Below the pieces are notes generated by a model, which was not told the origin of the DNA, searched no databases, and was given only the letters and a program-made list of their open reading frames with translations. A stretch of DNA of 63,578 nt, filler included, from Guillardia theta CCMP2712 (lineage: Eukaryota > Protista > Cryptophyta), in NCBI RefSeq assembly GCF_000315625.1. It is 4 parts of 4 records of this genome, joined end to end, with 100 filler letters (N's around TTAATTAATTAA, not from the genome) between each part and the next. Parts side by side here need not be neighbours in the genome. Positions count along the whole stretch, not along the records: positions 28,018 to 56,342 come from NW_005434521.1; 3 more parts are not named here. One strand, given 5' to 3'. The position numbers and the translations under genes are program-made. Positions within the stretch are counted from its first letter, which is position 1, and each line of letters starts with the position of its first letter. Below are positions 1-63,578 of the stretch, one piece after another.

Positions 1-3000
1 GTTTCACGCGGCAAAATGAGACTACCCCACCCATGCTCATATCACTTTTTGATCAAACCCCACCCTGAATTTTCCCACGAAATTACCCCCATGATTATGT
101 GCAACTATTCGTGAAAGGATGTTATGACCGGTACCTCACTACTCGCAGAGAGGAAAGTTTGTGGAAATTTGAGTAAAACTTTGTACTGGTGATTCAGGAG
201 GGTATGCACCGAGTAGCAATGTTGGGGAGGTATAGTTGCTGGAGATGAGGAGCAAGCAGAGAGTGACACAAGATGAGAGGTACACTATTGTTCTCTACAC
301 GATTGTTCTCTACATGTTTCTAGACGTTCTATCATCGATGTCTCAAAGAGTAGTTGGTTGCACCAAGTGACATCGAAGGCATGATTATAAGTGCAAGAAG
401 CAACGGAGAAGTTTGTGTGCACTTTATTGACCTTCAGCCAGAGGAAGTACCAATGCAGCCAAAGCTTGAAGGAATAAGAGAAGCTGGAATGAATCGAGAA
501 TCTCGTTTGAAATTTTCAGGCGCACAATTCAAGTTTTGGATACAATCCGGTTTCGCCTTTAGCATTGTTTATTGAAAAGACGGCAATGAAGACTGGGGTC
601 AAATTTTTGCCACGCATCAAAGCGTCGCAAAGTACAATCTTATGTCAACATGTAGCGATGGCACGTGCAAAATGCTTTCCCAATTTAAATCCTGCAGCAA
701 ACACGACCGAGGAGATTTGAAATTAGTCACTTCTTGTCGCTCAAGGGTTGTTTCTGTCCTTTCGCATTCTCTATTCTTATTAAGTCTGATGAGCAACTAG
801 ACGTTGGGAGCATTATGCACCTTCCAAAGTAGAACGAAAAAATAGATTACGTTGCCAAACAGAAATTTGTGACACTGAATCTGACCAAGATGGGTAAATT
901 ATCTTGCTGTTCACTGTCAACTTCAAAAAGACATCTTTTTCATAGTCTTTTGCCTCTACGAGTTCAAGTCGACCTTTTTTTTCAAATTTTTTTTTGGTTC
1001 AAGTGGACCATCGACCTCAGATCACAAACATGTACATTTCTATCCTCATGTTGCTCAATGCTTCTGTCGTTTTCTCTTTAAATCTGACTTCTATCAATGA
1101 CCTTTCCATCCACGCTTCCTCCCTCCCTCCCTCCCTCCCTCCCTCCCTTCTCCTTTATCACGAGCTGGGATATATGTGCAAACATACCAGCGTTGTCTTT
1201 TCCTATACAGTACCTCTGTCCCTCCTTTTCCTCCATCCACTCACACCGCATCTCAACAGAAATGCACTTGCGGACCCAACTCATTACATCGTATCACGAG
1301 CCATGATGCCATTTGCTTTTTCGTGTTTGAGCATCAGCTCCTATGTCATACTCGTACATGCGCTCCATCTGCAGAATACCTCAGCCTCAGTACCCATGCC
1401 TTCTGTCACGAACACTACCCATCCCCTTCTCCCCTGCAAATCTTCCCATATTTGCCCCCTTCCCCTTTAAGCAAATATCTTAACGACCTCACATGACACG
1501 TCTCATGCTTCCCTTCTGAGCTCTGACTTCTGCGGACGTGACACCTGTGACCTGGTCATCAACCAGGGGGCGAGACGCCCTATCCTGTGGAAGCAAAGGC
1601 CCAAGGTATGTATCTGAGACGTCAGAACGCTGCATTAAAACAACGTTCCGGATACTTTACAGTATCTGCAAACGATGGATAAACCCTCCGTTGTAATCCG
1701 TGTCAGCGTCACTCAGAATCCTAACCGCATGCTGACTCAGTCACTTTAAAAAACGCTATTCAGTGGAAATGAGACAGCGAACCCGTGACTGCATCCTTAA
1801 CACCCCACGTTTTACCTGAAAACTACCCCACCTTTTGTCCGCCCGTCAATCCACTAACAGGCTAGAGTACTTTTACTCATCAAAGAATACTCTTAATCTT
1901 TACTGCGAAATCACCTGCTCCGGTAGGACCCACCGTCAGATCACTCAACCACCCACCCTTCTTTTCGGTTTCTTTTCTAGGAAAGAGGATGGGTCAGTAT
2001 CGCATTTTCCTCACCACCCCTAGTACAATTTTCGGCAACTTCAACCAATCGTTGCATGTTTACTAGTACATTTACGGGGGAAACTTTACCACCCTCATTG
2101 GCTGACATTTTACCCCACCCATCCCCCTACTGTTTGTCGAGTGTAAAAATGCTCGAAGTGGAGGTACCCCATCAATTTACATACTAACTCTCTCTGTTAA
2201 GTACCGGTTATATAGCCCTCAAATTCATACAGATTCTATACATACCCCTACTCATATGGAAGCAGGCTTTGTACCCTACCTTCCTGCCAGCTCGCTCATC
2301 GCTACCCCTTCCGCTTATAGAAATTCACATGACCATCATGGGGAACCCCGCCCCATGTACTGCAATTTCTACTAAGGGTACCCCCACCCCTGTACGAAAT
2401 TCCAAAAGTCTCAATTGTACACCACCCCTGGTACTACCACCCCACCCCAACTCACAGCAAATTTACAACAGCATCTGACTGAAATGGGTTTCAGCCTTTC
2501 AGCCTTCCGCCCGGATAACCCGATTGACCACCCCCACCATCAATTCCACCAATTTGGGCCTTTAGTACCCACCCCATCCATTTCTGACCCCCTTTGAACT
2601 ACCTCACGGTCTGACTCGTGTCCCCTTTCCGGTCCTCCGATTAAGAACTCTCTTATCAAGATCTGTACCCCCACCCCCAGTTTTAAAAGAAATCTTTTCA
2701 ACTCGAGGTACTCAGAGCAATAACGTAGCCAGAAAAGGGGTACTATCCACCACCGGTATATACCACTACCCTTCCATTCTCCGGGGAACACAATCAGTTC
2801 CTTCCTCAGCTCACGTCCGCCCCCGCCCCCCCCCTCCCCTTCCTCGCCGCTCCCTACCGCTCCTCCTTCCCTCGTCGTTCTACAGTCATAAGCTTAACCT
2901 TCTTGAACCCCCAACCCCGTTACCTTGTTCTCTGCTTGTACTTCATACCCTCTTCCTTGCGCCTCAATTAATTCACTTATTATCATACCACTGCACATAC

Positions 3001-3049
3001 ACAAACTGCAACCCACATAGGGTTATTTCATTTGCGAACATTTTGCAAG

Positions 3050-4385
3050 ATGGGCTGCGGCTGCTCACACGCTAAGAATTTGGTGGATACTCCCGTGGCT
3101 TGCGCGCAGCGATCAAGGCGTGCAAGCATTGAAGTTCCAACCCTGTACGACCTAGGAGCACTTCTTGGGTCAGGCACGTTCGCCAAGACGTACAAGGGCA
3201 AGAGGAGGACCGACGGGTTCGATGTCGCGGTCAAAGTGATCCTGAAGAAACATCCCAACTACAAGGCGACGCTGGTCGAGAGGGAGATCGACATCATGAG
3301 CAGGATCCAATGCCCACGTTGCGTATCGCTCATGGACGTCATCGAGACACCCACAGCCATCTACCTGGTGGAGGAGCTGTGCACAGGTACTCTTGATGGC
3401 TCATGCGCTGTTCAGAGGATGTTCTGACGATTTGTCTGGAAGGTGGAGAGTTGTTTGAGCGCCTGATACAACTTGGCCATATCAGTGAGAAGGACGCCGC
3501 CGTTATTATCAAGCAGGTCATCGAGGGCATCGCGTACCTTCACAGCAAGGAGATCGTTCACAGGTAACGCATGCTGTTTGTGGACGTTGTTGATCCTTAC
3601 CGCTTGCGTCAGGGACATAAAGCCAGAGAACCTCCTGATGATGTCGTCGAACTCCAAGTCGATGCAGTACAACATGGTGAAGATCACGGACTTCGGCCTC
3701 AGCTCTCTCAAGCACCAGGAGGACGACTCGATGACCACAGCCTGCGGGACCCCCGAATACATGGCGCCGGAGATGATTCATTGTGCATTGATCAAGGACA
3801 AGAAGAGAAGAGCCGGGCAAGGATATGGCGAGGCTGTGGACATCTGGGCGATTGGGGTTATCCTTTACATTATGATCTGCGGCTACCCGCCATTCTTTCA
3901 TGAAAACAGAGCTGTCATGCTGTTCAACATCCAGCACGGCTGCTACAACTTCAATTCAGATGAATGGAGAGGCATATCCAAAAGGACTAAGGAGTTCGTG
4001 TCGCTGCTGTTGACCGTGGATCCAAAGTTTAGGCCGACAGCAAGCCAGCTTCTCCGCCATCCATACATCACCAACATCAAGACTCTCGACACAAGGAACC
4101 TCAACAGCACGGCCAAACTTTCCATGTACATGGAGACTCGTAGGAGCCGTAAGGTGAGGAAGATATTTTGCTGTGCTGCAACCGGAGGGTGGTTGACTGG
4201 ATACGCAGGCTTTGAATGCGGTAAGAGCTGTGAAGAGGATGGAGATTCTTGTACAACACCCGAGCCCATCGTTCAAAGAAACGAGGGAGATCACAAGGTT
4301 GCAAATGATCGACCGCCTGAAATTGATTCAGAGCGACATCAACATTGAAAGCGACATCCACATCGGGGAGTTGAACATCATGTAG
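3050..4385 (+). CDS. Ca2+/calmodulin-dependent (CAMK group) Ser/Thr protein kinase, 4 exons
   Basis: Motifs LGSGTFA, VAVK, GGELF, IVHR|DIKPEN, DFG, TACGTPEYMAPE, VDIWAIGVILY. GT-AG introns 3387-3442, 3564-3612 and 4154-4208 restore one frame. C-terminal RK|ALNAVRAVKRM resembles a CaM-binding segment. N-terminus is MGCGCS. Confidence 0.93.
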
Positions 4386-4565
4386 ATCAAAGTGCAGGGT
4401 GTTCTCTTAGATGCGTGTACCATAGAAGCAACATGTCCTAACGTCAGATAGAACTCAGATGTATGTGTACAATAATATAAATGTGTAGATTCATTCTTCT
4501 TTACAATAAAATTACTCTTCTAAGACTCACAGAAACATGCTCTGCATGAATCTCAAGTCCCGATT

Positions 4566-5774
4566 CTACTTCTTCACTCCCCTCGTCAAGCTCAGATACA
4601 GAGCTACAGATGCGCCGATAGCAGCAACGACCACTGCCTGTCATTAGATAGGACTCAATGGAGGGGATCGACGATGTGCACAGGGAGGCGAGACCTGGAC
4701 CCAAGGATTCCTGAGCGATGCTAGCCAATTCCTCCATGTGACGGTCCGCGCAAAGCTCATCACGATCTGCAGGAAGCTGAGAACCGGAGGAAGCAAACGT
4801 AAAGGATGTCACGTTGTTGTTCATGGCAAAAACTTCCACAGACTCCTTGAGGAGTTCTTCCTTTTAAAAGCGCAGTGGTGAACGAAAGGCTGCACTCATG
4901 GATTTGTAGATACCGTCTGGTCTTCGGACAGAACCAGTTCGTCATAGCTGTCTTTGTATTCTGAAGGCTTTGCTCCCCCCATAGCAAACACCGCTAACCC
5001 CTCCTCGCCCTGCTTGAGCGGTAAGGACTTCTCTCATGCTGGCATCCACCCGCCTCGTCCCTCACCCTGAGGCTTAGCATGGTAGAAACAGTTTTCTTGA
5101 TCACTTTCCCTCCGAACTGCAGCAAAGAAAAGTCACAACGCCGCGTCCTCGTCTCTCATTCTTTGATTGTTTGCGCTGATTACCAGAAATGCCATGTAAA
5201 GGTGATACGAATATGCCAGCAGCAAGGCTGGGTCCTTCTTCTCGAGCTCAGCGATCCTGGCTAGGTACTTCTCTACCGCTGTTGTAGTTCGAACCAACAG
5301 GTGGTAAGAGTTCTAACTTAAGGGAATGTTAAACACCTTCATTCACAATTAGAGTCTTTGCCCAGTCCTTTCCCAAGAAGAAAAGAAGATCGGCCTGTAG
5401 TCACGTAGTTCACTAAGTCAACGAACTCGATCAGGGAAGATACCTCAAACGCTTTGGTCCGTCTCATCTTGTCCAACAGAGGGAAAACATGACCGACGTG
5501 TTCATTATCTCTGCATCGATCCATGGCAGCCTCCAGCTCCCTGTACACCATGTAGAAGCTGCCCAGCAACTTCGCGTAGAGGGCTCTGCGGAGCGACCAA
5601 GATGCAACAAACGGTGAGCCGACGAGCGAATGGTGGGATGGAGGAGAGAACAGACCTGTCTGTAAGGACGAGAGCAAAGTTCATGCTGGCCAGGCGGTCG
5701 GTCTTTCCGTGTATGCGCCGTGTGCTCTTCCTCATCCGCTCCGTGAGCCGCCCCGACGCCGTGTCGCTGCCCAT
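4566..5774 (-). CDS. Heme oxygenase with C-terminal membrane anchor (multi-exon)
   Basis: Spliced translation: LTERMRKSTRRIHGKTD (proximal His helix), YAKLLGSFYMVYRELE, MRRTKAFE|ADLLFFLG, LLLAYSYHLYMAFL..GGKVIKK, ESVEVFAMNN, ending AVVVAAIGASVALYLSLTRGVKK*. Confidence 0.85.
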
Positions 5775-6161
5775 ATTGCTCCGTCGCCCTTAGGTGCAAG
5801 GTGGGTGGGGGTGGTTGACTATGAAAATGGGGGTAATCAAGGGGAAAAGTGGGGGTGGGGGTTAATGAAAGGGCTCGAGCTAATTGAATTATGTTACCCC
5901 GGGTCAGCCGGGCCGGGACTCCGGGTGAACAGGAGCCAAAGGGAATGAGGGCTCATAACCTTCCAATGATAAGTCTCATGGACCCCTACTTTGAAGAGAG
6001 ATTGTAGGGTCATGGATAGGGGTGGTCTGTGAAGGGTGTCTCTTGAGGAAGGACATTGCGAGCAAGGGAGCGGGAGCAGGAAGAGGAGCAGGAGGGAATC
6101 GCTGATATCAGTGAGACAGAGGACAGAGGATGCTCGATTGCTGAGGAGAGAGGGAAAGGAG

Positions 6162-7522
6162 ATGAGGTCGAGATCATGGTACTCCCGCCTCGCGCTCCTT
6201 GCTGTGACGCCCCTGCTGGTTGTGCTGGCCCTGGCGCTCAGCAGCCCACAGCGGGAGGAACCGTCTGAGCTCACAACGTATGTCCTGCCAAACAAGTACG
6301 ACCAATCGGTGGAGAAGATGCAGGAGGAGCTGCAACGGGACTCCCTGCTGCCTGCCGGCGTGATAGGAGCTGCGCATCATGTGCTCAGCTCCATAGGAGG
6401 AAGGCTAGCGACGCTGCTGACGGGGTTGGGATCGACGGAGGAGCAGCGGGAGGTCAAGAAGATCTCAGTGGGGAAGCTCGACCATCTCCTTGACGAGGTG
6501 GGACATGGAGGATCGTCCTCGGCGGGAGGCTGAAGCTTGCAGTGCAGGTGGAGGACGGCACGATTAGTGTTCAAGAGGTGAAGGCTCGACTGGACTACCT
6601 GAAGGAGTCGGAGAAGTCGATCAGGGCACAGACAACCGAGCTCATGGCGAAGCTGCACCAGAGACTTGTAGAGCTCGCGCAGCAGAACGATGAGGTAAGG
6701 GCCTACCCCCCTCAGACTCCCGCTCCTTCTTAGGCCCCCCGTGCACCCGAACCTGCCTCGCTGCTCCACGCGTCGGTGACCTGCTGCTGTTCAGTTGGAA
6801 CAGAGGATAGACAAGATCGCTCACTTGAGGGGCCCGCAGGGTCCTCCAGGGGTTCCAGGTTGCTTTGCCTCCCTTCAACTCACTCTCCATGCTTCGCCTC
6901 TTTGCCACCAACGTGTCTGTCTTTCTCTTTTCTTTCCCCCCTCCCTCTTCCCCTCCTCCTTCTTCTCCTTCCCTCTCCCCTCTCTCCTGACCAAAGAGTT
7001 GTAATTCGCAGGGCTTCCTGGACCTGACGGCATCTCCTACATGCCTGGACCGCGCGGAGAAAGTGGTCCTGAAGGGCCTCAGGGGGTGAGCTGCCTCCGC
7101 CTCCGCCTCCGCCTCCGCCTCCTTCTCTCCTGTTGACGCCCCGCAGATGCCTGGAAGGAATGGGGAGCCGGGTCCGCGGGGCCCGCGAGGTGACATGGGG
7201 GAACTGGGACCTCCTGGACCTCCTGGACCGCAGGGGATCAGGTGAGCGCTTGCGGAGGAGATTCAAGGGGGGGGTGGGGGCGGGGGGCGGGGGAGGGGAA
7301 AGGAGGAAGCGAGTGAGGCTGCTGGCAGGGGCCCGCAAGGGGCAATTGGAATCCCAGGAGCAGGAGGACACGAAGGGCCCCCTGGTCCTCCTGGAGCTGA
7401 AGGTGCGAAGCTCGATGCCTGTGAACGAGTAGGTGATGTTGAGTGCAGGTGTTATCGGACTCCCTGGGCCGCCGGGCCCGCCGGGTGGTCCTGGTGCGCG
7501 AGGAGTTGATGGAGTGAGCTAA
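6162..7522 (+). CDS. Signal-anchor protein with coiled coil and C-terminal collagen (Gly-X-Y) triple-helix region
   Basis: N-terminal hydrophobic LALLAVTPLLVVLALAL. Heptad region EVKARLDYLKESEKSIRAQTTELMAKLHQRL. Successive exons encode GPQGPPGVP, GLPGPDG..GPRGESGPEGPQG, GRNGEPGPRGPRGDMGELGPPGPPGPQG, GPQGAIGIPGAGGHEGPPGPPGAEG, GLPGPPGPPGGPGARGVDGVS*. Confidence 0.85.
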
Positions 7523-7753
7523 GAAGCGTTGGAAGTCTCTGCCGGGGGATGGAGGATGGTGGGCAGGAGGGGGGGAGGGAGGGTGATAGAGTAGAGGAGG
7601 AGTGGAGGTGTGAATGAATGATACGATTTGAGGTTAGAAGGAAGAGGAAGTCGTGAACAGAGAGTTGTATCGTGACTGAGGTCGCATTTGAGAATTGGCT
7701 GCTTTGTTACAACACCTCGTCGTTAAATTTTCACGGACGGGTTGGAGGTAGCT

Positions 7754-9213
7754 CTAGATACCTCCTGCGATGGTCGGCCTCTCGTGGAACACCCAGAACT
7801 GTACAGCTCCGTCAGGTTCGAACCCCTTACATGGCAGGGAGAGGGAGGGCACGGAGGAAGCAAAGAGAGAGAACGGAGGAGGGCAAGTAGAGCAGAAGCT
7901 GATCCATCACCTTGGAGTTCACTTCGGTGTAGTGTCGCCATATGCGATTCTCGTCGAACTGCACAAAGAGTCACCTCAGCTCGCACGATGAGAGCTCAAC
8001 CACCTTGGCAGTGACATGCCTCGAACTTCCCTCATACTCGTCCGCTGACTCCTGCAGAGAAGTTCAGCCATTCCCCTGCAGTTTGTTCCAGCCCGCCTCA
8101 CCTTATTCATAGCTTCCAACGATGCATTACCATCCGCCCGCTCCACATAGACGCTCAGCTGCACGGGCAGGTCAAAGCGATCCCACTCCTCTTCGTCCCT
8201 TCGTCCCTTCCTCCCGCCTCCACTCCTGCCTCTCTGACTAACCCCCATTCCCTTTCCACCTTCTCCCCCTCCCCCCCCGTCTCGCACGCTCCTCCATCCC
8301 TCCCCTTACCTCGTCACAAAGTTCCAGCGCGTCGGGCTCGAACATCGCCTCGCATGGCATGTGGAAGTAACAAGTTCCGATCACCGCAAAGTCCCACTGT
8401 CCCAGCACAACCTCCTTGCAGCCTTCCAGCTGCTCCTGGTCCTCAACCACCCCCTCCCCCTGCCCGACAGCAAGGTACACCCCCCGCTGCCCCCCTTCAC
8501 ACCTCACCCAGGATGCATACTGCTTCTCCCCCGTCTTCAGCTGGAGGCAGACTTGGTCTGGGAACAGGCGCAGGGGGACTTTGCCGAAGTTCTGCACGAC
8601 GACATGGAGCCCCAGCATGCTCGAGCTCAACGTGCAGTCGCTGGAGTGGACGCAGTTGACCCACATGTACAGGTTGTAGACCGAAGGCCCCGAGGCAGGA
8701 GCAGCGCGCTTCGAAGAACGGGAGAACCGGACGCCATGGAAGCGCTCGAACCTCTGGCTAGTCTTCGATCTGCTCATGGAGGATGCGAAGGGTGGGTACC
8801 TGTCCCCTGAGAAGCTGCTCGACGGCTGCCTGCAGCTCCTGTGCCACTGCGAGTAGATCTTCTTCAAGAAGCTGTTGCGCTCCGAGGCCAGGGGACCGCT
8901 GGAGTAGCGCACCAGCTCCTTGATCTGCCACCTCCTCTTGACGAGAGCTTGCCAGAACTTGTCGGAGTTTGTGATCTCACTCCACAGCCTGTTCACCCTG
9001 CAGCACTTCCCCAGCTCGAGTCCATCGTTGAGCCTGCCAAGGGATCAGAACGAGGGGCGCGCGGGAGGGGAGGGGAGGGAGGAAGCACCGGGAGAAGATC
9101 AAGTCGAGGATGTCTGCAGCAAGGAACCAGTGGTTCTCTCCTGCAGGGCGTGAACTTTCGAGGGATCGCTCGTGCACGCAGTGCTGGGAGAATTCTCCGA
9201 GGTCTTGAACCAT
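7754..9213 (-). CDS. F-box-like domain protein (multi-exon)
   Basis: FLAADILDLIFS...LELGKCCRVNRLWSEITNSDKFWQALVKRRW matches the F-box pattern. Downstream short GT-AG exons end FWVFHERPTIAGGI*. Confidence 0.65.
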
Positions 9214-9401
9214 GCCTGCAACAATGGCAGTCACTCCAACCAGCCGCCCATGGCATGTCAAGCAGATGAGCGAGAAGTACAATGAGCGGATTGAGACAGA
9301 GTTCGAAGAGGAGTGTGATTTAGAGGCAAAAAGTCCTTTGTCGTCAACTAGTAGATGCTCACTGATACAGAGAGGATCATGTAAGATGAATCTTCGCATC
9401 A

Positions 9402-9661
9402 TTACAAATCAATCAACACGATAAGCAATTTCATCAAACTTCTTGAGAAATCTGCATACACAACAGCAAATGCGCCTATGTTGCAAGACTTGCAACTCAG
9501 TCCAGGGAGGAAACAAGACTTTGACGAGGACACATTAAACAACACCAGCATCGGGTTAGGATCGCAGGCTGTCGAGGATGACGAGGAGAAGGAGAGCAGG
9601 AGCAGGAGAAGCAGCATGGTGCGAGTGAGCGCTTGAAGCGTCTCAGAACCGCGAGCATGGA
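9402..9661 (-). CDS. Possible small secreted Cys-containing protein (first exon)
   Basis: ORF with signal-peptide-like MLLLLLLLSFSSSSSTA followed by several Cys; no family recognised. Confidence 0.25.
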
Positions 9662-10970
9662 GCATATTTACAAGGGGACCCACAACCCCCACCCACTTTC
9701 ATGATCACCCCCACTGACATGTACCCTTGAGAAATAACCCCTACCTACTACAACATTCCTGTACCCCTCATATTTCTCACAGTACCCATTCTGTAATAGA
9801 TTCTTTTCATAGATATGTAGGGGTAATCATTTTCCATAACCCCCTACTTTTCATACCCCCCTACCCAAAGAAACACAAATCCTTAGGTCTACCCATACAT
9901 ACACCTGTATTCTGATTACTACCCCTCAGGATCCTCACAATGACCCCCACTCCAATTTGTTTTATCCACCTACCCAACTACCTACCTCCTACCCACCCTT
10001 CTGCCTATCACCCGAGCTTGACAAGAACCCCTCACCCCGATTTTAACACCACCCCCACCCTGTGTAGAAGTTAAGTGAAAAGGTGGAATAACCTCCTCCA
10101 CCCACCCCCTCCACCCACCCCCCTAAATGAAAAACACCTCTGATTTTTCATGAAAAAGGACCGGTGATGTCGGTGTAACTGGAACCCCCCACCCCAATTA
10201 TTCATGAGGTGTATCCCCTACACATGTTGAACCCCACAAAAATCAAGGGACTATGTGGGTAGGGGTGATCACCCCTACCCACATAGTCCAGGTCAGCGTC
10301 TTAAGGGCCAGGTCTTTACTAGCAGCCGTCCAGTAACTAGCTAGTAGTCTCGGAGTCTTGTGGCCCCTGGCCGGGCCCCGGGCCCCGGATGCTCAACGGC
10401 TGTTTGACCGTTACAGAATTCAACGGTAACAGTCGTTGAGATGGCGAGCAGGACGGGGCGCGTGAGGGAGGCAGGGGAGGAGAGGAACGAGTAGGAGGAG
10501 CAGGAGGAGGAGAGGATGTAGGGAGAGAGACTGTGCAGGAGAAGAAGAGCAGGAGAAGAAAGAGTATGATGACAGGGGATGGAATATACAGAGATATCAG
10601 AATGTGGTGGACTTGTCCGAATGGGAATATGGAGGAGCGTTCAGATGAGTATGACCGAAGACGCAGAGGAACGATGATGTTCGTTGATTGGAGATTGTAA
10701 CGATGTCTGCAGAAACTAGAGGAGAGTGCCTCTAGAGTGCCTCTGGCCCTCAGTTTCTCTGCTCAACCTTCACGTATAAAATCCAGGACCCTTGTACATA
10801 ACAGCAAACCACTGAATGACTTCAAAAGAATCGAAGAGGCCAGAGAGGAAGAGGAGAGCCAGAGAGAAAGATGATGTGAGACAGAAGTCGTGATACTTGG
10901 GAAATCTATAGGAGAGAAGTATTCCGGGTCCATGACCAAAACTGATCTTTTGTTCGCACAGCTTTAAAGG

Positions 10971-11346
10971 ATGGCCGAAGAAGGGGAGCCGAGCGCTGTT
11001 GTACAGGGAGAGAACAACGAGGAGGAGGAGCGAGTCAACGGAGAAGCTGCCGCAGAAGCAACGAGTGAAGGTCAGGAAGCCGCTGCAGACACTGCCGAAG
11101 CATCGGCTGGTGCCGAGGGGGAACCCGCCGAGGCAGAGCCTGCCCCTTCTGCCGATCAGGACCCAGAAGGCTCAGGAGCTGATGCTGCCAAGGATGCCCC
11201 TGCTACGAGCGACTCCGATGCTCAGGGAGGAACAGAGGGAGGAGGAGGAGCAGAGGGAGGAGGAGGAGCAGAGGGAGGAGGAGCAGAGGAGGAGGAGCAG
11301 AGGGAGAAGGAGCAGAAGGAGGAGGAGAAGAAGGAGGAGGAAGGGA

Positions 11347-11381
<35 letters not shown>

Positions 11382-13334
11382 GAGTGGGAGAAGGAGAGGA
11401 AGAAGCAGGAGCAAGAGACGAAAACAGGGCTGCAGAAGGTGAGGAACACGACGATGTGACTGGGGGTGGGGATGTTGATCGCAACGTACAGATCAAAGTG
11501 CGGTTGAGGAGAATGAAACCAAGACAACTGAACAAGTGGAAGATCAGGCAAAGGAGGGTGATGATCAGAATATCGGAAAGGCAGAGGATGATGCAGCCGA
11601 AGCTACAGATGGAGTAGCTGGAGCTGCTGAGGGAAGGGCGCACGAGGAGCAGCAGGAGCCGTCTGCTTCAGAGGAGGTGGGTGGAGAGCAGGAGGCTGAA
11701 GCCGAAGGGGAGGAAAGACAAGACCAGGGGGCCGACATGGGCTCGTTGGAGCTCCACGCTGCCTTCAGAGGGTCCATGGGGCTGCCGCACTCCCGCGACA
11801 TCGAGGTCGACCTGGGGGACGGGACCCCCCCGGTGATCATCAGCCTCATCATAACGCGCGAAGACTACAAGAAGCCCTATTACGGGGGCTACAGGCACAA
11901 GGTCACCGGGCTCGAGTACCACCACGCTGCCAGCCAGACTGAGGCCCCGGCGAAGGCGCAGGGTAGCGACCAGAACGCTCCCAACAAGTTTCACCGGGAG
12001 ACCCAGACGAAGGTGGCGAGCGAGAAGGCAATGCAGGCGGTGCGGGAGTGCGGGACGCAGATGGCAAGGGACGACCTGCACTTGGAGGACGGGGGCGACT
12101 ATGTGATCGGTGAGGAGGGGAGAGGGGGGCAGGAGGAGGAAGAAGAGGAGAGAGAGAGAGGGGGAGGGGGGGGGCCAGGGGGGTGATTGAAGAGCTGACT
12201 TTGTGCGCATGAAGAACCGAGGGAATATCTTGACAGCGAGGAGTGGGAAAGAAGGAGGCTGGAGGCGACAGTTGTCATCCAGTGCTACACGCGCGGCATG
12301 TTTGCTCGCACGTTGGCTCGCAAGTATCGCTACGAGTTGGCGTACAACAAGCAGTACATGCTGGAGCAGCAGGTGTGCCTAGCTCCCCTCTGCCATGGGA
12401 TCTCGGATTTGCTTCCCCTCCCTCTGTCCCCCTCTCCCTTTACCTCGTCCCTTGCTCATCGGATCGCAGGAGAAAGAAATGAGGGAGAGAGAGGCTAGGA
12501 GAGCGCGGGAGGTGGAGAGGAGGAAAAACCCTAAGACAGCCGCGGACTTTGAGATCTTGTACAATGAGCTCGAGCAGTGGAGGATACAGGAGACGCAGAG
12601 GATCGAGGTAAGCGCGGACAAGCTGTGGAGGAGGAGGAGGAGGAGGAGGAGGAGGAGCTCAATCGAATTTGCAGGTCAGTGAGATGAGCATGGAGGAGAA
12701 GCAAAACGCTCGCTACCAGCTGCTCCTCAAGGAAGTGAAACTCGTCCAGACAATCGACAAGGTCGTGCTTGTTGCACGCTTTACCTGAATACTCCCTCCT
12801 CCCTCCTTATTCCTCGTTCTCGTTCCTCCCTCCCCCTTTCTCCTTTCTCCTTTCTCCCTTATCCTCCTACTCGTTCTCATCCTACTGGTCGTCGTCACCG
12901 TCGCTTCATCCCTCCTCTCTCCTCTCTCCTCTCTCACAGCGAATGCAGTTGAAAGCGTCGGCTCAGAAGAACCTCAAGTCGGAGGCGATTATCAAGGAGC
13001 TCGAGTTCATGAGCAAACCAAAGCTATGGGAGCTCAGCGATGGTCTGTAACCTACTCCTCCTCCTCCTCCTCGTCTCGATTCTCTCCGTCCTCCCTCCTC
13101 CTTTTTGTCCGCCTTTTACATTCTTCTTTCCCTTCCGATCTTGGCAATGTTTTGCTCATTCATGTCTTCTCTCACGATCCGGTCAGGCACAGTGAAGGAA
13201 GTCATTACACCAGAAAACTCAAGGGCCAAAGAGCTAAGGTGAGGAGGAGGAGGAGAGAGGAGGAGGAGAAAGAGGGAGGATGGGGGAGAGAGAGGAGGAG
13301 AGGAAGGAGAGAGAGGAGGAGAGGAAGGAGAGAG

Positions 13335-13375
<41 letters not shown>

Positions 13376-14307
13376 AGGAAGGTGGGAGAGGAGAAGGAGG
13401 AGAGAGGAGGAGAGCAAGAAGGGAGAGGAGGATGAGGGAGGAGAGGGGAAGGAGGATGGTACGACATGATACTGAAGTTCTTCACAGCGAATTGTATCAC
13501 GGGCTCAACCTTTCGAATCTTCGTGTGGACGAGGTGAGAGAGAATGAAAGGATCAGAGCAAAGGGGGAGGAGGAGGCGGAGGGAGGGAGGGAGGGAGGGA
13601 GGGACGAGACGAGGGAGAGAGGAAGGGAGAGGGTGTTCTAACGGGCGAGCAGAGGTTGGACGTTCTCCTGCATGTCAAGTGGACTGTCAAGGAGTTCGAG
13701 ACGAAACTGGCAAAGGAGCTCATCGAGCTCATCGACAGAGAGGCTGATCTCCTCAACAGAGGGAGGAAGGAGAAGGCGCTAGAGGTCTCCTCCTCTTCCC
13801 CTCCCCTCCCTCCTCTTCCCCTCCCCTCCCTCCTCCTCCCCTCCCTTCCCTCGTCTTCCTCTCCCCTCCCTCCTCTCGCCTTCTTCTCCCATTCCTCTTT
13901 CCATTCCCTCCCCCTCCTCTTCCTCTCCTTCCTACTTTCCTTATCCTCCCATGATCCCTCTCTTGTCTCTTCTCCCTCCTCCCTCCCCTCCTCTCACACT
14001 CCCTCCCTCCCCNNNNNNNNNNNNNNNNNNNNNNNNNNNNNNNNNNNNNNNNNNNNTTAATTAATTAANNNNNNNNNNNNNNNNNNNNNNNNNNNNNNNN
14101 NNNNNNNNNNNNGTGTCCACAGACTCGAACTGGCCTGACTTTCCCACGTAACGATCCTCACGCGTAGAACCGTCTCCCGTTCCTCGCCCTTTCACGCGCC
14201 TTCCTGCGTTGTCTACTTTCTTGCCCTGCCCCACGGTGTCGAAATCAGCATGCGGGGAGTTGCGATATGGCGGACAGAGTTGGGAAAGGGAGTCCAGGGA
14301 AGTGTAG
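10971..14307 (+). CDS. IQUB: IQ and ubiquitin-like domain-containing protein (FAP253/IQUB, flagellar radial spoke); interrupted by an assembly gap, last exon tentative
   Basis: KKPYYGGYRHKVTGLEYHHAASQT, VVIQCYTRGMFAR (IQ motif), RRKNPKTAADFEILYNELEQWR, LDVLLHVKWTVKEFETKLAKELIELIDREADLLNRG, with an acidic low-complexity N-terminus. Confidence 0.88.
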
Positions 14308-14774
14308 AATGAGCAGGCAGAGAAGAATCAAGTCTAGCAATGCGCGCACAAGATAATTTGGCTTTTCTCTTCTCTTCATTTCGTTTCTGCTCCTCCTTTT
14401 CCTTCTTATCTTCCTCCACCTCATCCTTCCTCCCACCGCTCCTCCCTTTATTTTTTCCTTCTCTCTTTTTATCATCTTTGCTCCATCCCCCTGTTTACCC
14501 TCATCTCATCTCCAGTCTCAGAATTTTTGTTCTCCTCTCTCCTCCTCTCCTCACACCTGTTCTCGTTCCTTCCTGTCTCCTTATTGCCTTCTTCTCTTCT
14601 TCTCCACTCTCCTCTCCTCATATCTCTTTTCTTTTTTGTTCCTCCTCTCTTTCTTTCTCTCCCCTCTTCCTCCTCCCCTTCTTTCCTTTCTAGTGACAAC
14701 CTTGCCATTTCCTCTCCTCCATTTCCTTGTCGCTCATCTCTATCCTAAAATGTTTCTCGATTACACCATCTCTT

Positions 14775-15100
14775 CCTATCCTATCCTATCCTATCCTATC
14801 CTATCCTATCCTATCCTATCCTCCCCTCCTCTCCTTCCCTCTTCTCCTCTCCTCTCCTCTCCTATCCTTTCCCCCCCTCTCTTCTCTTCTCTTCTCTTCT
14901 CCTCTCCTCTCCTCTCCTCTCCTCTCCTCTCCCCTCATGGTCTCCTCTCCTCTCCCCTCTCCTCTCCTCTCCTCTCCTCTCCCCTCATGGTCTCCTCTCC
15001 TCACTGTCTCTCTCCTCTCCTCTCCTCTCCTCTCCTCTCCTCTCCTCTCCTCTCCTCTCCTCTCCTCTCCTCTCCCCTCCCCTCCCCTCCCCTCCCCTCC
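14775..15100. repeat. (CTATC)n followed by (CTCCT)n/(CTCCC)n microsatellites
   Basis: Visible pentamer arrays. Confidence 0.9.
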
Positions 15101-15562
15101 TCCTTACCTGCGCCTCTGCATCCATCGCGCCGCTCTTCTTTTTTTTGCTGAGAGGCTCCCGTTATATGTAACGTGTGCGTACGTTACATAAATTAACGGA
15201 TCATTTTCCGAGGTCCCGGCGGTCGGAGATCATTTGGCCGGGCCGGCGTTTCACTGAGTTAAAGTAGGGTCCACACTGACAGCGGCCCGGTTCTGTCAGT
15301 GACGGTACGGTAGGCCCGCACGGTGGCCGGAGCCGGGGGACCGGACTCGCCGGGGGGAGGCCATTGGAATCAGTGTCCGATCAGTTGAAACCAGCGAGCA
15401 AACAAAAGCATTGAGCCTCGGAGCTCACGCTTGAAGGGCGCAACCTTAGAAAAGGGTCACTTATACTTCATTTATAGTTATATTCAAACTACTCAGTCAA
15501 GCGACTGAGCCTGGTGACTTGTACAATCAGGAGTTTCCTCTAATTCAAACTGAAACTGCGCC

Positions 15563-18500
15563 TTACTCTCTTTCCTCAAGGATAGTGCGAACCCTGGTTG
15601 CCAGCGTCTCAGGGTTAGGGTACTGCATCTTCTCCAGCTTGCTGAACAGCAGCACTGTGTTGGTGTCCCCCATAGCGTCCTGCCACTCAACGTAGATCTC
15701 GAAGGAGCCAGGGCGAGGCTCGATCTCTGGAGCATGCGTGGACCCCGATGCGCGGTTGCCGACCACCGTGAACTTCCTTCCTCTCAGCTCCTCCAGCAGC
15801 AGGCGCAGAGCCTCTCGTAGAGCAGCTGGTACTGCTGGATGTCGTACCGCCGCGCGTGCCTCTCGGAGTTGCAGAACTCGACGAGGATGCAGATGGGAGT
15901 CTCCTCGGTGACGCTCCCGTCCCTCACCGATTGCAGCAGGTGCGAGAACGGCCTGAGGGTGCCGAACACGTCGATGCCCTGAGCAGCGAAGTCTTGCGCG
16001 GAGCCTCGCGAGTCCATTGGAGGGCCAGAGTCTCGCAGATTGTCCTCGTAGAGTTGGTGTGGAATGCCGTCGTCCCCGCGGTAGTAACGGCCGGAGTTGG
16101 CCGACAGCGGGCGGTTGAGCCGCCTGCCATAGTCAAACCCACCGTCCTCCTGCCCTCCTTCCATCCGATTGCCCGTCGTTCGCTCCACTTGGAGCTCCAT
16201 CCTCGCCCTTGCGCTCTGCGGGCGTCGCTGCACCCCGTTGTGGGCGACCCTTGGACGCCCGTAGACATCCTCCAGGTCTGTGAGCAAGCTCTCCACCCGC
16301 TTCGGCCGCCCTGGAGTTCCGTTGAGACCCGCAGGGTTGACAGGAGTGGAGAGCGAGTGAGATGGGCCTCTGCTGGATGAAGGCTGCAACTTGCGCTTGG
16401 GCTTCGACTTGGGCGGCTTCACCTTGGAGAACTGATGATCCAAGGCCAGCTGAGGGTCGACGAGGCTCGCCACGCGTATGATCTTGTCCATCTTAGCTTG
16501 AAGCTCCAGGTACTTCCTGTCCTTGTCTTGCGCTCGCTTCGTCACCATCTCAAGCGCGTCCGTCAGCCCCACCACCTCCTTGCTCAGCTGGTTCAGCTGC
16601 GCGTGACATTCCGCGTTCTCCTTCTGCAGGCTGCGGATGCGCGTCATCCTCTCTCGCTCCGCCAGCTGGTCGTCGGGAAAAACTTGCGAGCTGCGGTTCT
16701 GCTGGAGAGCTTTGACCTCCTCCTGTGCGGCCTGCAGGGATTCCTTGGTTCTATCCAAGGCACTTCTCAGCTCTGTGATCTCCTTCTGCTTCGATATGGA
16801 TTCTGCTTTGCTGGCGTCGAGCAAGGCATTCACCTCGGAGAGATTGTTCTCGAGGTAGGAGATCTGGGATCGAAGCTCCTCCTCCTTCCCCCCTCCCATC
16901 ACATGGTCACCACCTTGCATGCTGTACCAATTGTCGCCCGCCTTGTTGCGCGCCTTCCGCTCGCTACTCATGGCAGCGTTCAACATCTTCACCTCCTCTG
17001 TCAGACGGGCGTTCTCAGCTTGCGCAAGTTGGATTTCGATGTCCAGCTGCCGACGACTGTTCTCGCTAACGAAGAAGCGACCTTCAAGTTCGGCACGCAC
17101 AGACTCCATGTGGTCTCTTAGAGATTGGCTCTGTTGCGTGAGGTTCTGATTGACGCCTTCGAGCACTTGGACTTGGTCAGACAAGTTTCTCTTCGATATC
17201 TCGAGCCTTCGTATCTCTTCTCTGTACTGCTTCCCGTCTTCTGCCAAGTTTTTGCTCTCCTCCACCAACTTCTGTACATACTTCCTCAGTTCCACAACTT
17301 CATCATTGATCGCTGCATCCAGGTTCCGCGCAAGGCCATTTTCAGCACTTTCCAACCTCTTCTTCAAGTTTGCACTTTCCACTCCAAGCTGATTCTTTTG
17401 ATTAAGCAATTTCGCACTATCGGCCGACTCAGTGCTCTCCATCCCATCAAGATCAGCAGCAAATCTGCTGAACGATTGCAGGGCTCGATCAAGTTTGCTA
17501 GGAATCTTCTGACCCGCAGCAAGGAGGTCCATGCATTGTCCCAGCTCCAAGATGCCTTCGAAGAGGTTGGCGTAGTCGATAGGTCGTGTTGCAGCAGTCT
17601 CTGCGTCCCAATCCAATGCCCGAACGATTCTGCGCGTAGCAGCACGAACACGAGAAGAATTCTCTTGATTCGACGACAACTCCCTTTCAAGTGACACAGC
17701 TCTCGACGACATCGCGCTCAGCTGGTTCGAAATCCTCTCGTTCTCCGACACTGCTGTCTCACACTCCTGCACAATCTTCTCCACCACTTGACATGCACGA
17801 CTGCATTCTTCTTGTTTCTGTTGCGCGCTCTCATGCAAAGACTCCAGCTTCTGACCCAACTGTACAACCTGCACGTCCAAGTGAGCTCTGAGATCTTCGC
17901 ACTCCTTCCGTAGCCTCTCAAGCTCCTCTGCAGGCACAGCTCCGCTGCCTCGGTCCCCCTCACCCCGCTCCCGCTTCAGCTTCTCTAGCTCCTGCTTGAA
18001 GTCTGCCTCCATCCGCTTGTTCAGAGTCTTCGCCGCTTCACAATCGTTCCGTAGCCTATCAAGCTCCTCTGCACGGACACGAGAAGAATTCTCTTGATTC
18101 GACGACAACTCCCTTTCAAGTGACACAGCTCTCGACGACATCGCGCTCAGCTGGTTCGAAATCCTCTCGTTCTCCGACACTGCTGTCTCACACTCCTGCA
18201 CAATCTTCTCCACCACTTGACATGCACGACTGCATTCTTCTTGTTTCTGTTGCGCGCTCTCATGCAAAGACTCCAGCTTCTGACCCAACTGTGCAACCTG
18301 CACGTCCAAGTGAGCTCTGAGATCTTCGCACTCCTTCCGTAGCCTCTCAAGCTCCTCTGCAGGCACAGCTCCGCTGTCTCGGCCCCCCTCACCCCGCTCC
18401 CGCTTCAGCTTCTCTAGCTCCTGCTTGAAGTCTGCCTCCATCCGCTCGTTCAGAGTCTTCGCCTCCTCGCACTCCTTCCGTAGCCTCTCAAGCTCGTCGT

Positions 18501-21500
18501 AGTATACTCTGCCCATGTCCTCCCCACTCTCTCGTCCCTCCGGAACATGCTCAGGTGTCCCACCAAGCGAGAGCTTGACCTCTACCCTCTCGCCTTGCCT
18601 GGGCTCCCTCAGCCCCCCACCAAGCTCCCGCTTCAGCTTCTCTAGCTCCTGCTTGAAGTCTGCCTCCATCCGCTCGTTCAGAGTCTTCGCCTCCTCGCAC
18701 TCCTTCCGTAGCCTCTCAAGCTCCTCTGCAGGCACAGCTCCGCTGCCTCGGTCCCCCTCACCCCGCTCCCGCTTCAGCTTCTCTAGCTCCTGCTTGAAGT
18801 CTGCCTCCATCCGCTCGTTCAGAGTCTTCGCCTCCTCGCACTCCTTCCGTAGCCTCTCAAGCTCCTCTGCAGGCACAGCTCCGCTGCCTCGGTCCCCCTC
18901 ACCCCGCTCCCGCTTCAGCTTCTCTAGCTCCTGCTTGAAGTCTGCCTCCATCCGCTCGTTCAGAGTCTTCGCCTCCTCGCACTCCTTCCGTAGCCTCTCA
19001 AGCTCGTCGTAGTATACTCTGCCCATGTCCTCCCCACTCTCTCGTCCTTCCGACACTTGGCCGAGCATGTTGTCCAGCGAGAGCTTGACCTCTACGACTT
19101 CGCTCTCGCCTTGCCTGGGCTCCCTCAGCCCCCCGCCAAGCTCCCGCTTCAGCTTCTCTAGCTCCTGCTTGAAGTCTGCCTCCATCCGCTCGTTCAGAGT
19201 CTTCGCCTCCTCGCACTCCTTCCGTAGCCTCTCAAGCTCGTCGTAGTATACTCTGCCCATGTCCTCCCCACTCTCTCGTCCTTCCGACACTTGGCCGAGC
19301 ATGTTGTCCAGCGAGAGCTTGACCTCTACGACTTCGCTCTCGCCTTGCCTGGGCTCCCTCAGCCCCCCGCCAAGCTCCCGCTTCAGCTTCTCTAGCTCCT
19401 GCTTGAAGTCTGCCTCCATCCGCTCGTTCAGAGTCTTCGCCTCCTCGCACTCCTTCCGTAGCCTCTCAAGCTCGTCGTAGTATACTCTGCCCATGTCCTC
19501 CCCACTCTCTCGTCCCTCCGACACTTGGCCGAGCATGTTGTCCAGCGAGAGCTTGACCTCTACGACTTCGCTCTCGCCTTGCCTGGGCTCCCTCAGCCCC
19601 CCGCCAAGCTCCCGCTTCAGCTTCTCTAGCTCCTGCTTGAAGTCTGCCTCCAATTGATCATTCAGAGTCTTCGCCTCCTCGCACTCCTTCCGTAGCCTCT
19701 CAAGCTCCTCTGCAGGCACAGCTCCGCTGTCTCGGTCCCCCTCACCCCGCTCCCGCTTCAGCTTCTCTAGCTCCTGCTTGAAGTCTGCCTCCAATTGATC
19801 ATTCAGAGTCTTCGCCGCTTCACAATAGTTCCGTAGCCTCTCAAGCTCCTCTGCAGGCACAGCTCCGCTGCCTCGGTCCCCCTCACCCCGCTCCCGCTTC
19901 AGCTTCTCTAGCTCCTGCTTGAACTCAGCCTCCATCCGCTCGTTCAAAGTTATCGCCGCTTCACAATCGTTCCGTAGCCTATCCAGCTCTTTTACCAAAT
20001 TAAAAATTTCTTCCCCCTTGTCTTGTGGTGCTGGATCGGCGCTTACAGCGAAAGTAGCAAGATAATCAAAACTTGAAAATTCGTTTTTGAGCTCCGTACA
20101 GTCTCCAAGGATTGCTGCAGTCATGGAACATGCCATGGCAATCTGATTCTGATGTGACACCTTCATATCTCGAAGTTGCCTTTCCAGTTCTTCCTTTTCG
20201 GACTCGATGGAATTCAGCAAGTCCTGGGCTGCTTTGTTGAGACTCAATGCCTCTTGCAGGTCCTTCACAGAAAACTCAGCAACACTTGATAGATTCAAAA
20301 TTCTGCTATTCATTACCGGAAGATCTTTCGCTCCATATGAAGACTCTACGGTGGCAGGGACGAATGAAGCTTCCATTGCAATCATGTCGTTGATTATTTC
20401 AGCGAGCTCCATTTTGATTTCGGAGACTACTCCAACCAAAGAGGAGTTGATTTCGTCCCCACACCACCTTGCGTTCCCTAAGAGTTCTGCAAGCTTGACA
20501 TTGCAACTGAAGGCCTCCTGCAGACCTTCTTGCAACTCTCGTTTGGTGGTTTCAAAACTGTAGTTTTCAGCCCTTGCAGCCTCAAGTTCTCGTTCCAGGG
20601 CTTGGACGCGAATATTCAAAAAGCTCATCTCGCTCTCCAAGCTGTCATGAGATTGTTTCTTTTGAGAAGTGAGGTCGCACGTGACAACCCTGGACGTATG
20701 CCTTCCTTTCTTGAGAGCACTGGTCTCACTTGAACACTGCTGCTTTAGCTGGTCGAAGATCTCAATGCATGAACGGCCATCAGGCGAAGCATTCCAGGCA
20801 ACGATAAACTCCACCATTGAGTTTGCTTCCTGGACTGATTGTATACTGACAGATGAAGATGTCAGATTCAAAGCTCGCGAAAGATCTTCAATCAATTCTT
20901 CACAGAAATGATCTTGATTCATGTCCTCGAATCGCAAGTCGAACTTGAGGGCAAAAACTTCGGACTGAGGAACATAAGGCTTCATCCGCTTGATATCCAA
21001 CTGTTGATCATTCACAATTTCAGACAACCTTGAATATTTATCTCTTTCCTCCTGTAGCTCCTGCAAATTTTGTCGCCGATGTTGATCCAGTTGCTGATTC
21101 AACATGCTATTTTCTTCAATCAGACGCTGAATCTCATCCTGGGGTTTGGCAGCACTGAAAACATCGGAATCTACTAGTGGTGATGCATTTTTAGAGCTAT
21201 TGCCAATTAAAGTATCGACATCATCCACATTCTTCCTTGCAAAATCAAACGGCTGAGTGGAATTTGTTGGCTTTCTTCCTAAATCTAGTTGTCTGTGCTT
21301 CTTGGTTCCAACGGCAGAGTTTGAAGCAGACTTAGCACTTGGAACAGCAGCATTTGAAGGTTTCGTTGCTGACTGATTACCAGTCGTTCGCTTCTTGTAC
21401 CTTCGTCGCTTTTCTTTGACCATTCTCCTTGCGATCATACCTCTTGCCCGTGCTTGTATCTTGGTCGCTGCAACGTCTGGATTCACTGATCCGTGCGTTC

Positions 21501-23790
21501 CTTCCAATCTTGCCTCTTTCTCTGAATTGTTTTCCGCATGTTCTTTTGCCTGTTTTGTTCCAGCCTCCTTCATACCCTCTACCTTCTTCCGCTCTGCTAT
21601 GCCCCGTGCCCGCGCCTGTATCTTGGTCGCTGCATCAATCTGGTCTTGATCCACCGCCTCTGCTGTCTCCTTCTCCTTCGTGTTGGCGTGACCGTGGCTC
21701 CTCTCCTCCCCTCCTCGTAGCTCCTTCATACCCTCTACCTTCTTCCGCTCTGCTATGCCCCGTGCCCGCGCCTGTATCTTGGTCGCTGCATCAATCTGGT
21801 CTTGATCCACCGTCTCTGCTGTCTCCTTCTCCTTCGTGTTGGCGTGACCGTGGCTCCTCTCCTCCCCTCCTCGTAGCTCCTTCATACCCTCTACCTTCTT
21901 CCGCTCTGCTATGCCCCGTGCCCGTGCCTGTATCTTGGTCGCTGCATCAATCTGGTCTTGATCCACCGCCTCTGCTGTCTCCTCCTCCCCTCGTAGCTCC
22001 TTCAAGCCTTCTACATTAGTCTTCTCAATGCCATTCAAAGCCTGCAGACTCCGAGGAGTATCAAGCTTGACTTCCTTTCCTTGTTCTGAGTCTTGCCCCG
22101 GTGCCTGTACTCCTCGAGACATCAGCACCTCGCTCCCGTCAGCCCCTGCTAGCATCTCGTTCCATGCCTCCTTCCCGATGTACCCGGCCCCTGCAGTGTC
22201 TAGCTCCCCAAACAGCGTCTTCAAGTCTCCTGGAGGTATGTCAAGCTGCAGAGTCTCTGCCGCTGCCTCCAGATCTGGCCATGACAACCTCCCGTCCCCG
22301 TCTACATCGAACGCAAAGTAAGCTTCTTCTACTGATAAATTGTTAAACTGAATCACTGCCGCGATGGTGCTGATGCTGACCCTGCTTGTTTCTGATAGAA
22401 AAAGCACTCCTCCATCTACAGCCCCATTTGTGTTCACTCTCGTGCTGACTTGAGTCTCAAGCTGAATCCCTCTCGACTGCAAGATGCCTTCAGCGTTTGC
22501 GCCCGCAAGCGTGCTGTGCCATGCATCTCTGCTGATGTACCCTTCTCCCTCAGAGTCCATCTTGCTGTAGACCTTCTCTAGCACATCTGCTGCAATCCCA
22601 AGGTCGAGCACCGTCGCAGCAGTCCGCATATCTGCAAGGGAAACCTTGCCGTCCTCGTCCGAGTCAAACGCATCATATCCTTCTGTGGGACCAAGGTTGT
22701 TGTACTTGAGACAGGCTGATATGACATTTATGGCCTGCTCCACCCCCTGCACTTCTCCATCACGGGCTGGTGAGACCGATGTGTCACCGACTTCCCGTTT
22801 GTTTAGGACACCTCGAGACATCAGCACCTCGCTCCCGTCAGCCCCTGCTAGCATCTCGTTCCATGCCTCCTTCCCGATGTACCCGGCCCCTGCAGTGTCT
22901 AGCTCCCCAAACAGCGTCTTCAAGTCTCCTTGAGGTATGTCAAGCTGCAGAGTCTCTGCCGCTGCCTCCAGATCTGGCCATGACAACCTCCCGTCCCCGT
23001 CTACATCGAACGCCATGTAAGCTTCGTCCAAAGAAATTCGATTAAATTCGATTGCTGCTGCAATCACATTGCGTGCTTCTATCTTGGAGGTTAATCCATG
23101 GAATGGTTTCATCATTCCGTCAGTGCGCGTTGAACCTGAAGCTGCATTGAACCCTGACTGAGATGTTTGTGATTTGAAATCTTCGAGATATTGCTCCCAC
23201 TTAGAGTAATCAACGAAACCTGAAGCATTGCTTTCTAAGAATTGCAAGAGCTCAGTCAATTGCTCGTCACTGATGCCCAGATTCAAATTCTGACTTGAAT
23301 TCTTCAAATCATCATACGATATCCTTCCATCTTGGTCTACATCAAAGGCATCATATCCCTGCGAAACAGAAATTCCGTTGTAATCAAGTGCAGCGCATAT
23401 TTGTTTCATCGCGCTCATCAGAGATTTTGGAACATGAGAAGGCAAGAACTCCTGCAACCTGTTTTGGTGCACAAAACTTTCGAACTGCTCTTGCGATAGT
23501 GAGTTGTCTTGCACTCGTGCGTTGTTTGGATTAGAGTCTGCCGAAGAATCCATACTTGCAAAGAAAGCCATTGCAATGGAGTCTGGTTGATTAAGCCTCA
23601 ACTCTTCACAAGACTGGACAACATCTTGATACGAAATTCGGCCATCCTTGTCCTATATTGAGATCAGTTCTAGAGCACGAGAGCACACAGACAAGAGGGA
23701 GATGTTTCCAACCTTGTCCAGAAAGTAGAACCATGTCGAACTATCCTTCAAGTAGTTCCTCAATTTCTCATAAAACGTCTGCAAGATCAC
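15563..23790 (-). CDS. Giant EF-hand / IQ-motif / coiled-coil repeat protein with C-terminal Rdx (SelW/SelT/SelH-like) domain; apparent 1-nt frameshift near 15803; 5' end unresolved
   Basis: 2605-aa ORF at 15784-23601 with repeated FDVDGDGRLSWPDL / LDTAGAGYIGKEAW EF-hand pairs, 4x AATKIQARARG and long ELERLRKECEEAK repeats. An upstream exon ...WFYFLDK splices to DKDGRISYQD. The downstream frame continues PRPGSFEIYV...LFSKLEKMQYPNPE. Confidence 0.85.
17640..19990 (-). repeat. Intragenic tandem repeats (units of ~129, 234 and 429 bp) encoding coiled coil
   Basis: Near-identical nucleotide copies; ORF track shows identical peptides at 234-bp and 429-bp offsets. Confidence 0.92.
21580..21995 (-). 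repeat. 120-bp tandem repeat, each unit encoding one IQ motif
   Basis: ETAE(A/T)VDQDQIDAATKIQARARGIAERKKVEGMKE repeated three times. Confidence 0.92.
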
Positions 23791-24064
23791 AGATTGACCA
23801 GCAGGTTCACTGAAAGAAGATGCAGGAGCATCGGGCATTCTGTGTTTGGAGCAATTCAGGAGGGAATTCCAGTTGCAATCTAGAATCACCTCATCAAATA
23901 GCTTGTGCTAGTTCGAATACTTCATCCTCTCAAGAGCCCTTGGATACCGTGCTGGTTTCCTCTGGAAATCTCAGTGTCAAAATACAAACGAATCCTCTTT
24001 CCTGACACATCCCTCCCTCTTTCCCTCTCTTCTGTGACCTCGCTTCGCACTATTTGATCACACT

Positions 24065-24390
24065 CCTCCATGCTCTTCCATTTTCTTCCTCTCCTCTTCC
24101 CTCTCCTCTCCTCTTCCCTCCTCTTCTCTTTTCTTCTCTCCTCTCCTCTCCTCTCCTCTTCTCTTCTCTTCCTCCTCTTCTCTTCCCTCCTCTCCTCTTC
24201 CCTCCTCTTCTCTCCCTCCTCTTCTCTTCCCTCCTCTCCTCTTCCCTCCTCTTCTCTTCCCTCCTCTCCTCTTCCCTCCTGTTCTCTCCTCTCCTCTCCT
24301 CTCCTCTCCTCTCCTCCTCTCCTCTCCTCTCCTCTCCTCTCCTCTCCTCTCCTCTCCTCTCCTCTTCTCTTCTCTTCCTCTCCATCCCCT
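24065..24390. repeat. CT-rich microsatellite, (CTCCT)n
   Basis: Visible array. Confidence 0.9.
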
Positions 24391-26414
24391 CGGTTCTCCG
24401 GTGGCATGCAGCTGTCGGTTGTGTTTGTACCCACCCCAAATGTCACACACCCTACCCCTTTCCATGATACCCCCTCAAAACCAACTCGTAAGCATGCCAC
24501 CCCGTATTTAAACTATTGCTTACCTGCACCCGTGGTGAGAAAGTTTGCATGTAACATCACCCCTACCCCCTCATCTGTGTGCATATCTGGATTTGTATCA
24601 CCTGGGGTACCCATCTTGACCACCCCTACCACCACTCCCAAGGTTCTAACTAACGGGCGTTGAAAAACCTCCAAAAGAGATTGAAAGAGCTTCTAGGGCA
24701 GCACTTGCTACATAAGCAAAATTGACCCAATCTTCATCGCTGTCTTTTGCAACTGCGGCCGCCGGGACCGTACTACGGTACTCTGAAGCTCCCGAGTCCC
24801 GGCGGGCCCGCCGCGGCCCCGGCGGCCCGGGGCCGGCACTGGACCGGGATCCCGGCCTCGCGCGGGCCGCACGGCGGCTCGGAGGGCCCGGTGACGGAGT
24901 GATGGATCGTATGCCAGCCGTGCCAGTCAGATAGCCCGGCGCAACTAACTTCGGACGGTCGATGTGATACTACTGAGTCTGCCGCGTGACTTTAGCATAG
25001 TTTACGGTACAAGTCTATGTTGATCTTATGTTTGGTTAGTTATATTGTTTGTCTGGAGTTTTTTCTTTCTGGGTATTGTTTCGTTACTGTGCTTTACATA
25101 GAAAGTTCGGCCCTGATGACTCGGGGCCCCATGAGTCTGAGTCTTCAATCAGGCTCCCTCTCTAGCCGCAAGTTGTTTAGGCCTAAAACAAGTCTTTCCC
25201 AGCCAGATTGGTCGCCGGGTCGAATATCTGCCAGGCTCAACGTGGACCGGACATGTTCACGGTTGCCGGAAATACGCTTGCAGCTGATTCGATTCAATTA
25301 TTTTCTTGATGATCTTTGAGTAGGATCAAACTTGAAATGGAACTTCTAGGAGATCTGGCGGAAGTTTCATGTCATGGAAGTTTTATGTCAAGTTCTTTAC
25401 GGTTCAAAAATTTATCTTTTGGTCTTCAAATCAGCCTGGCGAGTAACTTCTCTCTTCTTATCTCCGAACGGTTTTCTTCTCTCTCCTCAGACATTCTTAT
25501 CTTATCCTCTACTATGATCTCTCTTCATTGCATCAGCTCGCTATGCATCTCCCTTATCTCAGCTGTACTGCCACTGACATCTAATAGCCCTGCATGAAAA
25601 TTTTCTTCAGAATGGACAATCCTTCAATGCGTTATTGCCCACTCAGCATAACTGTGAACTTGACGCAGACAGTCTTATCGTATCTCGACTTGGAACTCTG
25701 CTGACATTCTCAGAGTCTTGTTTGTCACTTTCTGACGTCCGGTGTAACGTCACAGTGACTACTGTTTCAGAAACTCGGGGGGAGCCTCCGATGGCCCGGA
25801 TCCGGCGTATGCCAGCCGTGCCAGTCAGATACTGCGGCGCCACCCGCCGAGTTAACAAAAACTCTCCTGTAAACCAAGCCTCCGGCGACTTACGCCGGTT
25901 TCGAGGCGGCCATGTAGCGTGTGGGACGGAGAGGGGGCTTTCCTAGCCGTCTTGCTAAGGTCCTCTCATGTCTGGATGGCCTTGGGTTTCACATCCTAGC
26001 ATACAGTCTATCTCTCATGTGCTCCTCAATTCTGGTTTTGTGTCACGGTGCATTAAACCGTCGGTCTTGAGCAAAAACTGTCTTGTTACAACTAAGGTCG
26101 ATGTGATATCTGCCAACTTTGCCACCTAACTCTGGCAACTTACAGCTCAGTAGGAAGGCCGGGCTTTGAGTTGCTTGTGAAATAACGGTCATAACGGTCG
26201 AGCGGTTAACGGTTAAAAGCGGAGGACATGCTTGGGAGGGAGGGGAGGTAGAGGGAAGAGCGGGAGCGAGCAGAGAGGCGAAGGCAGAGCAGGAGAGGAG
26301 AGATAGCTGAAGGTGAGACAGACAGACAGACACAGAGGGGGCTAGGAACACTGGACGAGGAAGGCGAAGCGCAAGAAAAAGTCGACGGTGGTTTGTCCTG
26401 GGCCTCCCCGCAGG

Positions 26415-27917
26415 ATGCCTCGTGCTGTTGTCCATCGCCATGTCGAGAAACCCGTGCACAACGCCCTGGAGAACTTTCAGCGCTTCATGCTGGACAACCC
26501 GATGACGTCCCTCAGGAACAAGATGTCCGACCTGAACGTCTCGGCATACTCCAAATCTCCCCGGCGCGTCAAGACAGGAAATCCCAGCGAGCATACGAGA
26601 ATGTCAATGGACAGGACTGAGAGGTACGACAAGTCCAACACCCTCCCTCCACAGAGCGCAATGTTCGCATCAGAACCTCCCTCCTCCTCTCCTCGGGTCG
26701 ATCGCCTCGCACCGATCAGGAAACAGCGGAAGGACGGGCATGACCTGGACCAATCGTCGGAGCCCGGGCTGACTGCTCGCCTCATGACTATGACCAGCAA
26801 CCCGCTCTCAGGAGATCTCCGATACGAGGCTGGCTACTCGGAGCTACAGGCGGCCTTCGAGCGAGCATACCAGAAGATGCTCCATGAGCAGCAGCCTTCT
26901 GTCGTCGACACGATCCTCTCCACGGCATGGAACCCCGCGGCGAAGAGGTCGGCGATGTCAAGGACTTTCTTCAAGAAGGAGCAGGACAAGAGTAGCAGCT
27001 GGGACACGCGTGCCCCTGTATACGAGAAGAAGACCTTCTACGACTCCCTCGAGGACACCCACTGCAGGAGAGTGGTCACAAACATGAAGCTGAAACAGGT
27101 CACGCTGCTCCTCCTCTCCTCTCCTCTCCTCTCCTCTCCTCTCCTCTCCTCTCCTCTCCTCTCCTCTCCTCTCCTCTCCTCTCCTCTCCTCTCCTCTCCT
27201 CTCCTCTCCTCTCTCCTCTCTCCTCTTCTGTTCTCTCTTCTCCTGTCCTGTCCTGTCCTCCTTGTGCCCTCCTCTTCTACTTCCTGAATACATGTCGATA
27301 CAGATTTTGCACAAAACGCGGCCACAGTCAGAGCATCTCCTGCAGATGAGGCTGCTGGAGGAGCGGCAGAGCAAGGAGAGCGGGTACCTGAAGAAGCGGG
27401 GGAAGGGGAGGAGGAGCAAGAGGAGGGGGCAAGAGCTCTGGGTCGAGACCCTTCAGCGGTTCATGCAGACGTCCAAGGACCAGAAGAAGGATGAGATGCT
27501 GACTCGTATCGCTGCACAACCCCAGCAGGGCAGGTCTGGCGCCCCTTCCCATCACTCTGACGAGGCGGCTGAGGCTGAGGAGAGGAGGGAGGAGGGGTCG
27601 GCTGCGGCTCGAGAAGCAGCGGAAGAGGGAGGGATGCAAGATCATTGGGAGAGGACGGAAACCGACCCAGCACCAACGGGCGGCGAGCCGGAGGCGATGG
27701 CAGGAGGGGAGGAGGAAGGAGAACGACGGCCACCTGGCAGCATCGAGGAGCTGAAGAGTGTGTGGATGCAGGCGAAGGAGGGAGGAGCCATACAGGTGGG
27801 AGCAGCAGCAGCAGAGAGCTGCAGGAGGAGGAGGAGGAGGAGGAGGAGGAGGAGGAGGAGGAGGAGGAGGATTCGTAAGTTGGTTTTATTTCTGCAGTTG
27901 CCAGCTTTGATCGAGGT
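26415..27917 (+). CDS. Hypothetical protein (multi-exon, runs into a gap)
   Basis: Long coding-like exon MPRAVVHRH...NMKLKQ|gt, microsatellite intron, ag|ILHKTRPQ...GGAIQ|gt; no family recognised. Confidence 0.6.
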
Positions 27918-28405
27918 NNNNNNNNNNNNNNNNNNNNNNNNNNNNNNNNNNNNNNNNNNNNTTAATTAATTAANNNNNNNNNNNNNNNNNNNNNNNNNNN
28001 NNNNNNNNNNNNNNNNNTCCCCTTCGACTCCCCTTCCCCTCCCCTCCCCTCCCCTCCCCTTCGACTCCCCTTCCCCCTCCCCTCCCCTCCCCTCCCCCTT
28101 CGACTCCCCCTTTCCCCTTCCCCTCCCCTTGATCCCCTTGATCCCCTTCCCCTTCCCCCTTCTTCCCTCCTCTCCCCTCTCCTCCCCACCTTTTTTGAAC
28201 CTCCTCCTCCCCTTTTCCTCCCTCCTGCTCCTCTCCTTCCTCCTCCCCTCTCCTCCCCTTGCTCACCCCTCCGTTGCCCCCCCTTCCTTACCCCTCCGCT
28301 GACTCCCTCCGTCATCGCTCTGGTTCGCTCCTCTCCCTCCTGCCACTTCATTTCCTCGTCCTCCGCTACGTTTGCTCGCTTCCAGTGCTCGTCCTGCTCT
28401 GTGTC

Positions 28406-29488
28406 ATGGTGAAAATACTCCAGAGCCTCGTCACTGGACAGATCTTTGCGAAGGAGACCTGGAAGGAGGCAGCAGCTGTAGCCGCTCCTACTGTGAATGT
28501 CACTCTTCGCCGGGCAGTGCATGGCTTCTATCAGCTGCTCCTGTCCATCATCGTTCTGGGGCTCATCTGTGCTCTTGATCTCGTGTCCTGGTCCGAGAGC
28601 ATCTACGACAGCCGGCGGCACATTCCAAGGCACTGCGGGCGCATGCAGCACGACCGGGAAGGGAAGGGCATTCTGCCGGATATCGCATACGGGAGGGAGA
28701 GAAGACGCTATGCCGTGGTGACGCTGCTGACGACGTCCAGCTACGTGAAGCAGGCGGAGGTGCTGGGAAAGTCACTCCTTGTCTACTCCCACCTGCCCTG
28801 CAGCGTCGACATGGTTGTGCTGATCCTGCCGAGGTCGGACGTGACCCACCAGGATGTCGAGCTGCTGTCGCAGGCGGGGTGGATGGTGGAGACCATCCCG
28901 AGGCTAGCCGCGCCCGAACGCATCAACAGCAGCACTGTGAAGCACGCGAGGTATATCCCGCTGGTCTCCAAGCTCGTCCTCTTCAACATGACCCGCTACG
29001 ACGGCATGCTCTACCTTGACTCCGACACGCTGGTGCTCGGAGGCATCGCTGAGCTCTTCAGCCGCCACCTGCCGGAGATGCGGCGCCGAGGGCTGAACCT
29101 GGGATGGGTGAGGGACCAGGGCGAGCAGTTCAGGGCCCGTTCGTTCAACGCCGGCGTCATGCTCGTCGCCCCGTCCAAGCGCGTGTTCGGCCGGCTGATG
29201 CGGTTCCTGCACGAGGGAGCGTTCGAGGTCTCGTTCGCAGAGCAGGGGCTACTGAACGCTTTCTTCGGTCACCACAGCTACGAGCTGGACCAGCGATTCA
29301 ACCTCCTCACCACCGTCCCGCGAGAGAATCGAACGCTCTACGAGAGTATCAAGCATGACGTGCGCATCTTTCACTCCACCTACTTCAAGCCCACCTGCTC
29401 CTTTTACCTCGTGCGATGCTTCTGGCATGGAACGCACGACTTCTGCCGCGAGTGGCAGCGGCTTGAGGCCCTGCAGGTGAAGGTCTGA
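28406..29488 (+). CDS. Glycosyltransferase family 8 (glycogenin/GUX-like), membrane-anchored; start uncertain
   Basis: YAVVTLLTTSSY, SKLVLFNMTRYDGMLYLDSDTLV (DxD), FNAGVMLVAPS, AEQGLLNAFF, RIFHS; hydrophobic segment LLLSIIVLGLICAL. Confidence 0.9.
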   Translation: MVKILQSLVTGQIFAKETWKEAAAVAAPTVNVTLRRAVHGFYQLLLSIIVLGLICALDLVSWSESIYDSRRHIPRHCGRMQHDREGKGILPDIAYGRERRRYAVVTLLTTSSYVKQAEVLGKSLLVYSHLPCSVDMVVLILPRSDVTHQDVELLSQAGWMVETIPRLAAPERINSSTVKHARYIPLVSKLVLFNMTRYDGMLYLDSDTLVLGGIAELFSRHLPEMRRRGLNLGWVRDQGEQFRARSFNAGVMLVAPSKRVFGRLMRFLHEGAFEVSFAEQGLLNAFFGHHSYELDQRFNLLTTVPRENRTLYESIKHDVRIFHSTYFKPTCSFYLVRCFWHGTHDFCREWQRLEALQVKV

Positions 29489-30239
29489 GGGAGGATGCCA
29501 CATCCCCTCCTCCGCCATCATCTCCATCCTCTCAGTCTTCACGGCAGCTCAGAGACCAGCTGAAGTCTGCGCTCCCAGCGATGTCCTTCTGTGTCTTCTC
29601 GCTCCAGCTGACTCATCCCTATGCCGAGCAGGCCGCATGGACAAGCATGAAGTGACCGTGCTGCAGGGAGTCGTCCTACTCAGGACCCACGTGAAGCACG
29701 CTGACGGCGCTCTTGATGCTTAATGCAGAGATGAACTTGCTCGTAGCCATCATCAAACAAGATGAAGTATGGGATCAGGATGAGAGGAAGAAGCGTAGAC
29801 GATGCAGTGATCTCTCCTCAATTCTTGCATGTCGTCTCATAATTCCCGTTTTCTTATCTTCAAGCTCTCAATAAATTCTACTCCACCTTCAGGGTGATCT
29901 CGATCTAGTATTCTTCCCTTCTCCCTCCTTTCTCGATCCTTTTCGTCTTTTCCTTCCACTCTCTCCCTTACACTTGTTGTACGGCCGTGCAGTCAGTTTC
30001 ATGAATTTAATCTTCACGACGGCGTTAACTACCATCTTGCTCTACAATTAGAGTCTTTCGACGAGGAACATTGAACGAGGAACATTGAGATAATGAGGAA
30101 GCAGAGGCGAAAAGTGAGCAGCTGTTGAATTAGGCTGATCAGGCGTCGAGCGTCTCACGACAAGTTTAATGAGGATGATGAAGCGGAGAGGGCAAGAGGA
30201 AGATGCTACTGTTACATGTTGCTCAGTTGCTTGCTCAGC

Positions 30240-31211
30240 CTAGGCCACCTGGCCATCGACCAGGTTGAGCGGAAGGGCTCTGTCGATCTGAGGGCGTGAC
30301 GTCAGCGGCTCTCGCAGGAAGGAGTAAGAGAGACTCTCACCTGCTTGGGGTAGGGGAGGCCGAGGTTGTTCATGATCTCGATGAACTCCTCCTTGTTCTT
30401 CGTCAGCCTCCTGCAGTCACCATCCCCCCGTCAGCATCGCCTGCGCTTCTCTTCCGCCCACTCACGGGTTGAGGGTCTTCTCCTCGAGGACGGTGGAGTT
30501 CATCAAGCCCTTGTAGTCATGGGCTGGGTAGATGATGCACTTGTCCGGAAGAGTGAAGATCTGCGAGCTCCCGTCATCTTTCCTTCCTCCTTGCCGGACA
30601 TGGTACCTTAGAGTGGACAGCATCGTAGAGTCGAGCGGCGCTGCCCTGCTGGAAGTCTGTTCGCCCGCAGCCGCGGATCAGCACGGCGTCTCCCGTGAAG
30701 CACATCACTCCGTCATTGAGCACCTGCCTCCTCCTCGTCAGCCTCCCTCCCTCCTCTCCCCCGCCGCCTCTGCTCCACTCACGTAGCTCACGCAGCCGTC
30801 GGTGTGGCCTGGGGTAGCGCGAACCTCCAGCTTGTGCTGTCCGAACTTGAGCACGTCCCCGTCGTTGATGAACATGTCCGCCTTGGCGCCAGACTTCTCG
30901 GCGATGACGGACTTCATGCCGGGGACAAGCTGCTTGAGCTTCCTGGACATCCCACGCCGTCAGCAAAGGACAAACATGGCTGAGGGAGACAAGACAGACC
31001 CGGTGCCGGTGACGTGGTCGGCGTGGCAGTGAGTGTTGATACCGTAGATGATCTTGAGGCCAAGGTCCTCGGCGAGCTTGGCGTCTCTCTCGGCAGTCTC
31101 GACCACAGGGTCGATGAGGATGGCTTCCTTGGAGGCTTCGTCTCCGAGGAGGTAGGTGTAGGTGCTGCTCTCCTTCTCGAAGAGCTGGCGGAACACGAGA
31201 CCCTGAAGCAT
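30240..31211 (-). CDS. ETHE1: Persulfide dioxygenase ETHE1 (metallo-beta-lactamase fold), copy A; 5' end may extend further
   Basis: [64 protein letters not shown], ending [15 protein letters not shown]. Confidence 0.93.
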
Positions 31212-31439
31212 GTCGTAGTGAACAGGAGCAGAACGGGGGTAAGCTGAGAGGCAGGAAGTGAGTGGGCGAGCAGGGAGGGGGAGGGAAGCAGGAGGGAGGG
31301 GAGGGGAGGGGAGGGGAAGGATTTGTAGACGGGGGCGGAGCAAGTCATGTACTTTACAATGACTTTTAGTAAATGCGATGGGCAGAGGACCCCGCAATTT
31401 GAGGGGAAAAGGGTGGGTGGGGTGAATGACCAGATGGCC

Positions 31440-31870
31440 GTGGCGATGACTGCAACTTAGCGCTGTGACTTCAGTGACACGAATCGCCTGGTGACCGGGG
31501 GGGGCCGGCAATGTCGGCCGCCGCTCAGTGACCCGGCACCGGCGGGGCGGGCGCGGAGCCGTGACTGACTCAGTGAGTCGCTGCCGTACGGTCAGTGCCG
31601 CGGCGGCCGGGCCCGCCGGCCGGGCCATTGCCGCCACTCGGACTACCCCGTGACCGTACCGCCTGGCGGTGACTCTGAACTTGCCGACTCGAGTCCGGGG
31701 CCGGGGCCCAGCTCGGCCGCTGCCATCATGCATGATGCTTGGATTGCCGACGACGGTCCTCCCGGCGGATCGGGCCCCTCAGCCTTGATCGGACCGTAGG
31801 CTCTGGGGGCACTGCCGCTTGAAGCCTGGATGGAGAACACGGCATATCACCGTCCGACTGAGCCCCGCTC
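31440..31870. promoter_or_regulatory. GC-rich GGCC/CCGG intergenic island (one of ~9 in the window), upstream of ETHE1-A
   Basis: Dense GGCC, CCGG, GACTC and CAGTGA words; non-coding position. Confidence 0.4.
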
Positions 31871-32185
31871 AGTGACTTCAATGATAGACCATCAAGGCTT
31901 CTGAGAGACTCAGTGGGATTGAAGTTGTGATGGATCGGGTTGCGAGAGGACCCTACGATATTCACCTTGAATACAAGATGACACATCATATGATACATCA
32001 TCTTACATGGGCAGCTCCATGGCATCGTACACGGGTCGCCGGGAGAGCATGCGTTTCAACCTTGAAATGCAGCTGAAGAAAGACATCGGATTTGTCAGAC
32101 AAGTTGCGAAGCTTTCAGGATGACGGTTGACTTTTTTGACGACGATCAGCAGTTGAGGGAGAGATGTAACATGCTAACTCGAATG

Positions 32186-32265
32186 GACTTCTGTCCGCAA
32201 AGACTTCTGTCCGCAAAGACTTCTGTCCGCAAAGACTTCTGTCCGCAACGACTACTGTCCGCAAA
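32186..32265 (+). repeat. 16-bp minisatellite GACTTCTGTCCGCAAA x5
   Basis: Five adjacent copies; the last two each carry one substitution. Confidence 0.92.
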
Positions 32266-33710
32266 GAAACGTTGCCGGAAAGCCCAGGCTTTGAATGAGG
32301 TCCTCGTGCGGTTTATGCATTGTCCTCCTCTGCCTAGCGATGCTGCTAGTGGGCATGGTCTTTGGCAGACTGGTTTGACATGACATTTCATTTTACCTCC
32401 AATCTCTTCAACTCTCTCTTACGACTCAACAAACATAACCCGCGCCGGGTAGCGACGGCGGCAGATGCTGCAAACGTGCACTGCAACCAAGGTACAGCAT
32501 CATCGCCTTCAGAATGCAATTCATGATCCCCGTCGAGATTTTCTCCCGATCGCTACCATCGACCGACGGTGCAACATACAATCATGTTGAAGGGCTCAAG
32601 CTCTTTCACCTCAACCAGCAGACGCATCGTTCCCTCAACTCCCCGTCTGGTCTACTATCTGAAGTGAGTCGGAGACAAGGGAAAAGGAAATCGGACTGCT
32701 GCCCCTCGTATGAAGGACTTAAAACTCTCTTCAGCTGGTTAAGTGCTGTGACTACTTCTCCAGTTTCCAACTCGACTGGAGCTGGACGTCCTTTACTCCC
32801 TCTCCCTCCCCTTCCTCCTTCTCCTTTCCCCTCCTCCCTCTCCCTCTCCCTTCCTCCCTCTCCCTTCCTCCCTCTCCCTTTCCCTTCTCTCTCTCCTTCC
32901 CCTCCTGCTGTATGGTCGGACAACCGATGTTCAGACCCAGTACCCCACCCCCTCACCCCCGCCTGGATGATGCAATTCACCCACCCCAGGACCCGCTTCA
33001 GACAGTCATAAGTACCCCTGGTCTTTCGAACCACAGTGGAAACAAACGACAACGGATGCAGTCAGGAAGCCACCCCCCCCCCCTCATATCAACCGCCCCC
33101 GTGATCCCCATAGAGAAAAGGGTTCTAGATGGGTTTCCAAAGTCCTCTACACCCAGATCAACTACTTGTAAATTTTTCTAGAGGCGGGGGCTGGCGCACA
33201 AAGATGTGTGGGGCACCCTTTGAANNNNNNNNNNNNNNNNNNNNNNNNNNNNNNNNNNNNNNNNNNNNNNNNNNNNNNNNNNNNNNNNNNNNNNNNNNNN
33301 NNNNNNNNNNNNNNNNNNNNNNNNNNNNNNNNNNNNNNNNNNNNNNNNNNNNNNNNNNNNNNNNNNNNNNNNNNNNNNNNNNNNNNNNNNNNNNNNNNNN
33401 NNNNNNAACATCAGGCACCACTCTTTTCTTCTTTTACTTATTGTCTCATATATGAAAATATTGATCTTTCCCCCCCTCTGTTAAGACTCTCTCTCCAGAG
33501 TACCGGGCAAATACGAGGCGTTGTGTACCCCTACCCCCTACAAAGGTAACATTTCATCGACTACCCTCCAGGGGATTCACCCCACCTCCTCCTGGTGTTA
33601 TCTGCGCCTCTCCTCCCACATCAACCGACTGCCTCCTCAGCAGCAGCCTCTCCCATGCGTTCTCCTCTCCCTCCCTCCCTCCCTCCTCCGCCTCCTCCCA
33701 CCATGAACAC

Positions 33711-34185
33711 ATCCATCTCATCCTCTCCTCCTTTCCTCTCATCCTCCTCCTTCCATGCTCCCGTCCCCTCGCTCTTGCTGCTCCCAGCATCGATCCGTTG
33801 GCTCATGCCGCTCGTGTGTGCGACATTCCTCGCTCGTTCCTCTGCCCGTTGAGTCTTCCCCATGTCTTGTACGTCTTTCCCCTGTCTGACTTTGATTTGT
33901 TGGATCCCTGTAATGTCCACCTGCCGATTCGTCTCTGCCGGAACTTCCCTGTGTCTCAATCCCTAGACTTTTAGTCCAGCCTGCCTACCTCCGTGTCCTC
34001 AAAGTTTGCGAGCTTTCTCTGGATGTAACTGAGTCTGTGACTTCGTGTCCTTCAACCTTGTTCATTCTCATGATCACGTTGCCAATGCTGCTCCTTGGCA
34101 CTTGAAAGATGTCCATGGTTGACCTACTTTTTGCGCAGGTAACCACAGAGGTTGAAATATGGCCGATAAGATGGTGAGGCTTCTG
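33711..34185 (+). repeat. Left arm of ~475-bp inverted repeat (nucleoredoxin upstream region plus first exon)
   Basis: Reverse complement of 36588-37064 with a few substitutions. Confidence 0.9.
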
Positions 34186-35687
34186 TTGAGCAGAGTAGGT
34201 TTGCTGACTCCCTTCCTCTCAGAACGTCTCCTTCAACAAGCTCTTCGGCGACACTTTGTGCAGGAACGAACCTGGCAACGAGGTTGGAACCAAGCACGTC
34301 CTGGAGGGGAAGCAGTATGTCGGAATTCTGTTTGGCGCGTCGTGGTCGGGCTCCTGCAAGCAGTTCATGCAGCCGCTGCAACAAGTCTACAAGAAGCTCA
34401 TCGAGGAGAAGGGAAAGTCGTTCGAGTTGGTGTACGTGCCTGCCACCGTCCCCGGCCGTCCAGAAGAAGACAAGGAGGCGTACAAGGAGCTGCTGGCCAT
34501 GGCGTCCTGGCTTGCTGTGCCTCTCCACAGGAAGTCGGTGCACAAGAAGCTCACCCGCAGGTTTCAAGTGCGACAGATCCCCATGCTGGTGCTGCTGGAC
34601 AGCAACGGCTCGACGGTTCACCGGGACATCACTCCTGCCGTCACCCACATCGTCGAGGATGCCGACGGCGACTCTTTCGCTGACCAGTGAGCTGCTGGCG
34701 CGGGCCAACCCCCCGATGTCGTTCTAAGTCCTAGCGCAGGTTTCCATGGGCTGAGAAGAGGAATACCAACGTGAAGGAGATGCTGGGAGACGTGTTTGTC
34801 AAGGGCGATGGGTCTCAGGTCTCAGTCAAGGAGCTGGACGGCAAGCACGTCGGCATCTTGTTCTCGATGGGTTGGCATTACCAGTGCAAGGGGTGAGAGA
34901 TCCGTTCCCGAGAAGGAGCGCGTGACGTTGCGCCTGCCAGGTTCCATCAGATGCTGGACTACATGTACGAGAAGCTCAAGGAGCAGGGCAAGGCGTTCGA
35001 AGTGATCGACATGGTGAGGGGAAGGAGGAGGAGAGCCAAGGGTTGACGCTTCTGCAGGATTTCTCTCCGAACGTGCCATGGCTGTGCATGCCACAAACAG
35101 CCCACGAGGCGAAGCAGAAGCTCGGAGAGGCGTTCCGCATCGAGAAAGTTCCTTCCATGGTCGTCATCGACCCAGACGGCAACGTCGTGACGACCGAGGG
35201 CGTCGAGATCGTCAACAAGGACACGGACGGAGATTGCTTCCCCTGGACCCCGAAGCCCCTCTACGACCTCTCCACGCTCGAGCCTGAGATCCTAGGAGAG
35301 ATGAACGATACCGTCACGTGCGTCCTCCTCTGCGAAGGCTGCGACGAGGCGACCAAGGCAGCGATGGCGGAGGCAATGCTGCCTGTGGCGGAGGAGGCCT
35401 TCTGCGCTGCCAAGATGAGCGGGTGCGAAGCTGGAATGCTCTTCTTCACTGCCACGGAGACGAGCGACGTCGTTTACCAGCTGCGCCTCTCCTGCGAGCT
35501 CAACGAGCCGACCAGCACCCCCCAGCTGGTGATCCTCGACATTCCCGACTCGGGGGCGTACTACGTGTTCGATGGGGACGACCTGAGCACGGAGAACATC
35601 CGGCAGTTCATCGAGGACTACGACAACGAGCGGCTGGAGAGGAAGGAGCTGCAAGAGGACGAGGAGGAAGCCGGTGAGGGCCAGTAG
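34159..35687 (+). CDS. Nucleoredoxin/tryparedoxin-like protein (two Trx-like domains plus C-terminal Trx-fold domain), non-canonical active sites
   Basis: GKQYVGILFGASWSGSCKQF..FELVYV..WLAVP..FQVRQIPMLVLLD; GKHVGILFSMGWHYQCKGF..PWLCMP..FRIEKVPSMVVIDPDG..FPWTPKP; PQLVILDIPDSGAYY. Confidence 0.88.
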
Positions 35688-35778
35688 AGGATGAACAAGT
35701 TTAACATATCAGATATGTGCCGTGGCAGTCGATTCTAAAGGTTCTTATATGCTCCTCCCCCCTCGCTCCTCCCCCTTC

Positions 35779-38489
35779 TCACGCGGGGGCCCTCCATTCC
35801 TTCACCGCAGCTCCTGCTGGTGCTCCTCGCTCGAACCTTCCCGAGAAGATCGTGATTCCTTGAGAGGAGATCAGCTCTCCTTCCCCCTGCGCTTCTCCTT
35901 CCTCAAACTGCCCCACGTACTTGCTGCCGTCGTCGTACACGAACGTGCCCCAGCCCTGGGGGATCCCCTCCTGCATCCCACCCTCGTACTCCCCAAGCAT
36001 CATCCTCTTCCTCCCCTGGTTCACTCCACTGGGAGCCCCTTCCTTCCAGTGCCCCTCCACGTACCCCCCGTCAGGATAGCTCATCCTCCCCTTCCCCTCC
36101 GGCCTCCCTCCCACCAGCTCCCCCTCGTATACATCTCCCCAGAAGAACTGCAGACAGCCTCTCCCCTCTGCCACCCCCCCAGGCACCTCCGCCTCGCTCC
36201 TCCGAGCTGCGAACTCTCCCGTGTAAGTGTTGCCGTCGGGAAAGGAAGCTACCCCCCTGTGAGCGCTTGTCAAGTGATAAAGGAGCGAGCGCGAATGTGG
36301 TGGTGGTGGAGGAGGAGGGGAGGAGGAGGAGGGTGATGGGGTGGAGGTGTGCAGAGGGAGGAGTTGGTGGTTGTGTGGCCGTGGATGTGGGGGAGACAAA
36401 GCCAAAAGGGGGGGGAGGCGGGGCAGTGCCCTCGCCAGATGGAGTTCGCGGGGGATGATTCTCTCTGTTGGATTTTTGTTGTTTGGGNNNNNNNNNNNNN
36501 NNNNNNNNNNNNNNNNNNNNNNNNNNNNNNNNNNNNNNNNNNNNNNNNNNNNNNNNNNNNNNNNNNNNNNNNNNNNNNNNNNNNNNNCAGAAGCCTCACC
36601 ATCTTATCGGCCATATTTCAACCTCTGTGGTTACCTGCGCAAAAAGTAAGTTCAACCATGGACATCTTTCAAGTGCCAAGGAGCAGCATTGGCAACGTGA
36701 TCATGAGAATGAACAAGGTTGAAGGACACGAAGTCACAGACTCAGTTACATCCAGAGAAAGCTCGCAAACTTTGAGGACACGGAGGTAGGCAGGCTGGAC
36801 TAAAAGTCTAGGGATTGAGACACAGGGGAAGTTCCGGCAGAGACGAATCGGCAGGTGGACATTACAGGGATCCAACAAATCAAAGTCAGACAGGGGAAAG
36901 ACGTACTAGACATGGGGAAGACTCAACGGGCAGAGGAACGAGCGAGGAATGTCGCACACACGAGCGGCATGAGCCAACGGATTGATGAAGGGAGCAGCAA
37001 GAGCGAGGGGACGGGAGCATGGAAGGAGGAGGATGAGAGGAAAGGAGGAGAGGATGAGATGGATTGATTTGGAGGAGGAGGAGGAGGAGGAGGGAGGGGG
37101 ATGTGGGGGGAGGGTTACAAGGAGACCTTCCATCAGGCCTTCCACTTGAAAATTCTCCCTTGTACGTAGCGCCGTTGGACCAGCACATCTCACCCTGCCC
37201 CTTCCTGTCCATCGGTCGGTGGTGGCTACAAGCAGAGCAGGAGCACCTCTCGTCCAGCTGCCACTCGCCCTCGTACCAGGACCTTCCTCCCTCGTAGGAG
37301 CAGCGACCCCTTCCACTGCAGACCGTCAGCGCGATATATGGGGAGGAAGACACGCGCGCACAAGCGAAGCCCGTTCTTGTACTCCCCGATGTACCTGCAG
37401 CAAGTACTTGAATGCTGCACCACCAAAACGCGTCCTCCTCCTCCTTTTTCTCCTTCTCCTCCTCCTCCTCCTCCTCCTCCTCCTCCTCCTCCTCCTCTTA
37501 CTTCATTCCAAGTTGCGGCCACTCGCACTCTCCCTGCCCGTCGCGCTTCCCCCGAACGATCCCTCCTTCATACCACCACTCGTCTCCTCCTTGTTCCCCA
37601 TGAAGTCTACCCGACCCTGCAACAGAGGAGTCATTCCCCACAGCACTTCTCCTCCTCTACCTCGTTGCGGCTTCCCATGTATCCAAGACCCGACGAAGAA
37701 CGATCCATCAGCATACGCCATCCTGCCTTGCCCGTGCGGCTGACTTCCCCTCCAGCTCCCCTCGTACTCGTCCCCGTTGACGTACCGACACGTCCCTTGC
37801 TCGTCGAAGAAGAACTCAAAGTCAACCTCCTTCAGGAGTCCTCCTCCTGCATCATCCTCCTGCTGCTGATCCTCAGCTGTTGTGTTCCTTTTCATCTTCA
37901 CCCTCACATCCCCGGTAAACTCGTATGCCTCTGTCGTCACCCTCCCACTCGCTCGCTCGCATTCCCCGTCCTTCCACGTTCCTTCCAGGTGATCTCCGTT
38001 GGGGAACACAATCCTCCCCTCCCCGTACCTCACATCCTTCCTCCATCCTCCTTCGTACCTCGTCCCATCCACGTATTCGTGATCCCCCTTCACGTCTCTC
38101 AGGAAGGATCGTATCGTTCCCGTGAACACGTCTCCTGACTTATACAACCGCCTCCCCTCGCAAACTCCCTCCTCCCACACGCCTTCGATCACGTCCCCAT
38201 TCTCCAGCTTGCAGCTTCCCATCCCTCTCAGCCTCCCTCCCTCGAACGTCCCCGTGTACAGAGCTCCTGCTGCCTTCACCCAGTAGCTCCCGGTCCCCGT
38301 CGGCTCGAATTCAGTCCGCATGAACTGCGCGGGGCCCTCGAACTCGTCCCCGTTGGAGAAGCGGAGCCTCTCTGCGTCCTTTCCTTCTCCTTGTAGAATC
38401 TTCTCAGGCCGCAGCTTCTTCACTGCGAACCCTCCCGCGCTCCTCGAGCCCCTCCTGTCTCCTCCCGACGACGCCATAGGGGCTGCCAT
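35779..38489 (-). CDS. MORN-repeat protein (multi-exon; spans a gap and the duplicated segment)
   Basis: Many YEGxW/F..G..HG.G....DG..Y repeats in ORFs 37503-38489, 36886-37353 and 35779-36405. Confidence 0.85.
36588..37064 (-). repeat. Right arm of ~475-bp inverted repeat, inside a MORN-gene intron, truncated by a gap
   Basis: Reads MADKMVRLL on the minus strand, like the nucleoredoxin start. Confidence 0.88.
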
Positions 38490-38504
38490 TTAGCTAGCAG
38501 TCCA

Positions 38505-38830
38505 GGCTCTATCGGCGCGGGGTACTCCGAAAGCCACTGCGGCGGGCCGGGCCGGGCCGGGCCGCCGCCGGGCCGGCGGCCGGGCGGGCCTAGCGGAGGC
38601 CGCCCGGACTGTCGCAACTGAGGCCCACCGGGGGCCGGGCCGGCGGCGGCCGCTGAGCCCAAACGCCGCCGGTGCCTGAGGCCCTGAGGCCCGGGCCGCC
38701 AGTCCGGCCCGGTGACGATGAATCGGCGGGCCGAGTGGCGCGGCAGTGAGGCTGGCGGCAACCACTCGGGAAGTTTTAAACTTGGTCAGTTTTAATCGGC
38801 CCCCGAACCTGGCGGGACCATCGGTCAGTA
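38505..38830. promoter_or_regulatory. GC-rich GGCC/CCGG island directly upstream of the MORN gene
   Basis: e.g. GGCGGGCCGGGCCGGGCCGGGCCGCCGCCGGGCCGGCGGCC; followed by a GGGGTA-rich tract at 39030-39700. Confidence 0.4.
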
Positions 38831-39869
38831 GTGATGGCCAAAAAAAAGTCCGATGATGACTGAAAATTTAACGGGCCAGCCTCAAGACTCGGTAATAGGG
38901 ATCAGCTTCTATGTGAGAAGGACATCAAATAGTCCTATCAATTTCTTCTATCAAATGTTTTGCTGCCTTCCGCTGGTCCTGTCAACAAATTTGTTTTCAA
39001 GGTCACTGACGATCATGCATCAAGATGTACCCCTACTTTTACCTGAAAGACAAGTCAAATACTAGGGTAGGGTATACGCGCCAAGGGCGAGGCATGACCA
39101 GCAGATGACCAAAGCCGCCGTTGGCCCCTTGCCATCAAAAGGTGTAGTCACTATCGGGGTGGGTATCTACATCGTGATTACCGGTTCTGATTACTGATAA
39201 AATGGGGGTAGATTAAGTTGAGGGGTATAAAAGGACCGGGTAGTGTCAGAGTCATGTAGCATCTCGAATCGAGAAGTTGTTCTCGTTGAAGGTACCATAA
39301 ATTTTAGAATCGAAGGTCGGGTGGGTGGGGTGGGGTGGGGTGGGGTTATGGACGTAGGGATAGGGGGTCCTAGTTGAAAGGGTGGTGATGGGATGCTTTA
39401 CTGTTCACTTTACAAAGGGTGGGGTACTTGAGATACGACCCCCACGTCGTAATTACAACAGGGGGGTGGTCAGGGTGGTAGAATTCTGCTAAAGTTGCAG
39501 TAGAGGCGGAAGGGGGTGGGTCCAGATAGATGTGCTGGTGGTTGATCACTCCAGGAGGGGTAGGGGGGGTAGCCAGGTGCAAGAGGAGAGCGTATGTAGG
39601 GGTACTTTAGCGGTAAAAATAGGGGGTAGTATCTGCCAATGGGGTGTATGACCAGAGGACATCCAAAAAGAATGGACATAAAAGTATTATAGGGGATGTG
39701 ACTTGACGGTTACGCGATGAGCCCTTTCGAAACGGTGATCCCTATATTAAGCTCCTCCTCCTCGTCTCTCCCTCACTCCGTCGCCTCCTCCCGCCCCTCC
39801 CACGGGACAAGAACATCTTCAACACCAGCCCTCTGCATAGCATCAACCCCCCCTCCCCCCTCCATCACC

Positions 39870-40853
39870 ATGGCAAACTCCGTTCCCGGCCTTGTCTTCC
39901 GCCAGCTCTTCGAGAAGGAGAGCAGCACCTACACCTACCTCCTCGGAGACGAAGCCTCCAAGGAAGCCATCCTCATCGACCCTGTGGTCGAGACTGCCGA
40001 GAGAGACGCCAAGCTCGCCGAGGACCTTGGCCTCAAGATCATCTACGGTATCAACACTCACTGCCACGCCGACCACGTCACCGGCACCGGGTCTGTCTTG
40101 TCTCCCTCAGCCATGTTTGTCCTTTGCTGACGGCGTGGGATGTCCAGGAAGCTCAAGCAGCTCGTCCCCGGCATGAAGTCCGTCATCGCCGAGAAGTCTG
40201 GCGCCAAGGCGGACATGTTCATCAACGACGGGGACGTGCTCAAGTTCGGACAGCACAAGCTGGAGGTTCGCGCTACCCCAGGCCACACCGACGGCTGCGT
40301 GAGCTACGTGAGTGGAGCAGAGGCGGCGGGGGAGAGGAGGGAGGGAGGCTGACGAGGAGGAGGCAGGTGCTCAATGACGGAGTGATGTGCTTCACGGGAG
40401 ACGCCGTGCTGATCCGCGGCTGCGGGCGAACAGACTTCCAGCAGGGCGATCCTGGCCTCCTTTACGAGTCTGTTCACTCAAAGGTAAAATCATTGCCATT
40501 GGGGGAGAAGGGAGGCTGACGGGAGCTCGCAGATCTTCACTCTTCCGGACAAGTGCATCATCTACCCAGCCCATGACTACAAGGGCTTGATGAACTCCAC
40601 CGTCCTCGAGGAGAAGACCCTCAACCCGTGAGTGGGCGGAGGAGAAGCGCAGGCGATGCTGACGGGGGGATGGTGACTGCAGGAGGCTGACTAAGAACAA
40701 GGAGGAGTTCATCGAGATCATGAATAACCTCGGCCTCCCCTACCCCAAGCAGGTGAGAGTCTCTCTTACTCCTTCCTGCGAGAGCCGCTGACGTCACGCC
40801 CTCAGATCGACAGAGCCCTGCCGCTCAACCTTGTTTGCGGAATTCAGGACTGA
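39870..40853 (+). CDS. ETHE1: Persulfide dioxygenase ETHE1, copy B
   Basis: [42 protein letters not shown], ending [15 protein letters not shown]; same intron positions as copy A. Confidence 0.95.
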
Positions 40854-41153
40854 GCGAACTGTCTGATCTCGTAACATGCAGTGCATGAAACCAATTGTCT
40901 TCTAGTTTCATATGAATGTTCCCTTCTCCTCTGGCATTTTCAAGTAAATTTCTGTAACTGAGAACTGTGGGTTCCTCAATCATCTCTTGTGACGTCATGA
41001 CCAAGACTGGAGGCCAAGTGTCATGTGGCAGTGACTCGATTGCGATCCTGTATGTATCTTATGCGTCTTCGCCCTCGATCCCTGTACAGCAGCGGACCAC
41101 TGCCTCTTTCATTTCACATGTCCGTTAAAACCCCATTGGAATTTACAAATCTG

Positions 41154-42657
41154 TTACTGCGTACGCATGATCGCTGATCTCAGAGAATCGATCAGCTCCA
41201 TGTCGTTTACGTCATCCCCGCTCATCTTGTTGTTCGTAGCTGCCTCCTTCTCCTTGTTCACCCCTTCTCTCGGTCCATCCTGACTGGCAACTTCCTGCGA
41301 ACCAGACAAGTCACACTCAAGGAGGACGCAGCTAGCTGTCACCTCCTCCACCACCTCCGACACGACGCAAGTCACATCGTCCAGCTTGCCGGCCGTTCGC
41401 TTCTCGTCGCTGCGCCCTTGTAAGGGACTGGCAACGACCATGGACAGCACCTGAAGAGCTGGTTGTGCCGCTCGTTGAAGGGAGTTCTAACTGAAGTCGC
41501 CAGCCCTTTCCTGCATTGACAGTGAGCTGACCAAGAGCAGACCAGGAAAAACAGACTTGATGGAGAGGTTGGCGATAAGATGCGCAGCCACCTTCAAGTC
41601 TCCTTTGGCTGAGCACAATGCCTGGAACATGCGAGGACATTACTGGAGGAGGGATGCTGAAGGGCAGGCTGACACTGACCTGCATCACCTCTTCATCGAA
41701 CAAGTTGTCCCACACACCATCCGTGGCCATCAGCACGACGTCGCCAGGATTCGCCTTGTACTCCCACGCGTCGCCTGAGCTGGGCTTATCGGAGTAGGGT
41801 CCGAAGGAGAGCTGGAAGGGCATGTTGAAGCGGTGCTGCTGCTCTTTCGTCCTGTACACCATGTCGTACGTATGAGCTTGCTTGCTCCGAGGCTTCACTA
41901 CCATGAAGCCGGAGTCTCCCACGTTCAACGTCTTCAGCACACCCTGATACAAAACCGCGACACAGGCTGTGGAGCTCCCCAGGAGCTGCGTGTACTCACG
42001 CGCTCGTTCGAGGGCCTTGAGAGGGCAGGGGTCCTTGGACGCTACAAGATTCTCCCTCGTCAATGCCATCAGCCTCCTGCTGTACTCCCCTGCGTCGACT
42101 CCCTCCGATGCCCACCTGTGCCATGTGAGCTAGAAGTCCTCTAGAGAGCAAGCAGCGATACCCTCCAACTCCGTCTGCTACCCCGATCGCACTCAGAGCT
42201 CTCACTGGGGTGCACATGTCAGACAACAACAGCGGCATGATCAGACGCCATGCTGTAGCGAACACGAACAATCATTCCAGTCGCAACTCAAAAAAAGTTG
42301 CGACCGAATGGAATCGGTCGCCAGTGTCCAACAACATCAAAGGGGAGCAACATGATGGGTTGCTCGTGGACAAGGAAAGGGGGGGGTGTGGGAGGAGAGG
42401 TAAAGTGAGACTATGGGCATGCCTGCGACGAGAGGGTAAAGGCTGGGACTGAGAATGCAGAAAGAGCAGCAGGAGCGCAAGGAGCAGCAGGAGCAGATGG
42501 AGGGGGGAGGGGGAGGAAGACCTCTGTCTCTCAACATGAAGCTTGCGTCCTCTCCTCTCTTCTTGCTCGGATGCGCAACCTCCGCCATGAAGCTTCGCAG
42601 CATCAGCCTCAGTCCCCTCGACATGGTTTCGCCCTCTGTGAGCCAGCCTCGGAACAT
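41154..42657 (-). CDS. PTC7: PP2C-family phosphatase, PTC7 type
   Basis: HPSKKRGEDA, IGVADGVGG, GSSTACVA, NVGDSGF, EQQHRFNMPFQL, MATDGVWDNLF, GKLDDVTCVV. Confidence 0.88.
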
Positions 42658-42985
42658 GGTCTGGTCACCCCACCCCCGTATTCGGAGAATATCAGTACCC
42701 TACCATATCAAATGTAGAAACAATGAGCTAAAAGTACCCCTAAAATGGACCACCCACCCCTAATGTACACGGACATATTCGCAACAAGGGATGAGGGGGA
42801 TGATATCGCGACCGAAATAAATGTTCGACACATTGCACCATGTAAGTGAAGAGGAGGAGGAGGAGGAGGAGGAGGAGGAGGAGGAGGAGGAGGAGGAGGA
42901 GGAGGAGGAGGAGGAGGAGAGGGGAGAGAGAGAGAAGAAAGGAGAGAAGTTGAGATGGCAGATGATGAGAAGAGGACAAGAAAAG

Positions 42986-43098
42986 GAAGAAATGAGAGGA
43001 GAAGTAGAGGAAGAAATGAGAGGAGAAGTAGAGGAAGAAATGAGAGGAGAAGTAGAGGAAGAAATGAGAGGAGAAGTAGAGGAAGAAATGAGAGGAGA
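42986..43098 (+). repeat. 24-bp purine-rich tandem repeat (GAAGAAATGAGAGGAGAAGTAGAG) x~4.5, next to (GAG)n
   Basis: Visible tandem copies. Confidence 0.85.
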
Positions 43099-43599
43099 GG
43101 GGTGAGGACAAGAGGAAGAGGTCAGGAGAGCTAAGGTAGGAGAGAAGATGGCATGATGGAATGGGACTGGACTGCACTGAATGGGAGGTGATTCGAGAGG
43201 AGACGAAGAACAGAGGCAATGCGACGGGGGAGAGGAGGATGAAGAAGAGCGGGAAAGAGCAGAAAAGAAGGAAATGCAGAGCAGGACAGAGCATGTTAGG
43301 GGCAGGGAGGTCAGAAGATCAAGGGGGCGTTGGGATGAAAATGGAAAGATGAAGTCAAGGTAGGGAGGTTTAAGTTGGTGCAAGATCATACTATGTAAGG
43401 CATGGGGAGGCAGAGAAATCAAAATACCATGTGCGAATGATGCTAGGAGGCGAAGGAGAAAGAAGAAGAGAAGGAAAGTAAGATGGCGAGGAGAGAAACA
43501 GAGAGAGATGTCAGTGTCTGAGACTACATGGAACGACAATCCACAAGATGTTGCAAGACAGGCAGGCACAGATGAATGAGAGTCAAGTTTCCGATGTTG

Positions 43600-44430
43600 A
43601 GGACGAGAATGGCCGCAGGCTGGAGGTGGGAGGGGCAGGGTGAGCTTAGGAGAGAGGATAGATTGAGTGTGAGGTAGCTCGTGCTAGAGGGGGAGCAAGC
43701 AGAGGAAGCAGCTGCGAGCAGCTCGCATGTGAAGGTGACGCATCGTCCTTAGATCCCTGGATCCAGCTCCTGGTGTACTGAGGGAGCATGCGGGTGAGAG
43801 CGAGATAACTTGCAGCGTCTGCTACTTCTTGTCCTCAGCCTCGTCTCTGCCTCATCCCCTCGCTTGAGTCACTTTCTCCCCTACCTCGCCTCCCCGCCCT
43901 CCTCCTCCTCCTCTCGCTCTTTCTCTCACTCTTCCTCCTCCTTTCACTCTCACTCTTCCTCCCTCCCCCCCTCCCCCCTCCCTCTCTGTCCTGTGACTCG
44001 TCTCCCCCTTGCTTCTTCTCACCTTCGCTTCCTCGCACTGACGGGCTCGCAGAATCTCCAGCATCGAGTCGAGCGACGGCGCCTGGTGGCTCAAGGGAGC
44101 AGCCGGAACCTCCGCCGGCTCCTCTACCGGATCGCCCTGGTGCTAGAGAGACGAGCGGAGGAGGAGGAGGAGGAGGAGGAGGAGGAGGAGTAACTTTATT
44201 GGCAGGTGGAAGCATAGCAAGCAGTCAGACTTCTGGTCTTCGCAGGTTCGGTCGATCAAGTCGAAGGCGGTGAAGGAGGAGGAGAAGGCTTGACAGCAGC
44301 GAGACCCTCGTGACTTGTAACATACGCGATGTACTCCCTGCTACCTCCTCTAAGATGTAACCAAATCCAAAACGAACTCGCTGCCTCGTTTGCTCTCCTC
44401 TCTTAGCTTGTCTATCTGAGTCCACGCACA
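43600..44430 (-). CDS. Possible small hypothetical gene (exon fragments)
   Basis: Coding-like exon HQGDPVEEPAEVPAAPLSHQAPSLDSMLEILRARQCEEAK bounded by AG/GT; boundaries uncertain. Confidence 0.3.
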
Positions 44431-44768
44431 CTCCTTGTGCCCCTCGTCTCTCTTGCTAGTCTCATGGGGAGCAGGAGGAGGACGAGTCTCAGGAGGAGGA
44501 GGAGGAGGAGGAGGAGCAGCAGCAGCAGCAGCAGCGAGGACGGGGAGGAGGTGGAAGGGGTCTGGAATTAAAAATGGTTATTATTAGATGCCAAGTGGAG
44601 GAACGAACAGGCACAATTGGGAGGAAGAGGGAGGGAGGGAGACGGAGGGAGGGAGAGGAGGGAGGGAGAGGAGGGAGGGAGACGGAGGTGACCACCAAGA
44701 GATCAGAGGAGAGGGAGGGGAAGAGACTAACGCGCTACCTGCGTAGGTAGGACGGAAGGGAGCAAGGG

Positions 44769-46317
44769 ATGGATACCGTAGCGACGCACATCTCCAGGGC
44801 TCTTGGGGTGCCAGGGCAGGAGGAGGAGGGTGTGAACGAGCCCTTGTGCGCAGACAACCAGCAGAGGCTTCAGGGTCGAGGTATCGCCAAGGAAAACTCC
44901 ATCAGCGCCTTGGTGGAGAACCCCAGGAACCCTTCCAAGGTTCTCTCCGCGTGCCTCTCCCTCCTCTTCGTCGTCATCGCCGTCCTCGTCTTCGCCGCCT
45001 CCGCGAAGATGGCGATTGATCCAGGGACCGCGGAGGTCAGCCACAAGCAGGTAATGCAGGAGGAGGAGGAGGAGGAGGAGGAGGAGGAGGAGGAGGAGGA
45101 GGAGGAGGAGGAGGAGGGACTGGCTGATCCCAGCAAGATGCATGCGATAGAGAAGAAGATCAAACGACAAATCAAGTCAAGCATGAAGAGCTCTCTCGTC
45201 CTCCAGCGCAAGGTTCGCCCCCTCCATCACTCCCACCCCTTCCATGCTCCCCGTCCTCTACCTGTCCAGCACCCTCCTTCCTCCTCAACCACCACCACCA
45301 CCACCACTCGAAGGTTCCTCCCCCTGCCCCACTCCACGACTCCTCCTCTCTTGCCTTGCGTTGACTCAGGATCAGGCGGCCAAGGAGAGCGACGTGGATG
45401 GCAAGGAGATGGAGAAACTGAGAAAGCAAGTGAAGGACCTCCAGCGACAGATTCACTCGCTCGTCTCTGAGCAGGTCCCTTCCCCTCCCCCTCCCCCTCC
45501 CCCTCATCTCACTCATCCCAACCTCTCTCGCCCACCCTAACCTCCTCCTCGTCCTCCTCGTCCTCGACCCTTCCCCTGACCTCTTCCATCGCCTCTCCCC
45601 ACTTCATCTATCCTTCTCCTCACTATCTCGCAGAAACAAGAGAGCGTCATAGTTCCGGAGGCTATCGTGCAGTCTCCGAGAGGTTACCCTGGTTCGAGTG
45701 AAATCCAACCGAGATTCGTTATTGGACCCTCAAGGTCCTCCTTTCTCCTCCTCCTCCTCCATTCTCTCCTCCACCACCACCACCACCTCCTCCTCCTCCT
45801 CCTCCTCCTCCTCCTCCTCCTCCTCCTCCTCCTCCTCCTCCTCTTCCTCCTCTCCTCTCTTCTGCTTTCCTTCCTCCTCCTTTCTTTCCTTCGTCCTCCT
45901 TTCTCTCCTCCTCCTCCTCCTCCTGCTACTACTGCTACTCCTTCTCCTCCCCTTCTCCATCATCGTCCTCTGACTCCTAAACCTCCTCATCTTCATTTCA
46001 TTTACTTTTCCCTTCCTCCCTCCCCTTCACTCACATGCTCATCTTCAGGATTGTCACCCCCAACTCGCGCATGGCGGTCACCTTTGCTCCTGTTGCTTCG
46101 GCACATCTCTCATCTTTTCCCCAGGGCTTCTTCTACCCCAGCAGCAGACAGCAGATCCCCCAGCCTCCCGCTAGCCTACCGGCCGCCAGCACTTCAGCCG
46201 GTGAGGAGGAGGAGCAGGGAGAGGAGGGGGGCAGCAGGAAAGCTGACAGGGAAGCTGACATGCCTCGCAGGGTCGCGAGCGCGCGAGGTATTCAGAGAAG
46301 AAATGAAGGGCAAGTGA
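44769..46317 (+). CDS. Hypothetical single-pass membrane protein with short coiled coil
   Basis: VLSACLSLLFVVIAVLVFAASA TM segment; exon EMEKLRKQVKDLQRQIHSLVSEQ; several AG/GT-bounded exons separated by CT-rich introns. Confidence 0.5.
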
Positions 46318-47141
46318 GCAGAGAANNNNNNNNNNNNNNNNNNNNNNNNNNNNNNNNNNNNNNNNNNNNNNNNNNNNNNNNNNNNNNNNNNNNNNNNNNN
46401 NNNNNNNNNNNNNNNNNNNNNNNNNNNNNNNNNNNNNNNNNNNNNNNNNNNNNNNNNNNNNNNNNNNNNNNNNNNNNNNNNNNNNNNNNNNNNNNNNNNN
46501 NNNNNNNNNNNNNNNNNNNNNNNNNNNNNNNNNNNNNNNNNNNNNNNNNNNNNNNNNNNNNNNNNNNNNNNNNNNNNNNNNNNNNNNNNNNNNNNNNNNN
46601 NNNNNNNNNNNNNNNNNNNNNNNNNNNNNNNNNNNNNNNNNNNNNNNNNNNNNNNNNNNNNNNNNNNNNNNNNNNNNNNNNNNNNNNNNNNNNNNNNNNN
46701 NNNNNNNNNNNNNNNNNNNNNNNNNNNNNNNNNNNNNNNNNNNNNNNNNNNNNNNNNNNNNNNNNNNNNNNNNNNNNNNNNNNNNNNNNNNNNNNNNNNN
46801 NNNNNNNNNNNNNNNNNNNNNNNNNNNNNNNNNNNNNNNNNNNNNNNNNNNNNNNNNNNNNNNNNNNNNNNNNNNNNNNNNNNNNNNNNNNNNNNNNNNN
46901 NNNNNNNNNNNNNNNNNNNNNNNNNNNNNNNNNNNNNNNNNNNNNNNNNNNNNNNNNNNNNNNNNNNNNNNNNNNNNNNNNNNNNNNNNNNNNNNNNNNN
47001 NNNNNNNNNNNNNNNNNNNNNNNNNNNNNNNNNNNNNNNNNNNNNNNNNNNNNNNNNNNNNNNNNNNNNNNNNNNNNNNNNNNNNNNNNNNNNNNNNNNN
47101 NNNNNNNNNNNNNNNNNNNNNNNNNNNNNNNNNNNNNNNNN

Positions 47142-47244
47142 TGTCTCCAGATCTGCCGAGCTGGCGAGCGCTCCAGGTCACGGTGCCGCCTCAGCATGAC
47201 GTGTTTCAAGTCCAGCGACATGTAATCGTGGTGGAGGAGGAGGA

Positions 47245-47279
<35 letters not shown>

Positions 47280-50200
47280 CCATGCCTGTGTGATTCAAGT
47301 AGAGTCCCTGCGAGCTGATGAGAGAAGTCTGCCCGCTGATGATGGAGGGATCCATCGGGATGTCCGGGTTCCAATCCAAGACGTCCAAGGCGGTTCGACC
47401 GAACTAGAGGAGTTTCACTAGAGACCGGACAAGAGAAAACAACTACCTTGAGTGCCACCTCTGGAAGGGTCTCATCAGGCCCTACGGTGTAGACGGGCCC
47501 CAAGAAGATCTTCTGCTGGGATTCGAGGTAGGCGGGGGAGAAGATCGAGTTGCCGCCCCACAGCTGGAGGATCGACGACCCCCAGTCCCTCGCCACCGTC
47601 TCCATGCTGTCCCCGTCCTGCACGCAGTACCTGCAGGCCCCGGTCAGTCGCGGGAAGAGACGAGGAGACGTCGCGACTTCACCTGCATCGCTCGACATTG
47701 ACTGTGATGCAGTACTGGGAAGGGTGGCCGAGGAAGGGAGCCGTGTAGAACTCTTGCTGGCAGCTCTCGCTCAAGTCGGAGGAGCTCAAGTCGACTTGGA
47801 TGGAGAGGCAGATGGAGTAGACGAACCCCTCCTGACCTCGAGCCGGCTGCCACTGCAGTGCTGTCGTGTAGGGGTTCGAGCTTGGATTGGCAATTAGCGT
47901 TGGGCCAGGTAGCACGTCGAAGGGCGCTTCCTGCTGCTGGTAGAGCGACGTCCGGTAAACGCGATAGATCTTAGCTCGCAGCTGAGAGCTTATCGAAGCA
48001 TTTCCTGCCTTAGGGTCCTGAGGGGCCTGGCACGGCTTCTGGAACTTACGCTCGTCGTTCTTCACTTCGATAGGAACGTGCAGTACGCAACCGACACCGA
48101 CGTCGAAGGAAGGGAACGAGACCGTCGGCGTAGGAGTGAGCCCGATCTCGCCGTCTAGGTACGTTCCTTTTATCTTGGCTTGCAAGACGTCAAAGTGAGT
48201 GGGTTGGACGAAGTAAGGAGCGACGGGGCTTCGAGTTTCGATCTCGACGCATCGCTGCTCGCCGAAGGTTCTGACCTCCAAGTTGGGGTTGTCTATGGAC
48301 GTAATCGTATCCGACCCCTGTATGCAGACCGTTGACTTCCCCCCGTCACTCGGAAAGTTGGTTGCTGAGTTGGCGCAGCGCGGTGAGAATTGAACGGGAA
48401 ACTTGATGCCCCAAGCAGACCCGTTGGCGGGCTTGTTAGAGGTACAGTAGGCGGAGGGCTTTAGCGACAGCTGGGGAATTGAATTTTGAAATTTCCATGC
48501 TACGCTGCTAGTCACGTCATTCGCATCCCGATCATTGGAAGCTCCGAGCAGGACACAAGTACGGTTGGCGAGGGGACAAGATTGCCAGGAACAGAATTGA
48601 TCGAGCCAGGTCTTGTTCCCCCAGACGTACACCGACAGCTGGTCACTGTAGCTCTGATTCTTGACTGTGTATACATTGCGATCCGTGATGTTGATATCGA
48701 AGAGGAAATTGGTGGACCACAGCACGGCTCCTATAAAGGATCCGTTGGCCGGGTCAGCCACGGCAAACGTCGGGCTCAAGTTGTCGTCGATGATGAGGAA
48801 AGGAGAAGAGACAATTGAGTTGCCATTGCAGAGAAACACTAACCTGGTCGGCTGCTGGAGGCATCCACCGTTATATACAGCCAAGTCCACGTAACGGACC
48901 TTTCCTTGATCAGCACGGACCACAGAAGACGAGAACCAAGCAAGCTGAGCCACTCCCTTGCCCTCCCCGACCTCCACTCGCACGGGCAAGTTTGACTGAG
49001 CTATAATCCACTGACCTCCCACAAACTTTTGCAGCTCCAACACCGGCTGCTGCGAGAATGTCACGTACGGTGTGATCGAAACTTTTGGCTCGGAACATCC
49101 GCGCGTGCAGGACAGAGAGAGGGCAGGCAGTGTCCCCGTGCCGATGTTGAAGGGAGAAGCCTCCACGACTTCAACTCGCGAGCTGTTCTTGGTCCCCACG
49201 ATGTAGAAGAGGAGCTGGTTGCCCGGGCCCGCCTCCGTTACCTTGAGGTCTGTGAAACTTGCGAGGGAGTTGGAACTTGTCTGCATGCGAGATCCTAGCA
49301 GCAAGGCGCCGCTCTCGGAGTAGGAGAGGTTCACCGACACTATCAGAGGCATCAGGCCGTAGAGCGTCCCATCCCCGTTGCGCAGGCTGATCACAGGTTG
49401 TTGCCTGCCAAACGAGTCAGAGAGCGAGCCAAGCATCGCGGCAGAGTCGGGGGGTCAGAGAGTACCTGAGGGGCAGATCTTGCTCGTACTGCGAGATGGA
49501 GTAGGTGAATCGGAGAGTCGCGTTGGCCACCAACAACGAACCGTCGCACTCACAGACGTTGACCGCATCCGTCAGGGCGAGTTTCACACTCAACTTGCGC
49601 CCATCGCTTACGTACAGCTGAGCGGAGGCATCTATGTGCCCCAGGTCCGAGAGAACATCCAGATCTGACACGACCAGCCTCGTGTTGCTCGCGCACTGCG
49701 ACCTGCAGCCTGCAAAGGCGCATCCAGCCCAGGGTCCAGGAGTATACTCGATGCCTCTCTGAAGCATGCGGGAGCCAACAGTCACATACGAGACGTACTC
49801 CCCAGGACCATCGAGATCCGTACACGATACGGACACGCTCAGCTTTGCTGACTGAAGCTTCCAAGCAGAAGACGAGGCCGAGCCGTTGAGTTCGGTGTAC
49901 ATCCCAAGGTAGTCTGTAAAGTTGATGTAGCAACCAGAAACAGGCCCCGAACACTTGGAGGTGACAACTTTTTCGTGATCAGAAACCGGTTCACGTTCTA
50001 CAGCCAAGATTGGCAGCACTTCGAACTCAGAGGAGTACACATCCACATACCCTGGCGAGGAGAACTTCAATACGTAGAAGACATTGACGACTGGCTCCAG
50101 GTAGGAGGTGATACGCGGGTCGAGCAACGTGGCAGCTTTAGTGACCCACAGGCTCTCAAAGGCGGCTCGTCCCTGAGAGGCCCTCACGGACAGCAGCGAG

Positions 50201-50844
50201 TCGCTCGAGAAGTTAGCGCCTTTGGGCCCCGAGAAGATTGAGACAGAGATCTCAGGCTCTGCCAAGAGGAGGTTCCTTCCCGTCCCATCCAAAATCTCCA
50301 GGACAGGAGGGATCCAAGGCTGCGAGCTCCCAAACACGTTGAGCGTCGGCTGTTGAGCTATATGCATGCGAGCATCCTGACCCCCACAGTCGAACAAGTC
50401 AGACTCAACAGCGATGAGGTTCCCATACGAGTCATGTGTCTCAAACTTCAGTCTGAACCCTGTTCCTCCTTGCAGGATCAGAAGGTCTGTGAACTTGAAC
50501 GCCCCTTCCTTGAGCGTCACCGTGATCTTGTTCGAGCCAGTAGAGAAATTAGCGCCCACGGGGTTCTGAAATATGGAGACGATCATGACATTGTTGTTGT
50601 TGACATCGAGCGTCTCTCCTGCATTCAGAGCGAGGCTGACATAGCTCTGTCTCGGCGTTCCCACCGACAGTTCTGATGTGCTGCTCAAAACCACTTGCAG
50701 CTCGGGCTGCTGTGCCAAAGCCCTTCCTTTGAGAACATTCCCCATGGGTTGTTGGATTATCGCAATCCTCGAGCCTCTTGAAGGCGTTAAGCATGTGTAG
50801 AGAATGAGAGCAAGCAGAAGAGACGACTGAAGCTGCTTGAACAT
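47142..50844 (-). CDS. Large secreted protein with repeated Ig-like beta modules and C-terminal LysM domains; 3' end near a gap
   Basis: Signal peptide MFKQLQSSLLLALILYTCLTPSRG. ORFs 49417-50844 and 47679-49436 join through a GT-AG intron at ~49406-49467. CRYCVQDGDSMETVARDWGSSILQLWGGN and YTVGPDETLPEVALK|FGRTALDVLDWNPDI are LysM-like. Confidence 0.8.
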
Positions 50845-51454
50845 AGTTGTGGAAGACTGGCAATGAATTGTTCGGAATTGTTTCCAATGCAGTCAACTTC
50901 CCATCACACTATCAAGTTTCAGAACAAGCACAACTCTTCCGCAGCTGCCTTCTTCTATCTATCTTCTTCTTCTGTCCTCCTCCTCCCCCCTCCTCTGCTC
51001 CTTACGCTCCACTCGCTCCTCCCCTTGCCATGTCTCTTCGTCTCAGGTGTTCCCCACCCTACCCCATTTTCAAATCTAGGGTACCGTAATACACCCCTCT
51101 TTTCCCTTGTATTCTTGTTCATTTTCTTATATTTAAAAGGGTGGGGTAGCTTCCCCACCCCACCAACTAGGATTATAAAGTTTCACCCATCATTCCCGGA
51201 TCACACCAACGAACTTCCATTTATTACTGAAGTTACTGAGCCTCAGTGATCGGACATGGACTCGGAGCGCCGGCCGGGCCGCCCGGCCGAGCAGGCTGCC
51301 AGTGTGGCGGTCATCGGGTGCCGGCCCTGATTACGTGGAGGGGGAGAGGGGGAGGTGTGACTGTGCCTCTCCTGCCCGTCTGGGACCGTCACGGTCGCTA
51401 GGCTGCTCAGTCCTCCTCCCGCCTGCCGCCGGGAGGCTCCGAGTCCCCCTTTCT

Positions 51455-53247
51455 TCAAGGCTTTTCTTGTCCCTCCCCTCTGAGAGCTTTGGCTGAGCAG
51501 CGGCCACACTTGACCATGTCACAAGGAACTCCGAACGCAAGAGGACCGGACGATTTGATATGAGCTGAGAGACAGAGGCAATGAGAAGAAGACATTATGA
51601 CGAGAGGGGGAGAAGTTGGAAGGGGGGGAGATGAAGGAAAGGAGGAGGAGGAGGAGGAGGACATCAGCGAAGAGCTCTGACCTTCATCGATGGCAAGACT
51701 TCCATCGCTCAGCAAGCAGCCGAGGGAATATTGACTGTGAGAGATTTAAACGGCTGAGGACGGGGAGGAGCAACTCACGCGTAGAATACTGGTCGAAACT
51801 TGTCAGACTCGTTGAAGCTGCTCCGGTGCCAAACATCTGCTAGCCACGTGACTCAGCACACGTCACGTGACTCAGCAACGTCTCTGCTCTTGGCTCCTCC
51901 TCTCTCCTCATCACTCTGCATCTCTCTCCATCCTCTCCCCTTCTTCCCGTCCCTTCAGACCTGAAGCAAAGACCACAGCAGTGCCGGCCTCTACCGAAAG
52001 GACGCTGCCAATAGGACAAGAGCTCGCCTGCTCTCGCTTGCTGCCTGAGGCCTCGCTCGCAGTCTGCTCACGGTCTCCTTCCTCGCTGCTCTTTCTAGAG
52101 ATGTCGTCGGTCCGGGGGGAGCCGGAGAAGGAGGAGGAGACGGAGAGGAAGAAGGGATGATGCTTGTCAACCCCGGGGGGGGGATTGAGGTAGCAGGCGT
52201 CTCCTAGCGGAAGGATCTCGAGTGTTCCGTTGTGAAAAGCTGGACGAAGATCAAGAAAGGAAGATGAAGGGAGGAGGGGGAGCTACAGAATACTCACTTG
52301 TGTCACAAAGAGGAAGCCAGACGGAGACGTAGGGAGACTGCGGTCGCTGCAGGCACATCTGAAGCTTTGAAATGTGTCAAGTCAAGTAGATTCAACAGCA
52401 CGTGTAGCAGAGCAAGAAGAAATGAGAGAGCTGGGAGGCAGACAGAAGAAGGTGATTCAAGTCACCTGCTCAGCCTCGTCCGTGTGCCAACCAAATTCAA
52501 CCTGCAGAAAAAATTCAATCAAGAGATATCTCTTTGTCCCTCTCCCTCTCCCTCTCCCTCCCTTCATTCAGGCTCCTCAGCTCTTCGCCGCTTGTTTTCA
52601 CTCACCCTCGACTGCGGCGGCTTCACCACATACTGCTCGTTGAAGAGGCGGATGGAACAGGATGAGAGAGGAGGGGCAGGAGCAGAGCGCGAGTTTCTCT
52701 CCTCACTCCTCTTCATCCGCTTGTCCCCACGGTTAGTGAGAGCATGAAGAGCCTGCGAGCGACGTGAGAGGAGCTCAGGGGCAGCGAGCGAGACCGAGGA
52801 GGCGATGCCGGCGAGGTCGGAAACGAGGAAACGTTGGATGGTTTGCGCGTCCTCGAGATATTCGTGCAGGCGATCTTTGACTTGCTGCTCGTCTAGCAGC
52901 GAACAAGTCTGCTCCAATCGCAGACGTGCCATGCGTTCACATCGCATCTGCCTGTACGCTGCGACATTTATCATCCTCCTCTCCCCCTCGCCTCCTCCTG
53001 CCCCTGCCCCTGCGCCTCCTTCTCTCACTCACGGGCCTCTACCTGCTTGATTCAGACGAGCTGGGTGACGATCATCGATGGCAAGAGCCTCCCACATGTC
53101 GACCACACAGTCGCGATCATCGAGGTCAGTGACGTGAAGGAGAGCATCGCACTCGCGCTGCATCAGATCGATAAGGCACGGAGAAGCAGCACGAGGAACG
53201 AGGCAGAAGCCTCTCCGTCTCATCTCCTCGCACATCTCCTCGTTCAT
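51455..53247 (-). CDS. Phytanoyl-CoA dioxygenase (PhyH)-like 2OG-Fe(II) oxygenase
   Basis: RRRGFCLV, FNEQYVVKPP, FGWHTD (HxD), VSVWLPLCD, NGTLEILP, AGTAVVFAS|DVWHRSSFN (distal His). Confidence 0.8.
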
Positions 53248-53297
53248 GCTCCGCTCACAGTTCACTCCAATTGAACACTCGAGAGCAACAGCTGAGC

Positions 53298-54640
53298 TCA
53301 AATCGCCTTCTTAGCTTGAAGGCCCTCTGCTGCCCCCTCTCCCTCTGCCTCTTCTCCTTGACTCCTCTCGACGTCCCTCGCCGAGTTCACGATGGCAATA
53401 ATTGAGACAACGAGAGCGGCGATGGCGATCACGAAGCTGAGGCAGAAATCAGCAACACGAGAGCTGGAGGGAGGGGAGGGAGAGGCAGGAGGGAGGCAGG
53501 ACATGGATGGATGGAGCGCTAGACCTGACAAGAGCGAAGACGAAGGCAGCGGTGGTTAATGAGAGAGCATCCAAGTTGGATATGCGAAGACCTCCCGTCA
53601 TGTGGATCGGCGACTTTGAGGTGCCAGGGAACTCATCTTGAAGGAAGAGCGTGAGAGACTGTAGGAACTGCTCCCTCTTCTCCCTCCCCTGANNNNNNNN
53701 NNNNNNNNNNNNNNNNNNNNNNNNNNNNNNNNNNNNNNNNNNNNNNNNNNNNNNNNNNNNNNNNNNNNNNNNNNNNNNNNNNNNNNNNNNNNGGGAAAAA
53801 GGTGATGCAGTCACGGGGCGAAAAGGTTAAGGGGGCTGGAGAGAACAGGAGGAGAAGGAGGGAGAGAGGGATCAGGAGAAGGAGGGAGAGAGGGATCAGG
53901 AGGATAAAGTGGGAGGGAGGGATGGAGGGCAGATGGACGCAAACAAGAAGTAGCGGCAGCGCTCTATGTAGATACCTGAAGGAGACGCGAGGGGGAGGAG
54001 AAGAGAGTCATGCTCGTATTGCAGATGCCTCCACGTCTCTCGCTCAGCTTGATGTGTCGATGAGATGAAGTCGCTCTTCCTCTGACCTCCTCCTCGGGGC
54101 TCTGGTCGTGATGGCTCCCCGACGAGAGGGAGGAGGCCGACTCCTCGTCACCATGGCTTCTCTCTCCGCCCTCCTCCAGCTCTCGGGTTCTCACGGTCAG
54201 TCCGGCTACCGGGAAGCAGCTGTCTCGCAGCCGCTGGCTCCTCTTGCCTTCGCTCCCTCATGGGTCAAACTCGCCCCCGACGCTTCTCGGTCAAGGAAGG
54301 AGGCTGGGTGGAGGTGAGAGTGAGGCGGGAGGAGGTAGAGGTTCTGATGGGAGGAGCAGGCATGCGGAGGGCCCGAGACGTGTTCCGATCTTCCTCTCCT
54401 CTGCAGGATCTCGCAGGGTGAGGGAGGGCTGTGAGTTGGCATGAGCATGACAGGTTGTGACAGGTTGCTTGCAACCTTGAAGATGCACCTCGCCCCCCCC
54501 GTAGCGAGGTTCTTGTTTCATCGCCTCTTCCTGCCATCGCCTCATCGTTTCCTTAGAACATCTCGTTGAGCGGCGCGCGAGGAGACAAGAAGAGTCGAGT
54601 TGAAAACTCGAGCGATGTGCGGCCACCAACACTCTCCTCC
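53298..54640 (-). CDS. Hypothetical protein with C-terminal TM segments (gapped)
   Basis: Exons ..LSLTTAAFVFALV| and FCLSFVIAIAALVVSIIAIVNSARD..KKAI*. Confidence 0.4.
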
Positions 54641-55473
54641 TGCTTNNNNNNNNNNNNNNNNNNNNNNNNNNNNNNNNNNNNNNNNNNNNNNNNNNNNNNN
54701 NNNNNNNNNNNNNNNNNNNNNNNNNNNNNNNNNNNNNNNNNNNNNNNNNNNNNNNNNNNNNNNNNNNNNNNNNNNNNNNNNNNNNNNNNNNNNNNNNNNN
54801 NNNNNNNNNNNNNNNNNNNNNNNNNNNNNNNNNNNNNNNNNNNNNNNNNNNNNNNNNNNNNNNNNNNNNNNNNNNNNNNNNNNNNNNNNNNNNNNNNNNN
54901 NNNNNNNNNNNNNNNNNNNNNNNNNNNNNNNNNNNNNNNNNNNNNNNNNNNNNNNNNNNNNNNNNNNNNNNNNNNNNNNNNNNNNNNNNNNNNNNNNNNN
55001 NNNNNNNNNNNNNNNNNNNNNNNNNNNNNNNNNNNNNNNNNNNNNNNNNNNNNNNNNNNNNNNNNNNNNNNNNNNNNNNNNNNNNNNNNNNNNNNNNNNN
55101 NNNNNNNNNNNNNNNNNNNNNNNNNNNNNNNNNNNNNNNNNNNNNNNNNNNNNNNNNNNNNNNNNNNNNNNNNNNNNNNNNNNNNNNNNNNNNNNNNNNN
55201 NNNNNNNNNNNNNNNNNNNNNNNNNNNNNNNNNNNNNNNNNNNNNNNNNNNNNNNNNNNNNNNNNNNNNNNNNNNNNNNNNNNNNNNNNNNNNNNNNNNN
55301 NNNNNNNNNNNNNNNNNNNNNNNNNNNNNNNNNNNNNNNNNNNNNNNNNNNNNNNNNNNNNNNNNNNNNNNNNNNNNNNNNNNNNNNNNTCCTCCTCCTC
55401 CTCCTCCTCCTCATCCTCGTCCTCATCCTCCTCCTCCTCCTCCTCCTCCTCCTCCTCCTCACTTGATGCTCCA

Positions 55474-56615
55474 GGAAATCAAGACGCAGTGGTCGAATGT
55501 CGAAGGTAATCTCCTGTCCTCTATGTCGACGACCTTGACCCTCTCCCTCGCCCTCATTTCTTTCTCTCCCTACCCATCTCTTGTCTCCTCGTCCTCCTCT
55601 CTCCTTCGATATGATTCTCCTACTCCAGCCGTCGAGGACGGAGGAGCACGGGCTTCGACAGACGCCTCCTCCTATTGGATGGACTACTACATGGTCGCGT
55701 TGCCCTCCCATCCTCCTCCCTGACTCCTCGCAGCGAGTTGTCTGCGACGAGGCCTCGGGCCCCCGCCAAACTCCCACGCAAGAGCTTGAGGAGCTGGAGA
55801 CCAAGCTTGAGCAAGGAAACATCTCCCCAGAACTATTCGACGAGATGAAGGGAGATATCTTCAAGCGGTCTGCTCCTCCCCTCCCCTTCCCCCCTCCTCC
55901 TTCTCTCTCCTCCCCCTCCTCGTTTCCCTACTTCTCCCTCTACTTCCCTGCTCTTGCTTCTTGCCTCCTCGCTCTGAGATCTCAGCAGCTTTTGGAAGGA
56001 GCTTGTCACGCAGGATACGATGAAGCGAAGGTTCCGTGAGAGAATGATTGCAGTGCAGGTCAGCAGGCGAGGTCAAGCCGCCCCTCCTCACATGCTTCAG
56101 GTAACCAACAGCGCGCAATTTGCGGACAGCTGGATCCGAATCAACGTGCTTGAGAAGCTTGAGAAACTTGTTGGTGAGAGGAGGAGAGAGAGAGGGAGGG
56201 AGGGAGGGAGAGGACAGGAGAGGAGAGGAGAGGAGGGAGGGAGGGAGGGAGGAGCAAGATAGGCTGCGGCGTGGCGGTCAAGCCAAGACCGGGGGGGGCG
56301 GGGGGGGGGGTGGTGGTGGAGGGAGAGGGTGTGGCTGAGGGGNNNNNNNNNNNNNNNNNNNNNNNNNNNNNNNNNNNNNNNNNNNNTTAATTAATTAANN
56401 NNNNNNNNNNNNNNNNNNNNNNNNNNNNNNNNNNNNNNNNNNTGGAGGTGGAGGTGGAGGTGGAGCGGAGGGAGCGAGAGGAGAGGGAACGGGTGGGGGA
56501 GGAGGTCAGCGGATAAGGAAGAGGGAAGGAGTCTCGGAACCTGACACAGCTGGCAGCCTGATCCGGACCTCTGACCAGAGGCGATCTCGCACCATGGACT
56601 CGTGGGAACAGGAGT
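55474..56615 (+). CDS. Fragment of hypothetical gene with SHOCT-like motif (between gaps)
   Basis: Exon ELEELETKLEQGNISPELFDEMKGDIF fits the L..L..L...G.I..EEF...K..L pattern. Confidence 0.45.
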
Positions 56616-56739
56616 ATGTTGTGGGGACCAACAGGGAGAGAGGGAGGGAGGGAGAGAGGGAGGGAGGGGAAGGTATTCCATGATGAGACTTGAGAGAGAG
56701 AGAGGATGGCAGTTGAGATCAGGTTCACTGTCGTTCTAC

Positions 56740-57480
56740 TCACGGTGTTGGCAATCTCACGTTCGACATGGCATGATAATGACCCAGTGATGGCAGGTGT
56801 TGAGAATCGTGCCTGTTGGACAGAGCTCCATGCTCGATGGAAATGGTGACGTTTTGTTTAGAGAGCTGCTGACAGGTTTCACTCAATCTCATACCACCAG
56901 GTTTCCTTGGATCTGACGGTTGGATGCCTGGTGATTATGGCGCTTTGGAGTCTTCCTGGAACCTCGAAGGTGGCTGTCTTTCTGATCCTTCCCGTCTCCT
57001 CTCATACCGTTGGCACAGGCAACTGGTCTCCCGATGGCACCCTCTTCGATCCCCCATGCGCTGAAGCAGCAGTGGGCACCATGTACTAAGATCGTGGCCA
57101 GGACAGGGTTCATTCTTGTTTGTTTATTAGTTTTCAAAATGAGCGTGAAAATGCACGACTGCAGTCAAGAAATACATGTTTCACATTCTCTGATGTTTGA
57201 ATTCTGCTCTATGAGCACAGCTGACTGTGTTTTTCGCTCTTGTACCACTGAGCATAACACGAGAAAAGAAACAGACATGGCATGAGGGTACATTGCCTTG
57301 CTAACAAATCCCTCAGCTTTCACGAAATCATCGTTCAAACGTATGACAGGATCAATGGAAGGACCACATGCTTGGGTGATGAGAGGAAAGGTGTTGCAAG
57401 TTGGGCAGAGTGTTACAGCTTCAAGGGTAAGGCCAGGCAGACTGCTGGTAGAAGAGAAGAGCTTGTTGACTTCATGCCAC
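56740..57480 (-). CDS. Possible hypothetical multi-exon gene
   Basis: Short coding-like segments separated by ~50-nt GT-AG introns; no family recognised. Confidence 0.25.
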
Positions 57481-58833
57481 ATATTTTACTGCTCTCTGCT
57501 TGTCTCATGATGATCTCACAGTCCTCTCATTCTCAGTCTTCCAGCCTGCTACATCATTCATCATCTGTGTCTTTTATAATCCTTTGTGCAACTCCTCTAT
57601 GTACACCCTCCCTGTGCTTTCTTGAACTCTTGCATGCTCTAACTGCACTTCTCTCCCTCGATGTTTCCCCTACATCTAATTTCAAGTTTCCTGTTCCCTG
57701 CCGCTTGAAACGCCGGACCACATCCTGTCACCTTGCCATGTTGAAGTTCAAGTGAAACGCCCAATAACCTCTGAGTCCGATCATTGATCCGGCGACCGGG
57801 TCGCGGGGGAGCTCGGCACAGCGCCGCCGTTGAAGCCTGGCCCAACTTTCGAGGGTTAGGCAGGTTCACTGTGGCTCGGACACCCGGCGGACCGGGAGTC
57901 ACCGCCACCGTCCGACGGGCCGATAGCAAGCATTCAAGGTTCAAGACGGTTGCGGCCGCTGTGTGACCGTGTCAGGCTGGCCCTCGGAGCCTCAAACTTG
58001 CGGCGGCCGGGCCCAGCCCGGCGGGTCACCGGGTGCGGCACAAGTAAACGGTGAACTGAAACTTGAAGTTGAAAGTTTACTCAACTTTACTACCCCTACC
58101 CCTGTCGCTGGAAGTGGCAGTCATTGGGGCCCATGAGGAGGGGTTGCATGATGTGAAATTAGACCAATTAAGCAGGGGTGGGGTCATAACAAGTACTCTT
58201 GGGGTGGTGTGATAGGCAGGGGTACTCGTCACGATTCTGATCGCGTGTAAAGGCATTCCAGTCCCTGCACTACTTTTGTCCATGAATACTACCCCACCCG
58301 TATATATACATCATTTTATTAGTAATAATAACCGGTATAGATTCACCCCACCCCTCATATCATTCCCTGCATCGTGATCCTCCCTCCATGTGCGGGCAGC
58401 TACCCCTTCTTTTCCCTGCTATCACCGTACCCTCTTTATAACGTACCCCCTACCCACACAATTTTTGATATAACCCCTGTCCATGACTGATTGAAAGGGG
58501 GTAGTGAACCCCTCGAGTACTCTGCAGGGATTCCAGAGGGTCACAAGTCAGGGATTACTACCCTACCTATCTAAACCCAATGAAATCTTGTGATCAGTGG
58601 GGGTGGGTAGTGTTGGGTGGTTTGTTGGGATGCAGTACCACACTACCGGTAGTGGAAGAGTGAGGTGGGTAGGGGTACAATTGATGGGGGGTAGATGGAT
58701 AGTATTTTCGTAGAGCATGGCTTTGAAAGGAGTAGGTGGGGGTATAAGGGTTTGACACATGGGGTAGGGTCATGACCGATGGTTTGGGTGGTCCTTTATC
58801 AAGGTCCCCTTTTCCCTCCCGCTAGAGTCTTCC

Positions 58834-60871
58834 ATGCTTCGCAACGTTGTGTCGCTGGTGCCTCAGACGCTGAGAGCCGCGAGAGCCTTGCAGCCCAGAG
58901 GAAGGAGAAGCTTCCACCAGTCAAAGTTCGCCATGGTTGTCTTCCTCCCTCTCCTCCTCCCTCTCCTCCTCCCTCTCCTCCTTCCTCGAGCCACCCTGTA
59001 GCTCGTTTTTCACCTTCTCACTTTTCACACGTATTTCTGGACAGTATCTTATTCCTCATGGTGTTTTTGGTGTTCAGGATCTTCATGCCCATACAAAAGG
59101 AGCTCATGACGCCTACACTCCAGGCGAGAAAGGAGATGGTTATTACTCTCAGAACACGAGAGGTGATTGTGTTCGAAACAGTATGAAAATCGCTTATTGG
59201 TTCCTGGCAGGTTGTTACGAGGTTGTCATGAATGCGAAGAAGGAGATCATGTCGTGCCTTCAGAGTCAGACAGCTCCGTCAGGATCTTACAACATCGCCG
59301 ATTTTGGTTGTGCTGATGCGGGAACATCAATGCCCATGGTGAGGCGGATATTGGCTGTGAAGGCATCGCCTTCTAACGACACTGTAGGTCTATGACATCG
59401 TGAAGGAACTTAAGAGCCGCAACCCAAACCAGGAAATCTGTGTACACTATGAAGATCAGGTTACCAATGATTGGTTGGTAAGGCTGCTGCTTCCTGTACT
59501 GTAGGTAGTTCTCTCTGACCCCTGTCTCACAGTCAGTTTTCAACCACACCCAAGGTCTGATTGCTGGAGGCCCCAAGCCCTACCTCAAAGACTTCTCCAA
59601 GGTTTTTGTTCAGGCATCTGCCACATCATTCTTCGAGCAGTGTTTTCCCAGGTAGGTCACATACTTTGCTGGCAACTGGTGTAATTCTTTCCGAAGCGGA
59701 TCCATCAACCTTTCCATGTCGTTCACAGCCATGTACTTTTTTGATATGTCCTGGTGAAGGAAGTGATTTCTTTTCTAGGCATTGGTTGTCTGACCATCCT
59801 GGGAAGTTGAAGACCGCATTGCACCATGTCGATTGCCTGTTCTGTTGGAGAATCTTGCTGACTATCAGGAGGCAGACGTTGGCGGATAAGAATGAGGTCC
59901 AAAAGATTTCAGCTATGGTGATGACTTTGTTCTTGAATCATGTTGATAGTCTTTGCCTGACTCGGAGTTTCAGGCAGCTAAGGATTGGGAGAGAATCCTC
60001 ACCCATAGAGCGAATGAGCTTTCCAGCGGTACAGTCTGACTGAACCCTAGGAGGTCTCATTGAAGTTTGGTCCAGGCTCTTACGTTGTTATCGTCAATTT
60101 TGCTACCGATGAAAAGGGCCAGTTCCTTGGCCACACGGTCCCGAGCTACTCTGAAGGAAAGATTGAGCCCGGGGCTTGTCGTGAAAGCATGCATGGCTGG
60201 TTCAACAAGATTTGGGCAGAATTCCGTGAGACGAGTTGTTTTGTGAGATTCTTCCTCACGCATTGACAGGGGACAAGGGCAAGATTTCGCAGGAAGAGTA
60301 CGAGAACTGTGTGTTTCCAAATTATTATCGCACCAAGGAAGAGACTCTTGCTCCCTTTCAAGACCCCAACAGCGCAGTCTCTAAGGCTGGTTTGAAGGTG
60401 GAAAGAGCGCGCGGAGGAGGTTGCAGCTGATCTTGTTTCAGCTTGTCTCTGCAGACTGCAGAGTTGTTCCATGCCTCTACCGGGCCAAGTGGCTGAGTGG
60501 TGAATCGAAGGACGCCAAGGCGCACGCTAAAGAATACGTGAGGAGAGAGGGAGGGAGTGACTTGTTGACGTCTCGTCAGGTGCCGACGACTCGCACGTGG
60601 TCCAACGCGACGTTCTACTCTGCCTTGGACAGCTCTCGTTCAGTAGCTGAGCGAGGTGCGCGTGCCTGCGCTGCACTGGGCCTCAGCTTGCTAACCTTGA
60701 CGCGTCCCTGGCAGAGGCCATTGTCGACGATCTGTTCCTTCGGTACGAGGAGGAGGTCGCCAAGTGCCCAGAGCATCACGTGAGTGACTGCGGCAGCTGC
60801 GATCGCGCGACTGAAAAACTTGGCAGGGAATGGACTATGTGCACATGTATGTTGTTGCCAAGAAAATGTGA
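58834..60871 (+). CDS. SABATH-family SAM-dependent carboxyl methyltransferase with probable mitochondrial presequence
   Basis: KGDGYYSQNT, NIADFGCADAGTS, YEDQVTNDW, ATSFFEQCFP, SFTAM|HWLS, AAKDWERILTHRANEL, FPNYYRT, VPTTRTWSN, HGMDYV; more than 12 short introns. Confidence 0.88.
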
Positions 60872-61210
60872 ATTTGAAGAGGGGAGTGAGAGGAAAAGAT
60901 TCCTTGTTGCGTGAGAAATTAAAAAATTATCAGAATAATCCTCTTGATTTTACACATCGTAACTGTCGCATGTACCGATGTCACACAGTATGTTTGCAAT
61001 CCTAGGGAGATGAATTTCATGCCCTGAAGCTCGACGACAAGACTTTGCAAGGCTGTTGTGCTTTCTGCCGCCGTCTCTTCTCTCGGTTGCCGCAGACCAT
61101 TCATGTCAGACCTTTCATGTCAGTTTCATGAAAGTTTTTCAGAGTCCCGGCAGGTCGTGCAGCAGCTACAGGTGTCATACGTCTTGTCGCTATTGTCCAC
61201 CCCGGTGCCT

Positions 61211-63345
61211 CTAAGGCGTCTGGTTCTTGCGCTGCCACGTCATCAGCCTCGTCCTGCTGTCACTCGCGCTAGCCCAGGGAGCAAGCGGAAGTCCCACGCC
61301 GAGCTTGCGCTGCCTGCGAGTCTGGAGGAGCAGGAGGGCAGGGGGGCAGGAGGGCAGGGGGGCAGGAGGGAGAGCAGTCAGTCATGATCGCCTTGCTGCA
61401 TACAAAGAGGGGCGAACCCGCCGACGAGCTTGTTGCCCCCTCGAGGACGATCGACGCGAGTGAGACTGACCGCCATGCTGGAGGGGCGCCAGTGAGACAC
61501 GAAAGAAGGGCAGGAGGTAAGGAAGGAGGAAGGAGGAAGGAGGAAGGAGGAAGATTAGGGGGAGAGGGAGGCCGAGGAAGAGGGCAGGATGGAAGGGCGA
61601 TCACCTCGAACCAGGCATATTGAACTCTCTCGTTGGGGAGGTCGGCGGAGGAAGCGCAAGGGGTGTCATCCCATAGCTGCGTCGCCTCAGGAGGAGGAGC
61701 AAAGGAGCTGAGGAACCTGGAGAGCGAGAGGAGAAGCATCGATGACGTGTTTGACGCGTACAGCAGTCTGGATGATGGATGAGATGATAGCAAGGAGGGG
61801 CAAGAGAAACCTCGTTGTCTTTCAGGAGAAGGAAGCAGTTGTTTGAAGAGAACCTGTCCTGATAGACTGACACATGTCAACGAAGACGCTCCTCCTCCCA
61901 GTCCATTTACTTGTAATCTTCTCGATGATAACGTCTGCGAAGGCGGTTCGAATGTTCTCCATCTCCACTCCCTCCTGCATCTTCATCAGTTCCCATCAGC
62001 TCGTCCTCTCCCTCTTCGACTTGCCTTCATCCCAAGCAGGTGCAGACAGCGACACTCGCTCTCCTTGGGGACCCTCAGAATCGTCTGCCATGCTGTCAGC
62101 TCCTATCCCTCACTCCTCATCTCAAACATTGCAGCCTCCCATCTTCTACTTCTTCACTGCCTCCTCCCTCCCTCCCTCCCTCCCTCCCTCCCTCTCCTCC
62201 CTCCCTCCCTCCCCGCTGTGTTGACTTCTTCCTTCCATTACCACGTTGCATTGCTTGCATGGGCGGCAGCAGGGGAGATGGTCCAGTATGAATCTCAAGT
62301 GGGAACGGAAAGAAACAGCCAAGCGCGGCAGCAAGTTGAATCTCTGAAGCTCCGTAAACTCCTCCTCCTCCTCCTCCTCCTCCTCCTCACCTGGCCATCC
62401 TCGTCGACCACACAACACTTCCCCTATTCGAGCTTGTTCAACTTTGATCCTCTTCCAGCATCATCACCTTCTCAATTCCTCGCAGAATTTCCTCAGCGTC
62501 CAACCAAGCCCAGTCTCTCTTCTCTGCACACCTGACCGAAGCCATTCATCCCCTCCTCCTCCTCCTCCTCCTCACTCTCTCTCTCTTTCTTCAGAGCTCT
62601 TCCATGCACTTCTCCCTCCCCAGTATTCTCGTCACCGGCACGTGTCGCTATCTCGCTCAGCTCCAGGAACAAGCTTGTCGTTCTCGTCTCTTGCAAGCTG
62701 CAAGGAGACAATGAGCAAGGGCTTTTAGAGAGACAACGAAAGAGAGAAAATGAAAGAAGAAGAAAACTAAAGGAGCTGAAAATGTTACTTCTACCCATGA
62801 TAGCCATCAATACAGGAGAAGGAGGAGGAGGAAGGGGCGTGGGAAGAGATCAACATGCCTGGAACAGCAGAGGGTCGATGTACGGGAGAGGCAGGAAGAA
62901 AGTCAGGTATGATCCATTCTTCATCACGAAGACTCTTTTCAGCTGCGTGTGGTCTCAGGAGGGAGCAACAAGAACCTCCTCCTCCCACCCTGTGCGCCTG
63001 CAGCTTCCGGCCGTTGTCTCCTTCCTCCCCTTCCCCGGCGCTCCCAGCTGTTGCACAACAATCTCTCAGGATTGTCCTGATGTTCGCTATGCTCGTCTGC
63101 ACGCGTTGCTGCCGTCCTGCCTCAGTCCCTGACGGCCTCTTCCTCCTTCCCGCACCTCGAGGGAACCCATTCCTCCCCACAGACCCAGCGTCTCCTCGGA
63201 GAACTCACGCAGCGCTGTCTCCTGCCCCACCCGTCATCCTACTACCCGTCCTCCCTCCCATCTCCCTCGCTCGCGTCTCTAACCTCTGCATCCTCCAAGT
63301 CTTCGCGTTTTCCTCCGAAGTCGCTCCAGCAGTACTTGACAACCG
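61211..63345 (-). CDS. Nudix-hydrolase-domain protein (5' part probably outside the window; 3' exons tentative)
   Basis: Spliced WSDFGGKREDLEDAE|ETALREFSEETLG matches the Nudix box GX5EX7REUXEE; later EKRDWAWL. Confidence 0.7.
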
Positions 63346-63578
63346 TCCGTAAGGAGGATGGGGAGGGAGGGAGGGAGGGAGGGAGGAAGGAAGGAAGGCG
63401 GGTGGGTGGGGGGGGAGGGAGGGAGGCGGGGAGGGAGGGAGGGAGGGAGGGTGGGTGGGTCGGAATGGATGAATTCTTGCTTCGGGAGGAAGGGAGGGAG
63501 GGAGAGAGAGTCAGTGAGGGACGAAGGAAGGCAGGCAGGCGTGCGTACGGACCGGCAGTACGTACGTGAGTGCTTGAT

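What the first reader, a model, noticed from the sequence alone, without database searches (positions are those of the whole stretch)
30240..40853. Roughly concentric double inverted-repeat sulfur/redox locus: ETHE1-A < nucleoredoxin > < MORN | ETHE1-B >
Seen: two near-identical ETHE1 genes point outward at 30240-31211 (-) and 39870-40853 (+). A second inverted pair (33711-34185 and 36588-37064) lies inside them. The two pairs have midpoints at ~35.5 kb and ~35.4 kb, at the 3' end of the nucleoredoxin gene. Known: ETHE1 oxidises glutathione persulfide, and thioredoxin-fold proteins can reduce protein persulfides. Inference: this could be a small persulfide-handling cluster formed by a fold-back duplication, and the enclosed segment could invert by recombination between the arms.
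Basis: partly seen in the sequence, partly recalled or inferred. Interest (0 to 1): 0.75.

Follow-up and report, generated by a model that had tools for sequence, protein, structure and literature searches.

The report
Two nested inverted duplications, Guillardia locus
In a nuclear scaffold of the alga Guillardia theta, two ETHE1 genes face away from each other and are kept almost identical by gene conversion, and a stray copy of the neighbouring nucleoredoxin-like gene's start sits inside a MORN gene intron; both repeats are real, but they look like ordinary local duplications, not a purpose-built sulfur cluster or switch.

Summary
Both inverted pairs exist. The outer pair is 30262-31202 and 39888-40831 (947 aligned bases, 96.2%). 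The inner pair is 33673-34185 and 36588-37098 (515 bases, 97.1%).

The piece is Guillardia theta CCMP2712 nuclear DNA. The two ETHE1 genes match the GenBank proteins EKX34146 and EKX34149. The nuclear genome is reported haploid, so the copies are unlikely to be alleles.

The ETHE1 pair is a mosaic. A 551-base tract has 1 difference, a 69-base patch has 29, and a 303-base tract has 3. The flanks do not align. This is the pattern of gene conversion between old paralogs.

The inner right arm is only the promoter, exon 1 and the start of intron 1 of the nucleoredoxin-like gene. A 100-N gap cuts it off. It lies inside an 870-base intron of the MORN gene, whose six-exon model stays in frame across that gap.

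The stretches between the outer and inner arms are unrelated, so there is no single palindrome. None of 19 related nucleoredoxin-like loci from metagenomes carries ETHE1 or MORN. The nucleoredoxin-like protein lacks the catalytic CxxC motif.

The near-concentric layout is probably coincidence. Inversion of the enclosed segment was not tested. Interest is low.

The parts
30240..31202 (-). ETHE1-A (GUITHDRAFT_166280, EKX34146.1). Exons 31000-31202, 30783-30942, 30607-30723, 30466-30560, 30341-30410 and 30240-30287. The annotation adds an upstream exon at 31590-31628 across a 387-nt intron.
   Evidence: Database protein P0147 was threaded onto the window. Pfam Lactamase_B hit.
39870..40853 (+). 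ETHE1-B (GUITHDRAFT_155822, EKX34149.1). Six exons: 39870-40090, 40148-40307, 40367-40483, 40533-40627, 40683-40752 and 40806-40853. Introns are 49-59 nt.
   Evidence: P0027 threads exactly onto the window. E=7e-100 to human ETHE1 4CHL over the full length.
30262..31202 (.). Outer inverted repeat, left arm.
39888..40831 (.). Outer inverted repeat, right arm.
40448..40516 (.). Divergent patch in the ETHE1 pair: 29 differences in 69 bases, spanning the end of exon 3 and the start of intron 3. Its partner in copy A is 30577-30642. The tracts on either side are 99-99.8% identical.
33673..34185 (.). Inner inverted repeat, left arm. It holds the upstream region, exon 1 (34159-34173, MADKM) and the first 12 nt of intron 1 of the nucleoredoxin-like gene. 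This is the original copy.
36588..37098 (.). Inner inverted repeat, right arm. It is a partial copy of the nucleoredoxin-like 5' end on the minus strand. The gap truncates it on one side; on the other it ends in a (CCT)n/(CCCT)n tract.
34159..35687 (+). Nucleoredoxin-like gene, five exons (34159-34173, 34223-34686, 34740-34892, 34941-35013, 35058-35687), 444 codons. Motifs are WSGSC, WHYQC and CEGC.
35779..38489 (-). MORN-repeat gene, six-exon model (38489-37661, 37616-37502, 37394-37362, 37315-37247, 37204-37127, 36256-35779). All junctions are GT-AG and the total is 1602 nt, divisible by 3.
36257..37126 (-). Intron 5 of the MORN gene, 870 nt as assembled. It holds the right inner arm and the 100-N gap. 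The other MORN introns are 44, 107, 46 and 42 nt.
36488..36587 (.). Assembly gap of 100 N, which looks like a placeholder length. It lies inside MORN intron 5 and cuts the right inner arm.
33225..33406 (.). Assembly gap of 182 N in apparently non-coding spacer between ETHE1-A and the nucleoredoxin-like gene. No gene crosses it.

Best explanation
The locus carries two separate local inverted duplications in a haploid nuclear genome. (1) ETHE1-A and ETHE1-B are old paralogs 8.7 kb apart, and repeated gene conversion keeps them almost identical, introns included. ETHE1-B is the conserved form. ETHE1-A has its own N-terminus, a divergent 69-base patch, and a C-terminus that has lost a Cys conserved in nearly all relatives. 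(2) A copy of at least 511 bases of the nucleoredoxin-like gene's promoter, exon 1 and intron start was inserted upside-down into an intron of the neighbouring MORN gene. One junction lies in CT-rich microsatellite that is present at both sites, so I infer a microhomology-guided template switch or break repair. This fragment is probably a non-functional by-product. The near-concentric layout is most likely coincidence. Shown: the repeats, the mosaic, the gene models and the lack of conserved linkage. Inferred: the gene-conversion mechanism, the template-switch origin and the lack of function of the fragment.
For: Both repeats are significant. Species identity: the spliced ETHE1-B equals EKX34149.1 and ETHE1-A equals EKX34146.1 of G. 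theta CCMP2712. The G. theta nuclear genome is reported haploid (PMC4007541), so 1-3% divergent copies are not alleles. Mosaic: 39897-40447 has 1 difference in 551 bases, 40448-40516 has 29 in 69, and 40517-40819 has 3 in 303. The flanks are unalignable, and all four exon differences outside the patch are synonymous. The B-type ends (MA..GL[VI]FRQLFEK at the start, NLVCGIQD at the end) are shared with the other top hits (P0028, an unnamed protein from a Logan assembly; P0031, Hemiselmis; P0045 and P0048, Rhodomonas). Among the 68 hits where the motif could be read, 66 have Cys at the position where ETHE1-A has Asp. The inner right arm is only the 5' end of the nucleoredoxin-like gene. The MORN model is in frame across it and across the gap, and the junction keeps the MORN register (..GRPDG R GVASFPDGNTYTGEF). 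The spacers are unrelated at DNA and protein level. No linkage appears in 19 related loci.
Against: The right inner arm sits at a contig end beside a placeholder gap, so its extent and even its reality rest on one assembly. The two midpoints differ by only 160 bases. By my arithmetic, a randomly placed nested inner pair would come this close about 6% of the time, which is mildly suggestive of a common origin. No transcript or population data were available. Gene conversion is inferred from one genome.
Confidence: 0.6

Rival explanations
1. The inner right arm is an assembly artefact: a chimeric contig end or a mis-scaffolded contig. In that case only the ETHE1 pair is real.
For: The arm ends exactly at a 100-N gap and sits in an intron of 870 nt, in a locus where 17 of the other 18 modelled introns are 42-59 nt and one is 107 nt (leaving aside the doubtful 387-nt intron of the ETHE1-A annotation).
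Against: The arms differ at about 7 positions in 480 bases, and these are spread along the arm, not piled up at the contig end. A chimeric reuse of the same haploid locus should be identical. The junction lies in matching CT-rich microsatellite, which is typical of biological microhomology events. Flipping contig 33407-36487 would break the in-frame MORN model.
Confidence: 0.15
2. One reading: one fold-back (palindromic) duplication produced both pairs at once, and the spacers were later replaced or diverged.
For: The layout is nested and the midpoints are 160 bases apart. On both sides the order and orientation are the same: ETHE1, then about 2.5-2.8 kb, then the nucleoredoxin-like 5' end. 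Both pairs show similar divergence of about 1-3%.
Against: There is no residual DNA similarity between 31203-33672 and 37099-39887, and no MORN or nucleoredoxin remnant in the left spacer. The right spacer holds the 5' exons of a MORN gene that reads as intact. The 69-base patch at 58% identity shows that the ETHE1 duplication is much older than the 99.8% tracts suggest. The original copies sit on opposite sides.
Confidence: 0.12
3. The locus is a functional persulfide-handling cluster, and recombination between the arms flips the enclosed segment as a regulatory switch.
For: ETHE1 is a genuine persulfide dioxygenase homologue. A thioredoxin-fold gene lies between the two copies. The ETHE1 arms have recombined.
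Against: Linkage is absent in all 19 related nucleoredoxin-like loci. The protein lacks the CxxC active site in both tryparedoxin-like modules, and this loss is conserved in its relatives. No recombinase gene lies in the interval, which holds only the nucleoredoxin-like and MORN genes. A full-text search found no paper linking persulfide dioxygenase to nucleoredoxin as a gene cluster.
Confidence: 0.05

Closest known systems
Concerted evolution of inverted paralog pairs by intrachromosomal gene conversion (for example palindrome arms and inverted segmental duplicates)
   Same: The arms are near-identical, introns included. The tract boundaries are sharp, a patch of old divergence remains, and the flanks are unrelated.
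   Different: The arms are short (0.94 kb). There is only one genome, so conversion is inferred from the mosaic and not from comparing species or strains.
Human ETHE1 (PDB 4CHL) and Arabidopsis ETHE1 (PDB 2GCU), persulfide dioxygenases
   Same: The alignment is full-length, with E=7e-100 and 5e-93. The HCHADH, PGHT and TGD motifs are conserved.
   Different: ETHE1-B is 236 aa, against 254-266 aa for the vertebrate proteins named mitochondrial ETHE1, so it seems to lack their N-terminal presequence. ETHE1-A has Asp where relatives have the C-terminal Cys.
Animal nucleoredoxin (NXN) and plant NRX1
   Same: The protein is colinear with animal nucleoredoxin across three domains, has two Thioredoxin_8 (tryparedoxin-like) modules, and scores E=1e-35 to 1e-63 against named nucleoredoxins.
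   Different: The catalytic WCxPC motif is WH(Y/W)QC in module 2 and WSGSC in module 1. A CEGC pair sits in the third domain. This subfamily was found in cryptophyte transcriptomes and in aquatic metagenomes.
Microhomology-mediated template switching (FoSTeS/MMBIR), which produces small inverted duplications
   Same: The copy is inverted, lies 2.4 kb from its source, and has one junction in shared CT-rich microsatellite.
   Different: The second junction is hidden in the gap. The mechanism is inferred only.

Membership tests
ETHE1 / persulfide dioxygenase | Metallo-beta-lactamase fold with full-length similarity to characterised ETHE1 | tested here: met
   Pfam Lactamase_B, E=3e-20. E=7e-100 to human ETHE1 4CHL over residues 8-235 and 5e-93 to Arabidopsis 2GCU.
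ETHE1 / persulfide dioxygenase | Metal-binding motifs (HxHxDH, a second His in PGHT, and Asp in TGD) | tested here: met
   HCHADH, TPGHTDG and FTGDAV are identical in both copies and align with 4CHL. That these are the metal ligands comes from my own knowledge of ETHE1.
ETHE1 / persulfide dioxygenase | Conserved C-terminal Cys in the ..N..CG.. motif | tested here: met
   ETHE1-B has [12 protein letters not shown]1-A has NLVDGQVA, so it does not meet this feature. Of the 68 hits where the motif could be read, 66 have Cys.
ETHE1 / persulfide dioxygenase | Glutathione persulfide dioxygenase activity | not testable with these tools
   This needs an enzyme assay.
Nucleoredoxin | Tandem tryparedoxin-like thioredoxin-fold modules followed by a C-terminal PDI-b'-like domain | tested here: met
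   Thioredoxin_8 appears twice. Tryparedoxin structures match both modules. The protein is colinear with Biomphalaria nucleoredoxin.
Nucleoredoxin | Catalytic WCxPC dithiol motif | tested here: not met
   The window protein has WSGSC and WHYQC. Relatives have WSGSC and WHWQC. The aligned nucleoredoxins have WC[GLP]PC.
MORN-repeat protein | Repeated MORN motif (YxGxxxxGxxxGxG) | tested here: met
   Pfam MORN, E=4e-12 and 1e-11, on the two large exons. The motif register continues across all the exon junctions.
Fold-back (palindromic) segmental duplication | Inverted homology that runs continuously along both arms towards a centre | tested here: not met
   Only two short blocks are homologous. 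The spacers 31203-33672 and 37099-39887 share nothing by BLASTN or TBLASTN.
Gene-converted paralog pair | A mosaic of near-identical tracts and old divergence, with introns homogenised | tested here: met
   Differences run 1 in 551, 29 in 69, then 3 in 303 bases. Introns are identical inside the tracts.
Invertible DNA switch | Both orientations present in a population, and/or a dedicated recombinase | not testable with these tools
   There is only one assembly. No recombinase-like ORF lies in the interval.
Conserved functional gene cluster (ETHE1 + nucleoredoxin-like) | Linkage kept in related genomes | tested here: not met
   19 related loci were examined. Informative flanks reach 9.1 kb upstream and 6.4 kb downstream. 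No ETHE1 or MORN hit appears at E<=1, and no other window gene at E<=1e-6.

The most novel reading that the evidence does not exclude
Both nested inverted pairs are footprints of one replication template-switch (fold-back) event. Because the ETHE1 arms still recombine, the 8.7-kb segment carrying the nucleoredoxin-like and MORN genes flips between two orientations in Guillardia populations. That would be a recombination-driven invertible segment in a protist nucleus.
Probability: 0.07. Interest if true: 0.5.

Novelty: new member of a known kind. Interest (0 to 1): 0.2.

Why it matters
The locus is a clean small example of gene conversion between inverted paralogs in a cryptophyte nucleus. It also gives a concrete place to check the old gapped Guillardia theta assembly. 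ETHE1-A, which lacks the conserved C-terminal Cys, may be a diverging or sub-functional copy and is worth a note for anyone studying sulfide metabolism in algae. The analysis does not reveal a new system. I found no support for the persulfide-cluster idea, and the switch idea remains untested.

Tried and rejected
1. Haplotig or allelic explanation. Rejected: the G. theta nuclear genome is reported haploid and the flanks of both ETHE1 copies are unrelated.
2. Hidden large palindrome. Rejected: TBLASTN with the MORN and nucleoredoxin-like exons finds no remnant in the left spacer.
3. Flipped orientation of contig 33407-36487. Rejected: it would separate the MORN exons, which join in frame as scaffolded.
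4. The copied nucleoredoxin-like exon 1 acting as an alternative first exon for the downstream MORN exon. Rejected on reading the sequence: its donor is phase 0 and the acceptor needs phase 2, so the product would run out of frame to an early stop.
5. The full-library protein search with the MORN 3' exon returned only generic MORN proteins at 44% identity or less. It gave no orthologue to test continuity and led nowhere.
6. The tree of nucleoredoxin-like C-terminal domains was unresolved. I cannot say whether the metagenome loci are orthologues of the window gene or of its G. theta paralog GUITHDRAFT_88850.
8. A full-text literature search for a persulfide dioxygenase and nucleoredoxin pairing found no paper describing such a cluster.

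Exons were searched by reference. The full-length proteins used were database entries (P0027, P0147) or a natural metatranscriptome ORF (L007:673-2055).
Full report
What is there. A self-comparison of the piece (28018-56342) gives exactly two long inverted pairs. They are 30262-31202 against 40831-39888 (947 aligned columns, 96.2%) and 33673-34185 against 37098-36588 (515 columns, 97.1%), both with E=0. Every other repeat is GAG/CTC-type microsatellite. The midpoints are 35546 and 35386, both in the last exon of the nucleoredoxin-like gene.

Where it comes from. The exon ORFs hit Lactamase_B, Thioredoxin_8 and MORN. A word search with the first ETHE1 exon returned GUITHDRAFT_155822 of Guillardia theta CCMP2712. 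This 236-aa protein (P0027, EKX34149.1) threads exactly onto 39870-40853 as six exons. Its cluster mate GUITHDRAFT_166280 (P0147, EKX34146.1) threads onto 30240-31202, plus an annotated upstream exon. The window is therefore G. theta nuclear DNA, and both ETHE1 genes are already annotated. Only two accession numbers lie between them. This fits one nucleoredoxin-like model plus one MORN model, but I did not check it. The G. theta nuclear genome is reported to be haploid (PMC4007541), which argues against reading the 1-3% divergent copies as alleles assembled twice.

The gaps. The 182-N gap (33225-33406) lies in apparently non-coding spacer, and nothing crosses it. The orientation of the contig carrying ETHE1-A therefore rests on scaffolding alone. 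The 100-N gap (36488-36587) lies inside the MORN gene. Reading the minus strand and checking each exon separately in its phase gives a six-exon MORN model: 38489-37661, 37616-37502, 37394-37362, 37315-37247, 37204-37127 and 36256-35779. All junctions are GT-AG and the total is 1602 nt, which is divisible by 3. The junction across the gap reads ..GRPDG R GVASFPDGNTYTGEF, exactly in MORN register. The two sides of this gap are thus continuous in gene terms and in frame, which also supports the scaffolded orientation of contig 33407-36487. The intron that holds the gap is 870 nt as assembled. The other MORN introns are 44, 107, 46 and 42 nt. Those of the nucleoredoxin-like gene and of ETHE1 are 44-59 nt, leaving aside the 387-nt first intron of the ETHE1-A annotation.

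The outer pair. The ETHE1 alignment is a mosaic. Positions 39897-40447 have one difference in 551 bases. Positions 40448-40516, which span the end of exon 3 and the start of intron 3, have 29 differences in 69 bases. Positions 40517-40819 have three differences in 303 bases. Homology stops about 20 bases into the coding sequence at one end and about 20 bases before the stop codon at the other, and the flanks do not align. Introns are as identical as exons, and the four exon differences outside the patch are synonymous. This is what gene conversion between old paralogs looks like; a recent duplicate would diverge evenly. ETHE1-B has the N- and C-termini seen in the other top hits (P0028, an unnamed protein from a Logan assembly; P0031, Hemiselmis; P0045 and P0048, Rhodomonas): MA..GL[VI]FRQLFEK and ..[12 protein letters not shown]1-A ends ..NLVDGQVA and so lacks a Cys that is present in 66 of the 68 hits where the motif could be read. 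Both copies keep the HCHADH, PGHT and TGD motifs, and ETHE1-B matches human ETHE1 (4CHL) at E=7e-100.

The inner pair. The left arm is the upstream region, the 15-base exon 1 (MADKM) and the first bases of intron 1 of the nucleoredoxin-like gene. The right arm is a copy of just that, on the minus strand, starting 28 bases after the donor of MORN exon 5 and running into the gap. Beyond the gap, the end of contig 33407-36487 shows no nucleoredoxin-like homology, so the copy ends inside the gap. The visible junction lies in (CCT)n/(CCCT)n sequence that is present at both sites. Away from that junction the arms differ at about seven positions in 480 bases, spread along the arm. That does not fit a chimeric reuse of one haploid locus. 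I read it as a real partial inverted duplication inserted in the MORN intron, probably by a microhomology-guided template switch. This last point is inference. Spliced to the next MORN exon, the copied exon 1 would be out of frame, so it is unlikely to encode anything.

Not a palindrome. BLASTN and TBLASTN find nothing shared between the left spacer (31203-33672) and the right spacer (37099-39887), and the right spacer carries the MORN 5' exons. The original copy is on the right for the outer pair and on the left for the inner pair. If the inner pair were placed at random inside the outer interval, its midpoint would fall within 160 bases of the outer midpoint about 6% of the time (my arithmetic: 320/5260). 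The exact offset also depends on two estimated gap lengths. I treat the concentricity as probable coincidence.

Not a conserved cluster. A metagenome scan with the last nucleoredoxin-like exon gave 19 related loci at 73-87% identity, some of them intronless transcript contigs. Several are long enough to be informative: L009 has 9.1 kb upstream, and L004, L018 and L008 have 6.4, 5.4 and 4.0 kb downstream. None contains ETHE1 or MORN even at E<=1, and none contains any other gene of the window at E<=1e-6. The protein is colinear with animal nucleoredoxin and carries two tryparedoxin-like modules. However, the catalytic WCxPC motif is WSGSC in module 1 and WHYQC in module 2. This loss is conserved across the subfamily, which has WSGSC and WHWQC. 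A CEGC pair in the third domain is the only dithiol candidate. G. theta has a second member elsewhere, GUITHDRAFT_88850, at 71-81% identity over the two main aligned exons (53% over a short middle stretch). A tree could not resolve which G. theta copy the metagenome loci are orthologous to. A full-text search found no paper pairing persulfide dioxygenase with nucleoredoxin as a cluster.

The full-library search with the MORN 3' exon returned only generic MORN proteins. Exon coordinates for ETHE1 came from threading the database proteins onto the window. The nucleoredoxin-like and MORN exons were checked one by one.

Verdict. The repeats are real and the genes are correctly named. The best reading is ordinary genome dynamics: a gene-converting inverted ETHE1 paralog pair, plus an unrelated partial inverted duplication that needs confirming across a gap. 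Inversion between the arms is mechanically possible but unevidenced. The persulfide-cluster idea finds no support.

Noticed in passing
window 30240-30287 vs 40806-40853: ETHE1-A ends ..NLVDGQVA and ETHE1-B ends ..[12 protein letters not shown]1-A lacks a C-terminal Cys found in 66 of the 68 hits where the motif could be read. It may be a diverging or partly disabled paralog.
   Followed up: partly
window 31203-31628: The GenBank model of ETHE1-A uses an upstream exon (31590-31628, [13 protein letters not shown]) across a 387-nt intron. That is far longer than the 42-59 nt usual here. An in-frame ATG (MLQGLVFRQ..) sits just upstream of the homology boundary, at 31209-31211, so the annotated N-terminus is doubtful.
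   Followed up: partly
window 34340-34360 and 34870-34890; L006, L007, L008, L009, L011: This nucleoredoxin subfamily, seen in cryptophyte transcriptomes and aquatic metagenomes, has WSGSC and WH(Y/W)QC in place of WCxPC, and a conserved CEGC in the third domain. This suggests a changed, possibly non-dithiol, chemistry.
   Followed up: partly
window 32186-32267: A 16-base tandem repeat (GACTTCTGTCCGCAAA, about 5 copies, 95% matches) lies in the spacer between ETHE1-A and the nucleoredoxin-like gene.
   Followed up: no
window 42971-43098: A 24-base tandem array (about 5 copies, 95% identical) follows a long (GAG)n run. Long GAG/CTC microsatellites recur through the piece, for example at 37433-37497, 42845-42949 and 45754-45858.
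   Followed up: no
P0001 (ENA contig of 1042 nt): A protein 93% identical to MORN exon 1 exists in an ENA assembly. It could come from a close Guillardia relative or from a second copy.
   Followed up: no
window 28259-29488 and 41332-42069: The flanking genes are a GT8 glycosyltransferase-like ORF (plus strand) and a gene fragment with weak Pfam matches to PP2C (below the curated cut-offs; minus strand). Neither appears in the related nucleoredoxin-like loci.
   Followed up: partly
window 36488-36587 and 53693-53792: Two gaps are exactly 100 N while the others are 182, 816 and 744 N. The 100-N gaps look like placeholders of unknown length, not estimates.
   Followed up: no
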